This document shows positions 1 through 64,000 of a stretch of 64,000 nt of DNA, piece after piece; position 1 is the stretch's first letter, and the number at the start of each line of letters is the position of its first letter. Both the position numbers and the translations under genes were made by a program. The stretch comes from an uncultured delta proteobacterium (lineage in GTDB: Bacteria; Desulfobacterota; Binatia; JACPRU01). The notes below the pieces were generated by a model. The model did no database searches and had not been told where the DNA came from. It saw only the letters and a program-made list of their open reading frames with translations. The stretch covers positions 128,001 through 192,000 of the forward strand of contig CAVUWD010000002.1 of NCBI GenBank assembly GCA_963745025.1. Reading direction: 5' to 3'.

Positions 1-698
1 GCGATCCGAACGGCGGGATCAATGCCGCCGTGGCGATCTGCGCGGCGCTTCTCGGCCGCAGGCGCACCGGTCGGGGACAGCACATCGACGTCTCGCTCTG
101 GGAAGCGCTGACCGCGCTTTTGCCGGAGGGCTGGATGGAGTACGCGATGAACGGCACGGAGCCCGCGCGCGAGGGCAACCGCGACCCCTGGATGTCGCCG
201 CACAACTGTTTCCGTGCCAGGGGCGAGGACGAATGGGTGACGATCGCCTGCGGCAGCGACGACGAGTGGCGTGCGCTCGCGCGTGCCGTCGGTGGCGCCG
301 ACCTCGCGCGCGACGACCGATTCCGGACCGCCGCCGACCGCAAGCGAAACGAGGACGCGCTCGAGGAAATGCTCACGGCGTGGACCCGCGAGCGCGACAA
401 ATGGGAAGTGACGCAAACCCTCCAAGAGGCCGGGATCGCCGCTTTCCCCTCGATGAACAGCAAGGACCTAGCCGATGACCGGCATCTGAACGAGCGCGGA
501 TTCTTCGCGCGTTTGCCGCACGCGGAGGTGGGCACACGCACGCACGCCGGGATCCCCTGGCGGCTCGCGAATTCCCCGAACGGCGTGCGCTCGCCCGCCC
601 CGCTCCTCGGTCAGCACACGGACGAGGTCCTGCGCGACCTGCTCGGTTACTCCGACGAGGAGATCGGGAGGCTCAGGGCGGCGCAGATCTTCTACTGA
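1..698 (+). CDS. CoA-transferase family III (CaiB/BaiF), 5' truncated by window edge
   Basis: GRGQHIDVSL, PHNCFRARGEDEWVTIAC and C-terminal APLLGQHTDEVL are typical CaiB/BaiF motifs; frame open from the window start. Confidence 0.9.
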   Translation, partial: DPNGGINAAVAICAALLGRRRTGRGQHIDVSLWEALTALLPEGWMEYAMNGTEPAREGNRDPWMSPHNCFRARGEDEWVTIACGSDDEWRALARAVGGADLARDDRFRTAADRKRNEDALEEMLTAWTRERDKWEVTQTLQEAGIAAFPSMNSKDLADDRHLNERGFFARLPHAEVGTRTHAGIPWRLANSPNGVRSPAPLLGQHTDEVLRDLLGYSDEEIGRLRAAQIFY

Positions 699-786
699 AG
701 GAGTCTGCATCCAGAAGCCCGCGCGACTGCGTCTTGATAATCGACGGGTCTTGCGCGATGCAATCGGGGCGGATAGGAGCGCCCCG

Positions 787-1743
787 ATGGACGACGCCAC
801 CCGGCCCGAGGTTTTTCGCAAGATGCTGCTGTCGCGGCGGCTCGAGGAGCGGATCCGCCAGCTGTCGATGGCGGGTGAGCTGCCCGCGACCCTCCATCCC
901 GGCGCCGGCCACGAGGCTTGCCAAATCGCTGCGCTCGCCGCGCTGCAGTCCGACGATCCCATGCTCTACGGCCACCGCGGCCTCGCCTACTGGATCGCGC
1001 GCGGTCTTCCCCCGGAGAAGATCCTCTGCGACATCGCCTTCAAGGAGGGCGGCACGAACCGCGGCAAGGGCGGCGTGATGCACGTAGTCGACCCCTCGCG
1101 AGGCATCTTCGGCGAGAGCGGCACGCTCGGCGGCAACTTCGTGATCGGCGCCGGCGTCGCGCTCGCGGAGAAGATGCGGAAGACCGGGCGCGTGGTGATC
1201 GTGTTCTTCGGCGATGGCACCTCGAACCGCGGCCAGTTTCACGAGGCGGCGAATTTCGCCGCGGTGCAGAAGCTGCCGTTGATCTTCTTCTGCGAGAACA
1301 ACGGCTGGGCCGTGTCCGTCTCGGCGAAGGTCTCCACGGCGGTCGAGAACATCGCCGACCGCGCCGCCGGCTACGCGATGCCTGGAACGGTCGTCGACGG
1401 GAACGACGTCGACGCCGTCTACGCGGCGGTGCGCGAGGCCGCGGCGCGCGCGCGCGGCGGCGATGGGCCGTCGTTGATCGAGGCCAAGGTGCAGCGCTTC
1501 CACGGCCACTACATCGGCGATCCCGAGCCCTACCGGACGAAGGAGGAGGTGGCGAAGCTCCGCGAGAAGGACCCGCTGCCGCGCCTGCAGCAGGATCTCC
1601 TGCGGCGCGGCCTCCTCGACGACGCGCGTCTCGCGGCGATGGAGAAGGAGATCGCCTCGGCGATCGATCGCGCCGTCGAATTCACCAAGCGCCAGCCGTT
1701 GGTCGCGCCGTCGACCGCCTTCGAGAGCGTGTACGCCGCATGA
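787..1743 (+). CDS. TPP-dependent 2-oxoacid/acetoin dehydrogenase E1 alpha subunit
   Basis: GDG...ENN TPP-binding motif (FFGDGTSNRGQFHE...CENNGW), RFHGHY; ATG at 787 after AGGAG. Confidence 0.9.
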   Translation: MDDATRPEVFRKMLLSRRLEERIRQLSMAGELPATLHPGAGHEACQIAALAALQSDDPMLYGHRGLAYWIARGLPPEKILCDIAFKEGGTNRGKGGVMHVVDPSRGIFGESGTLGGNFVIGAGVALAEKMRKTGRVVIVFFGDGTSNRGQFHEAANFAAVQKLPLIFFCENNGWAVSVSAKVSTAVENIADRAAGYAMPGTVVDGNDVDAVYAAVREAAARARGGDGPSLIEAKVQRFHGHYIGDPEPYRTKEEVAKLREKDPLPRLQQDLLRRGLLDDARLAAMEKEIASAIDRAVEFTKRQPLVAPSTAFESVYAA

Positions 1744-2714
1744 GCCGCCAGATCACCTACGGGCAAGCCATCCGCGAAGCGCTCGTCGAGGAGATGCGGC
1801 GCGATTCTGCCGTGATCCTGTACGGTGAGGACGTCGCCGTCTACGGCGGCATCTTCCGCGTGCTCGCGGGGCTCAGAGAAGAGTTCGGCGAGCGCGTCTT
1901 CGACACGCCGATCTCCGAGAACGTGATCGTCGGCGCGGCGGTCGGCGCGGCGATGGCCGGGCTTCGGCCGGTGGCCGAGCTCCAGTTCGCGGACTTCGTA
2001 CACTGCGCCGCCGACGAGGTGATCCTCAAGGCCGGCACGTGGCGCTATGCCCACGACGGCGCTTTCGAGCTGCCGCTCGTGATCCGCGCGGCCTCCGGCG
2101 GCTTCGGCTACGGCCCGGAGCACTCGCAGTGCCCGGAGGCCTACATCATGCACTCGCCGGGCCTGCGGCTCGCCGTGCCGTCGACGCCGGCCGACGCCAA
2201 GGGTCTGCTCAAGGCGGCGATCCGCATGAACGACCCGGTCGTCTTCTTCGAGCACAAGCTCCTCTACGGCATGAAGGGCGAGGTGCCCGACGGCGAGCAC
2301 ATCGTCGAGTTCGGAAAGGCGAAGGTGCGCCGCGAGGGCTCCGCGCTGACGATCGTTGCCTGGCAGGAGATGCTGCGCCGCTCGCTCGAGGCCGCGGAGC
2401 GGCTCGCGGCCGAGGGCGTGGAGGTCGAGGTCGTCGACCCGGTCACGCTCAATCCCTTCGACCGCGACGCGATCATCCGCTCGGTGCAGAAGACCGGCGC
2501 CTGCATGGTCGTCGAGGAGGCGTACCGGACGCTCGGAGTCGGCGCCGAGATCGGCGCGATGCTGATGGAGAGCGCCTTCGGCGAGCTCGATCGGCCCTTG
2601 CGTCGGCTCGCCATCCCGGACGTGCCGATCCCGACCGCGCCTCACCTCGTCGACGCGCTCGTACCGCGCGTCGACGACATCGTGCAGGCGGCGCGCGAGC
2701 TGGCGCCGAGGTAG
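1740..2714 (+). CDS. 2-oxoacid/acetoin dehydrogenase E1 beta subunit
   Basis: GEDVAVYGG, DTPISE, RPVAELQFADF, EHSQ; ATGA overlap with E1 alpha stop. Confidence 0.92.
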   Translation: MSRQITYGQAIREALVEEMRRDSAVILYGEDVAVYGGIFRVLAGLREEFGERVFDTPISENVIVGAAVGAAMAGLRPVAELQFADFVHCAADEVILKAGTWRYAHDGAFELPLVIRAASGGFGYGPEHSQCPEAYIMHSPGLRLAVPSTPADAKGLLKAAIRMNDPVVFFEHKLLYGMKGEVPDGEHIVEFGKAKVRREGSALTIVAWQEMLRRSLEAAERLAAEGVEVEVVDPVTLNPFDRDAIIRSVQKTGACMVVEEAYRTLGVGAEIGAMLMESAFGELDRPLRRLAIPDVPIPTAPHLVDALVPRVDDIVQAARELAPR

Positions 2715-2740
2715 CCCGCTTCGGGTTTCGCGGCGGCGCC

Positions 2741-3973
2741 ATGTCGACGGAGATCCGCATGCCACGGCTCGGCCACTCGATGACCGAGGGCACGGTGGTC
2801 GCGTGGTTGGCAAAGCCCGGCGATCGCGTGCATGCGGGCCAGATCGTGCTGACGATCGAGACCGACAAGGCCGAATACGAGGTCGAGGCGCCCGTCGACG
2901 GCCTGCTCGCGGAGCCGCTCGTCGCCGAGACGCAAGCCGCTGCGGTCGGTGCGGTGCTCGGTTGGGTGCTCGCGCCGGGCGAGGCAAGACCGAGCGTGGC
3001 GGCCGAGGGCGGGGACGAGCGCGCGGCCCGACCGCGCGAAGCTCCGGCGCCGCCGGGGAGCGCCGCGCGCGGCAAGGTTCGCGCGTCGCCGAAGGCGCGC
3101 CGCCTCGCGGAGAGGCTCGGCATCGAGCTCGCGGCGGTCGCCGCGAGCGGACCCGACGGGCTCGTCACGGAGGCCGATGTCGAGCGCGCGGCTCACGAGC
3201 CGCACGACTCGGGCACGCCGGCCGCCGGCGAGTGGAAGGGGCGGGCCGTCCGCGAGCGGCGCCGGCTCGCGCCGATCCGCCGCACGACCGCGCGCCGCAT
3301 GGCCGAGGCGTGGGCGAGCGTGCCGCACATCGTGCAGATGATCGACGTGGACATGGAGGAGGCGCGCCGTCTGCGCGGTCGCTGGAAGGCCGAGGGCGGC
3401 GAGGCCGCGGCGATCACCTACAACGATCTCATCGTCAAGGCATCCGCGCTCGCCCTGGCCGAGCATCCCGATCTCAACGCGGCCGTCGACGGCGACGAGC
3501 TCGTCGTCTTCGCCGAGGTCAACGCCGGAATCGCCGTCGACACCCCGCGCGGCCTCGTCGTGCCGGTGGTGCGGGGCGCCGATCGGCTGTCTCTCCTCGC
3601 GATCTCGCGCGAGTCCCGCCGCCTCGCGGCAAAGGCGCGCGGCGACGGGCTCGACCCCGAGGACTTCGGCGCCGGCACCTTCACGGTCTCGAACCTCGGC
3701 GCGTTCGGAATCCGCGCCGGCACGCCGGTCGTGAACCCGCCCGAGGCCATGCTCGTGTTCGTCGGCGCGGTGGAGGATCGTCCGGTCGTGCGGGACGGCA
3801 CGATCATGGCGCGCCCGACTGTGACGCTCTCGATCGCCTACGACCACCGTGTCGCCGATGGCGCCGCCGCCGCGCGCGTCACGGCGAGGATTCGCGCGCT
3901 GCTCGAGAGCTCCGCGTCCTGGGCGGAGGCTCCGGAAGCGAGCGAAGCCGCGGCGCCGGCGCCCGGGAGATGA
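2741..3973 (+). CDS. Dihydrolipoamide acyltransferase E2
   Basis: Lipoyl domain ETDKA, E3-binding ASPKARRLA, catalytic DHRVADG. Confidence 0.92.
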   Translation: MSTEIRMPRLGHSMTEGTVVAWLAKPGDRVHAGQIVLTIETDKAEYEVEAPVDGLLAEPLVAETQAAAVGAVLGWVLAPGEARPSVAAEGGDERAARPREAPAPPGSAARGKVRASPKARRLAERLGIELAAVAASGPDGLVTEADVERAAHEPHDSGTPAAGEWKGRAVRERRRLAPIRRTTARRMAEAWASVPHIVQMIDVDMEEARRLRGRWKAEGGEAAAITYNDLIVKASALALAEHPDLNAAVDGDELVVFAEVNAGIAVDTPRGLVVPVVRGADRLSLLAISRESRRLAAKARGDGLDPEDFGAGTFTVSNLGAFGIRAGTPVVNPPEAMLVFVGAVEDRPVVRDGTIMARPTVTLSIAYDHRVADGAAAARVTARIRALLESSASWAEAPEASEAAAPAPGR

Positions 3974-4110
3974 TCCGGGCTGAGCACTGTTGCTCCGCTC
4001 GCTCATCCGCCAAGGCTCTCCACGACGGCATCGAGACGGTCGGTTGCCGCAGCTCCGTGTCGCGTCGGTTCGTCGCGCGGCGAAGCCGAGGAGGACCAAG
4101 GCTCAGGAAG

Positions 4111-4506
4111 TCAGGTTCGCAGGCGCGCAACCACTTTGATCTCGACCAGGCCACCGGGAATCGCGAGCTCGGTGATGCCGATCGCGGTCCATGCCGGATA
4201 GGGCGCCGACAAGTACTTGTCCTTCACCTTCATGAAGGTCCCCAGACTTTTCTGCAGGCCGACATGAAAGGTGGTCATCTCGACTACCTCGGAGAACGAA
4301 ACCCCGGCCGCCTTGAGCACCGACGACAGAGTCTCGAACGCCTGCGTGAATTGCGTTTCGGGATCAGGCGAGGCCTTGCCGTCGGGGCCGGTTCCGATCA
4401 CGCCCGAACAATAGAGCCGGTCCCCGTCCTTGACGGCGGGCGCGAAATGGAACCGCTCGTACAGGCTCTCCTGGCCCTTGGGAATGACGACGTTGCTCTT
4501 GTCCAT
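4111..4506 (-). CDS. RidA/YjgF family protein
   Basis: FAPAV..GDRLYCSG, PYPAWTAIG..LVEIK. Confidence 0.88.
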   Translation of the reverse strand: MDKSNVVIPKGQESLYERFHFAPAVKDGDRLYCSGVIGTGPDGKASPDPETQFTQAFETLSSVLKAAGVSFSEVVEMTTFHVGLQKSLGTFMKVKDKYLSAPYPAWTAIGITELAIPGGLVEIKVVARLRT

Positions 4507-4593
4507 GATGTTTTCCTCTCGTTGGTAGGAAAGTCGTGACGCGATCGGATTGGCACTACTACCTCACGTTCCTTGCGGGCCACTCGGGCGGGG

Positions 4594-5817
4594 TCATCTG
4601 AGAGTTGTGCTCCCGCGATCAGGTCGCGCTCGCGGGCCTGTCTCCGGGACGAGCAGGAAGAGGAAGGCGGAGCCGGCGTAGCAGGCCGCCCAGAAGCCGA
4701 TGCCGGCGAGCGGCGTTGCCGACGCGAGCGTCGACCCGACGACCGGCGAGACGAAGCCGCCGCCGAAGCCCGCGGTGAGCGCGAGCCCGAGCGCGCTCCC
4801 CGCGTAAGCCGGGCCGACGCCGGCGAGCTCGAGGGGCACGACGAACAGGATCGCCACCACACCTGCCGAGAGGCCCCACGCCACCATCACGGCGGCGAGC
4901 GGCATGCCGGTCATCACGGCCGCCGCGAGGACCAGCCCGGAAGAGAGCAGCATGCCCGGGAAGTACACCCGCTTGCGCAGGCCGAGGCGGTCGGAGAGCG
5001 TGGGCAGCACGAGGCTCCCGGCGATGAAGGCGAGGAGCACCAGGCTCATCATGCCTCCAGCCTTCGCCTTCGACATGCCCTGCACCTTCTCGTAGTAGGT
5101 GGGGAGGTACTGGATCACACCGATGTATGCCCCGAGGAAGAGCATGTAGGCGCCCGAGAGGATCCATACAGCCGGAATGCGCGTGACTGCGCGGAGCGAG
5201 GCCAGCGCATTTCCGCCGCCACCGACCGAGCCCTCGCGATCGCGCAGCGTCACGATCCACAGCACGCCGAGCCCGAGCAGGACCAGGCCGAGCCCCTTCG
5301 TGATCGATCGCCAACCGCCGAGCGGCTCGAGCAGGAGCGGTCCCACCGAGAGCGCGAGCGCCTGGCCTGCGCCGTTGCCCGCCAACCCTACGCCGTTGGC
5401 GAAGCCGAACTCGCGCTGCGGGAACCATTGGCCGAGCGCCTTCGGCAGGTTGGGGGCGACCAGCGCGATGCAACCGCCGAAGAGGACCATCGAAGCGAGC
5501 ATCGAGCCGAAGGTCGGGGCCTGGGCGCGCCACAGGAGCGCTGTGCCCATCAGCAGGATCCCGCCGCCCACGACCTTGCGCACGCCGAGCCTATCGCCGA
5601 GGGCGCCTCCCCCGATCGAGCACAGGAACGCGCCGAGCGAGATCCCGGCCCACAGCTTCGAGAATTCGACGAGCCCGACGTTCAGGTCCTGGCAGACGTT
5701 CGTCACCATGACCACGATGTAGAACCACGCCATCCCGGTCGGAAGGAAGTTCGCGAGCACGACCAGACAGAGCACCCACCAGCGATAACGCGGCGCTTCC
5801 TCGCTCATTGTCGGCAT
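4594..5817 (-). CDS. MFS transporter
   Basis: About 12 hydrophobic segments; motif A GALGDRLGVRK and repeat LSDRLGLRK. Confidence 0.88.
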   Translation of the reverse strand: MPTMSEEAPRYRWWVLCLVVLANFLPTGMAWFYIVVMVTNVCQDLNVGLVEFSKLWAGISLGAFLCSIGGGALGDRLGVRKVVGGGILLMGTALLWRAQAPTFGSMLASMVLFGGCIALVAPNLPKALGQWFPQREFGFANGVGLAGNGAGQALALSVGPLLLEPLGGWRSITKGLGLVLLGLGVLWIVTLRDREGSVGGGGNALASLRAVTRIPAVWILSGAYMLFLGAYIGVIQYLPTYYEKVQGMSKAKAGGMMSLVLLAFIAGSLVLPTLSDRLGLRKRVYFPGMLLSSGLVLAAAVMTGMPLAAVMVAWGLSAGVVAILFVVPLELAGVGPAYAGSALGLALTAGFGGGFVSPVVGSTLASATPLAGIGFWAACYAGSAFLFLLVPETGPRARPDRGSTTLR

Positions 5818-6321
5818 CCTTTCGGATTAGGCCATCGCACGCTGACGCCTCCGGCGCGCGGCTCTCAGGAACGGGGCGGCCACGCCAGCGTGCGGCGGAA
5901 GCTTGCCGCGACCCGCAGCCCCACTTGGCCACGGGGTCGGGTGGAATCGCGAAGAACTCGGAGGCGGGAGATCACGAGGGTAGACTCCACCGAAAGGAGG
6001 TCGTGGATCAAGGGCACGAAGGGCTGTGCGAGCGGCAGCGCCTCGACCACCGCCTCGACACGGGCGCGCTGCGGCTCTCTTCGACGGACCCTCATCCGAA
6101 CCCGCTTCGCTCGATCGCCGGTTGCGGAGTTGAACCGTGCCGGTGAGCTGCGAAGCTGCGTCGCAGATCGCTCCCGTTGGTCGCGAACCGGCTCCGGCCA
6201 GGCGGCCTACCGAGCTAGGAGGGTGTGTCACGGATCGCGGCCTACGGGCACGATCAAAGGGGATGCGACATCCTACCGAGCTAGCGCCCGCCGTCAGGAT
6301 CGAGGTAGAGAGGATCGAGAC

Positions 6322-7332
6322 ATGAAGGAGGAGAGGTCCGACACCGTCAGGCTGCAGCATCTGTCCTGGTCGTTTGGCGCTTCCGCCGCGCTGTTCGCGG
6401 CACTCGACCTCGACGTCTTCACGAAGATCTCGGAGGGAGCCGTCACCCTCGAGGAGATCGCCCGCAGGACCGCAATGGAGGCGCGCAACGTCGATCGCCT
6501 GCTCGCCGTGCTCCACGCCCTCGAACTCGTCGAACGGGCCGGCGATCGATTCCGAAACGCCCCGGACGTCGAGCGCTTCCTGGTGAAGGGGAAGCGCAGC
6601 TATGCGGCTCCCTGGATCTTGTTTGCAGGCAAGGACTGGGCCGATTGGGGCCGGCTCGCCGACCACCTCCGCCGCAGGGGACTTCCGAGACGGCTCGGCA
6701 TGTACGAGGAGCTGACCATCGAGGGGGCGCGGAGATACCACGAAGCGACCTACAGCGTCGGCCTGGGGGCCGGGCGGCGCTTCGCCAAGCAGGTCGACCT
6801 GTCCCGGCGCAAGCTCTTTCTCGACCTGGGTGGGGGCTCGGGGGCGTACTCGATCGCCGCCGCCTCGGCGTATCCGCAGATTCGCGCGATCGTCCTCGAC
6901 CTGCCGCCCGTCGTCGAGGTGGCCAAGGAGTTCATTGCGCGCCATGGCCTGGCCGAGCGCATCGTGACGGTTGCCGCAGACTTCACGCGCGACCCCTTCC
7001 CGCGCGGTGCCGACGTCGTCGTCATGGCGAGCAACTTGCCGCAGTACGCCCCGGTCGTCATCCAGGAGGTCGTCGGTAAGGCGTTTGAAGCTCTCGAGCC
7101 GGGGGGCGAGATGCACCTGGTCGGCGAGATGCTGAACGACGACCGCAAAGGGCCGCTCCTGGCGGCGCTCTACGCGCTCTACGAGGCCATCTTCGACAGC
7201 GGCGGCGTGGCGCACACCGTCGGCGAGTGCATCGGCTACCTGCGGCAGGCGGGCTTCGGCGGCGTGTGCGCGAGAGAATTCATACCCGAGATCCTCACCT
7301 GCGTTTCGGGCGTGAAGCCGGTGTCCGGGTGA
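6322..7332 (+). CDS. O-methyltransferase (dimerisation domain + Methyltransf_2)
   Basis: N-terminal AALDLDVF winged helix, LDLGGGSG, DLPPVV, ADF; ATG at 6322 after GAGG. Confidence 0.85.
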   Translation: MKEERSDTVRLQHLSWSFGASAALFAALDLDVFTKISEGAVTLEEIARRTAMEARNVDRLLAVLHALELVERAGDRFRNAPDVERFLVKGKRSYAAPWILFAGKDWADWGRLADHLRRRGLPRRLGMYEELTIEGARRYHEATYSVGLGAGRRFAKQVDLSRRKLFLDLGGGSGAYSIAAASAYPQIRAIVLDLPPVVEVAKEFIARHGLAERIVTVAADFTRDPFPRGADVVVMASNLPQYAPVVIQEVVGKAFEALEPGGEMHLVGEMLNDDRKGPLLAALYALYEAIFDSGGVAHTVGECIGYLRQAGFGGVCAREFIPEILTCVSGVKPVSG

Positions 7333-7375
7333 AGGCCACGACGACCGAGCCTCGGGTCGCCCCGGAGGAGGAGCC

Positions 7376-8242
7376 GTGACGACCAGCGCCAAGGAACCTT
7401 ACGCCACGTTCTCGCCCGACGAGCTCGCGAGCTTGCCTACGGTGTTCCGCGAGGGCCTCTTCCTCGATCGGGTGATCGTGGTGACGGGGGGAGCCGGGGT
7501 GATCGGCACCGCGCTGTGCGTTCTCTTCGGTCGCCTCGGTGCGACGGTTGTCGCATGCGGCAGGAGCCGTGAGCGGCTCGACGAGCTCTCCCGGCACCTC
7601 ACCCGGCTCGCCATCCGCCACTCCACGCATGCGCTCACGGTCCGTGACCCCGAGCAGGTATCCGCGTTCGTGGACGAGGTCTGGCAGCGCCACGGCAGGC
7701 TCGACGTGCTCATCAACAACGCCGGCGGTCAATTTGCGGTCCCTGCGGCGGAGATCACGCCGAAAGGGTGGAGCGCGGTGGTCGAGACCATCCTCTACGG
7801 TACCTGGTACGCGAGTCAGGCGGCCGCCCGGAGGTGGATCGGCAAGAATGCTCCCGGCTCGATCGTAAACGTGACCACGGTGCCCGGCTTCGTAGCCGTC
7901 GGCATTCCACATACCGTGGCGGCTCGCGCGGGGCAGGTGCAGCTGACGCGCGCCCTCGCCCTCGAGTGGGCACCGCACTCGATTCGCGTCAACGGGGTCG
8001 CCGTCGGCGTCGTTTCGGGACCCTCGCTGCATCACTATCCGCCGAACGCGAAGCCGTTCTTCGAAGCGAACCCGATGCGGCGCGTCGGCGACGTGGTCGA
8101 CGTTGCCGAGGCGTGCGCATACCTCGCGGCGCCTTCGGGGAAATTCCTGACGGGCGTGGTTCTTCCGGTGGATGGAGGCGGGTCGGTTTGGGGCGAGTTC
8201 TGGCCGCTCGGCAAGCCGGACTACTTCCGCATCGAGGATTGA
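7376..8242 (+). CDS. SDR oxidoreductase, 2,4-dienoyl-CoA/enoyl-CoA reductase-like
   Basis: TGGAGVIG, NNAGGQF, His in place of catalytic Tyr (PHTVAAR), VDGG. Confidence 0.8.
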   Translation: MTTSAKEPYATFSPDELASLPTVFREGLFLDRVIVVTGGAGVIGTALCVLFGRLGATVVACGRSRERLDELSRHLTRLAIRHSTHALTVRDPEQVSAFVDEVWQRHGRLDVLINNAGGQFAVPAAEITPKGWSAVVETILYGTWYASQAAARRWIGKNAPGSIVNVTTVPGFVAVGIPHTVAARAGQVQLTRALALEWAPHSIRVNGVAVGVVSGPSLHHYPPNAKPFFEANPMRRVGDVVDVAEACAYLAAPSGKFLTGVVLPVDGGGSVWGEFWPLGKPDYFRIED

Positions 8243-8244
8243 AC

Positions 8245-9885
8245 GTGCCGACGATTCGATTCGACGCCGACCCTTCGCAGTACCGCCACTGGAAGCTCGA
8301 CGTCCGGGGCGAGATCGCGACGCTCGCGATGAAGGTCAGCGAGGACGGCGGCCTCGTGCCCGGCTACTCGCTGAAGCTCAATTCCTACGATCTCGGCGTC
8401 GACATCGAGCTCGCCGACGCGATCCAGCGGCTGCGCTTCTCGCACCCCGGAGTGCGCACGCTCGTCGTGACGTCGCTTCGCGACCGCATGTTTTGCGCGG
8501 GCGCCAACATCTTCATGCTCGGGCAGAGCTCGCATCCGTTCAAGGTGAACTTCTGCAAGTTCACGAACGAGACCCGCCTCTACCTCGAGGAGATGAGCCG
8601 CGAGTCGCAGATCAAGACGCTCTGCGCGCTGAACGGCACCGCCTCGGGGGGCGGCTACGAGCTGGCGCTCGCCTGCGATGAGATCCTGCTGGTCGATGAC
8701 GGGTCCTCGGCGGTCTCCCTGCCCGAAGTCGCGCTGCTCGGCGTGCTGCCGGGAACCGGTGGCCTGACCCGCATGGTCGACAAGCGCGGCGTGCGGCGCG
8801 ACCACGCCGACTTCTTCTCGACGACGGTCGAAGGTGTTCGCGGCCAGCGCGCGGTCGACTGGCGGCTCGTCGACGAGGTGGTGCCGCGCTCGCGGTTCGA
8901 GGCACGCGTGGCGGAGCGCGCGGCCGCGCTTGCCCGGCAGAGCGATCGCCCGGCGGGCGGCCGAGGCATCGAGCTTCCCCGCCTGAAGCGCAGCGAGACC
9001 CCGCAGGGGATCGACTACGAGCACGTCGCGCTGACGATCGATCGTGCTCGCCGTACGGCGACGATCACGATCGGCGCCCCCCGTGGCCCGGAGCCGACCG
9101 ACCCCGAAGCGTTCGTGCGCGCGGGCGCGGCCGCCTGGGCCATCGCCGCCTGGCGCGAGCTCGACGATGCGATCCTGCACCTGCGGGCGAACGAGCTCGA
9201 GATCGGCCTCGTGCTGCTCCGCACCGAGGGAGACCCCGCGAAGGTTCTGGAGGTCGACCGCACCGTCGCCCGCCACCGCGATCACTGGCTGGTGCGCGAG
9301 ATCCTGCTGCTGCAGAAGCGAGTGCTGAAGCGGATCGATCTCACCGCTCGCACGTTCTACGCGCTCGTCGTGCCGGGCTCGGCGTTCGTCGGCTCGCTGT
9401 TCGAGCTCGCGCTCGCCGCCGATCGGTGCTACATGCTCGCCGACCCCGACGGCTCGAACCGGGTGGGGCTCTCTCCGCTGAACGGTGGCCTGCTACCGAT
9501 GAGCTCTGGGTTGTCGCGCCTGCAGGCGCGGTTCTTCGGCGAGGTGGAGCGCGCGGCCGCGCTCATCGGCCACGAGGGATCGTTCGACGCGCACGCGGCG
9601 CTCGACGCCGGCCTCGTCACGTTTGCCCCCGACGACCTCGACTGGGACGACGAGGTTCGCCTGGCGATCGAGGAGCGCACCTCGATGAGCCCCGACGCGC
9701 TCACCGGCATGGAGGCGAGCCTTCGCTTCGTCGGTCCGGAGACGCTCGAGACCAAGATCTTCGGCAGGCTCTCCGCCTGGCAGAACTGGATCTTCACGCG
9801 CCCGAACTCCACCGGCGAAAAGGGCGCAGTGACCCTCTACGGCAAGTCGGGCCAGCGCCCCGAGTTCGACTGGCGCCGCACCTGA
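8245..9885 (+). CDS. boxC: 2,3-epoxybenzoyl-CoA dihydrolase BoxC
   Basis: YRHWKL, LKLNSYDLGVDIELADA, KVNFCKFTNETR, C-terminal TKIFGRLSAWQNWIF; GTG start at 8245. Confidence 0.93.
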   Translation: MPTIRFDADPSQYRHWKLDVRGEIATLAMKVSEDGGLVPGYSLKLNSYDLGVDIELADAIQRLRFSHPGVRTLVVTSLRDRMFCAGANIFMLGQSSHPFKVNFCKFTNETRLYLEEMSRESQIKTLCALNGTASGGGYELALACDEILLVDDGSSAVSLPEVALLGVLPGTGGLTRMVDKRGVRRDHADFFSTTVEGVRGQRAVDWRLVDEVVPRSRFEARVAERAAALARQSDRPAGGRGIELPRLKRSETPQGIDYEHVALTIDRARRTATITIGAPRGPEPTDPEAFVRAGAAAWAIAAWRELDDAILHLRANELEIGLVLLRTEGDPAKVLEVDRTVARHRDHWLVREILLLQKRVLKRIDLTARTFYALVVPGSAFVGSLFELALAADRCYMLADPDGSNRVGLSPLNGGLLPMSSGLSRLQARFFGEVERAAALIGHEGSFDAHAALDAGLVTFAPDDLDWDDEVRLAIEERTSMSPDALTGMEASLRFVGPETLETKIFGRLSAWQNWIFTRPNSTGEKGAVTLYGKSGQRPEFDWRRT

Positions 9886-9906
9886 GCCGCAGGGCAAGGA
9901 ACCACG

Positions 9907-11319
9907 ATGAGCACCGTTTCGCTGAACGAGAAGATTCCCAACAACGTCGCCCTCTCCTCGGACAAGCGGTTGCAGCGCGCGCTCGAGCAGTGGCAGCCGC
10001 GCTTCCTCGATTGGTGGCGCGAGATGGGCCCCGACGGCTTCCAGGAAGATGACGTCTATCTCCGCACCGCGATCTCGGTCGACTCGGCCGGCTGGGCGAA
10101 CTTCGACCACGTGAAGATGCCGGACTACCGCTGGGGCATCTTCCTCGCGGACCCGGAACCGGACCGCAGGATCGGCTTCGGCGACCACATCGGCGAGCCG
10201 GCGTGGCAAGAAATTCCCGGCGAGCACCGGAACTCGCTCCGCCGCCTGATCGTCACGCAAGGCGACACCGAGCCGGCGTCGGTCGAGCAGCAGCGCGAGC
10301 TCGGTAAGATCTGCCCCTCGCTCTACGACCTGCGAAACCTCTTCCAGGTGAACGTGGAAGAAGGCCGTCACCTCTGGGCGATGGTGTATTTGCTGCACTC
10401 CTACTTCGGGCGCGACGGCCGCGAGGAGGCGGACGCGCTCCTCCAGCGGCGTTCCGGCAACCCCGACAAGCCGCGCATCCTCCAGGCGTTCAACGAGCCG
10501 ATCGAAGACTGGCTGTCGTTCATGATGTTCACGACGTTCACCGACCGCGACGGCAAGTTCCAGCTGCTGTCGCTCGCGGAATCGGGCTTCGATCCGCTGT
10601 CGCGCACCTGCCGCTTCATGCTGACCGAGGAAGCGCATCACATGTTCGTCGGACAGACCGGCATCGCGCGCATCGCGCAGCGCACCGCCGAGCTCGTCCG
10701 CCAGGGGAAGGATCCCGAGAAGGAAGGCGCCATCCCCTTCGACTTGCTGCAGCGCTACCTGAACTTCTGGTACACGGTCTCGCTCGATCTGTTCGGCTCG
10801 GAGATCTCGACGAACGGCGCCAACTACTTCGGCGCCGGCCTGAAGGGCCGCCCGAAGGAAGACCGCTTCGCGGATCACGTGCTGCTCGAAGGCACGGCGC
10901 GCGTGGAGCTGCTCGAGGACGGCCGGATCGTGGAGCGCGAGGTCGCGCCGCGAATGGCGGTGAACCTGGAGGTACGAAACGCCTACGTCGAGGACTGTGA
11001 ATTGACGGTCGAGAAGTGGAACCGGGTAGTCCAGGACGTCGGCATGAAGTTCACCCTCCCGTCGCAGCGCTTTCACCGAGGTGTGGGCACGTTCGCCGGC
11101 GCGTTTTTCGATCCGCAGGGCCGTCGCCTGAGCGAGACCGAGTTCCGCCATCGCGAGGGCGAGTTCCTTCCTTCGGACGCCGACAACGCCTATGTGCGGA
11201 GCCTGATGACGAATCCCGTGACCGAGCCCGGCAAGTTCGCCAACTGGATCGCGCCGCCGGCGCGAGGCATCGACGGCCGGCCGATCGACTTCGAGTACGT
11301 CCGCTTCAACGAAGCCTGA
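9907..11319 (+). CDS. boxB: Benzoyl-CoA 2,3-epoxidase subunit BoxB
   Basis: IPNNV, di-iron motifs VEEGRH and TEEAHH, QGDTEPASVEQQ, FTDRDGKFQL. Confidence 0.95.
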   Translation: MSTVSLNEKIPNNVALSSDKRLQRALEQWQPRFLDWWREMGPDGFQEDDVYLRTAISVDSAGWANFDHVKMPDYRWGIFLADPEPDRRIGFGDHIGEPAWQEIPGEHRNSLRRLIVTQGDTEPASVEQQRELGKICPSLYDLRNLFQVNVEEGRHLWAMVYLLHSYFGRDGREEADALLQRRSGNPDKPRILQAFNEPIEDWLSFMMFTTFTDRDGKFQLLSLAESGFDPLSRTCRFMLTEEAHHMFVGQTGIARIAQRTAELVRQGKDPEKEGAIPFDLLQRYLNFWYTVSLDLFGSEISTNGANYFGAGLKGRPKEDRFADHVLLEGTARVELLEDGRIVEREVAPRMAVNLEVRNAYVEDCELTVEKWNRVVQDVGMKFTLPSQRFHRGVGTFAGAFFDPQGRRLSETEFRHREGEFLPSDADNAYVRSLMTNPVTEPGKFANWIAPPARGIDGRPIDFEYVRFNEA

Positions 11320-11334
11320 GATGGGAGGCGCGCG

Positions 11335-12525
11335 ATGAAGTACTCGAAGGCATGCATTCCGCTCGGCGGCGCATGGTCGTCGCCGTTCGTACGCTGGCAA
11401 GGAGCGCTCGCCGAGATATCGAGCCTCGACCTCGCGGTGTCCGTTACCGCACGCGCGCTTCGCGACCGGGAAGTTCCGATCACGGAGGTGTCGGAGCTCG
11501 TGCTCGGCTGGACGGTCCCGCAGCCGGGAATCTTTTACGGAGCGCCGACGGTGGCCGCTAGGCTCGGCGGCACGTCGATCAGCGGCCCGATGATCTCGCA
11601 AGCGTGTGCGACCGCGGCGGTGGCCATCGCTCATGCCGCGACGGCCACCGAAGCCGGTGACGAGGGCGTGCGGCTCGTCGTGCTCACCGACCGCACGAGC
11701 AACGGGCCGCACCTCACGTACCCCGCGCCGTCCGCGCCCGGCGGCACGCCGATCTCCGAGAATTGGGTGCTCGACGGGTTCCGGCGCGATCCGTGGGCCG
11801 GCAAGGCGATGGTCGACACCGCCGAAGCGGTCGCGGCCGAGGAAGGGATCTCGCGCGAGGAGATCGATGACGCGACCGCGCTGCGCTACGAGCAGTATGC
11901 CCGTGCACTCGCCGACGACCGGGCGTTCCAGCGCCGCTACATGGTGCCGATCGAGATCCCCGGGAAGCGCGGCGAGACGAAGCGGATCGACGCCGACGTC
12001 GGCGTCCACCCGACGAACCGTGCGGCGCTCGCCGAGCTGAAGCCGGTCGCCGCGGGCGGCGTCGTCACCTACGGCAGCCAGACCCACCCCGCCGACGGCG
12101 CGGCCGGCGTGCTCGTCACGACCGAGGGGCGGGCACGGGCGCTCGGTGCCGAAGGGATCGCCCGCATCCTCGGATTCGGTACGTCACGGGTCGAGAAGAG
12201 TCGCATGCCGAAGGCTCCGCTGCCCGCGGCGCGCGCCGCCCTCGAAGCCGCCGGCCTCGGCTTCGATGCGGTCGACGCCGTGACCACACACAACCCGTTC
12301 GCCGTCAACGACGTCTACTTCACGCGCCACTCGGGGGTTCCGCTGGCGAAGATGAACGCCTACGGGTCGAGCCTGGTCTACGGTCACCCGCAAGCGCCGA
12401 CCGGAGCCCGAGCGCTCGTCGAGCTCGTCGAGACGCTCCGCGAGCGCGGTGGCGGCATCGGCCTCTTCACCGGTTGCGCCGCGGGAGACACCGCCGCGGC
12501 GATCGTTCTGCGTGTCGACGGCTGA
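11335..12525 (+). CDS. Thiolase family protein (HNPF-type)
   Basis: QACAT Cys, DGAA, HNPF, GHPQAPTG, GCAAG. Confidence 0.85.
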   Translation: MKYSKACIPLGGAWSSPFVRWQGALAEISSLDLAVSVTARALRDREVPITEVSELVLGWTVPQPGIFYGAPTVAARLGGTSISGPMISQACATAAVAIAHAATATEAGDEGVRLVVLTDRTSNGPHLTYPAPSAPGGTPISENWVLDGFRRDPWAGKAMVDTAEAVAAEEGISREEIDDATALRYEQYARALADDRAFQRRYMVPIEIPGKRGETKRIDADVGVHPTNRAALAELKPVAAGGVVTYGSQTHPADGAAGVLVTTEGRARALGAEGIARILGFGTSRVEKSRMPKAPLPAARAALEAAGLGFDAVDAVTTHNPFAVNDVYFTRHSGVPLAKMNAYGSSLVYGHPQAPTGARALVELVETLRERGGGIGLFTGCAAGDTAAAIVLRVDG

Positions 12526-12528
12526 GCC

Positions 12529-13405
12529 ATGGCGACGAGCGAGGTCGTCGGCGCCGGTACGATGGGAGCCGGCATCGCGCAGGTCGCGAGCACCGCAGGG
12601 TGCGGCGTCGTGCTGTTCGACGTTCGGCGCGATCGCGGCCGTCACCACGGCGCCCGAGCGTGTCGCGGGGATGCACTTCTTCAACCCGGCGGCGATCCTG
12701 CCGCTCGTCGAGGTCGTGCGAGCGGAGCAGACCGCCGCAGCCACCATCGAGCGCCTGGTCGAGATCTCGCGCGCCTGGGGCAAGACGCCCGTGCGCGTGC
12801 GTGACACGCCGGGATTCATCGTCAACCGAGTCGCCCACCCCTACTACCTCGAGGCGTTTCGCATGCTCGAGGAAGGCGTGGCGCCGATCGAAGCGATCGA
12901 TGGAGCACTCGAGGGCGCCGGTTTCCGCATGGGGCCGGCGCGACTCGTCGACCTGATCGGCATGGACGTCAACTGGGACGTCTCGTGCTCGGTCTACGAA
13001 GGCTTCGACCGATCCCCGCGCTTCGAGCCGAATCCGATCCAGAAGCGCATGCGCGACGAGGGGCGGCTCGGGCGCAAGAGCGGCCGTGGCTTCTACGTCT
13101 ACGGGGAAGCGCCGGGACGGCCCGAGCCAAGCCCGGCGATCGATCCCGCCCTCGCCGAAACGATCGTGCTGCGCACGGTCGGCTGCATCGTCAACGAAGC
13201 CGCCTGCGCGCTCGGCGACGGCGTCGCCTCGGCCGACGACATCGACGTCGCCATGAAGCTCGGCACCAACTACCCGAAGGGACCACTGGCCTGGGGCCGC
13301 GAGCTCGGCTCGGATCGTATCGTCGCGGTGCTTCGCCGCCTCGGCGAGCGTCGGCCCGAGCGCTATCCGATCGCTCCGCGCCTGCTCGAAGGAAACCTGC
13401 AATGA
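12529..13405 (+). pseudogene. 3-hydroxyacyl-CoA dehydrogenase (PaaH-like) with internal deletion and frameshift
   Basis: N-terminal VVGAGTMGAGIAQ..LFDV jumps at about 12624 into another frame GAIAAVTTAPERVAGMHFFNP; [24 protein letters not shown] follow. Confidence 0.85.
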
Positions 13406-14694
13406 CCGAAGCCGTGCTCGTCGACGCCATTCGCACCCCGATCGGACGCCATGGCGGCGCTCTCTCTCGAGTCCGCCCCGACGACTTGGCAGCGATCCCG
13501 ATCCGCGCGCTTGTCCAGCGCACCGGCATTGATCCGCGGACGATCGAAGAGGTCGTACTCGGCTGCGCGAACCAGGCCGGCGAAGACAACCGTAACGTCG
13601 CGCGCATGGCGGCTCTACTCGCGGGTTTGCCGCCCAGCGTCGCCGCGGTGACGATGAATCGCCTGTGCGCCTCGGGGCTCGCGGCGTTGAACGCCGCGGC
13701 ACGGGCGATCAAGGCAGGCGAAGGCGACGTCTACGTCGCGGGTGGCGTCGAGAGCATGAGCCGCGCCCCGTATTCGGTGCCGAAGCGCGAGCAGGCCTTC
13801 CCGACCGGCAATGTAACCGCTTGGGACACGACGCTCGGCTGGCGGTATCCGAACCCGGCGCTCGAAGCGCTGTTTCCGCTCGAGGCCATGGGCGAGACCG
13901 CCGAGAATCTCGTCGAGCAAGCGAGCGGGACGTTCTCGCCGGCGGAGGGCTCACCGGCGATCCCCGGCGGGCCGATCACCCGCGAGGAGCAGGACGCGTT
14001 CGCGCTCGAGAGCCAGCGGCGCGCAGTGGCGGCCATGGATTCCGGCCGCTTCCGGGACGAGATCGTCCCGGTTCGCGTCCCCGGCCGCGGCGGGGCGACG
14101 CTCGTCGAGCGCGACGAGCATCCGCGCTGCCGCGTGGAGGGCGATCACGTGCTGCTCGACACCGACGCCGCGCTGCTCGCGTCGCTGCGGCCGGCGTTTC
14201 GCAAGAACGGCAGCGTGACCGCGGGCAACGCCAGCGGCTTGAACGACGGCGCGGCGGCGGTCCTGCTGACCTCGGCGGAGCGGGCGCGAGCGCTCGGTCT
14301 CGCGCCGATGCTCCGCATCGTCAGCTCGGCAGCCGTCGGCGTCGACCCGCGCGTCATGGGCACCGGCCCGGTGCCGGCCGTCGAGCGAGCGCTCGCACGT
14401 GCCAGGATCCGCATGGCCGACGTCGGCCTCGTTGAGCTGAACGAGGCGTTCGCAGCGCAGGCAATCGCCGTCATGCGCGCGACCGGCATGCGGCCCGAGA
14501 TCACAAACGTGAACGGCGGCGCGATCGCCCTCGGCCACCCGCTCGGTTGCTCGGGAGCACGCATCTTGACGACGCTCGCGCACGAGATGAAGCGTCGAAA
14601 CGCCGCCGGGGTGCGCATCCGCTACGGCTTGGTCACGCTCTGCGTCGGCGTCGGGCAGGGCGAGGCGACGGTCGTCGAGTGGATCGGACGATGA
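13402..14694 (+). CDS. 3-oxoadipyl-CoA thiolase (PaaJ/PcaF-like)
   Basis: [51 protein letters not shown]. Confidence 0.9.
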
Positions 14695-14830
14695 GCGACG
14701 GCTCTCCGATCCTCGTTCGACCGCAGGGCGACGTCGTCCTGTCCTTGCATCGCCCTGAGCGCGGCAACGCGATCGACCGGGCCATGGTGGAGTCGCGGGA
14801 GTCCATGGCGGCGTTCCTCCATCGTGGCTG
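14691..14830 (+). pseudogene. Enoyl-CoA hydratase remnant (N- and C-termini fused)
   Basis: [29 protein letters not shown] joined directly to SRESMAAFL; ATGA overlap with the thiolase stop. Confidence 0.65.
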
Positions 14831-14884
14831 GAAGCTCGCTCGAGGGGCGCCCCGATCCCTGGGTGCCCGCTCCGGCGAAGGCGG

Positions 14885-15283
14885 TCAGCGGCCGAAGGCC
14901 GCAGTGACGAGCTCGGTGTCGAGGTACTCGGTGATCTGCTTCACCTTCCCGTCGCCCATGCGGAACACCAGGCAGTAGGTGTTGTCGTACGGCTTGCCCG
15001 CCTTGGTCGTCGACCGCCCGCGCGCCTGCATCACCACGTAGTCCCCCTCTGCAACGAGGTTCTCGGGCGCGACGGCGATGCCGCTCTGCAGCTCGGCGTT
15101 GAGGCGTCCGAAGAGCCGCTCCACGACGTCTTTCTTCCCGTTGTACGTCCCAGAGTACTTGGTGGTGCCGATGATCGTGAAGCGGACCTCGTCGGCGAGG
15201 CCCGCGAGGTAGCCTTCCGCGTTGCCGCGTGAAAGCTCCGCGAACATCTTCTCGATGACCTTCTTGTTCTCGGCTGCGCTCAT
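14885..15283 (-). CDS. NTF2/SnoaL-like protein
   Basis: ENKKVI, AEGDYVV, GKPYDNTYC, EYLDT. Confidence 0.85.
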   Translation of the reverse strand: MSAAENKKVIEKMFAELSRGNAEGYLAGLADEVRFTIIGTTKYSGTYNGKKDVVERLFGRLNAELQSGIAVAPENLVAEGDYVVMQARGRSTTKAGKPYDNTYCLVFRMGDGKVKQITEYLDTELVTAAFGR

Positions 15284-15440
15284 GAGAATCTCCTTCCGGT
15301 CGCTCGGCGGGACCTTAGGCCCGGGCCGGCCGGCGATCAAGCCGGCGCCCGGCCGCGGCGGCCAAGTCAGGGGCGGGCGGAAAGCACAACATCTTCGCGA
15401 AACGAAAAGAAGCGACCGAGCAAGAATCTATCCCCATCCT

Positions 15441-15728
15441 TCAGTCTACCTCGGTCAACCGAAGGATCTCGGGGCGACCGGCCATGAACTCTCCCATGCT
15501 TCTCCCGATCGACTTGAAGTAGTCGGTCTGACGATGTGCTTCGACCGCCGCTTCGTCGACGTAGCGCTCGAGGAAGACGTAAGTGTCGGGCGTCTCCGCG
15601 CGGTGGAGGGCGTAGAGCTTGCATCCCGGCTCGCCGGCTCGCACCTTGGCGACGAGCTGCTTCGCGAGCGCCTCGAACTGCGGGCCCGTGCCCGGCTTCA
15701 CCTTGATCGTGGCGACGATTCCCAGCAT
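15441..15728 (-). CDS. Antibiotic biosynthesis monooxygenase (ABM) domain protein
   Basis: IKVKPG, EPGCKLY, FLERY.DEAA.EAH. Confidence 0.88.
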   Translation of the reverse strand: MLGIVATIKVKPGTGPQFEALAKQLVAKVRAGEPGCKLYALHRAETPDTYVFLERYVDEAAVEAHRQTDYFKSIGRSMGEFMAGRPEILRLTEVD

Positions 15729-15857
15729 GGTTTGGTCCTCCCTTCAGGCGTTTCGGACACGAGTCCCTTATCTTTCGCGGCACGCTCGCTTCGTCAATGC
15801 CTCGTTCGATGAAGCCCGGGCTGGGACGAGACGCGCGATCTCGATAGCGTGAGAGCG

Positions 15858-16565
15858 ATGTCGCTTGCGGAGTATCGAAAGAAGCGCCGCTTCCGCGTGA
15901 CGCCGGAGCCGAAGGGGAAGAGGACTTCGACTCGGCGGCGTAAGAAGCTCGTTTTCGTCGTCCAGAAGCATCGCGCGGCGGCCCTCCACTACGACTTTCG
16001 TCTCGAATGGAAGGGAGTGATGCTCTCCTGGGCGGTGCCGAAGGGGCCGTCGTACGACCCGGCGGTCAAGCGCCTCGCCATGCGGGTCGAGGACCACCCG
16101 CTCGAATACAATGAATTCGAGGGCATCATTCCCGCCGGCGAGTATGGGGGCGGCACGGTGATGATCTGGGACAAAGGGACGTGGACCCCGGAGACGCCGG
16201 ACGTCGACGGTGCGCTGCAAGAGGGGGAGCTCAAGCTCTCGCTCGACGGCAAGAAGCTCCGGGGTTCGTGGGTGCTCGTGCGGACGCGTCCGCGGCGAGG
16301 CGAGTCGCGAGCCCCCTGGCTTCTGATCAAGCACCGCGACGAGTGGGCGAGCAGCGAGGACATCGCCGAGCTCGCGCCCCGTTCGGTCGTCTCCGACCGA
16401 CTGTTGATCGAGATCGCGCGTGACGAGGGCGGCGACATGAGGAAGGCCGCGGACGGCGATCCGCCCGCCGTGCTCAGGAAGATTCTCGACGACCCGACGC
16501 TCCTCGCGCCGCCGAAGAAGGGGCGGAAGAAATCCGTCTGGCATTCGAACCGAGGGGTGTCCTGA
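15858..16565 (+). CDS. Stand-alone LigD 3'-phosphoesterase domain protein
   Basis: FVVQKH..LHYDFRLE, SWAVPKGPS, RLAMRVEDHPLEY, YGGGTVMIWDKG, WLLIK. Confidence 0.9.
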   Translation: MSLAEYRKKRRFRVTPEPKGKRTSTRRRKKLVFVVQKHRAAALHYDFRLEWKGVMLSWAVPKGPSYDPAVKRLAMRVEDHPLEYNEFEGIIPAGEYGGGTVMIWDKGTWTPETPDVDGALQEGELKLSLDGKKLRGSWVLVRTRPRRGESRAPWLLIKHRDEWASSEDIAELAPRSVVSDRLLIEIARDEGGDMRKAADGDPPAVLRKILDDPTLLAPPKKGRKKSVWHSNRGVS

Positions 16566-16667
16566 CGGACGCCGAGGTTCCGATGGACAGCCGATTTTAC
16601 GAGGTAGGCGGGGAAAATCGGGCGCCGGCTTCCCTCGGCGGGCCGCCGAGTATAGGCAGGAATCGCC

Positions 16668-17882
16668 ATGCTCTCCGCAGAACCGCTGGTGTACAATCCC
16701 TATCTCCCCGGCGTGCGCGCCGATCCGTATCCCCACTACGCCGATCTGCGCAGGGAAGCGCCGATCCACTGGAGCCCGGCCGGCTTCTGGGTGTTCGCAC
16801 GGTACCGAGACGGTGCGGAGATCCTCGGCGACCGTGGCTTCGCCACCACCGAGCCCCGGCAATGGGGAAACGCGGCGACGTTCGGATACGAAGGCGCTGC
16901 ATTCGAGCGGGTGGTCGACAGCCTCTCGCACATGATGCTGTTCAAGAATCCGCCCGACCACACGCGCCTTCGCGGCCTGGTGAGCAAGGCATTCACCCCC
17001 CGGGCGGTCGAGGGGCTGCGGGGCCGGGTCCACGAGATCGTCGGAGAGCTCGTCTCTGCGGTGCGCGAGGCGGGTCGCATGGACCTGATCGCGGACCTCG
17101 CGTATCCGTTGCCGGCGATGGTGATTGCCGAGATGCTCGGCGTGCCGGCGGAGGATCGCGGCCACTTTCGAGCGTGGTCGCGCGATCTGGCGCCGACGAT
17201 CGATCCGATGATCCTCCCCGATCAGCTCGACCGTGCCGCCGCCGCGATTGACCAGTTCGCCGACTACTTCACGCACCTGATCGCCGCGCGGCGCGCCGAG
17301 CCCCGCGGCGACTTGCTCTCGGCGATGATCGCCGCGGAGGAGCAGGGCGACAAGCTCTCGCAGGACGAGCTCGTCGCCAACGCGATGCTGCTGTTGAACG
17401 CCGGCCACGAGACCACGACGAATCTGATCGGCAACGGCACGCTCGCGTTGCTCCGTAACCCGGATGAGCTCGACCTCCTGCGCCGTGAACCCGCACGAAT
17501 TCCGGGCGCGACCGAGGAGCTGCTTCGCTACGACAGTCCCGTGCAGATGACCGGGCGGCGCACGCGAACCGAGCGGGTGATCGGCGGCACGAAGATCGAA
17601 GCCGGCCAGGACGTGGTGGTGCTGATCGGCTCGGCCAACCGCGACCCGGAGCGGTTCGCCGACGCCGAGCGCCTCGACGTCCGCCGCGGCGACGACGAGC
17701 ATCTTTCCTTCGGAGGCGGGTCGCACTATTGCCTCGGGGCGAGCCTCGCGCGGCTGGAGGGGCAGATCGCGATCGGCGCGATCGTCTCCGAGCTGCCGAA
17801 GCTTCGCCTCGCCACCGAGGAGCTCGAGTGGCGCGAAACGCTGACGCTGCGCGGGCTGAAGGCCCTGCCGGTGGAATTCTGA
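16668..17882 (+). CDS. Cytochrome P450
   Basis: PPDHTRLR, AGHETT, EELLRY, heme loop SFGGGSHYCLG. Confidence 0.95.
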   Translation: MLSAEPLVYNPYLPGVRADPYPHYADLRREAPIHWSPAGFWVFARYRDGAEILGDRGFATTEPRQWGNAATFGYEGAAFERVVDSLSHMMLFKNPPDHTRLRGLVSKAFTPRAVEGLRGRVHEIVGELVSAVREAGRMDLIADLAYPLPAMVIAEMLGVPAEDRGHFRAWSRDLAPTIDPMILPDQLDRAAAAIDQFADYFTHLIAARRAEPRGDLLSAMIAAEEQGDKLSQDELVANAMLLLNAGHETTTNLIGNGTLALLRNPDELDLLRREPARIPGATEELLRYDSPVQMTGRRTRTERVIGGTKIEAGQDVVVLIGSANRDPERFADAERLDVRRGDDEHLSFGGGSHYCLGASLARLEGQIAIGAIVSELPKLRLATEELEWRETLTLRGLKALPVEF

Positions 17883-17949
17883 TCATGACGCCATCACTCG
17901 GTCCGTCGCTCGCCCGCCCCGGTTCGCGCGCTGAACAGGGGGGAGAAGA

Positions 17950-18630
17950 ATGAGTGAGATCGTGAAACTGGTCATCTGGTTCAAGCGGAAGGCGGGACTC
18001 TCCGTCGAAGCGTTCCAGACCGAGTGGCGGGGCGCTCATGCCGAGAAGGTGCTACGCGTGCCGGGGCTTCGCGGATACGTGCAGAGCCACGTGCTCCTCT
18101 CCGGTTATCGCAAGGGCGAGCCCTTCTGCGACGGCCTCGCGGAGATGTGGTTCGCCGATGCCGGGGCGGTCGACGCCGCGCGCGCGAGCCGCGCGTTCGC
18201 CGAGGCGCGCGCCGACGCCGACCGCTTTCACGAGAGCTCAGCGGCGGGCGCGATGCTCACGATCGAGCGCCTGATCAAGGACGGACCGAGGCCGCCGTAC
18301 GGCGTCAAGAACGTCGAGTTCGTCGTCCGGCGGCGGGATCTCGAGGTCGGGGAATTCCACCGCTATTGGCGCGAGCAGCACGGGCCGCTGGCCGCGAGGA
18401 TCGCCCCGATTCGCCGCTACGTGCAAAGCCACGCCGTCGAAGATCCGCGCACGCGCGCCTACGACGGCATCGCCTCGACGTGGTTCGACGACACCGATGC
18501 GATGCGGGCTTCCGCCGCGACCGAGGAGTACCGCCTGACGCGTGAGGACGAGGCGAACTTCGTTGCCGGCCATCTTCCGTTCGTCATCACCCGCGAACAC
18601 GTCTTGATGGAGCCGCCGCGACCCGCCTGA
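17950..18630 (+). CDS. EthD family protein (two EthD domains)
   Basis: Two repeats of RKxGLS.E.F..W...H...YVQSH...DG.A..WF. Confidence 0.85.
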   Translation: MSEIVKLVIWFKRKAGLSVEAFQTEWRGAHAEKVLRVPGLRGYVQSHVLLSGYRKGEPFCDGLAEMWFADAGAVDAARASRAFAEARADADRFHESSAAGAMLTIERLIKDGPRPPYGVKNVEFVVRRRDLEVGEFHRYWREQHGPLAARIAPIRRYVQSHAVEDPRTRAYDGIASTWFDDTDAMRASAATEEYRLTREDEANFVAGHLPFVITREHVLMEPPRPA

Positions 18631-18988
18631 TGGGCCGGACGTCTTCGTGGCTCGCGAGCGAGAGCTCGAGAAGCTCGTCGCGCTGCTCGCGCGCGCGCCG
18701 GCGAGCTGCTATCCGAGCTGCCTGCGCTGTGATCGTCACCCTATGAGGTTTCCAGAAACAGGAATCCCGCCTCAACCAGCAAGTCAAAAGCCCCGTCGGG
18801 GATGTCGAACTTACTGCGCGTTCGGGGAGCGAGCATTGCAACCACCGGCCTCTGACCTTTGCCGCTACCCAGCGAAAACACGACTGAGACGACCCCATCG
18901 GCCCGGCTCGCGGCGCCTGAGGGGGTAGTCAAGGCATGAAAACGCATACAAGCCTTCGCCGATCCGACTCGATCGCAACGCTCCCGAC

Positions 18989-19402
18989 TCACGGGTCCGT
19001 GCCACCCTCTTCGGCTCTCTCCGCCCGGGGCTTTTCGCTGAAGCTGAGCTCGACGAGGGTCCATTCCGGTTCGCCATCTGCGAAGGTGACGTCGCACGTC
19101 AAGTAATTTCTGAGCATGGCGCCAGATCCATTGGGCGAGTCGACGTGCGCGGTTACCTCGAATCTCGGCGGATTTTGCCCGATGAGCCAGGCCCTCGATT
19201 CGCCGTCCTCAGGGTCGTCGAGAGACGAGAACTTCGAGGTCGCCGACACCTTCAGGCGTTGTGACGCGAATCGCACGCACGCCTTGAAGGCACCGTTCGG
19301 CGTGGGACCGGCGCCGTTCGTGTCGAGTTGGCCGAAGATGGCCAGGATGACGACAACGAGCAAGACAAGGGCCCCCCAGGCAAGGATTCGTGAGGTACGC
19401 AT
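18989..19402 (-). CDS. Hypothetical membrane-anchored protein
   Basis: N-terminal TM helix; C...LK..AT.KF and VDSPNGSGAMLR pattern. Confidence 0.55.
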   Translation of the reverse strand: MRTSRILAWGALVLLVVVILAIFGQLDTNGAGPTPNGAFKACVRFASQRLKVSATSKFSSLDDPEDGESRAWLIGQNPPRFEVTAHVDSPNGSGAMLRNYLTCDVTFADGEPEWTLVELSFSEKPRAERAEEGGTDP

Positions 19403-20035
19403 GACCCTGTTCGCTCTCGGCTAGATGCGCCAAGCTCAGCAACCAGTGCGGCGCGTCTTTCCCTGGCAAGACCCTCAAGGGACTCGCTGAGACGCCTCCC
19501 TGACCCCGCGCGAGCACTCTATCGAGGTGAGAAATCCTGCCGCACAGGCGGCAACGGAATTGACGGACTTTGCGGCTACCATCGCCACCGCGGAACCTGC
19601 CACCAGAACCGTCACGAGAGATGCCGGTAGTACTGGAAGGCGTGCCTGGCGAATCGAAGGCGCCAGAATTTCCCGAGAAAGGGTCTCATGAGCCAGGTAG
19701 GCGCGCGATCGAGTGGAAGTGCAAGGCTCATCGGATTTGCACGCGGTGCTTCGGTCGGCCGATTGCCCTCGCGGCATGCGGAGCGGACCCAGAAAAGATC
19801 GGTGAGTGCCCGGATGTGCTCCGCGTCGGAACCGACAACCTGGCCTTGAAGCGAAAATGCTTGGACCCGTGGAGCGTGCCGAGCCCGCACCGATGGCGTC
19901 GTGGAGATCGAGCCGCCCGTGTTCTCGCCCTGCGACGAAGGAACTGAGGTACGCCGAGGGGTTGCGTCGACCAAAAGCGCGCTGAGATTGGCTACTCTCT
20001 CGCGGGGCGCGTTTGCAGCCTTTTTCTCCGCCGCT

Positions 20036-21148
20036 TCAAGGAACCAGCGCCGCACGGGCGATCGTCGTCGTGTCGTGCGCCTTCCACTCGCTGTCGGCGA
20101 ACGCTCTGTCGATCTCCGCGAGCGGGTACTTGTGGGACACCAGCTTCTCGAAGGGCCAGCGCCCGCGGTTGCGGACGAGGAAATCGAGCGCTCTCGGAAT
20201 GACCCACGGATCGTACTGGATGACCCCGATGATGCGCTTCGCGCCCCAGACGAGCTGCGCGGGCTCGAACTCGACCTTGGCCCCCCGGCTGATCGTGCCG
20301 ATCTCGAGGTAGGCGCCGCCGCTGCGCAGCATCTCGATCCCCTCGAGGATGACCTGAGGAAACCCGACGAAGTCGCACGCGACGTCGGCGCCGACCCCTC
20401 CGGTCAGCTTGCGCACCAGATTCACCCGCTCCTTCTTCTCCGGCATCTGCCGCAGATCGATCGTGTGGTCGGCGCCGAACTCGCGCGCGAGCGCCAGCCG
20501 TCCCGGAATCTGGTCGACGACGATCACGGTCTGCGCGCCCATGTCTTTGGCGACCGCCGCGGCTTGGATGCCGAGGCCGCCCGCGCCTTGGATGACGACA
20601 CTGCCGCCAAAGCGCAGCCCCGCCTGGTGCAGGCCGAAGATCACCTGGCAGAGCGCGCAGTTCACGGGCGCGACCAATTCATCGGAGAGCGAGTCGGGAA
20701 CCAGGAAGATCGCGCCGCCGGGACGCAGGTAGTAGTACTCGGCGAAGGCGCCGTGGAAGTGCGGGAAGTCGCGCGGCCCCCGCGGCCGCTCGATCTTGGC
20801 CGGGCAGTTGGCGGGCTCGTTGTTGAGGCAAACGTAGCAGCGCCCGCAGGGATAGAAGTAGGGGTAGGTGACCCGATCGCCTTCCTTGAGCGGCCGCCCG
20901 AGCGAGTCGGTCTTGATGCGCGAGCCGAGCTTGGCGACCCGGCCGGTCATCTCGTGCCCGAAGATCCACCCGTCCTCGGGCAGGCGGAGCGGAGCATCTC
21001 CTCGCCAGAAATGCAGGTCCGACCCGCAGATGTTGGCGAGCGAAACGCGAATGAGGACCGCTTCGGGCTCGACCTCCGGCAACGGCACGTCGCGGAACTC
21101 GAACGGCTTGCCCGGTCCCAGGAAGACGGCGGCTTTGCCGGTGTTCAG
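20036..21148 (-). CDS. Zn-dependent alcohol dehydrogenase (MDR); probable CTG start
   Basis: ICGSDLH, GHEM, CGRCYVC..C, QGAGGLG; conserved N-terminus KAAVFLGPGKPF extends to a CTG at 21148 preceded by AGGAG. Confidence 0.88.
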   Translation of the reverse strand: MNTGKAAVFLGPGKPFEFRDVPLPEVEPEAVLIRVSLANICGSDLHFWRGDAPLRLPEDGWIFGHEMTGRVAKLGSRIKTDSLGRPLKEGDRVTYPYFYPCGRCYVCLNNEPANCPAKIERPRGPRDFPHFHGAFAEYYYLRPGGAIFLVPDSLSDELVAPVNCALCQVIFGLHQAGLRFGGSVVIQGAGGLGIQAAAVAKDMGAQTVIVVDQIPGRLALAREFGADHTIDLRQMPEKKERVNLVRKLTGGVGADVACDFVGFPQVILEGIEMLRSGGAYLEIGTISRGAKVEFEPAQLVWGAKRIIGVIQYDPWVIPRALDFLVRNRGRWPFEKLVSHKYPLAEIDRAFADSEWKAHDTTTIARAALVP

Positions 21149-21632
21149 GTGGGTTCTCCTCGTTTGCGTCGTGAGGGACGGTCGCCGGGAGGAAACCCTT
21201 GCTCCGCGCCGGCGAGATCTCGTGCCTTCTCCCCTCCGCTAATTCGAGTTCGCGCCGCCTGTCAAGATGCGTCGCGGCAGATGCGTCGCGGCATTGCCTC
21301 GGCGTCGGATCCTCCTAAAGCGCGTATCAAGGAGGGCGAAGTCAGGGATGCTCGGCCACTTCAGCGATTGTGCAGCCGGGTCCTCGAAAGAACGTCCGGT
21401 CCCTTCCCGGGGCCGCATCTGCGTTCGAGATTTGACTCGTCGACCGACCGCATGTGATCGTTATCGACCGCCGGATGGACGGGGACAGAATTCCGCAAAT
21501 GCTCGGCCGAGCTTCGAGCGAAGATCGCGCGGCGCGGCGGAGATCTTTTCTCGTCTTCGCTATCGGTTGAACCAGCGTAGCCGGCAATCGCTGTACGGGA
21601 ACTACCTGAAGTCCGGTCCTCCACGAGTTGGG

Positions 21633-22184
21633 ATGATGCTGCGAATCGTCAAGTCGGAAATCCCCGAGGTGCTGCTGATCGAGCCGGAGGTGTTCGGCGA
21701 CGATCGCGGGTTTTTCTACGAAAGCTACAACGAGCGCGCCTTCGGCGCAGCCATCGGCCCCGGTGTCCACTTCGTCCAGGACAACCATTCACGCTCGGCG
21801 CGCAACGTGTTGCGCGGCCTGCATTACCAGGTCCGGCAGCCCCAGGGGAAGCTCGTGCGGGTGACGGCCGGCGAGATCTACGACGTGGCGGTGGACATCC
21901 GCCGCCGCTCCCCGATGTTCGGCAAGTGGACTGCCGCCGTGCTCTCGGCGAGTAACCGCAAGATGTGCTGGGTGCCTCCCGGATTCGCGCACGGCTTTCT
22001 CGTCGTGAGTGACCACGCCGAGTTGCAGTACAAGACGACCGATTACTGGGCGCCGCAGCACGAGCGCTGCATCCTCTGGAACGATCCTGACCTCGCCATA
22101 CGCTGGCCGATTCAAGACGAGCCAATCCTGTCCCAGAAAGACCGGGTAGGCCTGCCCCTGAGGCAGGCCGAGGTATTCCCGTGA
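21633..22184 (+). CDS. rfbC: dTDP-4-dehydrorhamnose 3,5-epimerase
   Basis: GDDRGFF, FVQDNHSRS, LRGLHYQ, PGFAHGF. Confidence 0.95.
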   Translation: MMLRIVKSEIPEVLLIEPEVFGDDRGFFYESYNERAFGAAIGPGVHFVQDNHSRSARNVLRGLHYQVRQPQGKLVRVTAGEIYDVAVDIRRRSPMFGKWTAAVLSASNRKMCWVPPGFAHGFLVVSDHAELQYKTTDYWAPQHERCILWNDPDLAIRWPIQDEPILSQKDRVGLPLRQAEVFP

Positions 22185-23077
22185 CCAGGATCCTGGTCAC
22201 GGGCCGCACCGGACAGATCGGCTGGGAGCTGCAAGGCGCGCTGGCGCCGCTCGGCACGGTGATCGCACTCGATCGCAGCGCGATGGACTTGGCGAGTCCG
22301 GACTCGATCCGACGTGCGATCCGGGACGCGAGACCGGAAATCATCGTCAACGCAGCAGCCTACACCGAGGTGGACAAGGCCGAATCCGAGCCCGATCTCG
22401 CATTGAAGGTCAACGGTGTTGCACCCGGCATCATGGCGGAAGAGGCCAAGCGCCTCGGGGCGATCCTCGTCCATTACTCGACGGACTATGTGTTCGACGG
22501 CGAGCTCGACCGGCCGTACGTCGAGGACGATCCACCCAACCCGGTGAACGCTTACGGGAAGACCAAGCTGGCCGGAGAGCTCGCGGTCGCTGCGGTCGGG
22601 GGCCGTCACCTGATCCTGCGTTCGAGCTGGGTCTACAGCGCGCGCGGCAGCAACTTTGTGCTCACGGTACTGCGTCTCGCACGCGAGAAGCCGGAACTCG
22701 CCATGGTGGACGACCAGACCGGCTCTCCGACCTGGTCCCGCGCGCTGGCGGAGGCCACGGCAGAGCTGTTACGCCGGAAGGACCGCGTACTCGGTCGCAG
22801 CGGGGTGTATCACCTCGCGGCCAGCGGACACGCATCCCGTTATGAGTTTGCGAAGGACGTCATCCGCATCATGCGGGACGTTTGCGGAGAGGTAGGCGGC
22901 TGGGCAAAGGTAAGACCGATCACCAGCGGCGAGTATCCATTGCCGGCGCGGCGCCCGCGCAATCCGGTCATGAGCCAGGACAAGGTCAAGCGGATTCTCG
23001 GCGTCGAAATGACGCACTGGAGGGATGTATTGCGGTCGTTCCTCGTGGATCTCGCCCCGATGAAGGTGGCGCGCTGA
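22181..23077 (+). CDS. rfbD: dTDP-4-dehydrorhamnose reductase
   Basis: TGRTGQIG, NAAAYTEVDKAE, STDYVFDG, YGKTKLAGE, DQTGSPT. Confidence 0.95.
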   Translation: MTRILVTGRTGQIGWELQGALAPLGTVIALDRSAMDLASPDSIRRAIRDARPEIIVNAAAYTEVDKAESEPDLALKVNGVAPGIMAEEAKRLGAILVHYSTDYVFDGELDRPYVEDDPPNPVNAYGKTKLAGELAVAAVGGRHLILRSSWVYSARGSNFVLTVLRLAREKPELAMVDDQTGSPTWSRALAEATAELLRRKDRVLGRSGVYHLAASGHASRYEFAKDVIRIMRDVCGEVGGWAKVRPITSGEYPLPARRPRNPVMSQDKVKRILGVEMTHWRDVLRSFLVDLAPMKVAR

Positions 23078-23229
23078 CGGTGTTCGCCGGGGACTTCCCG
23101 TAGTTTGAGGGCGGCGGCCATGGCGCGATGGCCGGGGAAGAAAACCTCCCGGAATCCGCAGACGTCCGACGTCGGCTGCGGTTGTGCCCGTGCCGCGCGA
23201 AGCCTAGCTTAATGGTGCCGGAGTTCGCC

Positions 23230-23862
23230 ATGTTCGACCCTCTCGCCGAGGAGCGCAAGGAAATCTCCGCCCGAACGCTCGAATACTACGAGCGCGTCGC
23301 GGTACAGTTCCGCGAAGGGACCTGGGACCATGACGTCCGGCAGAACATTGACACCCTGCTCCGGCACATCGAGGCGCCGGCCCCATTCACCATCCTCGAC
23401 CTCGGCTGTGGCCCGGGGCGAGATCTGGTCGCTTTTTCGGCTCTCGGCCACGTCACCATCGGCCTCGAAGGATCGGCGGCACTCGCGCGCATGGCCCGCG
23501 CGGCATCGGGCTGCGAAGTTCTAGAGCAGGACTTCCTCGCGCTCGATCTCCCCGCGCGGCGGTTCGACGGCATCTTCGCGAACGCGTCGCTGTTCCACGT
23601 TCCGAGCCGCGAGCTGCCCGGGGTGCTCGAGCAGCTCCGCACGGCTCTCCGTTCGCACGGCGTGCTCTTCTCCTCCAATCCGCGCGGCAGCGGCGAAGAG
23701 GGTTGGTCGCGAGAGCGCTACGGCTGCTACCACGACCTCGCGGGATGGCGAGGGTTCCTCACGGCCGCGGGCTTCGAGGAGCTCGAACACTACTACCGGC
23801 CCCCCGGTCTTCCGCGGGAGCGGCAACCCTGGCTCGCGACCGTGTGGCGGCGGTTGAGCTGA
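23230..23862 (+). CDS. Class I SAM-dependent methyltransferase
   Basis: LDLGCGPGRD, FDGIFANASLFH; start uncertain. Confidence 0.85.
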   Translation: MFDPLAEERKEISARTLEYYERVAVQFREGTWDHDVRQNIDTLLRHIEAPAPFTILDLGCGPGRDLVAFSALGHVTIGLEGSAALARMARAASGCEVLEQDFLALDLPARRFDGIFANASLFHVPSRELPGVLEQLRTALRSHGVLFSSNPRGSGEEGWSRERYGCYHDLAGWRGFLTAAGFEELEHYYRPPGLPRERQPWLATVWRRLS

Positions 23863-23888
23863 CGGGACGTTCCGCAGAGGTGCATGCG

Positions 23889-24263
23889 ATGCTCGTCAAT
23901 GAGGAAGACGACCGGTTCTACGTCGCGAAATCGACCCTGCCTGGCGCGGGGAGCGGCCTGTTCACGAAGGTGCCGCTCCGCAAGGGCGACCGCCTCGAGG
24001 TCGTCGGCGTGATCGTGCGCCGCGACTCGGTTTCGGACCGCTGCACGCACTTCTGCGATCACCACAAGTTCCGGATCGGGGAGAGCCAGCTGCTGATCCC
24101 GCTCGGCTTCGGCGCAATGGTGAACCACTCGCCTACTCCCAACCTGCAGAAGGTCTTCGAGGGCGACCGTCTCTACCTCGAGGCGCTGCGCGACCTTCCG
24201 GCGGACGAAGAGGTCTTCTTCACCTACACGCCGTATGCGCAAGAAGCGTTCGGTCTGCTCTGA
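23889..24263 (+). CDS. SET domain protein
   Basis: STLPGAGSGLF, VNHS..PN, EEVFFTY. Confidence 0.8.
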   Translation: MLVNEEDDRFYVAKSTLPGAGSGLFTKVPLRKGDRLEVVGVIVRRDSVSDRCTHFCDHHKFRIGESQLLIPLGFGAMVNHSPTPNLQKVFEGDRLYLEALRDLPADEEVFFTYTPYAQEAFGLL

Positions 24264-24953
24264 TCAAGCGGGCATGACCGCGTAGCGCGTACGATCGGAC
24301 ACTCCTGCCTCCACGAACGCCTCGTGGCGCTCGTGGCACTTGAGACAGGCGCCGCAGTGCAGCGGACCTAGGGGGCCGCCTTCGTCGAGGGTCGTGCCCG
24401 CCTTCTGGCCGATGCAGGTCAGGGTGAGATGCAGCGGCAGCTCGCGGTGAGCGCGGATGAGATCTGATTTCTCCATGCCGCGGTACGGCGCGACGACCTC
24501 GATCGCGTGGCGGAGGGCTCCGCTCAGCAGCCGGCCGTAGTCGGCGAAGAACTCGGGCGTCGCGTCCGGGTAGGGATTCTGCATCAGCGATCCGAGCGCG
24601 ATCCGGTGAACGTCGTGAAGGGCGCACCAGACACCGGCCACGCCGAGCAAAAGGATGTTCCGGCCGGGAAGGTAGTCGGCGTCGATGCGGGCGTCGTAGT
24701 CCGGAACGTCCTCGCCCGTGAGGCTCCAGTGGCGTCCGTAGAGACGGTCGACGGGCACGGCGAGCGTCGCCAGCGGCGCGAAGCGCCGGCCACCGAGCGC
24801 CGCAAGGTAGGTTCGCAGCGCCTTTTGCTCGGCCGCCTCCCATGCGAGGCCGAACTCGACGTAGAGCGGGAAGACGTCGGAGTTTCGAGCGAGGTCGGCG
24901 ACGAGCACCGCGCTATCGAGGCCGCCGCTGGTGAGGACGGCTACGCGATCCAC
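24264..24953 (-). CDS. queC: 7-cyano-7-deazaguanine synthase QueC-like PP-loop ATPase
   Basis: SGGLDS PP-loop, YLPGRN, YPD, Zn site TC...HCGACLKC; GTG start at 24953. Confidence 0.78.
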   Translation of the reverse strand: MDRVAVLTSGGLDSAVLVADLARNSDVFPLYVEFGLAWEAAEQKALRTYLAALGGRRFAPLATLAVPVDRLYGRHWSLTGEDVPDYDARIDADYLPGRNILLLGVAGVWCALHDVHRIALGSLMQNPYPDATPEFFADYGRLLSGALRHAIEVVAPYRGMEKSDLIRAHRELPLHLTLTCIGQKAGTTLDEGGPLGPLHCGACLKCHERHEAFVEAGVSDRTRYAVMPA

Positions 24954-25015
24954 GGCTCGCTCCCGCAAACGGCGTCGCTCTTCGCCGTCGGATCGCCGAC
25001 CATCGGATGACAGCC

Positions 25016-25795
25016 CTAGGCGCTCGGGCGCTGGCCCTTGAGCCTCGTCCCGACGATGTGCCTGCCCGAGTCGACGCGGATGTTCTCGCCGGTCACGGTC
25101 TCGAGCTTCAGCAAGGTCACGACCAGCTCGGCCATCTCTTCCTCGGACGACTCGCGGTGGAGCGGGGTCTGCGCGAGCGCGGCCTTCCATTCCTCGCTCG
25201 ATACCAGAGCAGGGTCTTGCACCGTTGGCCCGGGGGAGATCGTGTTGACCAGAATGCCGTGGGGCGCGAGCTCGAGCGCGAAAGCGCGGGTCATGAAGTG
25301 AACGGCCGCTTTGGCGGTGAGGTACGGTAGGTAGTCCGTGTAAGGCGTCTCTTCCGCGGCCCAGTCGCCGAAGAAGACGATGTGGCCGCGCGTGGGGCCG
25401 GCATTGCCCTGCATGGCGCGGCCCGAAGCCAGCGCGAGCAGGTAGGCTCCCTTCGCCGAAGCCATCGCGTGATCCCAATCGGCGGCGGTGAGCGACGGGT
25501 AGGGCGTGCGCGGATAGTCGAACGCGGCATCTACGCAGAACGAGAGATTGCCGAGCTGGCGGCGCGCCTCGTCGACGAGGCGCAGCACGTCTTGCGGTGA
25601 GGCGAGGTCCGCCTGGATGACGCAGGCCCGGTCGACGGCGTCACGGACCGACGCGCAGAGACCGTCGGCGACGTCACGGGAGCTGCGATAGACGATGGCG
25701 AGATTGACGCCTTCGCGAGCGAGGCGCTTGACGACCGTCGCGCCGATGCGTCGGGTCCCCGCGACGATCGCGCCGCGGCCTTTCAGCTCAACCAT
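25016..25795 (-). CDS. SDR, pteridine reductase (FolM/PTR1)-like
   Basis: GTRRIG, VYRSS, GDWA, YLPYLTAK, VDSGRH. Confidence 0.75.
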   Translation of the reverse strand: MVELKGRGAIVAGTRRIGATVVKRLAREGVNLAIVYRSSRDVADGLCASVRDAVDRACVIQADLASPQDVLRLVDEARRQLGNLSFCVDAAFDYPRTPYPSLTAADWDHAMASAKGAYLLALASGRAMQGNAGPTRGHIVFFGDWAAEETPYTDYLPYLTAKAAVHFMTRAFALELAPHGILVNTISPGPTVQDPALVSSEEWKAALAQTPLHRESSEEEMAELVVTLLKLETVTGENIRVDSGRHIVGTRLKGQRPSA

Positions 25796-25929
25796 GCGGC
25801 CCCCGCGTCATGCCGACCTCGGTATAGGAGAAACTACCGGATGTCGACACGAGGACCGCGGGCTCGGCACGCTCTGCGGGTCCAGTATTTTCGCTTCGAG
25901 GCTGGGTCGTCCCGTCGTCGCGGACAGCG

Positions 25930-27697
25930 TCACGACACCGCGGGCTCGCACGCGCTCACCGACCGGATGAGCGTCGCGGGGGGTACGCCGTGTCGCCGCA
26001 ACAGCCGGCGCATCTGCAGATTCATCTCGTAGAAGGTGGGCGGCTCATAGGTATGTCCCGCGCGCAAGAGTCGTTCTTCGCGGTGCAGCTTCCACAAGGC
26101 AAAGCGCCCGGCCAGCGGCGCCACCACGCGGGCCCGAAGGCCCACTTCCCGCTTGATGTCGGTCAAGAGCCGGCTCAGCTTGGTCACCAGCGCAGGGTTG
26201 CGCTCAGCAAACCAGCGGCGGGCCGCCCACAACGCCGCGGGATACATCACGGTCAGGTCCCGCGCCTCCCACGCGAAGCGTTCCCGAATGCGCCGGTCCG
26301 TGTGGTCTTTGTAGCGCCGCCATCCCTGCAGCAAGGTCCTGGCGATGCGCAGCACGCTGGGCCCGTTGACTTCGAAGTCCCGCTGAAACGCGCTCAAAAT
26401 CAGCTCCGCTTCCTTCCCGGGAGAGATCGACGGATGGAGATGCCGAAAGTGGAGCTGCCCGTGGATGTCCGCCTCGTGGTAGCTGTCGGGCTCCCGCAGC
26501 GTCCCGTTGGCCAAGTGCTCGGCATAGAGCGGCGTGCCGGGAACCGGCGTGTAGAGCATGAACTGGTGGAAGTCCGTCTCGTGGCTGACGGCATGCTCGA
26601 TTGCCTCGACGATGTTCTCGGGTGTGTGCTCCTCCAAGCCGATGATGCTCGAGCCCAGAACCCGGATGCCGTGCGACTGGAGCGTGCGGACCAGCGAGAC
26701 GGTATCCACCCCGGAGAGCTTGGCATACCGGCTGTTCTTCCCCTCCAGGCCCATCCACACCCATGAGATGCCCAACCGGACCAGCTCCTCGATCGCATAC
26801 GATTGCAAGACCCGGGCGGAGCTGAACACGTAGAGCGACCACGACTTGCCGTGGTGCTCAATCAGCTCCAACAGGCGCAGCGCGCGTTGGCGGTGCAACA
26901 GGAAGTTTTCGTCCATCACGAAGAAGGAGCGCACCTGCATCCCCTGCTCCAGCCCGCACATCACGCGGAAGAGCTCATCGCCGCTTTGGTAGAAATTCAC
27001 GGACTGGCCCTTGCCGCCGAACATCGCGGAGGTCGAGCAGAAGTTGCATCCCACCGGGCAGCCGACCGACGGGATCAGCGTGGCGGCACACGACCGCCCG
27101 GCACTGCTGCTCTCAAAACCCATCACGCGCGTCCGGACCGCGGAGGAGATCTGCGGATGCCGGACCGGCTGCGCGGGGTCCTCCCCCAGGAACTGCCGGA
27201 ACCAGCGCACCCCCTCGCCGCGCACAATGTAGTCCGCATCCACGCGCTGGTCCAAATCCTGGCAGTTGGCGATGTGCCCGCCCACCACGATCGTGGCCTG
27301 CGGCTGATGCCGCGCGGATGAGCTGGCACATCTTCTTGACCTTCTCGACATTCGGCAGGATGGAGCTGATGCCGATGATGTCGTACTCCGCGGAGCACAG
27401 CTCGTCGGTAAAGCGCTCCAGCGTCGGAAAATCCAGCAGCGTGCAGGGCGCGTCGATATTGGCGTGGATGAGCATGATGCCCCACGACCGGTGGAACATG
27501 CGCAGTGAAAACGGGCCCTGGCCGCGGGTCACCTGGTTTTGGTACAGCTCCATCGGGTTGAGCGCCCGGCTGCCGTAGTCGTCGTCTTGCGCATACGGGC
27601 CGAAGACGCTGCTCAGCAGGATGCGGGCGCGCGATCCCAACGGATGCTGGGGCACCGCTTGGCCGGAGCGGGGCGCCGCGTTGGTTACGATTGCCAT
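25930..27697 (-). pseudogene. Cobalamin-dependent radical SAM protein with one frameshift at about 27314
   Basis: B12-binding N-terminus (YDIIGISS..VKKMCQLIR) continues in another frame as HQPQATIVVGGH..GEG; GCPVGCNFC; removing one base in ATCCGCGCGGCAT restores the frame. Confidence 0.8.
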
Positions 27698-28004
27698 GAT
27701 TCACGACTCCTTCTGATAGCGTCACACGGTCTGTGCACGACGGAGGTAAACCACCCTGCATTCTATGACAAAGGACACGGAGGCGCTAGGTCAGGCGCGC
27801 AGATCGGCGGCGTCGCCGGGCAGGAGCAAGGGCGTGCCCCGCTGGGTGGAATCGTCGTGGCGCGAAAATTTGTCGGGGCCGGACGCTTGGAGGCGGAGGG
27901 AGGCGGAGGATAGGAGGATAGATTCTTTCTCAGTCGTAGCTTCTTTGCGTTTTGCGGCTCGGGCGCTATACGACGGGAGCCGAATATACTCGAGGAGGCG
28001 AGCG

Positions 28005-29018
28005 ATGAAGAGATACGAGCTGCGCACCACCAAAGGCGTCGAAAGCCTGAAGGCCGCAGATGCACCGATGCCGAGCCCGGGGCCCGGGCAAGCTCTGGTG
28101 CGAGTGCATGCCATCTCCCTGAACTATCGCGACCTGCTCGTCCTCTCGGGCATGTATCCTGGTAGCCTGCCGCTGCCTTTGGTGCCGACTTCCGACGGCG
28201 CCGGCCAGGTCACCGCAGTTGGACCCGGAGTCGACCGCGTGAAGGTCGGCGACCGCGTCGCGGGAACCTTCTTCGAGGGTTGGGCGTCCGGACGGCTGAC
28301 CGAGCGCGACATGGCGACCGCGCGTGGCGGAGCGACGCAGGGCATGCTCGCCGAATACGTCTTGTCGAGCGCGGATGCCCTCGTGCGGATACCCGATCAC
28401 CTGTCGTTCGACGAAGCCGCTACCTTGCCCTGCGCGGCGGTGACGGCGTGGCACGCTTTGTTCGAGGTCGATCCTTTGCGTCCCGGCGAGACTGTGCTCG
28501 TGCTCGGAACGGGAGGGGTGTCAATCTTTGCTCTTCAGTTCGCCGTCATGGCGGGTGCGCAGGTGATCGTCACTTCGTCGAGCGACCAGAAGCTCGAACA
28601 AGCTCGAGGGCTCGGAGCGGCGACGACCATCAACTACAAGAAAGCTCCGAACTGGGAGATCCCCGTCCGCGAGGCAACTGGGGGGATCGGGGTCGATCGC
28701 GTGATCGAGGTCGGCGGTCCCGGCACCTTCCAGAAGTCGCTCGCGTCTCTGCGCATGGGGGGACGCCTGTCGGTGATTGGCATCCTCACCGGCTTTAGCG
28801 GGGGAGTGGAAATCGTCCCGATCCTCGTCGGCAGCCTCCACGTGGACGGAATCTACGTCGGGAGCCGCGAGATGTTCGAGTCGATGAACCGAGCGATAGC
28901 CCGAACGAAGATGTCGCCGGTGATCGATCGGGTGTTCTCCTTCGCCGAGGCCCCAGCCGCGTATGAACACCTGCGCTCCGCTCGGCACTTCGGTAAGGTC
29001 GTGATTCGAATCGACTGA
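28005..29018 (+). CDS. Zn-independent MDR/quinone oxidoreductase-like alcohol dehydrogenase
   Basis: SLNYRDL, SDGAG, TLPCAAVTAW, GTGGVS, HFGKVVI; GAGGAGG RBS. Confidence 0.88.
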   Translation: MKRYELRTTKGVESLKAADAPMPSPGPGQALVRVHAISLNYRDLLVLSGMYPGSLPLPLVPTSDGAGQVTAVGPGVDRVKVGDRVAGTFFEGWASGRLTERDMATARGGATQGMLAEYVLSSADALVRIPDHLSFDEAATLPCAAVTAWHALFEVDPLRPGETVLVLGTGGVSIFALQFAVMAGAQVIVTSSSDQKLEQARGLGAATTINYKKAPNWEIPVREATGGIGVDRVIEVGGPGTFQKSLASLRMGGRLSVIGILTGFSGGVEIVPILVGSLHVDGIYVGSREMFESMNRAIARTKMSPVIDRVFSFAEAPAAYEHLRSARHFGKVVIRID

Positions 29019-29123
29019 TGCAGCGCCCACGATGCCAGGCAGATGCTGGTGCGCTCGGGCGCCTTGGCAGGACGATCTTACGGAAAATCCTCGGTCCATC
29101 TCGCGGGAGACTAGGAGGATGCG

Positions 29124-29640
29124 ATGAACGGTCCGATCGCAGGCAAGGTCGTCGTCATCACGGGAGCGAGCAGCGGAATCGGCGAGACGACCGCGAAGCA
29201 TCTGGCGGCGTCCGGGGCGCTGGTCTCCCTCGGAGCGCGCCGCAAGCATCGGCTCGACGCGTTGGTCGATCGACATCAACGTCAAGGGCGTCCTCTACGG
29301 AATCGCTGCCGTGCTGCCGATCATGAGAGAACAAGAGAGCGGTCACATCATCAACGTCTCTTCCGTCGCGGGCCACACGGTGAGACCCGGAAACGCCGTC
29401 TACGCGGCGACAAAGCATGCGGTTCGTGTGATCTCCGAGGGTCTCCGGATGGAAGTCAAGCCGTACGGAATCCGGACCACGATCATCTCCCCGGGTGCCG
29501 TCGCGACGGAGCTCGCCGACAGCGTGACCGAGCCCGACCTCCAGGAGCGGACGCGCGCTTTCTATGCGCTGGCGGTCCCAGCGGACGTGATCGCCCGCGC
29601 GATCGCCTACGCGATTTCCGAGCCACCCGATTCTCGAACC
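29124..29640 (+). pseudogene. SDR oxidoreductase with internal deletion and frameshift
   Basis: [14 protein letters not shown] jumps at about 29270 to [22 protein letters not shown] in another frame; the NNAG region is missing. Confidence 0.85.
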
Positions 29641-29714
29641 AGACCTGCCCAGAGAAGCAGGAAGGTAAGCGATCGGCACCGAGGATCCAGTCGGTGCAGG
29701 GAGGGACGACTGGG

Positions 29715-30590
29715 GTGACGCAAAGACCGACGCGACTCGACGCGATCGTTCAGGCGGAGCGGCGCTTCGTGTGGCTGGACTGCATGGCCTACGCGCGACG
29801 GCTGTTCGCTCCGAGCGAAGACGTCTGGGGAGAGGTGAGTCGGTTCATCGACGTCGTCCGGCAAGCGCAGCGGCTGGTGGCATCCGAAGTGATCGAGATC
29901 AGTTTGGACGCATTTCATCGGGCTGCGCTCAAGCCGACGTCTGGAGCCGATTCCCGTACCGATCCTCGCGCGGTGTCGTCCCTTCGCCGGCTGCTGCGAG
30001 ACGGAGCGCCCACGAAGCGAGCCTCGGAGAGCATTCGCGGGTTGCACGCGCTCTACCCCGACGTTCCCATCGTCCTCGTGCTGAAGGGCGGTGCCCGCTG
30101 GCTTTCGCTGGCTTCCAACGACCTCGGGTTCGAGAAGTCGTGGGATCGTGAGGACGTGGACGCCAGCAGCGTGTACTTGGCGGATCTCGTGCGATCGTTC
30201 TCGAACGTCGGGGTGGCAGGCATCGTCGTCGACGTGCGAGGCCAAGACGCGGCCTCGGCGCCGGAGCAGGTCGAGCTGCATCGCCCACTGTTCAACGTCG
30301 CGCAGCATTACCAGTGGGTCAAGGGCGTGATGACCGATCCGCCGGCGCTGTTCGATGGATCCGCGCTCGCCGGCCTCGTCGATCTCGTCCTGTGCCCCGA
30401 AATCGATCTTGCCGCGGTCGCCCGACCGGTCGACGGCGTTCCTGTCGGCGGTGGTCTGAATGAGCGGTTCTGGCTGGCAGAAGAGTGTCCCGAGCTACCA
30501 GAGCGGGGCCTATGCTACGGCGAGATCCCCGAGCATGCCGAGCCGGAACAAGTGCTCTCCAGACTGGCCCGACTGCGCGCTCGCGTCTGA
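29715..30590 (+). CDS. Hypothetical protein
   Basis: Protein-like 291-aa frame from GTG 29715 after GGAGG; possibly a URO-D/TIM-barrel-like fold (weak). Confidence 0.6.
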
Positions 30591-30678
30591 CGCCACCGAA
30601 GCACGTTAGCTCGGCACCATCGCTTCCTGGGGCCTGTCGGGTAGGGACCGGTGCCTGACAGGGCTTGCTCGCTGTACC

Positions 30679-31458
30679 TCAAGCTTTCCGCGCGAGGACG
30701 TTTACTCCATGGACGCCGAACTTCCGTGCGACATTCTCCTTTGAGGTCCCACAGAAGCAATCAAACCGGTCGGTAATCTTCGCCTCCGAAAACCCGACCG
30801 CAGTAAGTAGCGAGAGGAGCTCTGCCTCCGGCAGAGCACCGGCAATTCACGCGGTCCACAAGTCGATGTCGCGGCGCGCCTCATCTGAAACCGCGCTCTC
30901 AAGCGCAATGTCCGCCAGGAACAGCTGCCCTGCGGGCTTGAGCACACGATACATCTCGCGCGCTGCGGTTTCCTTCTCTGGGACCAGGTTGAGGACGCCG
31001 TTCGAGATCACCACGTCAACACTCTCGCTCTCGATGGGTAGCGCAACGGCATCGCCACTCCGCACCTCAACGTTATCGAGACCGGCCGCGCAGGCCCCGC
31101 TGCGCGCTTGGGCGGCCATCGCCTCGGTCATCTCGATCCCAATGGCCCGCCCGCTCGGACCGATGGCGCGGGCCGCAAGCAGCAAGTCCAGGCCGGCACC
31201 ACACCCGACATCAACGACCGTCATCCCGGTCTGCAGCGGCGCGACACGAAGCGGATTGCCGATGCCACTAAACGGGGCGGTCACCTCTGCAGGGAGCGTC
31301 GCGAGCGCCGCGGCGCTGTAGCCCAGTACGGCGACGGCGTACTCCGGGCCGCGGTGAAAATGGAACGTTCCCTGAGGTTCCGTCACCACGCGCGTGTACA
31401 TGGTGTGGATCGCCTCCCGCAGGCGTTGCCTATCCACATCACACGGTAGCGCGATCAT
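30679..31458 (-). CDS. ArsM-like SAM methyltransferase, predicted selenoprotein (UGA at 30847-30849 = Sec)
   Basis: VDVGCGAGLD, DVVISNGV; LWTA-TGA-IAGAL aligns with the ArsM LW.GCIAGAL motif; frame stays open 55 codons to TGA at 30679; hairpin right after the UGA. Confidence 0.85.
30816..30840 (-). other. Putative bacterial SECIS hairpin
   Basis: GCUCUGCC-GGA-GGCAGAGC perfect 8-bp stem; G-led loop starts 17 nt after the UGA. Confidence 0.75.
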
Positions 31459-31591
31459 TTGAGGCCCTGTTCCGGCGGACTTTAATGTAGCACTCCAGCG
31501 ACTTCACGATACCATGGCCCGTTACGGGTGGATGTGGCGTTGAACCTGATCCAACCATTCGGTAGGGAATGCGCCTTGAAGGAGGGCACGA

Positions 31592-32395
31592 ATGAAGTCC
31601 ATTACGGATGTCGGCCTGCAAGACGTTACCGCCGTCTACAGTGGAGCAGAAGGAGACCTGTGGGAACTCCTGATGGGTCACCAGATTCACATCGGTGGCT
31701 TCAAGTCTTCGATGGACCTGGCGGAGCGAGCCGGTATTGGCGCAGGGCTCCGCGGCGTCGACCTCTGCTGCTGCAATGGTGCCGGCATGCGATTTCTCGT
31801 GCGCTTCCGTGAGGTCGCCGGCATGACTGGTGTTGACGCGACCGAAACCGTGGTGAACCGCGGGCGTCAACGCTGTCAGGAGGAAGGCCTCGCCGACCGG
31901 ATTCGTTTCGTCCTTGGAGACGTCTGCAACAGCGGGCTGCCGGCGGGCAGCGCCGATTTCGTCTGGGGCGAGGATGCCTGGTGCTATGTGACCGACAAGC
32001 CAAAGCTGATCGCCGAGGCAGCCCGTATCGTCAAAGCGGGCGGAACGATCGCGTTCACTGACTGGGTAGAAGGGCCCGCCGGGTTGTCGGATGCCGAAGC
32101 GGAGCACTTCCTGCGCTTCATGAAATTTGCCAACATTCAGGATATTGACGGCTATGCCGGTTTACTGACCCAGAACGGGTGCAAGGTGCTAGCCGCTGAG
32201 GATACGCAACGGTTCGCAGAGCACGTCGATCTCTACATGAAGATGGTGGACATGCAGCTAACCTACGATGCGCTGCGGATCATTGGCTTCAACATGACGC
32301 TGATGCAAGCGGTGGCTGCGGAGTTCGCCTTCATGAGGGAACTGGCTCACGCTGGCAAGATTGCGCAGGGGCGCTTCATCTCTCGTCGCAACTAG
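31592..32395 (+). CDS. SAM methyltransferase (sarcosine/phosphoethanolamine N-MTase-like)
   Basis: IHIGG, VDLCCCNGAG, DFVWGEDAWCY, IAFTDW. Confidence 0.8.
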   Translation: MKSITDVGLQDVTAVYSGAEGDLWELLMGHQIHIGGFKSSMDLAERAGIGAGLRGVDLCCCNGAGMRFLVRFREVAGMTGVDATETVVNRGRQRCQEEGLADRIRFVLGDVCNSGLPAGSADFVWGEDAWCYVTDKPKLIAEAARIVKAGGTIAFTDWVEGPAGLSDAEAEHFLRFMKFANIQDIDGYAGLLTQNGCKVLAAEDTQRFAEHVDLYMKMVDMQLTYDALRIIGFNMTLMQAVAAEFAFMRELAHAGKIAQGRFISRRN

Positions 32396-32460
32396 GACCA
32401 TCCGGGCCCGCGGCGCCTGCACGGAATGCTTTGCCGGAGACGCGGCGAAATCGCCGTTCC

Positions 32461-33411
32461 ATGAACCGGAATGAGGGAATCGGCAGTGCGCCACCGCCGT
32501 TGCCTCTGTCTGCGAACACGCGGAGGGACACGCTAGCCCCGAGTATCGCGATTCTCGTGTCGACGCTGTTCTGGGGCACACTGTGGATCCCGCTCCGGCA
32601 ACTCGACGCCGCGGGACTCGGCGGGCCCTGGCCGACGACCGCCGGTTTCACCATCCCGTTGCTGGTCCTTTTCCCGGTTGCCCTAATCCGCCGGCGCTCG
32701 ATCATCGCCGGCGGGTGCCCACTCGCGCAGGCCGGCATCCTCATGGCCACGTGCCTCGCGCTGTACGCCGAAGCACTGCTGCGGGGATACGTCGCTCGTG
32801 TGGTGCTGCTCTTCTATCTCACGCCGGTGTGGAGCACCGTGCTCGCGCGTGCGGTTCTGGGCGACCGCATCACGGGTATCCGCATCGTCACGATCGTGTT
32901 GGGGCTTCTGGGGATGTTCATCGTCTTTGGCATCGGGAACGGTCTTCCGATACCACGCACGGTCGCCGAATGGATGGGTCTGCTCTCGGGCTTCCTCTGG
33001 GGAGCGTCAATGGTCAGCATACGGCGCCTTGCCCCGCATGTTTCCGATTTCGACAAGGTCTTCGTCCTGCTCCTGTTTGTGGGCGTGCTTTTCGTGCTGC
33101 TCACCCTCGTGCCCGGAGGGCGCCCGTGGGTGGTTCCCACGGCAGAGATCTTCACGCGCTCCGCGACCTGGCTGCTGCTCTTCGGCCTGATCTGGATGCC
33201 CGTCGTGCTCTGGCTCACGATGTTCGGCAGCAGCCGGCTCGATCCGGGTCGTGTCGCGGTGCTCCTCATGCTGGAGGTGGTGATCGCGCTCGTCTCCGCC
33301 GCAGTGCTCACCAACGAACCATTTGGTCCACGTGAATTCATCGGTGCCGTCTTCATCGTGGCTGCGTGCGGGGCAGAGTTTTTCGTTCGACGTTCGGTCT
33401 CATCGACCTGA
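32461..33411 (+). CDS. DMT/EamA family transporter
   Basis: About 10 TM segments, LFWG, FYLTPVW, LLMLEVV. Confidence 0.85.
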   Translation: MNRNEGIGSAPPPLPLSANTRRDTLAPSIAILVSTLFWGTLWIPLRQLDAAGLGGPWPTTAGFTIPLLVLFPVALIRRRSIIAGGCPLAQAGILMATCLALYAEALLRGYVARVVLLFYLTPVWSTVLARAVLGDRITGIRIVTIVLGLLGMFIVFGIGNGLPIPRTVAEWMGLLSGFLWGASMVSIRRLAPHVSDFDKVFVLLLFVGVLFVLLTLVPGGRPWVVPTAEIFTRSATWLLLFGLIWMPVVLWLTMFGSSRLDPGRVAVLLMLEVVIALVSAAVLTNEPFGPREFIGAVFIVAACGAEFFVRRSVSST

Positions 33412-33605
33412 GGGCGAAGAGCACCGTCGCTTGCTTGCGTCCGCCTTCGACGGCGGAGCGGGAGGAGAGAATCTTCTCCGCGAGATGCTTCGGCGTGTAG
33501 GAGCGCGGGGCGCGAGCGGGCGGCGGGACCTCGCTGCTGGACGATCAGCCGGATGATGGGCCTCGACTCGGGCGATTCTCCTCCGTTGGCCGAAGCGAAC
33601 GGGAG

Positions 33606-34781
33606 TCACTGCACGCGCGTCTCCGTCCCGCCTCCGGGCCGGAGGCGTATCGCGCGGTACGAGCATTCGCCGTGCCCGCGCTGAAACATACTGTTCGCGA
33701 TCAGCCAGACGCGCCGGATCCGCTCCGGCGGCCTTCCGACGTGCGCGAGATAGTCGGCGTACAGATCCCTGTCCTCGTCGATCCAGCGGCCGAGCTCGGC
33801 CGTACCGCTTCGGACCGCGACGTGGTACTCGCGCTTCGCCCACGTCGGCAACGGACACCAGTACCCCGTCCCCACGGCTAGCCCCGCGCTCCAGTAGTAG
33901 GTGAGGTCGATTCCGTTCGAGAACTCGACCGCGATGCTCAGGTAGTCGTGAGTCGGAAGTATGTCTTCGGCGAGCGTCGACGGAAGCGCGTCGACCTTCC
34001 AAGACCAGGCGAGACGGGTTCCTTCGGCGAAGGGCAAGTCGACGTCGTGCTGGAGGATGCCAGCGTCGGAATCGGTCTTGCAGTGGATCGCGGCTTCGTC
34101 GGCCTGCGCGTAGATCTCCGACTCGCCGAGGAACCAGAGATAGTTCCAGCCGTCGGGACGAAGGACGGGATTCGTCAGCCGGTCGATCTCGAGATCGATC
34201 AGCGGGTGCGGCGTCGAGGCCTGGAGGCTGCGAAGGCCGTCGAGCGGGTTTCCGCTCCAGCGCAGAAGAATCGCCGCCATTCCACCGGTGACTCCGCGGT
34301 ACGCATCCGCCGGAGTCGCGAGAGTTCCGGAGGGATCAGCCCATTCCCCCGGGAAGTAACTCGCGAGCCGGAGGCGGCCCGGCTTGTCGGCCCGGAACGT
34401 ATGCGTGGCCCGCGTACCGCGAAAGACCGGTCCATCACCGACTCGCGCCCAGAGCTGAAAATGCGGGCCGATGAAGATGTCGAGAAGCGCCGAGAGATAC
34501 ACCCGCCCGCCTGCCAGCCAGGTGACGAATTCTCCTTCGGCGAGATCGATCCCGGTGTCGTACCAGGGCGGCCGATCGGCGGGCAGCTCGACGAGTTGGT
34601 GAGCCCCGAGAGATCCATTCGCGTCCCGCGTGGCGACGCGGTCGGCGAGCGCCCGGATCTCGGCGACGTCCGTCTCCGGGTTCTTTCCCAGGGGGAGCCG
34701 GCCGCTCAGTCGAAGAAGGGTGACCTGGCCGATTCTCTGAACGGTAACGGCCGCGCGACGAATTTCAGTGAGCAGGTCCAT
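33606..34781 (-). CDS. DUF3047-domain protein
   Basis: LAWSWKVDALPS, HDYLSIAVEF, DLTYYWS, RDLYADY, VWLIANS. Confidence 0.7.
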   Translation of the reverse strand: MDLLTEIRRAAVTVQRIGQVTLLRLSGRLPLGKNPETDVAEIRALADRVATRDANGSLGAHQLVELPADRPPWYDTGIDLAEGEFVTWLAGGRVYLSALLDIFIGPHFQLWARVGDGPVFRGTRATHTFRADKPGRLRLASYFPGEWADPSGTLATPADAYRGVTGGMAAILLRWSGNPLDGLRSLQASTPHPLIDLEIDRLTNPVLRPDGWNYLWFLGESEIYAQADEAAIHCKTDSDAGILQHDVDLPFAEGTRLAWSWKVDALPSTLAEDILPTHDYLSIAVEFSNGIDLTYYWSAGLAVGTGYWCPLPTWAKREYHVAVRSGTAELGRWIDEDRDLYADYLAHVGRPPERIRRVWLIANSMFQRGHGECSYRAIRLRPGGGTETRVQ

Positions 34782-34995
34782 CGTTCGACTCTCCTTGCTT
34801 CCGCTTCTAGGGTCCGCTTCGAGACTCCCCCGTATACCCCAAATGGATCCGCGTCGATTGAATTCGAGGCGCGCTCCCGAAGGTCTTGACGGTGGGCGGA
34901 ACCGCAGAACGCCAGTTCGCGCGCGAGGTGTTCCGGTGCTTCACGAATCGCGGCCTTGAAGGCGCCGGCCGGCTTCGACCGCCCTTGACCTCGAA

Positions 34996-35790
34996 TCACC
35001 GGCGCCCGGCGAATTTCGGCTTGCGCTTCTCGAGGAAGGCGTCGATCGCCTCCCGGTGATCCGTCGTCGTGAAGCAGAGCTTCTCGAGCGCGAGCGAGGT
35101 GTCGAGCACCAGGTTGACGGTCTCGCGCAGGATCTTGTTCACCGACACCTTGGTGCCACGGATCGCCTGGGTGGGCCCGTTGGCGAGGCGATCGGCGAGA
35201 GCCAGCGCCCTGGCGAGCAGCTGATCGGCCGGCACGACGTGATTGACGAGTCCGATGCGGTGCGCCTCCTCGGCGGTGAGAAGATCCCCGGTCATCAGGA
35301 ACTCCTTCGCACGCGCGGCGCCGACCAGCCAGGGCCAGATGATCGCGCCGCCGTCGCCGGCGACGACGCCGATGCGGACGTGCGGGTCGCCGATGCGCGC
35401 GCCTTCGGACGCGAAGATCACATCCGAGAACAGCGCCAGCGTGGCGCCGAGGCCGGTCGCGGGTCCGTTGACCGCGGCGATGATCGGCTGTTCGACCTCG
35501 AGGAAATCGACGATGATCTTCCGGGCTTCGACGAACAAGGCATCGAGCTCCGCGGGCTTCATGTTCTGGAACCATTGCAGATCGCCGCCCGCCGAGAACG
35601 CGCGCCCGTTGCCGGTGAGGACCACGGCCTCGGTCTCGGCGTCCTTCGCGACGTCGGCGAAGATCTCGGAGAGCTCGCGGTGGAGCTCCGCCGTGATCGT
35701 GTTCAGCGCCTCGGGGCGATTGAACGAGAGGACGAGCACCTTGCCGCGGCGCTCCGCGGCGAGATTCCGGTAGCGTTCGTAGCTCATCAT
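34996..35790 (-). CDS. Enoyl-CoA hydratase/isomerase
   Basis: NRPEALN, AFSAGGD, AAVNGPATGLG, DPHVRIG..GDGG, AFLEKRKP. Confidence 0.92.
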   Translation of the reverse strand: MMSYERYRNLAAERRGKVLVLSFNRPEALNTITAELHRELSEIFADVAKDAETEAVVLTGNGRAFSAGGDLQWFQNMKPAELDALFVEARKIIVDFLEVEQPIIAAVNGPATGLGATLALFSDVIFASEGARIGDPHVRIGVVAGDGGAIIWPWLVGAARAKEFLMTGDLLTAEEAHRIGLVNHVVPADQLLARALALADRLANGPTQAIRGTKVSVNKILRETVNLVLDTSLALEKLCFTTTDHREAIDAFLEKRKPKFAGRR

Positions 35791-35824
35791 CGATCTCCCT
35801 CGTGATCTCGGCCGTCCGCGCCGG

Positions 35825-36988
35825 TCATGCGGGGCGAAGGCCGAGGTGCCTGGCGATGACGTTGCGCTGGATCTGCGTCGTGCCGCCGCCGATCGTCAGC
35901 AGCAGGGCGTCGCGCACGTAGCGTTGCACGTCGAGCTCCATCGTGTAGCCGGAGCCGCCGTGGATCTGCAGGCAGCCGAGCGCCGCTTTCTTCGCCGCTT
36001 CGCTCGCCAGCACCTTGGCGATCGCGCCCTCGCGGCTGCAAGGCCGCCCGGCGTCGTAGAGCCAAGCGGCGTGCCAGAGGGCGAGGCGCGCGGCGTGGAT
36101 CTCGGCGTCGAGCTCGGCGAGCAGATGGGCGATCGACTGGAACTCGCCGATCCTCTTGCCGAATTGCTCGCGTTGCTTCGCGTAGGAGAGCGCCTCCTCG
36201 AACGCCGCGGTGGCGACGCCGAGCGAGTTCGCACCGAGCTCGAGATGCTCGACGTCCAAGATCGCCATCAGCTGGCCCCAGCCCGAGCCCGTGGCCGCGG
36301 CCGCGCCGAGCACGTCGTCGGCCCCCGCGCGAACGTCGTCGAAGTGGATCGAGCAGATGCTGGATCCCTTGTAGCCGAGCTTCTCGATGCGCGCGATCGA
36401 GATCCCGGGCTGCTTCGGGTCGACGACCATGAACGAGAACGCGCTGCCGCGCGCGGCCCGTGCGTCGCTGCGGACGAGCACGAGGAGGACGTCGGCCGCA
36501 TCCGCCGAGGTGATGAACGTCTTCTCGCCGCGAACCACGAGCTCTCCGCCCTCACGTGTCGCGGTCGTATGGATCGATGCCAGGTCGGAGCCGGCGCCGG
36601 GCTCGGTGAGCGCCAGCGCGACCACGCACTCGCCGCGCGCGATGCGCGGCAAGAATCGCTCGCGCTGCCGCTCGGATCCGAGCCGGCCGAAAATCTGTCC
36701 ACCGTACGACAGAAACAGCGTCGCCGCGAAGCCGATCGCGCCCGACGCGCGCGCGGCCTCCTCGATCACCAGCAACGCGCCGATCGTCTCGGGACCGCCG
36801 CCTCCGTATCGGGCGTCGATCGTCAGGCCGAGCAAACCGGCCTCGCCGAGCGCCCGCACCACGGCCGCCGGAAACTCGTCGGCCGCGTCGAGCCGGCGTA
36901 CCTCCTCTCTCGGGCACGCCTTGGCGAGAATGCGACGCGCGCTCTCCCGGATCATCGCTTGTTCGTCGGTGAGTTCGAAGTCGATCAT
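35825..36988 (-). CDS. Acyl-CoA dehydrogenase
   Basis: ALTEPGAGSD, GEKTFIT, REQFGKRIGEFQ, QIHGGSGY, GGTTQIQR. Confidence 0.93.
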   Translation of the reverse strand: MIDFELTDEQAMIRESARRILAKACPREEVRRLDAADEFPAAVVRALGEAGLLGLTIDARYGGGGPETIGALLVIEEAARASGAIGFAATLFLSYGGQIFGRLGSERQRERFLPRIARGECVVALALTEPGAGSDLASIHTTATREGGELVVRGEKTFITSADAADVLLVLVRSDARAARGSAFSFMVVDPKQPGISIARIEKLGYKGSSICSIHFDDVRAGADDVLGAAAATGSGWGQLMAILDVEHLELGANSLGVATAAFEEALSYAKQREQFGKRIGEFQSIAHLLAELDAEIHAARLALWHAAWLYDAGRPCSREGAIAKVLASEAAKKAALGCLQIHGGSGYTMELDVQRYVRDALLLTIGGGTTQIQRNVIARHLGLRPA

Positions 36989-37200
36989 GAACGTCACGTC
37001 CCCGTGGACGCGCCGGGCCGCCCGGCTACCTACCGGTCGGCAGGTATCACGGGCCTGCGCGAGTTTCGAGGCCCTTCGGGACCGCAAACCCCGCGAGTAC
37101 TGACCGAGAGCTCGTGCCGGAAGGCGAAGAAGGAATCTGGCAGCGTCTGATGTCGCAGCTCACGGCGACTCCGGCCCCTATGGCGCCGATTTTCCGCCGT

Positions 37201-39264
37201 CTATCGGATGCGAACCACGTCTTCCCGCGTCCGCGTACGGATGTAATTCTGGATCTTGCCGATCTCCGCGTCGCCGATCCATTTGCCGAATCCCGCCATG
37301 CCGGTTCCGGGGCGGCCGTCCTTGACGGTCTGCCCGAATATCTTCTGAACGTCCTCGTTCGAGTGCCGCAGGTCAGGCACCGACGTCCCCGAGATCGCCC
37401 CCGCGCCGTGGCAGACTACGCAGTAGTGATGATAGAGGCGCTCACCCTCGGCGAGCTCCGGGTCCTGCGGTGGAGGCGGGCCGACCTTGGAGGCGAGCGC
37501 GAAGGTGAGCACCTTACCGTTCGGCTCGGTGCCGCCGGCGGTGGCCGCGTTGCCGCCGGCGAGAGCGAACGTGCCGCCCCAGCCGGCGGACACCGAGACG
37601 TACTGCACGCCGTCCACTTCGTAGCTCATCGGCCCGGCGATGATGCCGGTGCCGCTCACGATCTCCCAGAGCTTCTTGCCATGGTCGGCACTGTAGGCGA
37701 CGAAGCGGCCGTCCGAGGTGCCCTGGAACACGAGGTTCCCGGCGCTGGCGAGCGCGCCGCCGTTCCACGCCAGCTGGTAGGGGACACGCCAGGCCTCCTT
37801 TTGTTTCACCGGATCCCAAGCAAGGAGGTGGCCCCTGACGATGGTGCGGTTCAGGCCTTTGAACAGCTCGAGCCGTAGCCCGGTGTTGAAGAAGCCTTCC
37901 TCGATCTTGAAGTTCGGATCGCGTTCGTAGGCGCCCGGCACTTCCTGCGCGGGTATGTAGACGAGTCCGGTCTTCGGGCTGAACGACATCGGCTGCCAGT
38001 TGTGCGCGCCGAAGGCGCTCGGGGCCACGATCGCCATGCCCTTGTCGTAGCGCTGGCCTTCGACCTCCACCGGCCGGCCCGTCTTGAGGTCGACCTTCTT
38101 GGCCCAGGTCACCGTGTCGGCAAACTGCGTCGCGGAAAGGAGCTCGCCGGTCTTGCGATCGAGGACGTAAAAGAAGCCGTTCTTTGGCGCCTGCATCAGG
38201 ACCTTGCGATCCTTGCCGCGGATCTTCAGGTCGGCGAGGATCAGGTGCGACGCGGAGTCGAAGTCCCAGTTGTCTCCGGGGGTCGTCTGGTAATGCCACT
38301 TCTGCTCGCCGGTCACGGCGTCGAGGGCGACGATCGAGGAGAGGTAGAGATTGTCGCCGCCGCCGGGGCTGCGGATGTCGCGGTTCCAGGCCACGCCGTT
38401 GCCGGTCCCGAAGTAGATCGTTTCGAGCTCGGCGTCGTAGACGATCGCGTCCCACACGGTTCCGCCGCCGCCGATCTTGAGCCATTGATCGCCGTTCCAG
38501 GAGGTGAGGGCGTGCTCGAGCGCCTTCGTCTCCTGCGGCTTCGCCCGGTCGCCGGGAACGGTATACGTGCGCCAGAGAAGCTTCCCGTTCTCGGAGTCGT
38601 AGGCCGAGAGGTAACCGCGCACGCCGTATTCACCGCCGCCGTTGCCGATCAGCACCTTGCCGGCGGCAATGCGCGGCGCCCCGGTGATCGTGTAGGGCTT
38701 GCCGGCCTCGGCGGTCTTCACTTCCCAGACGACCTTGCCGGTGGCGGCATCCAGCGCGATCAGCCGCGCGTCGAGCGCGCCGACGTAGACCTTCCCCTTG
38801 TAGACGGCGACTCCCCGGTTTACGACGTCGCAGCAAGCCTTCTGCCCCCACTGCTTGTCGACCTTGGGGTCGTAGCGCCAGATCTCCTTTCCGGTCCTGG
38901 CGTCGACCGCGAACACGACGCTCCACGGTGCGGTCGTGTACATGACGCCGTCGACCACGACCGGCGTAGCCTCGAGGCCGCGGCTCGACTCGGTCGAGAA
39001 GCTCCAGACGAGCCGTAGGTCACTCACGTTGTCGGCGTTGACCTGATCGAGCGGGCTGAAGCGCTGCTCGGTCCACTGGCCGTTGTAGGTGAGCCAGTTT
39101 CCCCGGTCGCCGTCGCGCCCGGCGAGGCGGGCGTCGTCGATCGCGGCGGCGGCTTTGGCGATCGCCCCTGCGTCGAGAGGCGTCCTTTCGTCGGCCAAGG
39201 CGCTGGCGGACAAGAGCGTGGCTGTTGTGAGAGCAGCGAGGATAAGGAGGAGAAGACGGTTCAT
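37201..39264 (-). CDS. PQQ-dependent quinohemoprotein alcohol dehydrogenase (type II, C-terminal cytochrome c)
   Basis: Signal peptide, RFSPLDQVN, vicinal ACCDVVNRG, GNGGGEYG, WDFD, GAHNW, CVVCH heme motif. Confidence 0.93.
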   Translation of the reverse strand: MNRLLLLILAALTTATLLSASALADERTPLDAGAIAKAAAAIDDARLAGRDGDRGNWLTYNGQWTEQRFSPLDQVNADNVSDLRLVWSFSTESSRGLEATPVVVDGVMYTTAPWSVVFAVDARTGKEIWRYDPKVDKQWGQKACCDVVNRGVAVYKGKVYVGALDARLIALDAATGKVVWEVKTAEAGKPYTITGAPRIAAGKVLIGNGGGEYGVRGYLSAYDSENGKLLWRTYTVPGDRAKPQETKALEHALTSWNGDQWLKIGGGGTVWDAIVYDAELETIYFGTGNGVAWNRDIRSPGGGDNLYLSSIVALDAVTGEQKWHYQTTPGDNWDFDSASHLILADLKIRGKDRKVLMQAPKNGFFYVLDRKTGELLSATQFADTVTWAKKVDLKTGRPVEVEGQRYDKGMAIVAPSAFGAHNWQPMSFSPKTGLVYIPAQEVPGAYERDPNFKIEEGFFNTGLRLELFKGLNRTIVRGHLLAWDPVKQKEAWRVPYQLAWNGGALASAGNLVFQGTSDGRFVAYSADHGKKLWEIVSGTGIIAGPMSYEVDGVQYVSVSAGWGGTFALAGGNAATAGGTEPNGKVLTFALASKVGPPPPQDPELAEGERLYHHYCVVCHGAGAISGTSVPDLRHSNEDVQKIFGQTVKDGRPGTGMAGFGKWIGDAEIGKIQNYIRTRTREDVVRIR

Positions 39265-39411
39265 CGGAAGACACCTCCGGGCGTCGTGTAGGGGCGGGGA
39301 GCATGTCGCGTCGGGGGCGCCGGTGTCAATTCTGAAGGGTGGTAGATGCCGGACACCTGCGCCGCCAGCGTCTCGACCAGCGCGCGCTGGATGCGTCCGC
39401 TCCGATCGGCT

Positions 39412-40485
39412 CTACACGAGCCCCTGCTCGCTCAGCTCGCCCTTCACGTAAGCGTAGATGATCGGTGCAACGACCAGGCCTGGAATTCCGAAGAGGCTCT
39501 CCATCAGCAACATCGCAATCAGGAGCTCCCAGGCCCGCGCTTTGATCTGGCCTGCGACGAGGCGTGCGTTGACGAAATACTCGAGCTTGTGAATCACGAC
39601 GAGGAATATGAGGGAACAGATCGCGACCCGTACCGAATGGTTCAGGCTGATCACGACGATGATCGTATTCGTGATCAAGTTCCCGACGATTGGGACCAGG
39701 CCGACCACGAAAGTCGCGAGGATCATGGTCTTGACGAAGGGTAGCCCGATCCCGAACAGCGGTAGCCCGACGGAGAGATACAGACCGGTCAGGAACGTGT
39801 TGCCGGCTGAGATGCGGGTTTGGGCGAAGACGACGTACCGGAATGCATCGCTGAAGCGACGCACTTGCGTAGTCAGCGCGCGCGCGAGCGGTGCCGTGAC
39901 GGCCGGCGACGATTCGCTGCGCAGCGAGACCAGAGCTCCCAACACCATGCCGACCAGCGCGTGCATCAGGGCGGTGCCGGCCTCGCCACCGATCCTCGTG
40001 ATCTCGGTTGCATGCTCTCGGAGCCACTGCGCACTCCACTCCTTCAGGGCATCGGCGTCGCCTTCCGGCGACCAGGCCCGAATCCAGCGTGGTAGCAGCG
40101 CGCGGGAGCTTTCGACGGTCTCGGCCATCTTCTGGAGGAGCGCCGAAAAGCCGCCGCCCTCGCTGCGCATCTCGGAGATGGCTGCAGCGCCGGCGGCGAT
40201 CGTTGCGCCGACCACCAACAACGTGAGCAAGGCGACGGCGACGAGTCGGGCATTGGCGGCGGAGATCCTGCGGCCGACGACGCGAGGCGCGAGGGTATGG
40301 ACGATCTCGAAAATCAACAGACCGGATAGGAGAGTCGGGATCAAGTGAAGCGAGAGCGCTGCTACGATCAACGCTGCCATGATCGCATACGCCGCCCAAT
40401 CGTAGCGGGTCAGGTTGTCGGGCGTGACCCCCGCGCGGCCCTCCATCTGCTCCCGCGCTGCCCGGGAAAGGATCGGGTCATTCAT
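39412..40485 (-). CDS. AI-2E family transporter
   Basis: Multi-TM; AQTRISAGN, GLVPIVGN, HKLEYFVNARLV, FGIPG. Confidence 0.82.
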   Translation of the reverse strand: MNDPILSRAAREQMEGRAGVTPDNLTRYDWAAYAIMAALIVAALSLHLIPTLLSGLLIFEIVHTLAPRVVGRRISAANARLVAVALLTLLVVGATIAAGAAAISEMRSEGGGFSALLQKMAETVESSRALLPRWIRAWSPEGDADALKEWSAQWLREHATEITRIGGEAGTALMHALVGMVLGALVSLRSESSPAVTAPLARALTTQVRRFSDAFRYVVFAQTRISAGNTFLTGLYLSVGLPLFGIGLPFVKTMILATFVVGLVPIVGNLITNTIIVVISLNHSVRVAICSLIFLVVIHKLEYFVNARLVAGQIKARAWELLIAMLLMESLFGIPGLVVAPIIYAYVKGELSEQGLV

Positions 40486-40788
40486 CGATTCGTGGTCCGG
40501 GTTCGCCGCGTCCGCTGCCACCGGCCAGCCGGTGATCTACCGACCTGTCCATCCTGGAGACCGACGCCGAGTATAGATTCTTTGTCAGATTGGATGAAGT
40601 GGCTGGCTACCACACTGGCGAGGTCACGGCTCGTGTGATCAGCGACAGATACTTTTGCCGGTAAAAGTAATTGACGTCGATCAGTCAGTCCGCCGACGTC
40701 GCGGACAACCTGCGCGCAACCCCGCCGAACCACCCCGTATAATGCCACCACACTTGGCGCGTGGTTGCTCGTCCGCTTCGTGGGTTTG

Positions 40789-42105
40789 TCATCTGCATCT
40801 TCGGGCGAGCGCGTAGGCCAGATTCAGTGGCAGGGTCCAAGACATCTGAACCGGGGAGCGCGACAGGCGCCTGCGTATGCTCCGCCACGAGTAGAAGCGG
40901 TTGCTCGCGCGCTGGTATCCGTCCAACAGCGCCTTGGTGCTCATGTGTCGAGGCTGATAGACCACGTCAGCGCGGCCGTTGTACTTGGTCCAGTCGCGCG
41001 TGAGAATTCTACCTTCTGCCTCCAAGCGCTGATACAGCCGAGTTCCCGGAAACGGCGTTAGGATGTTGAACGTGGCGTTCTGTACGCCGGCCGTTTCGAG
41101 GAACTCCAGCGTCTCATCGAACACTGCCTCCGTGTCGTCATCGAACCCGAAGATGATTCCTGCTTGCACCGCGATGCCGTGCGCATGGATCCGCTCTATG
41201 GCCTGCGCGTATTTGTCAACGCGATTGAACCCTTTCGAGACTTCGTCGACGCTCGCCTGGGATACCGATTCCAGCCCGACAAACAGCTGCTTGCATCCGC
41301 TGCGCGCAGCCAACTCGAGGAACTCGTCGTCATTGGCGGCGTGGATGGTCGCTTGGCTGCTCCACCATTTGCCGTGAGGCGCTAGCTCGCGGAACAGCGC
41401 CTTGGCGTACTCGATGTCGCCCGCAATGTTGTCATCCCACAGGATGATCACTTTGCCCCCAAAGGAAGCGTACTCCTGCACGACGGCCTGTACCGGTCGC
41501 TTGCGGAAACGGCGCCGATACATCACCGCGAGTGTGCAGAAATCACATCGGTGTGCGCACCCGCGCGTGGCAAACAGAACTCCAGCCGTATGATCGCGCC
41601 GATGAAACAGGTCTTTCCGCGACATCGGAACGTGGTCGAGGGCAGGAGGTTCGAGAGACGAGTACCGCTCGCGATGATGCCCGGTCTCGAACTCAGCGAG
41701 GAATCGCGGCCAGTGGAGCTCGGCTTCCCCGACGAAGATCACGTCCCCGTGCGCCTGCGCCTCATCCGGCATCAACGCCACGTGCGGTCCCCCCAACGCA
41801 ACCGGAGTTCCACGTTGCCGGAACCGGGCTGCCAGGTCATAGGCGTGAGGGGCACTCGGCGTGTGGAAGGTGATTGCGACCAAGTCCGCCGGCGCCTCGA
41901 GATCGACCGGCTCAACCGCTTCATCGACATGGAGCACCGTCCAATGGGGAGGGACAAAGGCGGCCAGATACGGCATGGTGATCTGCTGGAAGTTCAGAAC
42001 GCGCGACCGGCGCACCCGTCGTATCTCTGGGGACGACGCCGTAATCAGGAGGAGGATGTGTGCATCGGATGGTGCACGCGTCGAGCTTCTCAACGTTTCG
42101 ATCAC
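40789..42105 (-). CDS. B12-binding radical SAM protein
   Basis: GGPHVALMPDEA, GEAE, TRGCAHRCDFC, DDN, GLES, TPFPGT. Confidence 0.9.
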   Translation of the reverse strand: MIETLRSSTRAPSDAHILLLITASSPEIRRVRRSRVLNFQQITMPYLAAFVPPHWTVLHVDEAVEPVDLEAPADLVAITFHTPSAPHAYDLAARFRQRGTPVALGGPHVALMPDEAQAHGDVIFVGEAELHWPRFLAEFETGHHRERYSSLEPPALDHVPMSRKDLFHRRDHTAGVLFATRGCAHRCDFCTLAVMYRRRFRKRPVQAVVQEYASFGGKVIILWDDNIAGDIEYAKALFRELAPHGKWWSSQATIHAANDDEFLELAARSGCKQLFVGLESVSQASVDEVSKGFNRVDKYAQAIERIHAHGIAVQAGIIFGFDDDTEAVFDETLEFLETAGVQNATFNILTPFPGTRLYQRLEAEGRILTRDWTKYNGRADVVYQPRHMSTKALLDGYQRASNRFYSWRSIRRRLSRSPVQMSWTLPLNLAYALARRCR

Positions 42106-42179
42106 TCAGTTCCGTCCGACGATAGGATAGGGAGCAAGCCGAGAAACATCGTGCCCACGGTCATCACCTTCGGCCAGAG

Positions 42180-42968
42180 CTAGCCGAGACCGACCCAGCG
42201 CGGACGGGCACCCGTGCCCGGAATGAAATCGACGAGCACCACGCCGGGCATCCCGTTGTGCGATGCGGCCGTGGCTCCCGGATAGCGGACCGGGGTCGGG
42301 TGGTCGCGCACCTCGAGGTAGGCATGGACGTGGCCCAGAGCTACATAGTCCCAGGTCACCGCCGCGAGGTCGCTCGCGAAGATCGGCGAAGATCGGCCCG
42401 CTGAGCCGTCCTCGAGGACGAGCCCGTGCCCGGTCGCGATCGTCCACCGACCGGCCGGCGGCTCGGGCAGGCCCGCGAACGGGCGGTACCCGGGCTCGTG
42501 CTCGAGCATGGCGCGCCCCCAGACGACGACGTCGGTCCCGGGGATTTCCACGACGCAGCCATCGTGGTCGTCGATGACGCGCACATGCTCAAGCCCGGTG
42601 ACGCTCATCAAACGCTCGTGGACCGATCTCCCGTCGACGACGTCGTGATTCCCGCGGATGACGACGACGGGGCAGGCAAGCCTGCCGAACTGCTCGGCCG
42701 TCCACCGGAGCGTCTCGTCGGAGACGCGGACGTGATCGAAGAGATCGCCTGCGATGAGCACGGCATCGACGCACTCGTCACGGGCGCGCGCGATCGCGCG
42801 CTCGAAGGCCGCCTCCTCGTCGCGACGCGCACTGGTGCCAAGATGACAGTCGGACGTGTGCAGCACTGTCGCCGGCCGCCGCGGATCGGGGAGTCGAGGA
42901 AGCGGACGTTTCCGAAGGTCTCCTTTCAGTTCTTGAAGGTGGGTGTACTTTTTCGTTTCCTGGCTCAT
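42180..42968 (-). CDS. Metallophosphoesterase (SbcD/Mre11-like)
   Basis: HTSDCHLG, AGDLFD, GNHD, DYVALGHVH, YPG. Confidence 0.85.
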   Translation of the reverse strand: MSQETKKYTHLQELKGDLRKRPLPRLPDPRRPATVLHTSDCHLGTSARRDEEAAFERAIARARDECVDAVLIAGDLFDHVRVSDETLRWTAEQFGRLACPVVVIRGNHDVVDGRSVHERLMSVTGLEHVRVIDDHDGCVVEIPGTDVVVWGRAMLEHEPGYRPFAGLPEPPAGRWTIATGHGLVLEDGSAGRSSPIFASDLAAVTWDYVALGHVHAYLEVRDHPTPVRYPGATAASHNGMPGVVLVDFIPGTGARPRWVGLG

Positions 42969-43229
42969 TCCGATTGCGGCCTGACGAATGGCCGGTAAGC
43001 TGCTGCGGCCCCGTGGGATGCTACCACGATTCGTGTCGAGTGCGGCTGCCGGCGACGCGGACGAGGACGTCGGCGCGAATCCGCACGTCGTTCCAGGTGA
43101 ACGCCGCCGCGTAGATCGCGGGCACCGCCGGATCGGCCAGCGCGCGGCGGGTCTTTTCCTCCGCCGTCCTCCACGGCGAACGAGGTACACCCGCCGCGCC
43201 CCCGGGGCCGGACTTGCACGTGCGGCGAG

Positions 43230-44153
43230 TCATTCATGCGTGGGTCCGCTACCGTCCCAAGGCAGTCGGAACCCGCATTCACACAGACCGTAGCCGATGG
43301 TGCCGTCGGCAAGCCGGTACTCCATCATGTTCTCGCTCAGGAAAAAACCGTCGAAGGGGATGAACGCCCGGAAGATGGGCTTGGCGCTATACTCCCAGGT
43401 CCGGTCGAGGCTATCCCGGTATCGCCAGTGCAGGGATCTCACGGTCATCCCGTCGTCCGCGAACTCGACCCTGTCCTCGAGCTCCCGGACCGCCCGCCAG
43501 TCCGTGCCGTCGTAGAGCATTCTCATGTAGACGCTCTGGCCTTGGACCGTGGTCGCGTGGATCCCCGCGAAGGCGAGCCCATTGGCGAACACGGGCCACG
43601 AAAGGCGATAGTGGCCCAGTGCCTCCCAGTTGCGTACACCCCAGCTGATATCGCGAAACCCGGTGCCGTTCACTTCGATACCGGGTCCGCGCAGGCGAAG
43701 GGTGCCGGTGACGCGACCCGGCCCCTCGAGATGGGCCGCCGCGATCTCTTGGGCGAGTGTCCCGGCCTCGTTGCGCGTCATCGCGATGGCGTCGGCCATC
43801 GGGCATAGCCCCTCGAACGTCAGGCTCATGGAGAAGTCGTTGTCCGCGAACTCCAGCTTCGCTTTCTTCAAAGGCTCGATGGAAGCGAGCCGAAGGCCGG
43901 CAACCTCGACCCCGGCGTCCAGCCGATCGGATGTGTAGGGTGATGCCCCGCGGATCCGGTAGTAGGAGGGCTTTCCGTCCTGGAACAGAACCAAGACCAT
44001 GGTGGATTGTTTAAGGTTTTCCAGCAGGCCGATCCGCATGAAGCCCCCGGCGCGGTTTTGCGGATCATAAAAGTTGAAGTAATAGCTCTGGGACCAGTGG
44101 AGCTGGTCGTTCGCAGGGTGGTGCCCTTCGGCATTTTGCAACGCGTCAGTCAT
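43230..44153 (-). CDS. Hypothetical protein, beta-barrel (AttH/lipocalin-like) type
   Basis: WSQSYYFNFYD, H.EGPG.VTG, GFRDISWGVRNW, GYGLCE. Confidence 0.6.
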   Translation of the reverse strand: MTDALQNAEGHHPANDQLHWSQSYYFNFYDPQNRAGGFMRIGLLENLKQSTMVLVLFQDGKPSYYRIRGASPYTSDRLDAGVEVAGLRLASIEPLKKAKLEFADNDFSMSLTFEGLCPMADAIAMTRNEAGTLAQEIAAAHLEGPGRVTGTLRLRGPGIEVNGTGFRDISWGVRNWEALGHYRLSWPVFANGLAFAGIHATTVQGQSVYMRMLYDGTDWRAVRELEDRVEFADDGMTVRSLHWRYRDSLDRTWEYSAKPIFRAFIPFDGFFLSENMMEYRLADGTIGYGLCECGFRLPWDGSGPTHE

Positions 44154-44188
44154 GGCAGTCTCCATCGTTCGGTCGAAGTTCCGATCGT

Positions 44189-45295
44189 TCAGATCTCGCC
44201 GTGCAGCCGTTCGAGCAGCCGGTCTTCGAACCACCCCCACGCGGGTCGCGTCGCCTCTCGCTGCTCCGGGGTCATGTGGCGCACGGCCACGTGGAAGATG
44301 ATCGTGAGCCGAGCGAGCGCAAAGGTTCGGTAGTAATCGAGGTTGGCGGGACGGTAATCGGTCAGTCTTGCGTACTCGTCCAGTAGTTCGGCGTGGGACG
44401 GGACGCCTTCGATGTGGGCGCCCTGCGAAACAAGTTCATTCGCGACGCCCAGGTAAGCCAGGTCTACTTCACGGTGGTTCAAGTTCGCCATTTCCCAGTC
44501 CAGGACCGCTGCGATCTTCGCGCCCGAGTCCTCGAACATGTAGTTCGCAGGGTTCGCGTCGCCATGATTCAAGACGCAGCCGCGGTCTCCGGGCTGATGG
44601 GCGACAAGCCAAGCGCGCACGCGAGAGAGCAGGGCCATCACATCCGGGCGCATCAGGGCGACGGCACTCATGTACCAGCTGAAATCCCGCTCGGGCCAGG
44701 TCTTTCCCTCGCCGCGATGCTTCAGAAACCCCAAACTCGCCGCCTCCCAGGCGAAGCCGTGAACCCTGGCCAGGGTACGTACGACGTTGAAGAGCATCTC
44801 TCGCCGCCCCTCAGCCGTTGCCTCGGCGATGACACCTGCCTGGAAGTAGTTCTGCGGCGATACACGCCCCACCACGAACTCCATGACGAACCCGGGGTAC
44901 TCGAGGAAGGTCCCGCTTGGGTCGAGCCACAGCGGCCTGGGGACCGGCAGCCCGGCACCGCTGAGGGCCCTCTGGACCGCAAACTGTGCCGGGATGTCGC
45001 ATAGATACGGGCCCAAGACACCTACGGGATAACGGTAGCGGAGGACGAACCTGCGCCTCTCTCGGCCTCTACCGAAGTCGGCGGTGGCTGAAAACGCCAA
45101 GATGCCGCTCGACGCTCCGGTTCGGGGTCGTTGCATCTCCCCGCATTCAACAGGGGCGCCGACGTCGGCCTGCGCGGAGAGAAACGTCTCGATGTTCCTC
45201 CGCCATTGGTCCACGTCGACCGACCCCGGTTGGCTGTCCCTCACGCCATCGATCATTTCGATGATTTTGCGCTGCTCGTCGTCCTGGTTGCTCAT
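44189..45295 (-). CDS. APH-family phosphotransferase
   Basis: FVLR, PVPRPLW, HGDANPANY, VLDWE. Confidence 0.85.
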   Translation of the reverse strand: MSNQDDEQRKIIEMIDGVRDSQPGSVDVDQWRRNIETFLSAQADVGAPVECGEMQRPRTGASSGILAFSATADFGRGRERRRFVLRYRYPVGVLGPYLCDIPAQFAVQRALSGAGLPVPRPLWLDPSGTFLEYPGFVMEFVVGRVSPQNYFQAGVIAEATAEGRREMLFNVVRTLARVHGFAWEAASLGFLKHRGEGKTWPERDFSWYMSAVALMRPDVMALLSRVRAWLVAHQPGDRGCVLNHGDANPANYMFEDSGAKIAAVLDWEMANLNHREVDLAYLGVANELVSQGAHIEGVPSHAELLDEYARLTDYRPANLDYYRTFALARLTIIFHVAVRHMTPEQREATRPAWGWFEDRLLERLHGEI

Positions 45296-45322
45296 AGGGT
45301 CGCCTTCCTCCCACCCCGGATT

Positions 45323-45555
45323 TCCGAGCGTGTGACCGCGGCGCTCAAGGCGGCAGGGCACGGCGCACACTTCCAGCGCCTTGACGTGGCGCGACGGACG
45401 CGGAAACGCGAGCGAACGTCCTCGCGCTGCACCCGATCGGCCGGCTCGGCCGGGCCGAGGACGTTGCGCGCGCCATCCTCTACCTCGCCTCCGACGACTC
45501 GTCGTTCGTCACGGGCGCGGAGCTCGTGGTCGACGACGGCGTCACCGCGCAGTAG
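45323..45555 (+). pseudogene. SDR remnant
   Basis: [21 protein letters not shown] then, in another frame, [41 protein letters not shown]. Confidence 0.75.
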
Positions 45556-45639
45556 CAGCATCGGCTGATCGTCCAGCAGCGACCACGCGGACACCTGCGA
45601 TGCGACGGCTGGCCAGCGGCGACGCCGCGATGCGGCCGT

Positions 45640-46050
45640 TCATGCCGGAGCTCCGGAATCCGAGAGCACGACATCGAGGACTACCCGCCGGCCGATGCGC
45701 CCGCCGATCCACGACACGAGATCGAGCATGCGCATCTGCAGACCGTACTTCGCCCGCAGTGCCTCGAAAGCGCGACGCTCGCGCTCGGGGTCGACGATTA
45801 CGTCTACGCTGCCCGGAAACCACTCACTCGAGACGGTTCCGACCGCGTTGCAGACGGCGATCGCGCAATGCGGATTCGCGCGAAGCCGCTTCACTTTCCA
45901 CGACGTACCATCGGTGAAAACGACGAGCGAACCATCGAGCCCGGCCACCCAGACGGGTGTATCGACGCTGGAGCCGTCCCGCCGAAACGTCCGCAGTGAT
46001 ACGTAGGTCGCTTCGGCGAGCACGGAAAGGGCTGAATCGTGAGCAGGCAT
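45640..46050 (-). CDS. PPOX-class F420-dependent oxidoreductase
   Basis: YVSLRTFRRDG..V.TPVW, KVKRLRANP, KYG. Confidence 0.85.
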   Translation of the reverse strand: MPAHDSALSVLAEATYVSLRTFRRDGSSVDTPVWVAGLDGSLVVFTDGTSWKVKRLRANPHCAIAVCNAVGTVSSEWFPGSVDVIVDPERERRAFEALRAKYGLQMRMLDLVSWIGGRIGRRVVLDVVLSDSGAPA

Positions 46051-46101
46051 TTCCTTCAGTTAGGGCGGAGTCGGTCAGACGACAGGCGTTGTCGTGCCGG
46101 G

Positions 46102-46392
46102 TTAGGCGGGAGGCTCGCCCGGAAGCTGTGCCCCGTGCCAGACCGCGATCACCCAAACGCCCCGGTGCTCGACGCGGTAGAAGAAGCGGTACGACGCGAC
46201 GATGAGTTCTCGGTGCGGCAATTCGGGGAACTCAGGAATCGGGCGGCCAGACTGCGGAAGACGCTCAAGGCGCCGTAGCTTCGTCTCGGCACGACGGCGC
46301 AAGGCACGGGCCGCATCGGGATTCTCTTGATAAATGTGGCCAACGGCATCAAGGAATTGTTGACGCCCTGAAGGCGTGAAGCGAACCTTCAA
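46102..46392 (-). CDS. RelE/ParE family toxin
   Basis: MKVRFT, ENPDAA, PQSGR.IPE, YRFFYR, AVWHG. Confidence 0.88.
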   Translation of the reverse strand: MKVRFTPSGRQQFLDAVGHIYQENPDAARALRRRAETKLRRLERLPQSGRPIPEFPELPHRELIVASYRFFYRVEHRGVWVIAVWHGAQLPGEPPA

Positions 46393-46667
46393 CGGCGCCG
46401 CGCTAGCAAGTCGTCCGCTTCAGCCAGGACCGAATCCAGGTCGAACCCCTTGCCCTTGGAAATCTCACGGTCCCCGCGGGCTAGAAGGCGTAGGATTTGG
46501 CGCTCGTTCTCGGAGCGCTCGAAGGATTCCGGGCTCAGCATGATCGCAGCCGCGCGGCCGCGCTGCGTGATGACTACAGGCTGGGCGGACCGACGAACGC
46601 GTTCCAAGACCGCCGCCGCGTCCTGGCGAAGATCCGTGACGGGTACAATTTCGGGTAGCTTCGGCAT
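46389..46667 (-). CDS. Phd/YefM antitoxin
   Basis: IVPVTDLRQ, PVVITQRGRAAA; overlaps toxin start. Confidence 0.9.
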   Translation of the reverse strand: MPKLPEIVPVTDLRQDAAAVLERVRRSAQPVVITQRGRAAAIMLSPESFERSENERQILRLLARGDREISKGKGFDLDSVLAEADDLLARRR

Positions 46668-46717
46668 ACTTCGAAAAGTACGTTAGACAATCTCTGAAAG
46701 CAACCCGTTCTTCTGCC

Positions 46718-46777
46718 GCCTAGCGCCCAGGATCAGCTGCGGCGCGGAGCGCCGGCAGCTGCGTGCTATTTTTAGGC
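46718..46777 (-). repeat. attC site (degenerate cores)
   Basis: Minus strand GCCTAAA..CGCAGCTG..CAGCTGATC..GCTAGGC; one mismatch in each core versus RYYYAAC/GTTRRRY. Confidence 0.65.
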
Positions 46778-46981
46778 GCCTCGTTCACGCGGCCGCCCAT
46801 TCCGCGGAGAGTAGAGCCGACGATGACACCGTCGCGAAGTCGCCATCTTTGCCCCTCGTTTCATCCTTGCGTTCGGTAGTAACGCCGCTTCGGGTCCTGC
46901 GGCCCCGTGCCGACCTCCCCAGCCCGCACGCCCGAGGCCCCGGCCGGCAGCTTCAGCAGGGTGTTCTAGGCCGCAGCAGCT

Positions 46982-47722
46982 TCACAGAGATATCTCGAGC
47001 CCATCGTGACCGGCCTCAACTGGAAGCTCTGCCACGCGCGCCAGCATGTCGGGGCCCATGTGCGTGACGATGAGACGCTTGCAGCCAAGCTCAGAGCGGC
47101 GGCGCGCAAGGGTCGCGTAGTCGAGGTGGAATCGCACGGCCTTGTCGTAGAAGTACGCTTCGCAGATGAAGAGGTCGGCGCCCGCGGCGACTGGAATGAG
47201 GCGATCCGTCCACTCGGTGTCGCCCGTGTAGGCGATGGTGCGACCGTCGAGTTCGATACGGAGCGCGTAGGGCGGTGCCCCGCATGCATGGACGACCTCG
47301 TAGGGGGTAACGCGCACGGCTCCGATCGTTGCGGGACTGCCCTCAGCGAGCTCGAGGAACTCCGTCGCGAACTTCCGCTGCGCTCGCGAGGAGCCGGGGA
47401 AGAACACCTCCATCGCCTGGGTCACACGTTCGGTGAGACCTGGCGGCCCTGCGATCAGCAGGTTGCGCGAGCGGCGTGAGAACTGACCGTCGAGCAAGAA
47501 AAACGGGATGCCCCCGAAGTGATCTCCGTGGAGGTGGGTGATGAGGATGGTGTCGATGTCATTGGGGTCGATGTCCGCTCGCTTGAGTGCGATCAGCGAA
47601 GAGGCGCCGCAATCAACGAGGCAACGCAATCCTTCGGACTCCAGGAGGATGCAAGTCTGCAGGCGACCTCCGGTTCCGAATGCATCGCCACTTCCTAGGA
47701 ATCGCACTCGCACGCGTCCCAC
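46982..47722 (-). CDS. MBL-fold metallohydrolase (RNase Z/PhnP-like)
   Basis: FLGSGDAF, VDCGA, THLHGDH, YTGDT, VTHM. Confidence 0.88.
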   Translation of the reverse strand: MGRVRVRFLGSGDAFGTGGRLQTCILLESEGLRCLVDCGASSLIALKRADIDPNDIDTILITHLHGDHFGGIPFFLLDGQFSRRSRNLLIAGPPGLTERVTQAMEVFFPGSSRAQRKFATEFLELAEGSPATIGAVRVTPYEVVHACGAPPYALRIELDGRTIAYTGDTEWTDRLIPVAAGADLFICEAYFYDKAVRFHLDYATLARRRSELGCKRLIVTHMGPDMLARVAELPVEAGHDGLEISL

Positions 47723-48117
47723 CTTCCTCCCAGCTGCGACCTGTGGTTAGGTGGCGATGACCTTCGGGTCTCCCCACCGATTTCGGCCAATCTCACCGGG
47801 GGAATCGCGAATAGACTCCGCTCGACCCGGTCGATATCCCAAATGCTCACGCGGTTTCCCCATGCAACGAAAGAACCGACAACAGTCGGATAGTAACCCG
47901 GCTTCAAATTCCGCGGGTCCGTAATATCGCTCGTCCGCGATTCTTCGAACCGTTCAATTGCATGGCGAACGTGAGAATGTGCTTCGCGCAACAGCACACA
48001 GGGCAGGTAGAGCCCGTCCTTTAGGTATGCCGAACAACGAAACGAGTTCCGTAAGCGCAGGTCAGGTGTTGGCTCAACGTTCGTGCGCACCCACTGGATC
48101 ATTTCGCCGTATTTCAT
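47695..48117 (-). CDS. Hypothetical cassette protein, probably 3'-truncated
   Basis: Lower-GC ORF whose 3' end runs through a half attC at 47731-47752. Confidence 0.5.
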   Translation of the reverse strand: MKYGEMIQWVRTNVEPTPDLRLRNSFRCSAYLKDGLYLPCVLLREAHSHVRHAIERFEESRTSDITDPRNLKPGYYPTVVGSFVAWGNRVSIWDIDRVERSLFAIPPVRLAEIGGETRRSSPPNHRSQLGGRWDACECDS

Positions 48118-48159
48118 GCTTTCAGTCCGTCTACATCCTGCGATTAGACGGCACGCGCA

Positions 48160-48789
48160 TTAACCTGTGTAGCCGCAAACACCCATGCGCGGAGAGTTGA
48201 CCACGGGAAGGTAGGTCTCCTCCTCAGCGTGAGGGTGCTTCGCTGCATGATCCTCGCAGAGCAGGCCGGCACCCTCGTCGAGGCAAAACGGGCAGACCGT
48301 TGTTGCGGGTGCCGCGCACTCGGAACATGACCACGTCGGGGGATCGTTACGCGCTAGCACGCGTACGGCCGAACGGCCGGCTCTTCCCTCGCGCGTGCCG
48401 ATGACCTGACCGTTGAGAAGCGTCGTCGACCCAAAATCGTACTCGTAACGAAACTTTAGGCCCTTCGAGACCAGCACGCCACCGACTTTGGAACTCTTAC
48501 TCGGCTCGGCCTGGCCCACGTAGAACGCGCTCATGTGACCGCAGCACTCGAGCCATACCGAGCGGAGGAGCCTGTCGAGTTGCTCGAGAGTGGATTCGGC
48601 GCGAGCCTCGACATACAGCCAATACCGGGGGTCGCCCGGTGCTTCGAAGCGCAGCTGCACCAATCGCGCGGCCTTGCCCTTCGGATCGCGCGCCGCAACA
48701 CATTCCGCGAGATGACGCGGCATGGCGCTCTTGTCCGCGGTGTGGCCGCAGAGCTCACACGTTCCGGTATTGTCGGACCTTGGCATCAC
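48160..48789 (-). CDS. Cys-rich pRiA4b ORF-3-like protein
   Basis: CELC, TLEQLD.LLR.VWLECCGHMSAF, YEYDFGSTT, VNSPRMGVCGY. Confidence 0.75.
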   Translation of the reverse strand: MMPRSDNTGTCELCGHTADKSAMPRHLAECVAARDPKGKAARLVQLRFEAPGDPRYWLYVEARAESTLEQLDRLLRSVWLECCGHMSAFYVGQAEPSKSSKVGGVLVSKGLKFRYEYDFGSTTLLNGQVIGTREGRAGRSAVRVLARNDPPTWSCSECAAPATTVCPFCLDEGAGLLCEDHAAKHPHAEEETYLPVVNSPRMGVCGYTG

Positions 48790-48802
48790 TCCTCTTCGTG
48801 CC

Positions 48803-48942
48803 GTCTAACGCCCCGGCGCTCAGCTGCGCCGAGCAGCGACCGCATACCATGAGACCAGCCGACCGGAGAAACGCAGAGCGCGAACCACCTACGGTCACAA
48901 TCAGGAAGGCGGCTCGGCGGCAGCTGCAGCGCCTGGTTGGGC
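48803..48942 (-). repeat. attC site (140 bp)
   Basis: Minus strand GCCCAAC-CAGGCGCTGCAGCTGCCGCCGAGC...GCTCGGCGCAGCTGAGCGCCGGGGC-GTTAGAC; next cassette RBS and start follow immediately. Confidence 0.85.
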
Positions 48943-48945
48943 GGC

Positions 48946-48973
48946 TTGTAACCCGTAACCCGATAGGTTACAA
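48946..48973 (+). promoter_or_regulatory. Palindromic operator upstream of higB
   Basis: TTGTAACC...GGTTACAA inverted repeat 8 nt before the GTG start. Confidence 0.55.
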
Positions 48974-48981
48974 GAAACCCG

Positions 48982-49263
48982 GTGGCGATCCGGAGCTTCC
49001 GACACAAGGGGTTGGGGCGGTTCTTCACCACAGGAAGCGGCGCCGGAGTTCGGGCAAAGCACGTTGAAAGGCTTCGGTTGATTCTCGGCCGTCTGAACGT
49101 CGCCACGGAACCGCGGGACACGAACCTGCCGGGCTTGGAGCTGCACCCGCTAAAAGGCAACCAGAAAGGTCGATGGGCGTTGAAGGTTAGCGGAAACTGG
49201 AGGATCACGTTCGCTTTCGTCGGGAAGGACGTGGAGAAGGTAGATTACGAGGACTACCATTGA
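48982..49263 (+). CDS. higB: HigB (RelE-like) toxin
   Basis: [30 protein letters not shown]. Confidence 0.9.
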
Positions 49264-49271
49264 GGTCAGCC

Positions 49272-49556
49272 ATGAAGATGCACGATCCGCCGCATCCCGG
49301 GGAAGTGTTGAAGAAGCTGTGCCTGGAGCCGCTGGAGTTGACCGTAACCGAGGCCGCCAAGGCTCTCGGGGTCAGCCGCAAGACGCTGTCCGCGATCCTG
49401 AACGGTCGCGCTGGGGTGAGTCCGGAAATGGCTGTAAGGCTATCGATCGCGTTCGATACGACGGCCGAGAGCTGGTTGAATCAGCAGGTTCAGTACGATC
49501 TGTCGCGGGCGGAGCGGAAGAGAAAAAAACTGCGAGTGAGACAGCTCGCGGCGTAG
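49272..49556 (+). CDS. higA: HigA antitoxin (HTH)
   Basis: [37 protein letters not shown]. Confidence 0.92.
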
Positions 49557-49570
49557 GGCTGCTCGAAGCT

Positions 49571-49685
49571 AGCCAACGCCCGCGGCTCACCCGCCGCGGG
49601 CAGCACCCGCATACCAGCGAATGCCTCGACCGGGGAAGAGAAGATCGCGCATCACGGACGGTCAATCAGGACGGCTGCTCGACTC
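49571..49685 (-). repeat. Partial attC related to the 48803-48942 site
   Basis: Shares AAC-GCCC..GCTCA, GCAGC..CCGCATACCA, GACCGG and ACGGTCA..ATCAGGA blocks; the RYYYAAC end is lost. Confidence 0.6.
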
Positions 49686-49714
49686 AGCACGCTCCCAAGG
49701 CGTCTCATCGAGAG

Positions 49715-50125
49715 CTACACCGGTCGATGCTGGGTGCCCTTGCCGGCAGTGACGAAGAAGATTTCGCCCGGCGCGCGGACGACCTGGCGATGCCATACGC
49801 CGCGCGGAACGATGTATGCCTCGCCCCCGTGTAGCTCCACGACTTTTTCGCCGTCGGGCAGCTCGAGCACGAAATCGACCGCACCCGATAGAAGGTAAAC
49901 GAGTTCCTCGCCCTGGGGATGCAGCTCCCACGTGGTCGTGTTGCGGTCAAAGCGGTAGGCAAACGCCAGCCGGCCTTCCGCGTGGTGGTTGACCGTCTGG
50001 CTCCAGAAGTAGGGACCCACCTCGATCGGGAGGGCGCGTCCGTCGTCCGTGAGTTGCACGTAGGTTCGTTGAGGACTGAACGGGTTGCCAATCGAATCGC
50101 GCGGAGGAGCCTTCGGATCGTTCAT
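49715..50125 (-). CDS. Cupin domain protein
   Basis: WELHPQGEELVYLLSG, VPRGVWHR. Confidence 0.85.
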   Translation of the reverse strand: MNDPKAPPRDSIGNPFSPQRTYVQLTDDGRALPIEVGPYFWSQTVNHHAEGRLAFAYRFDRNTTTWELHPQGEELVYLLSGAVDFVLELPDGEKVVELHGGEAYIVPRGVWHRQVVRAPGEIFFVTAGKGTQHRPV

Positions 50126-50199
50126 GCCCGCCACGGAATCAGAGCCGCTTCGCGTCTGCAAGGCTCGTGGGACTCGTCGTGCCGTGCGGCTGTTTCGCC

Positions 50200-50270
50200 A
50201 CCTAACGTTCGAGCTAACCGGCGACCAGTGGCCCCAGGCCGCTGGCCGCCGGTTGAGCGAGGGGTTAGCC
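50200..50270 (-). repeat. attC site (71 bp)
   Basis: Minus strand GGCTAAC-CCCTCGCTCAACCGGCG..CGCCGGTTAGCTCGAAC-GTTAGGT. Confidence 0.85.
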
Positions 50271-50305
50271 CGCAGTCTGGGCGAAGCCGAAGGCGATGGC
50301 CACTA

Positions 50306-50620
50306 TCACTTGCGTTTCAGTCCATCTCGCCAGGCAATAGCCTCGAGTTCGACGCGGATAGCGTCCTCGACGGCAATCACGGGTCGTGCCTGGAATTCGA
50401 AAGCAGGCAAGGTCGAACAAAATTTGTGAATGGCCAGCGGATCGTCGCAGTCTACCAACACATGCCCACCCCACTCGCCGACTCGCACTACGAACAACTC
50501 GATCTTGAAATTGGCGGGTGCCTTCCATTGACCGAACACCTCAAGTATCCGCTTCTGGGTATTCTCGTACTCCGCAGGCGAACCTTGCGGGCGTTCGAAC
50601 CAGCTGATCATGTACTTCAT
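50306..50620 (-). CDS. DUF3303-like protein
   Basis: MKYMISWFER..GS, F.QW..P, GGHVLVD.DD; AAGGAGG RBS. Confidence 0.65.
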   Translation of the reverse strand: MKYMISWFERPQGSPAEYENTQKRILEVFGQWKAPANFKIELFVVRVGEWGGHVLVDCDDPLAIHKFCSTLPAFEFQARPVIAVEDAIRVELEAIAWRDGLKRK

Positions 50621-50839
50621 CGGCCCCTCCTTCTTGATTGCGTTGATGTTATCGGAACGATCTCCGTTTGGATGGACTACTTCTATTCGACAGATCTGTA
50701 TAGCGGCCCGAGTCGGGTTGAGCGCCACTGTCCAAGCACCCCACTCGCGAGGATTCTCGCGCTCGACTCCCTTCGTCGCGAGACGTTGTTGAGACAGCTC
50801 CGTTCTCGTCCGGGGTGTCGAGCCGGGCTGGCCCACCCG

Positions 50840-50965
50840 TCACAAGTCCCCCGGGCTGAAGTCCCGTCTTCTTCGCTATCCGGTCGAGCATCCGCGGCCC
50901 AATCCTCGTCGTCGTGCTTCGAACGAGCCTCCCGTCTCCCGCTTGATTCGCCAGCCGATCTTGGC
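50840..50965 (-). pseudogene. HicA toxin remnant
   Basis: KIGWRIKRETGGS, HDDE and IGPRMLDRIAKKTGLQP spread over shifted frames. Confidence 0.6.
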
Positions 50966-51020
50966 CCGAGCCGGAGATTTCCGTTCTCCAAAGACGCGCT
51001 GAGGCACGTTCCCAGAAAGC

Positions 51021-51051
51021 GCTGAAGCCCGTGATTCACACGGGCTTCAGC
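51021..51051 (-). terminator. Hairpin downstream of tRNA
   Basis: GCTGAAGCCCGTG-attca-CACGGGCTTCAGC perfect 13-bp stem. Confidence 0.7.
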
Positions 51052-51056
51052 TTCAA

Positions 51057-51130
51057 TCGGGGCGACTGGATTTGAACCAGCGACCACCTACACCCCAAGC
51101 AGGTGCGCTACCAGGCTGCGCTACGCCCCG
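51057..51130 (-). tRNA. tRNA-Pro(GGG)
   Basis: CGGGGCGTAGCGCAGCCTGGTAGCGCA-CCTGC-TTGGGGT-GTAGG-TGGTCGCTGGTTCAAATCCAGTCGCCCCGA; CCA not encoded. Confidence 0.95.
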
Positions 51131-51247
51131 CGACTCCGGAACTCTATCCGAGGTCCCGTAGACCGTCAAACACGCGTCTCACCTACGGGACACTCACCTA
51201 CGGGACAGTTGAACTCGGCCAGCGCATTCGTCAGTGTCTCGTCTGCC

Positions 51248-52918
51248 GTGAATGATCTCTCCGCTGACCGGGGCCAGGCACGGGGATCGGCTCCGCTGCC
51301 GTCCGGCGGGCTCCTCGGCCTCTTCGTGGTCTCGGCGCTCGCGCTCTTCCTAGCGCTCTTCTACACGCGCCATTTGCCGCTCATCGACCGCGACGAAGGA
51401 CGCTACGCCGAAGGGGCGCGCGAGATGCTCGCCTCGGGCGATTGGCTTGTCCCGCGTCTGTTCGGCGTGCCCTATCTGGAGAAGCCGCCGCTCTTCTACT
51501 GGCTGACGGCGGCCTCCTACCGCGTGGCGGGTGTCAACGAGCTCGGCGCGCGCCTCGTCTCGGCGCTCGCCGCAGCCGCCGGGGTGCTCGCCACGGGTCT
51601 CTTTGCCCGGCGTCTGTTCGGCGTCCGCGCCGGGCTCTTCGCCGCGGCCATCCTTGCGAGCAGCGGGCTCTACTTCGTGCTCGCCCGCGTGGCGATCACG
51701 GACACGCTCTTCGGCGTGCTGATCGCCGGGGCGATCATGACGTTCTTCTTGGCCGAATCCGAAGGCCGAAGCTTCTTTCCGTTCTGGGTCTTGGCGGCGG
51801 CCGCGACGTTGACGAAGGGGCCGGTTGCACCGGTACTCTGTGCGCTGACCGCGGCTGCGCACCTGGCGATCGCCGATCGCTGGGCGATCCTCCGCGCGCC
51901 GCGATTCTGGCTCGGGTTGCCGCTCTTCCTGGCGCTCGTCGTGCCGTGGTTCGCGCTGGTCGAGCTCGCTCACCCGAGCTTCCTGCGCTTCTACATCTAC
52001 AAGGAGCACATGCTGCGGGTCACCGGGGACGAGCACCGCCAACCATTCTACTGGTACGTTCCCTGGCTCCTGCTCGGCTTTCTGCCGTGGACTCCGCTGC
52101 TCATTGCGACGCTACCGAGGATTCGGCGTCGTCTGCAAGAACGGTCCCGCGCGGGAGTGGCCGCGCGCTTCATCGGAGTATGGGCGGCGGTGATTTTCGC
52201 ATTCTTCAGCATCCCACGCGGCAAGCTCGCGCCCTACATCCTGCCGATGTTTCCGGCGCTCGCGATTCTCCTCGGCGATGCCCTGGATCGCTGGATCGAA
52301 GCCGACGACACTGGCCGCGCCGTGCCACGGGCGTTCGTCGGCATTGGAATCGCCCTGCTGCTCGCGGTCGGCGGACTGCCGATCGGCGCAGGTTACTCTC
52401 CGGTAGCGATCCCGCCCGGTCTGGTGTTGCTCGCCGTGACGGCGACGCTCGGCGCGGGCCTTACGACACTTTGCCTCGCGCGCTCGCGGAGCTGGAAGCC
52501 GATCGCCGCCGTCGCCTCTTCGGTTGCGGCCATCGAGTGTGTGGCGATCGTCGTCGCCGCTCCCGTCGCTCCGTACTTCACCGCGCTTCCGGTGATCGAA
52601 ACGCTGCGCAAGCAGCTTCGGCCCGACGATCCGGTGGCCCTCTACAGCGGGTATTTCCCGAATCTGCCGTTCTATTTGCAGCGCATCCCGTACTTCGTGG
52701 TTGGGAACCGCGAGCTGGATTTCGGCGTCTCGGTCGATGGCCCCGGGCCGTGGATCGTCGAGGACTTGGATGAGCTGAAAGAGCGGGTCGGGGACAGGCG
52801 GCTGTTCATCGTACTACGCACACGGGAGAGCGACTTGCGGCGACTTCTGAATCTCCCCGGTGAAGCGCGCTTGCTCCACCGCGGGCGAACGTCGTCGCTG
52901 ATCGAGTACCGGCCGTGA
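51248..52918 (+). CDS. ArnT-like glycosyltransferase (GT83/PMT family)
   Basis: DEGRYAE.AREM..SGDW, YLEKPPLFYW, TKGPV, K..PYILP. Confidence 0.88.
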   Translation: MNDLSADRGQARGSAPLPSGGLLGLFVVSALALFLALFYTRHLPLIDRDEGRYAEGAREMLASGDWLVPRLFGVPYLEKPPLFYWLTAASYRVAGVNELGARLVSALAAAAGVLATGLFARRLFGVRAGLFAAAILASSGLYFVLARVAITDTLFGVLIAGAIMTFFLAESEGRSFFPFWVLAAAATLTKGPVAPVLCALTAAAHLAIADRWAILRAPRFWLGLPLFLALVVPWFALVELAHPSFLRFYIYKEHMLRVTGDEHRQPFYWYVPWLLLGFLPWTPLLIATLPRIRRRLQERSRAGVAARFIGVWAAVIFAFFSIPRGKLAPYILPMFPALAILLGDALDRWIEADDTGRAVPRAFVGIGIALLLAVGGLPIGAGYSPVAIPPGLVLLAVTATLGAGLTTLCLARSRSWKPIAAVASSVAAIECVAIVVAAPVAPYFTALPVIETLRKQLRPDDPVALYSGYFPNLPFYLQRIPYFVVGNRELDFGVSVDGPGPWIVEDLDELKERVGDRRLFIVLRTRESDLRRLLNLPGEARLLHRGRTSSLIEYRP

Positions 52919-53985
52919 GCTCATCCCCGGAGGCGAGGCTGCGCCGCATATTGGTCAAGGCGCCGAACTGGCTCGGCGACTTGGTGATGAGCTTGCCCGC
53001 GCTCGGCGCGGTGCGCCGCGCCTTCCCGGGCGCGGAGTTGGCCGTATTGGTCAAGCAGGAGCTCGCGGGCCTCTTCGACGGCTTGCGGTGGCTGGATCGG
53101 GTCATTCCGTACCGGATTCGCTCCGGCTTCGAGGGCGTGGCGGATCGCTGGCGGGTGATTTCGACCATCCGAGCCGGCGGCTACGACCTGGCCGTGCTCT
53201 TTCCGAAGAGCTTCCAGTCGGCGCTTTGGGTGACGATCGCGGGCGTGCCGCGACGTGCCGGCTTCGCCGCGCAAGGGCGAGGGCCGCTGCTCACCCATGC
53301 CGCTCGGCCGGCGCGTGACCCCCGGGGCCGTCACCAGAAGAACGACTATCTCGAGATGGTGCGCGATGCGGTCGGTACCGAGGCGTCGGGCGAGGAGGTC
53401 ACGCTCGAGGTTGGCGAACCCCGACGAGCGACCATGCGCGAGTGGTTGGCGAATCGCCGGCGGCGCGCGCACGCGCCGTTGGTCGCACTCGCGCCCGCGG
53501 CAGCCTACGGCCCGGCAAAGGAGTGGCCGGCGGATCGCTATGCGCGGCTGATCGATCGCCTGGAGGAGACGACCGGCGCGGAATGCGTCCTGGTCGGGAC
53601 GACGAGCGAACGAGCCAGGTGTGCGGAGATTGTCGCGGCGAGCCGTGTCGGCGCGATCGTCGCGGCCGGGGAGACCGACGTCGGCGATCTGGTCGCGCTG
53701 CTCTCCCTCTGCCACGGATTCGTCGGCAACGACTCGGGAGCCATGCACGTGGCCGGCGCGCTCGGCCTACCGACCGTCGGCATCTTCGGGTCGACGCGGC
53801 CCGACCGGACCGGTCCTGTCGGACCGCGAACGCGCGTGCTCTACGAGCGCATCGAGTGCAGCCCGTGTCTGGCGCGCACCTGCCGCTTCGGCCACTACGA
53901 CTGCTTGAAGCGGATCTCGGTCGAGCGTGCGCTCGAAGCACTCGCGAGCCTCGGGGGCCGCCCTGGCGAGGCGCGGTTTCTCTAG
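52915..53985 (+). CDS. waaF: LPS heptosyltransferase II
   Basis: PNWLGDLVM, PAAAYGPAKEWP, NDSGAMH, CSPC..RTC. Confidence 0.88.
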   Translation: MSSSPEARLRRILVKAPNWLGDLVMSLPALGAVRRAFPGAELAVLVKQELAGLFDGLRWLDRVIPYRIRSGFEGVADRWRVISTIRAGGYDLAVLFPKSFQSALWVTIAGVPRRAGFAAQGRGPLLTHAARPARDPRGRHQKNDYLEMVRDAVGTEASGEEVTLEVGEPRRATMREWLANRRRRAHAPLVALAPAAAYGPAKEWPADRYARLIDRLEETTGAECVLVGTTSERARCAEIVAASRVGAIVAAGETDVGDLVALLSLCHGFVGNDSGAMHVAGALGLPTVGIFGSTRPDRTGPVGPRTRVLYERIECSPCLARTCRFGHYDCLKRISVERALEALASLGGRPGEARFL

Positions 53986-54042
53986 GCGCCGTGCTGGTGT
54001 ACGATCACGCGATTTTCAGGCAAACCGCTAAGAGGAGGAGGG

Positions 54043-54654
54043 ATGCCCGGGCAGAAGGCGACCAACATCACGTGGCACGAGGGCGACGTCACCCGTGAGG
54101 AGCGAGAGGCGAACCTCGGACAGAAGGGGGCTACGCTCTGGATGACGGGGCTCTCGGCGAGCGGCAAGTCGACGATCGCGGTCGCGCTCGAGAAGGTGCT
54201 GCTCGCGCGCGGCAAGCACGCCTACCGGCTCGACGGGGACAACATCCGCTTCGGGTTGAACCGCAATCTAGGGTTCTCCGCCGAAGACCGCGCCGAAAAC
54301 ATCCGCCGAATCGGCGAGGTGGCGAAGCTCTTCAGCGACGCCGGCATCATCACCCTCACGAGCTTTATCAGTCCGTATCGTCGCGATCGCGACCTCGTCC
54401 GCAAGCTGCACGAGGACGTGAAGCTCCCGTTCCTCGAGGTCTACGTCGACTGCGCGATCGACGAAGCCGAGAAGCGCGATCCGAAGGGTCTCTACAAGAA
54501 GGCGCGGGCGGGGGAGCTGAAAGGGTTCACGGGCGTCGACGACCCGTACGAGGCGCCCGAGCGGCCGGAACTCGTGCTGCGCAGCGATCGGCTGAGCGTC
54601 GCCGAGTCGGTGGCGGAGCTGCTCGGAATGCTCGAGCGACTCCGGCTCATCTGA
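54043..54654 (+). CDS. cysC: Adenylyl-sulfate kinase
   Basis: [41 protein letters not shown]. Confidence 0.95.
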
Positions 54655-54661
54655 GGCCCCC

Positions 54662-55168
54662 ATGAATGAACGAACCCTGCGATTCACCGAAGAGTGGTTC
54701 CGGCTTCTCGCCGAGGCGGCTCGTGGCACGCGCGCGGCGCAGGCGACGATCCGCAGCCTCGCGAGCCTCACCCCGGACAAGCTCGCGCGCGGGATCGTGC
54801 GCTGGCTGCCGGCGGGCGTCACTCCTCCAGCGCCCGAATCGCTCGTCAAGTGGACGGAGGATCTCTGGTCGAGGATCGGCGTCGTGCCCCGCTCCCGCTA
54901 TCTCGAGCTGCTCGAGCGCTACGAGGCGCTGCGCTCGCGTCTCGAGGAAGCCGAGGTGACGATCCAGCGGCTGAAGCGCTTGCTCTCCGAGAAGGGGCGC
55001 GAGGGTGACGCACAGAAGCTCCTCGATCTGTGGTCGAACACCGTCGGCGAGACGCTGCGATCACAAGCCGAGTGGATGCGGACCTTGATTGGCGGCTCTG
55101 GCGAGACTGCAGTGCGGTCGCGGCCGGTCAAGACGGGCGGCACGACGACGCGAAAGCGCAAGAGCTAG
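54662..55168 (+). CDS. Hypothetical coiled-coil protein
   Basis: GVVPRSRYLELLERYE.L...LEE heptad pattern. Confidence 0.6.
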   Translation: MNERTLRFTEEWFRLLAEAARGTRAAQATIRSLASLTPDKLARGIVRWLPAGVTPPAPESLVKWTEDLWSRIGVVPRSRYLELLERYEALRSRLEEAEVTIQRLKRLLSEKGREGDAQKLLDLWSNTVGETLRSQAEWMRTLIGGSGETAVRSRPVKTGGTTTRKRKS

Positions 55169-55204
55169 CTATCCTAGCGAAGGTGCGGCTGACCGCCGAA
55201 GCCG

Positions 55205-55402
55205 TCACCCGGACAGGACGACTCTTCCCGAAGCGAGCCGGGTGACCTCGTCGCCCGGCGCGACGGTGAGGTCCGTGTCCGACCACGGAGGCAAGTTGCC
55301 CGGCAGGTGGAGCAGCTGCCACCCGGCGATCGGGCTCCCGGGTTCCCGCGACAGACGCTCGGCGAGAGACCGATACCGTTCGGCGAAGGTCATGGCCGTC
55401 AT
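55205..55402 (-). pseudogene. N-terminal fragment of a DUF3047 paralogue
   Basis: LPGNLPPWSDTDLTVAPGDEVTRLASGRVVLS aligns with LPADRPPWYDTGIDLAEGEFVTWLAGGRVYLS of 33606-34781. Confidence 0.7.
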
Positions 55403-56562
55403 GACTGCCTCATCGCGCGGATCAGGATGTCGGCGACCTCGGGGCGCGAGAACTCCATCGGCGGGCGCTCGCCACGCGACAGCATCTCGCGCACCTTCGT
55501 GCCCGAGAGCGCGATGTGGTGCTCCCTGGGATGCGGGCAGGTCTTCGTCGAGGCCATGCCCTCGCAGCGCTCGCACCAGAAGGTATGCTCGTAGAAGAGC
55601 GGCGCGATGCCGATCTCCTCGGCGGAAAAGCCGTCGAAGATGCGGTGCGCGTCGTATGTGCCGTAGTAATTGCCGACCCCGGCATGGTCGCGGCCGACGA
55701 TGAAGTGCGTGCAGCCGTAATTCTTGCGCATCAGCGCGTGGAAGACGGCTTCGCGGGGGCCTGCATAGCGCATGTTCGCCGGCAACACGGAGAGCACGAC
55801 CCGGTCCGTCGGATAATAGTCCTTGATGAGCGCCTTGTAGCACTCCATGCGCACGGCAGCCGGAATGTCGTCGCCCTTGGTCTCGCCGACGAGCGGGTGG
55901 ATGAGGAGCCCGTCGCAGCTCTCGAGCGCGCACTTCTGCAGGTACTCGTGCGCGCGGTGGATCGGATTGCGCGTCTGGAAGGCGACGATGCGCTTCCAGC
56001 CCTTTTCCGCGAACCGCGCTCGGGTCTCGCCCGGGTCGAGGCGATGCTCCTGAAACTCGATCTCGCTGGGTCGATCGAGCGCCGTGACTTTGCCGCCGAG
56101 ATACACGTCCCCCATCTCGTAGATGGCTTTGACGCCCGGATGGGCCTCCTCGGTCGTGCGGTAGACCTCGCTCGCCTCGCGCTGCTTGTCGGGTCGATAG
56201 GTCTCGGCGAGATGCAGAATCGCGAGCGGCCTCCCTCCTTCTTCGACCAGAGCCACGTCGTCGCCGGGTCGGTAACCCTTCGCTTCGTTTGCGGTCACCG
56301 CGAGCGTCACCGGGATCGTCCAAGGCAGCCCACTCGTCAGGCGCATGCGCGTCACCACGGCATCGTAGTCGTCCTGGCCCATGAACCCCTCGAGCGGGCT
56401 GAACGCGCCGATCGCGATCATCTCGAGGTCGGAGATTTCGCGGCGGGTGAGCGTGATTCGCGGGAGCTTACCGACACGAGCAAGCCAGCGCGCTCGCTCG
56501 TCGCCGCCGACGAAGCGCTGAACGAGCGTTCCGCCGTGAGGCGCGATGGTTTCCGTCGTCAT
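55399..56562 (-). CDS. sat: Sulfate adenylyltransferase
   Basis: PHGG.LV, GAFSPLEGFM, FQTRNPIHRAHE, MRYAGPREA, HFIVGRDHAG. Confidence 0.95.
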   Translation of the reverse strand: MTTETIAPHGGTLVQRFVGGDERARWLARVGKLPRITLTRREISDLEMIAIGAFSPLEGFMGQDDYDAVVTRMRLTSGLPWTIPVTLAVTANEAKGYRPGDDVALVEEGGRPLAILHLAETYRPDKQREASEVYRTTEEAHPGVKAIYEMGDVYLGGKVTALDRPSEIEFQEHRLDPGETRARFAEKGWKRIVAFQTRNPIHRAHEYLQKCALESCDGLLIHPLVGETKGDDIPAAVRMECYKALIKDYYPTDRVVLSVLPANMRYAGPREAVFHALMRKNYGCTHFIVGRDHAGVGNYYGTYDAHRIFDGFSAEEIGIAPLFYEHTFWCERCEGMASTKTCPHPREHHIALSGTKVREMLSRGERPPMEFSRPEVADILIRAMRQS

Positions 56563-56587
56563 CTTCAGTTCTCCTCGTAGAGGGATT

Positions 56588-57187
56588 TCAGTGGCAGCGC
56601 GAACAATCGGGGCGAGCGGGGAAGGGCGACGACCGGCACGCGGCTCGTGCGACGTCGATCTCGACGAGGCTCGCGCGGTCGTTGGAGGAGAGCTCGAGGA
56701 GCGCCCGCAGCGCTTCGAGCGCGAGAACGGTGCCGAGGATCTGTGGCGAAGCCTCTCCTGCCGATTGGCGGCCGGCGAGCTCCCGGAGGCAGGGAACGCA
56801 AGCATGCCCGGCCGGTAGATACGCTCGCCGCACCCGGTCGCCGCTCGCGGCACCCCAGATCACCGCGCAGGCGCTCGGAAGCGCCTCTGGCACAGTACGG
56901 CCGATCACGATCGTCACCGACGGCCGCCGCGGCTCGCGCACGAGGCGGCAATCCGGATTGCGCGCCGTGAGGTCGAGCGCGTTACCGAGACCGTCGCGTG
57001 GCTCGATGCCGACGCCGCTCAGCGTGCCGACGCCCGCTCCGGCCAGGTAGCTCGCGCAGACGAGCGCTGCGTCGCCGCCGCCGTGGATCGCCACCTCGGC
57101 GCGGAGCAGGCGCTCTTGGCCTTGGCCGCCGATCTCGGAGAGCACGATCTGGCGGGAGTAACGGTCGATCTGGGCGTCGGTGAGCAT
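56588..57187 (-). CDS. Degenerate ThiF/MoeB-like protein
   Basis: QIDRYSRQIVL.EIG..GQERL, YLAGAGVG, CVPC and DCSRC; P-loop degenerate. Confidence 0.65.
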   Translation of the reverse strand: MLTDAQIDRYSRQIVLSEIGGQGQERLLRAEVAIHGGGDAALVCASYLAGAGVGTLSGVGIEPRDGLGNALDLTARNPDCRLVREPRRPSVTIVIGRTVPEALPSACAVIWGAASGDRVRRAYLPAGHACVPCLRELAGRQSAGEASPQILGTVLALEALRALLELSSNDRASLVEIDVARAACRSSPFPARPDCSRCH

Positions 57188-57192
57188 TATCG

Positions 57193-57276
57193 CTACCGGC
57201 TACCGGCTGTGGGATTCTCACGCACCGGGTGAAACGGAGCGAGGAAGATGCCGAAGTCGAGGCGGTCGATGGACAT
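57193..57276 (-). pseudogene. Luciferase-like monooxygenase N-terminal remnant
   Basis: MSIDRLDFGIFLAPFHPVRENPT, GGAG RBS, stop after 27 codons. Confidence 0.6.
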
Positions 57277-57627
57277 CAGTGGGTCTCCACAGGTGATTCG
57301 GACTTTTATGGCTGGCCGTGCGGCGGCATGCAATGCGGGAGTTGCGGGCTGTGGGCGGGGGCTTGCGGTTCCCGGAGGATCCCCCCTCGAACGCCTCGAC
57401 GGAGGGAGAGCGCGGTCGGTGGTGATCGGCCCGTACTCGGGTCGATCACCGCCGACCGCAACCGCGAAGCGCGGAACGCAATCAGCAGCGACCTGGTCTA
57501 TTGTCTTCCGCGCTTGCGCGCGGTGGCTGGAGCTTCCGGTCACCCCGCATAGACCGAGCGGGCCGACCGGAAACTCCAGCGCTGCGGAATCTCCGGCATT
57601 CGGCTTTGCGGTAGCCGGTAGCCACCG

Positions 57628-57906
57628 CTACTCGATCACGTTCTTCGCGATCGGCTCGACGCGGACGCCGAGCTCGGAGAGCCAGCGCAGCGCCGCGCTC
57701 ACCTCGCTCTCCTCGCCATCGACCTCGAGCGCGACGAGGCCGACCTCGGCGGAGATGTTCGCGCCGCGGATGTTGGTGACGACCCGGAACTTCTGGCCGA
57801 GCTGATGGATGATCGGCTCCTTCAGGAGCTTCGGCGGATACGTGAGGTAGACCTTCTCTCGCACGCTGCGGCTGGCGGAGCTCGGTTTGGAACGGACGGC
57901 CTTCAC
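57628..57906 (-). CDS. NIL domain protein
   Basis: LTYP..L.KEPII, TNIRGA, G.VALE.DG, GVRVEP...NVIE. Confidence 0.82.
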   Translation of the reverse strand: MKAVRSKPSSASRSVREKVYLTYPPKLLKEPIIHQLGQKFRVVTNIRGANISAEVGLVALEVDGEESEVSAALRWLSELGVRVEPIAKNVIE

Positions 57907-58900
57907 GCCCTGGGCTCCGCTGAACCGAGCTTCTGCCAGCCGATCCAGAGATTGGTCGAGAGATAGCGGTCACCGAAGTCCGGGAACAGGACGACGATCA
58001 CGCCCTCCCGAAGCTCGCGGGCGACCTTCAGCGCGGCGAGCATGGCGGCTCCCGAGGACTGCCCGACGAACGAGACCTTCCTCGCGACCGAGGCGGTAGA
58101 CCATGTCGTACGCGTCCTCGGTGGACGCCGCGATCTTCCGATCGAGCTCTTGCTCGTGGTAGATGCCCGGCACGATCGAGCTCGCCATGTGCTTCAGTCC
58201 CTCGAGCCCGTGAAATGCGTCGTCGGGCTCGACGCGCGATCACTGCACGTCGCGCCGCTTGCGACTTCAGGAACCGTCCGGTCCCCATGATCGTGCCGCT
58301 GGTGCCGATGCCGGCGACGAAGTGCGTGACGCGGCCTTCGGTCTGCTGCCAGATCTCCGGGCCGGTCGTCTCGAAGTGGGCGAGCGAGTTCGCCTCGTTG
58401 TTGTACTGATCGGGCTTGAAGTACCGATCGCGGCCGGGCTCGTCAGGATCTTGCGGCAGAGCCGGATCGCGCCGTCGCGAGCCTTCGAGCGGCTCGCTGA
58501 AGATGATCTTGGCGCCGAAGGCGGCAATGATCTTCTTGCGCTCGATGCTCACGTTGCTCGGGCATCACCAGCTCGACGGGATAGCCGAGCGCCGCGCCGA
58601 TCATGGCGAGCGCGATGCCGGTGTTGCCGGACGTCGAGTCGAGGATCGTCTTGCCGGGCACGGAGCGCGCCGCTCGTCGAGGCCCTCCTGCGACCATCTG
58701 CAGCGCCGGCGCGATCCTTGACCGAGCCGCCCGGATTGAAGCCCTCGAGCTTGGCGAAGAGGCGGACGCCCGCGGGAGATCGCCGTCGCGCACGCTGCGG
58801 ATCTCGACCAGCGGCGTGTTGCCGATCGAGGTCGAGGACCGAAGGCGCCTCGGGCGGCGCTCGCCGAGTCGCTCGGCGGCGATCGGCGGTCGCGGCGGCG
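57903..58900 (-). CDS. PLP-dependent cysteine synthase (CysM/CysK-like), frameshifted; start approximate
   Basis: [49 protein letters not shown] in alternating frames. Confidence 0.85.
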
Positions 58901-58918
58901 CGATCGGCTGCCGGCGCG

Positions 58919-59199
58919 TCAGCGGCCGCCGGCGATCGCCGGCACGATCGACAGCTCGTCGCCGTCCTTGACCGGCGTGTCGAGGTTGCTGGAGGAAGCG
59001 GATGTCGTCGCCGTTCACGAAGATGTTGACGAAGCGCCGCACCTGGCCGTCGCTCGTCGCAGATGCGCTCCTTGATGCCCGGATAGCGGCTGCTCGAGGT
59101 CGTCGACGATCGCGGCCGACGCGTCGCGCCCTCGGCGTCGACCTCCTCGGCGCCCCCGGTGAACTTGCGGAGCGGGGTGGGAATTCGAACCTGGACCAT
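58919..59199 (-). CDS. Ubiquitin-like sulfur carrier (MoaD/CysO/ThiS family), frameshifted
   Basis: MVQVRIPTPLR, YPGIKERICD, RRFVNIFVNG.DIRF, IVPAIAGGR*. Confidence 0.85.
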
Positions 59200-59227
59200 G
59201 ACGCTCGAGTCCTCCTTGGAGTCGTTG

Positions 59228-60516
<1,289 letters not shown>

Positions 60517-60520
<4 letters not shown>

Positions 60521-61311
60521 AGCTCCTTCGAAAGCGGGCTCCGGTGGGGGGCCGAAGGTCCGCGAGGGTGCGCCTCGATCGTCGCACGTGGGCCACAGAT
60601 CGGACAGCGGGCGGAACGACGCAGTGGCACCTCGCGCATGCGAAGCGTGCGAGCGTCGATCGTGATCAGGCGATCCGCGGCAAGGTCGCCCGCGCCGCGC
60701 AGGTATTTGACGGCTTCACGACCCTCGAGCGCGCCAATCATGCCGGCGAGCGGACCGAGGATGCCGGCTTGCTGGCAGGAGGTGATCTCGTCCTCCGTAG
60801 GGGGCTCCGGGAAGAGGCAGCGAAGGCATGCGCTCTGGCGCGGTAGGATCGTCATCAGCTGACCGCGCAGGCCGACGACCCCCGCGTGGACGAGCGGCTT
60901 CGCGCGCAGGACACAGGCATCGTTCAGCAGGAACTTTGCGGGAGCGTTGTCCGTCGCATCGATCACGAAGTCGTAGCCTCGCAGGATCTCTTCCGCGTTC
61001 GCCGTGGTCAGCCGCTCGGCATGCAGACCGATTTGGAGCGACGGGCGGATGGCGGCGAGCTTCTGCGCGGCGACTTCGGCCTTCGGGCGGCCGATGTCGG
61101 CGGTACCGTGAAGCAGCTGTCTATGCAGGTTCGAGAGTTCCACGCGGTCCCCATCGACGAGGCCGATCCGATCGATTCCGTTGACGACGAGCTCGATCGC
61201 CGCGGCGGTGCCGAGTCCGCCGACGCCGACGACCACGACGGCGCCACGAACCCTTCCGCACTTGTCGCGAAGCCGAGACAAGGGGGTCAAGCTAACATCG
61301 GAAACGGTCAA
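60517..61311 (-). CDS. HesA/MoeB/ThiF adenylyltransferase
   Basis: GVGGLG, DGDRVELSNLHRQ, DATDN, CLRC, CQQAG, CPIC. Confidence 0.9.
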
Positions 61312-62198
61312 TTGCGAGCGGGGCTGTTCGGCGGGCTTTCCGGCGTCGGCACGGTCGCGGCGGTCTGGGCGGGGACCGCAGACGGCTGCGGGGCGACGGC
61401 CATAGACGGCCTGCCGAGGCTCTCCACGAGGGCTGGCAACGGCGGGTCGGGAACGACGATCTTCTTGGCCTTGAGATCGGCGAGCGCGGTTTCGGCCTGA
61501 GCGCGATCGGGGCTCTGGGGGTATTCTGCGATCAGCGCCGCGTAGGCGAGAGCCGACCGGGTGAGGTCACCGCGCTTACGGAAGTACTTGCCGAAGTGAG
61601 CGAGCGCCGCCGCCGCGACGTCGGTGTCGGGATAGTGTTCGAGCAGTCGCCGCAAACGCGCTTCGGCACCGAGCGGATCCGTCCAGATGAGGTAGAACTT
61701 GGCGATCGAGAACTCGTGGTCCGCGAGCACCTCGCGGATTTCCTTGAGCTTGCGTTTTGCCTCCGCTGCATAGGGGCTGTCCGGGTAGCGCGTAAGCACC
61801 GACTGCAGATGGGCCTGCGCGTTCTCTGCGGCCCTCTGGTCGCGATCTTTCTTGCCCATCTGATCCATGTAGGCGAGGGCGGTGTAGTACTCGGTGAGCG
61901 CGATGTTCGGGTTCGTGGGGTGCATCCGCTGGAAATCCTGAAACGACGCGATCGCCTCCGCGTACTGCTTGTGCAGATACTGGGCCTGGCCGATCTTCAG
62001 CTGGGCTTCCTCGCTGTGGTCGCTGAACGGATACTCTTCGAGCAGCTTCTGGTAATCCTGGATGGCCAGATCGTAGGCCTCCGCCTTCATCGAGGCGGTC
62101 GCTCTGTCGTGGTACTCCTGCTCGCTCAAGATCTTTTCGGCAGAACAAGACGCGAGTACGAGCGCGAGAAGCGCCGCCGCCCGCCCGAGGAGAGCCAT
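61308..62198 (-). CDS. bamD: Outer membrane protein assembly lipoprotein BamD
   Basis: Lipobox LASC, YPFS, F.RMHPT, DRDQ, YPDSPYA, LADHE..IAKFY. Confidence 0.88.
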   Translation of the reverse strand: MALLGRAAALLALVLASCSAEKILSEQEYHDRATASMKAEAYDLAIQDYQKLLEEYPFSDHSEEAQLKIGQAQYLHKQYAEAIASFQDFQRMHPTNPNIALTEYYTALAYMDQMGKKDRDQRAAENAQAHLQSVLTRYPDSPYAAEAKRKLKEIREVLADHEFSIAKFYLIWTDPLGAEARLRRLLEHYPDTDVAAAALAHFGKYFRKRGDLTRSALAYAALIAEYPQSPDRAQAETALADLKAKKIVVPDPPLPALVESLGRPSMAVAPQPSAVPAQTAATVPTPESPPNSPARN

Positions 62199-62203
62199 GG
62201 TTC

Positions 62204-62842
62204 TCACCGCGCGAGTAGAACCTGGTCGCGGCTCTCGCCGAGATACCAGTAGCGGAGGTAGAGCAGCGCGCCGAGGTTGTACACGCTGTGGCAGAGGATG
62301 GGCGGGATCAAGCTGCCGGTCAGCTGGTAGAGCAAGCCGAACGCGGCGCCGACGCCGGAGGCCCAGATCACGTAGCTGATGTTCAATGGATGCAGGAGCC
62401 CGAACAGCAGGCTCGCGCCGACGATGCCGATCTCGCCCTGCACCGCACCGCGAAAGAAGATTTCCTCGGAGATCCCGGAGAGTGCCGCCAGCGCCGAGAT
62501 CTCCGCGAGCGTCAGGCTCTTGCCGAACGGCGTGAGAAGGTCGTCCCACACCCCCTTCATCTCGCGCAGCAGGAGCGCGCGCGACGCCCAGGCGGAGGTG
62601 AAGAACGGCAAGGACAGGCACAGGACGGAGGCCGACAGCAGGCCGATCAGCAGATCGCCGGCGGTGGCGCGGAGATGGCCGAGCAAGCCGAGACCACGAA
62701 TCCAGCTCCAGCCGAGCGCCGCCGTCGTGAGGCTGATCGCCAACGTGCCCTCGAGGCGGATGATCCGCGACTGGCGGAACGCTGCGGGCCGGGACTTGTC
62801 TTCCAGGCTGCCGCCGGAGATCAGTGATTGACGGGCGTTCAT
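62204..62842 (-). CDS. CPBP (Abi/CAAX) intramembrane metalloprotease
   Basis: SEEIFFRG, FGLLH, PILCH..YN; start uncertain. Confidence 0.85.
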   Translation of the reverse strand: MNARQSLISGGSLEDKSRPAAFRQSRIIRLEGTLAISLTTAALGWSWIRGLGLLGHLRATAGDLLIGLLSASVLCLSLPFFTSAWASRALLLREMKGVWDDLLTPFGKSLTLAEISALAALSGISEEIFFRGAVQGEIGIVGASLLFGLLHPLNISYVIWASGVGAAFGLLYQLTGSLIPPILCHSVYNLGALLYLRYWYLGESRDQVLLAR

Positions 62843-62928
62843 CGGCGATGTTAGGGGGGTCGAACGACTCCCCGATTCCAACGCGGCTGCATTATTGCCG
62901 CAAAAGCCAAGCGCTCGCAAGAACGGTC

Positions 62929-63040
62929 GGGGACGTTCCTGACCCTCGTAACCTTCGTCGCGTTCCTCGCGTTGGCGAAATCCTGTAAGAAGAGAGGCGC
63001 GACGAAGGCTACGAAGGCTACGAAGGTCAGGAACGTCCCC
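62929..63040. repeat. MITE/REP-like element with 16-bp terminal inverted repeats
   Basis: GGGGACGTTCCTGACC ... GGTCAGGAACGTCCCC; internal ACGAAGG(CT) repeats. Confidence 0.6.
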
Positions 63041-63041
63041 A

Positions 63042-63824
63042 TTGCGCGAGCTTCGTGACATGTGGCGGGACACCCGCATGGTGGTGTTCACGGCGATCTC
63101 GGCGGCGCTCTACGCTTCGATCCTGATCCCGTTCAAGGTGATGCCGATCATTCCGGGCGTGACCGAGTTCCGCCCGGCGAATGCGGTGCCGGTGATCTGC
63201 TCGCTCTTGTTCGGACCGGCGGCGGCGTGGGGAAGCGCGATCGGCAATCTGATCGGCGATCTCTTCGGCGGCATCGGCCCGGGAGACATGTTCGGGTTTG
63301 CGGGAAACTTTTTGTACGGCTTGGTGCCGTATCGTGCGTGGGAAGCGCTTGGCGGCGGAGATCCCACGCCGCGTTCGCTCGGCGAGTGGCTGCGCCTGCT
63401 GTTCGTCGTGCTGCTCGCGGCCGCTGCCTGCGCTCTGGTCGTCGGCTGGGGTCTGAACTTACTCGGCTTCGTGCCGTTCCCCGTGCTTGGAAACGTCGTC
63501 CTCTGGAACAACGTGGTGGCTGCGGGCGTGCTCGGGCCGCTCACGCTCCGCGTGCTCTACCCGCGCGTCAAGTCGAGCGGCTTGCTCTACACGGATCTGA
63601 TCCAGAGCCGCACACGACGTGCGGGCACCCGTCCGTTCGTGCTCGCCGCGGCGAGCGCTCTGACCTTCGGCGGCCACGTCGCGGGAAACCTCATCTACGC
63701 GGGCTACTGGACGCCTCCGTGGGTGCGGCCTTTCGGCATCGTGACGCCGAGCCGCGCCTTCGAAGTCGGGGTCGGTCTCGCTCCGTTCGTCATCGGCGCG
63801 TTCGCTTGCTTCCTCTCCCTGTGA
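63042..63824 (+). CDS. QueT-family ECF transporter S component
   Basis: AALYA, IPGVTEFRPANA.P...LLFGPAAAWG.AIGNLIGD. Confidence 0.75.
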   Translation: MRELRDMWRDTRMVVFTAISAALYASILIPFKVMPIIPGVTEFRPANAVPVICSLLFGPAAAWGSAIGNLIGDLFGGIGPGDMFGFAGNFLYGLVPYRAWEALGGGDPTPRSLGEWLRLLFVVLLAAAACALVVGWGLNLLGFVPFPVLGNVVLWNNVVAAGVLGPLTLRVLYPRVKSSGLLYTDLIQSRTRRAGTRPFVLAAASALTFGGHVAGNLIYAGYWTPPWVRPFGIVTPSRAFEVGVGLAPFVIGAFACFLSL

Positions 63825-64000
63825 GCAACGACGAGGCGCTTGCCTTCGACGGATTCAGCGTCGTGTATTCGGCTCCGCGCGCGGAGGCCCTTCGCGACGT
63901 CCGGTTTCGCGTCGAGCGCGGCGAGATGGTCGCCGTTCTCGGGCCGAGTGGCGCCGGGAAGACGACGCTCCTCAAGTGCGCGAACCGGCTCGTTCCCACT
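63821..64000 (+). CDS. ECF/ABC transporter ATP-binding protein, 3' truncated by window edge
   Basis: ALRDV.F.VERGEMVAVLGPSGAGKTT Walker A; GTGA overlap. Confidence 0.85.
   Translation, partial: MSNDEALAFDGFSVVYSAPRAEALRDVRFRVERGEMVAVLGPSGAGKTTLLKCANRLVPT

Follow-up and report, generated by a model that had tools for sequence, protein, structure and literature searches.

The window, a stretch of 64,000 nucleotides of genomic DNA from an uncultured delta proteobacterium, carries on its minus strand a gene for a methyltransferase (positions 30682..31458) whose reading frame is interrupted by a UGA codon. This codon, number 204, is almost certainly decoded as selenocysteine (Sec), judging from the sequence comparisons described below. 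The product is a protein of 259 residues assigned to the class I SAM methyltransferases, the ArsM superfamily and, within it, a group here called the SNG clade; the assignment uses the read-through translation, Pfam, NCBIfam, AlphaFold2 and Foldseek. Its homology and fold make it highly probable that this is a methyltransferase with Sec at its substrate site. Taken as a whole, the locus is probably a genuine selenoprotein gene for a SAM methyltransferase of the ArsM fold, in which a lone selenolate anchors a substrate other than inorganic As(III).

In the list of open reading frames the gene is called as 30847..31458 on the minus strand, a protein of 203 residues with the C-terminal sequence DIDLWTA, directly after which the minus-strand triplet 30849-30847 reads TGA. 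The starting point of the original prediction, that the ORF track ends at this TGA, is thus borne out by both the ORF list and the minus-strand sequence. When the TGA is read as U, the frame continues as IAGALPEAELLSLLTAVGFSEAKITDRFDCFCGTSKENVARKFGVHGVNVLARKA, that is for 55 further residues, until a second TGA at 30681-30679, giving the 259-residue Sec enzyme that had been postulated. The in-frame UGA (30847..30849, minus strand) is recognized as the codon of the predicted U204 from the sequence itself, from the alignment to PDB chains 4kw7 and 4fr0 and from the alternation of TGA and Cys in homologues; in the read-through protein its surroundings are DLWTA-U-IAGALPEAELLSLLTAVGFSEAK. The second TGA (30679..30681, minus strand), which follows ...ARKA, is taken as the true stop, because the orthologues, with the C-termini ARKPQ, ARKPR and ARKAG, terminate at the same point. 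The frame is open past the second TGA, and a second C-terminal Sec of the UXPK-star type was therefore considered; it was rejected because there is no likeness to U-x-P-K-stop and because the orthologues stop at the same ARK motif. A scan of positions 30450-31750 gave no promoter-like site and a single terminator-like site, situated within the methyltransferase gene on the opposite strand.

A second SAM methyltransferase of 267 residues, called MT2 here (31592..32395, plus strand; Pfam Methyltransf_11/25/31), is transcribed divergently from the Sec methyltransferase. It is followed after 36 nt by a gene for an EamA-family transporter (32431..33411, plus strand), identified from the ORF list and a Pfam EamA match of 82.7 bits. 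On the other side of the locus, a short-chain dehydrogenase gene at 29124-29718 (plus strand) is split over two frames near 29300-29360, its N-terminal adh_short piece and its C-terminal piece lying in different frames. Farther away, a radical SAM gene at 25930-27697 (minus strand) is present as two overlapping ORFs, 27113..27697 and 25930..27351, and appears to be split by a frameshift near 27300.

A hairpin with the properties of a bacterial SECIS element lies downstream of the UGA (30819..30837, minus strand). Along the minus strand, the spacer AUUGCCGGU (30846-30838) is followed by the 5' arm GCUCUGCC (30837-30830), the loop GGA (30829-30827) and the 3' arm GGCAGAGC (30826-30819). The 8-bp stem begins 9 nt after the UGA and, with the 8-nt 5' arm added to the spacer, the loop begins 17 nt after it, exactly as predicted. 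According to PMC13188914 and the legend of its Fig. 2, a bSECIS has a loop of 3-9 nt, a stem of 4-16 bp, a G in the first two loop positions, a distance of 16-37 nt from the UGA and an MFE of at most -7.5. All these rules are satisfied here by the GGA loop, the 8 bp, the 17 nt and an energy of -13.4 kcal/mol for the hairpin alone. Perfect 8-bp hairpins with loops of 3-9 nt occur 31 times on each of the two strands of the window, and only nine of its 1347 TGA triplets, counted on both strands, are followed at 16-37 nt by such a hairpin with a G-first loop. The fold of the 60-nt segment has a z-score of -1.69, which is weak (10 of 200 shuffles fold equally well), so that the significance of the hairpin derives from the comparison across loci and not from folding energy. 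No SECIS family emerged from an Rfam scan of 30500-31100 with E up to 10, in which the only two matches (E 7 and 9.9) are attributable to chance.

The short segment 30823-30869, which takes in the DLW codons, the UGA and the hairpin, reaches a summed depth of up to 74 in contigs of public metagenomes, far more than other parts of the gene; it seems to be shared almost letter for letter by many related organisms.

Homologues were collected from two sources. A six-frame search of 61 related genomes with E up to 1e-30 gave 26 places, among which the four best (100, 62, 55 and 51% identity) contain one TGA each and the remaining ones none. A scan of public genome contigs gave at least 589 confirmed matches; the best 80 were taken, and together with the 26 places they form a comparison set of 106 loci. 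Fifty-four of these are of the canonical ArsM type, having the motifs GCGNP, SNC and GC[IV]xGA, and all 54 have Cys at the U204 column. The other 52 are of the SNG type (xGxGNP without Cys, plus SNG), and at the same column they have TGA in 39 loci and Cys in 13, a set that, like the 106, includes the best 80 of at least 589 matches. The alternation of Cys and TGA that had been proposed as a check is therefore found. The 39 TGA forms consist of 38 scored in the alignment and of L060, in which the DNA reads IDLWTG-TGA, then the same hairpin, downstream of a frameshift; here TGA and hairpin were identified by eye. The 55 residues past the TGA are conserved at the protein level across phyla.

The frameshift in L060 (about 3540-3610) is situated just upstream of the Sec codon, and L090 (3001-3771) has an extra in-frame stop other than TGA eight codons ahead of its TGA. 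Both thus look damaged, perhaps through assembly errors, or the two may be pseudogenes.

In a quick maximum-likelihood tree of 105 rows, from which L060 was omitted, the SNG type forms one side of a branch with an SH-aLRT of 97. Within this side there are a Cys-only group of nine and a group of 42, which comprises 38 Sec forms and four Cys forms nested among them. The MAG labels of the TGA forms, among the matches listed, are Acidobacteriota, Gemmatimonadota, Actinomycetota, Chloroflexota, Pseudomonadota, Spirochaetota and Binatota, and a TGA form is also found in the cultured Pseudonocardia asaccharolytica DSM 44247 (L068). In one related genome, G016, contig C3 carries two SNG-type loci in the same orientation, separated by about 1.3 kb (L044, L047), one with TGA and the other a divergent Cys form; a third copy, with TGA, is located on another contig (L024).

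Database proteins present a different picture of the same family. The 27 best matches (P0003-P0029) are stubs of 184-231 residues that cover 67-78% of the query, and several of them are labelled arsenite methyltransferase; full-length Cys forms occur in the protein database from about 60% identity down. Two otherwise full-length homologues have Trp (P0040) and Arg (P0052) at the Sec/Cys column. These residues could result from translation of the TGA under another code by the source, or from a real CGA codon.

The hairpin is present in the same register in all 38 aligned TGA forms of the comparison set, which includes the best 80 of at least 589 contig matches. Eight standard pairs out of eight are formed in 16 of them, seven in 15 and six in seven. 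The 13 Cys forms of the SNG type have lost the hairpin: the in-register pairs number two in eight forms, three in two, and four, five and six in one form each. In the ungapped alignment of the TGA forms (A2), 90.5% of the 304 cells are standard pairs, and sliding the 3' partner by 1-3 columns reduces the paired fraction to 32-50% (maximum 49.7%). Four of the eight stem pairs are changed on both sides, for example from C-G to G-C in 14 sequences and from U-A to C-G in 11, and the observed covariation score was reached by none of 500 shuffles. Several of the compensating changes alter the protein, from Pro-Glu-Ala to Gln-Val-Ala or from Ala to Gly, which is a sign of selection acting on the RNA. 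The G rule is broken by the CCCGU loop of five L068-type hairpins. The proposal of a SECIS-like hairpin 3' of the UGA is upheld by this covariation across loci as well as by the constraints that PMC13188914 sets out.

The genome contains the complete machinery for Sec insertion, the presence of which had been named as a check. The genes selA (571 bits), selB (397 bits) and selD (385 bits), each above its curated cut-off, adjoin one another head to tail on contig C20 (G000, 20417-25012, minus strand), and a tRNA-Sec with the anticodon TCA, also above its curated cut-off at 76.5 bits, is situated on C15. The selD gene of this genome itself has one in-frame TGA (...KAAG-U-AAKLGP), which is followed after 9 nt by an 8-bp stem with a GGC loop; the hairpins of selD and of the methyltransferase have the same spacing, stem length and loop type. 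Among the related genomes, selA is present in G016 and G017, both of which have TGA forms; in G026, a 93% complete genome with a Cys form, it was not detected.

Four public runs, each from a different study, have contigs over positions 30847-30849, with no other letter there; the closest deviation, a synonymous change at 30850, occurs in one of the runs. A 559-nt contig with 10 differences spans the codon, as does a 151-nt contig from an RNA library, a kind of library in which DNA may also be present. The TGC or TGT that would have contradicted the prediction is thus seen in none of the contigs of these runs.

Two readings of the TGA compete with decoding as Sec. If it were a true stop, the gene would encode a truncated methyltransferase of 203 residues and the downstream stretch would be a decaying remnant. 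The gene callers do end there, the 27 best database proteins have about the corresponding length, and two relatives, with the frameshift in L060 and the extra stop in L090, look damaged. However, the 55 residues that follow show protein-level conservation across phyla, TGA is retained at 39 loci of the comparison set with its best 80 of at least 589 matches, the hairpin covaries, full-length Cys forms exist, and truncation would delete the equivalent of ArsM Cys224 together with the last strands of the fold; a true stop is therefore very improbable. Slightly less credible still is that an assembly or sequencing error has turned a TGC or TGT into the TGA, or that the codon is read as Trp or Cys without Sec machinery. 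The assembly is not flawless, since two genes of the window are split by frameshifts, and two database homologues have Trp or Arg at this column. Against this stand the contigs of the four runs, the recurrence of TGA in 39 independent loci (in the set that includes the best 80 of at least 589), the complete Sec machinery with its matching selD hairpin, and the use of TGA as an ordinary stop in the window.

The 259-residue protein has only class I methyltransferase domains in Pfam (Methyltransf_31/25/11) and no second domain. Its best NCBIfam matches are all of the ArsM type and all below cut-off: NF041537 with 215 bits (cut-off 510), NF008823 with 207.7 (263), NF047649 with 204 (460) and NF041536 with 199 (575). 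The AlphaFold2 model, based on a 55-row alignment, has a pLDDT of 94.6 and a pTM of 0.92, and Foldseek places it closest to CrArsM, CmArsM and human AS3MT, with TMq values of 0.65-0.76 at 25-31% identity. With regard to membership of ArsM, the SAM-binding Rossmann domain and an ArsM-like fold are present and the NF008823 cut-off is missed.

A sequence alignment made by phmmer with the CmArsM chains places U204 at C224, G154 at C174 and I66 at C72. The equivalents of ArsM Cys44, Cys72 and Cys174 are absent, and only position 224 is retained, as Sec. Residues 150-156 read VISNGVL, confirming that the cysteine of the ISNC motif is lacking, as had been noted (ISNGV). The N-terminal segment, which has CC in canonical ArsM, is [FY]HFH[RT]G in the SNG clade and FHFHRG here. 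Among the SNG rows, drawn from a set with the best 80 of at least 589 matches, H33 and F34 are found in 51 of 51, H35 in 40 of 51 (37 of the 38 Sec forms) and Gly at G154 in 51 of 51. As judged from the alignment, U204 is the only conserved redox residue of the clade protein. Two other cysteines were considered: Cys6, in an N-terminal 'CP' motif, was rejected as a partner of the Sec because it is kept in closer relatives only and is absent in the FHFHTGR group, and Cys235 (FDC) was rejected as a family feature because it is not conserved across the SNG clade. A canonical ArsM with the full set of cysteines (L045, on C18) is encoded elsewhere in the same genome.

These positions bear on the substrate. 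ArsM is defined in PMC5552862 by at least three of the four cysteines 44, 72, 174 and 224; the present protein keeps one of the four positions and fails this criterion. In the account of PMC6138428, all four cysteines are needed for the conversion of As(III) to MAs(III), Cys174 and Cys224 make up the metalloid site, and only Cys224 binds DMAs(III), and does so weakly. The doubt that the original prediction raised over arsenite as the substrate is justified, because the protein lacks, besides the ISNC cysteine, counterparts of CmArsM Cys72 and Cys44. On balance, the missing cysteines suggest that the enzyme does not act on As(III) in the manner of ArsM but has another substrate.

A mechanism may be proposed as follows. 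SelB with Sec-tRNA(Sec), recruited by the 8-bp hairpin with its GGA loop 9 nt downstream, would decode UGA-204, and the product would be a SAM-dependent methyltransferase of 259 residues with the ArsM fold. The selenol of U204 would be positioned at the ArsM Cys224 site, beside the methyl group of SAM. The replacement of Cys174 by Gly, of Cys72 by Ile and of the N-terminal Cys pair by HFH leads us to infer that a single selenolate anchors the substrate, which would be a soft species requiring one such ligand and would then be methylated. It would not be inorganic As(III) bound by three thiols. Sulfur or selenium species are candidate substrates, and so is a methylated arsenical, for instance DMAs(III).

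The genomic context gives two hints that differ in direction. Orthologues of MT2 with 66-67% identity are found in arsR-arsM-MT2 operons of the loci L027, L029 and L034, where the stop of a canonical arsM overlaps the MT2 orthologue by 4 nt, behind arsR (L027, 1366-2996; also L029 and L034); these loci are from three genomes of one genus and are close to a single observation. The best NCBIfam match of MT2, with 48.9 bits, is below cut-off. This arrangement is a hint of a link to arsenic, and, from the context, MT2 is a possible functional partner of the Sec methyltransferase and the EamA transporter a possible exporter.

The other hint comes from SNG-type loci elsewhere. A gene for a fusion of an ArsR/SmtB HTH with a rhodanese domain adjoins the methyltransferase in 12 of the 52 SNG-type loci (L068, at 1699-2421 on the minus strand, L050, L051, L059, L063, L069, L074, L075, L077, L080, L081 and L117), and an MFS transporter gene stands beside 14 of the 52, often together with the fusion gene. 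Neither the fusion nor the MFS gene was found by tblastn beside any of the 54 canonical ArsM loci, 11 of which have a plain ArsR HTH as neighbour. All these counts come from tblastn searches in which the MFS protein and each half of the L068 regulator served as queries, in a set that includes the best 80 of at least 589 matches; they are lower bounds, as many loci end near the methyltransferase gene. The fusion regulator scores 75 bits with NF033788 and has rhodanese-type matches at residues 133-237. Rhodanese domains carry sulfur or selenium, and the loci with the fusion gene are in this respect a hint of chalcogen chemistry. A literature search on ArsR-rhodanese fusion regulators yielded nothing specific.

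The closest rival to a substrate other than inorganic As(III) is that the protein is an ordinary ArsM in which Sec replaces Cys224 and which methylates inorganic As(III) as ArsM does. The best NCBIfam matches, NF041537 and NF008823, are ArsM-named, the nearest solved structures are those of ArsM and AS3MT, the database homologues are labelled 'arsenite methyltransferase', and MT2 orthologues are found in arsR-arsM operons elsewhere. Nevertheless, this reading is unlikely: one conserved cysteine is left where the criterion of PMC5552862 asks for at least three of four, the As(III) to MAs(III) step described in PMC6138428 needs four, with Cys174 and Cys224 as the binding site, all family scores are under cut-off, the SNG type is a separate clade, and the genome has its own canonical ArsM. 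A more specific proposal, which we put forward tentatively, is that the SNG/HFH clade is a separate family and not an arsenite methyltransferase, its lone selenolate, perhaps assisted by His33 and His35, holding a substrate that takes one chalcogenolate ligand. Two kinds of chemistry fit the context. Sulfane-sulfur or selenium species might be converted by methylation into methyl sulfides or selenides that are volatile or can be exported, as suggested by the ArsR-rhodanese genes (12 of 52) and MFS genes (14 of 52) at the SNG-type loci, again with the best 80 of at least 589 matches included. Alternatively, the enzyme might carry out the last step of arsenic methylation, from DMAs(III) to trimethylarsine, as suggested by the binding of DMAs(III) to Cys224 alone that PMC6138428 describes, by the canonical ArsM in the genome and by the adjoining MT2 of the type found in ArsM operons.

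The locus has consequences for annotation. Because gene callers stop at the UGA, the closest database proteins are stubs, several of them named arsenite methyltransferase, and, as a result of these names, counts of arsM in surveys of arsenic cycling may take in a widespread clade without three of the four ArsM cysteines. The locus also provides a clean natural series of SECIS hairpins, 38 in number and varied by compensatory changes, as well as a predicted active site with one selenol.

Sec-containing methyltransferases resembling ArsM had been described before, as the original prediction stated: they have been in print since 2007, and NCBIfam has models for fused forms. Table 1 of PMC13188914 enters a Sec arsenite S-adenosylmethyltransferase (PRK11873/NF008823, motif UxxG) as 'experimentally verified', with a reference to Fomenko et al. 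2007 Science, and a Sec-containing arsenite methyltransferase is also named in PMC2398784 and PMC9312934. Going by the table entry, the present protein has in common with it the ArsM superfamily and the motif U-x-x-G (here U-I-A-G), and also the SECIS hairpin just downstream and the Cys in non-Sec homologues. It differs from the NF008823 arsenite methyltransferase in its score (207.7 bits against a cut-off of 263) and in having no equivalents of Cys44, Cys72 and Cys174. The families NF041537 and NF041536 are selenoproteins in which ArsM is fused to an AhpD or a DUF2284 domain with further Sec residues; the present protein matches these profiles at positions 7-229 only and has no second domain. 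CmArsM and AS3MT (PDB 4fr0, 4fs8, 6cx6, 5evj, 8xt7) have the same fold and the same SAM-binding motifs, and their C224 position is retained here, as Sec. However, their chains are of about 320-390 residues against 259 here, and the present protein lacks Cys44, Cys72 and Cys174 and has HFH in its N-terminal segment.

Another catalogued form is NF047649, listed in PMC13188914 as a methyltransferase/UXPK-star double selenoprotein and attributed there to Haft and Tolstoy 2025. Four of 401 genomes of the phylum have a member above cut-off, and 20 of the 401 have a match with E up to 1e-80, all of them with at least one TGA. The members L128-L131 (495-533 bits) also have VISNGVFNL, with no equivalent of Cys174, and Sec at the same column (ENW[YF]QUIGGA), so that the catalogued families already include one form of Sec methyltransferase that lacks an equivalent of Cys174. 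They differ from the present protein, which reaches 204 bits where the cut-off is 460, in a longer C-terminus with a second Sec in U-x-P-K-stop in place of ARKA-stop, in F[RQ]YPTG in place of FHFHRG, and in a Cys at the position of S64. In the literature searched, which did not extend to Haft and Tolstoy 2025 and its supplements, no description was found of a Sec-bearing ArsM-like clade without the other three cysteines. The kind of selenoprotein is therefore known, and what appears to be new is modest: a clade that, by its sequences, fails the ArsM cysteine criterion, a covariation set of 38 SECIS sequences, and the association of part of the SNG clade with an ArsR-rhodanese gene and an MFS gene.
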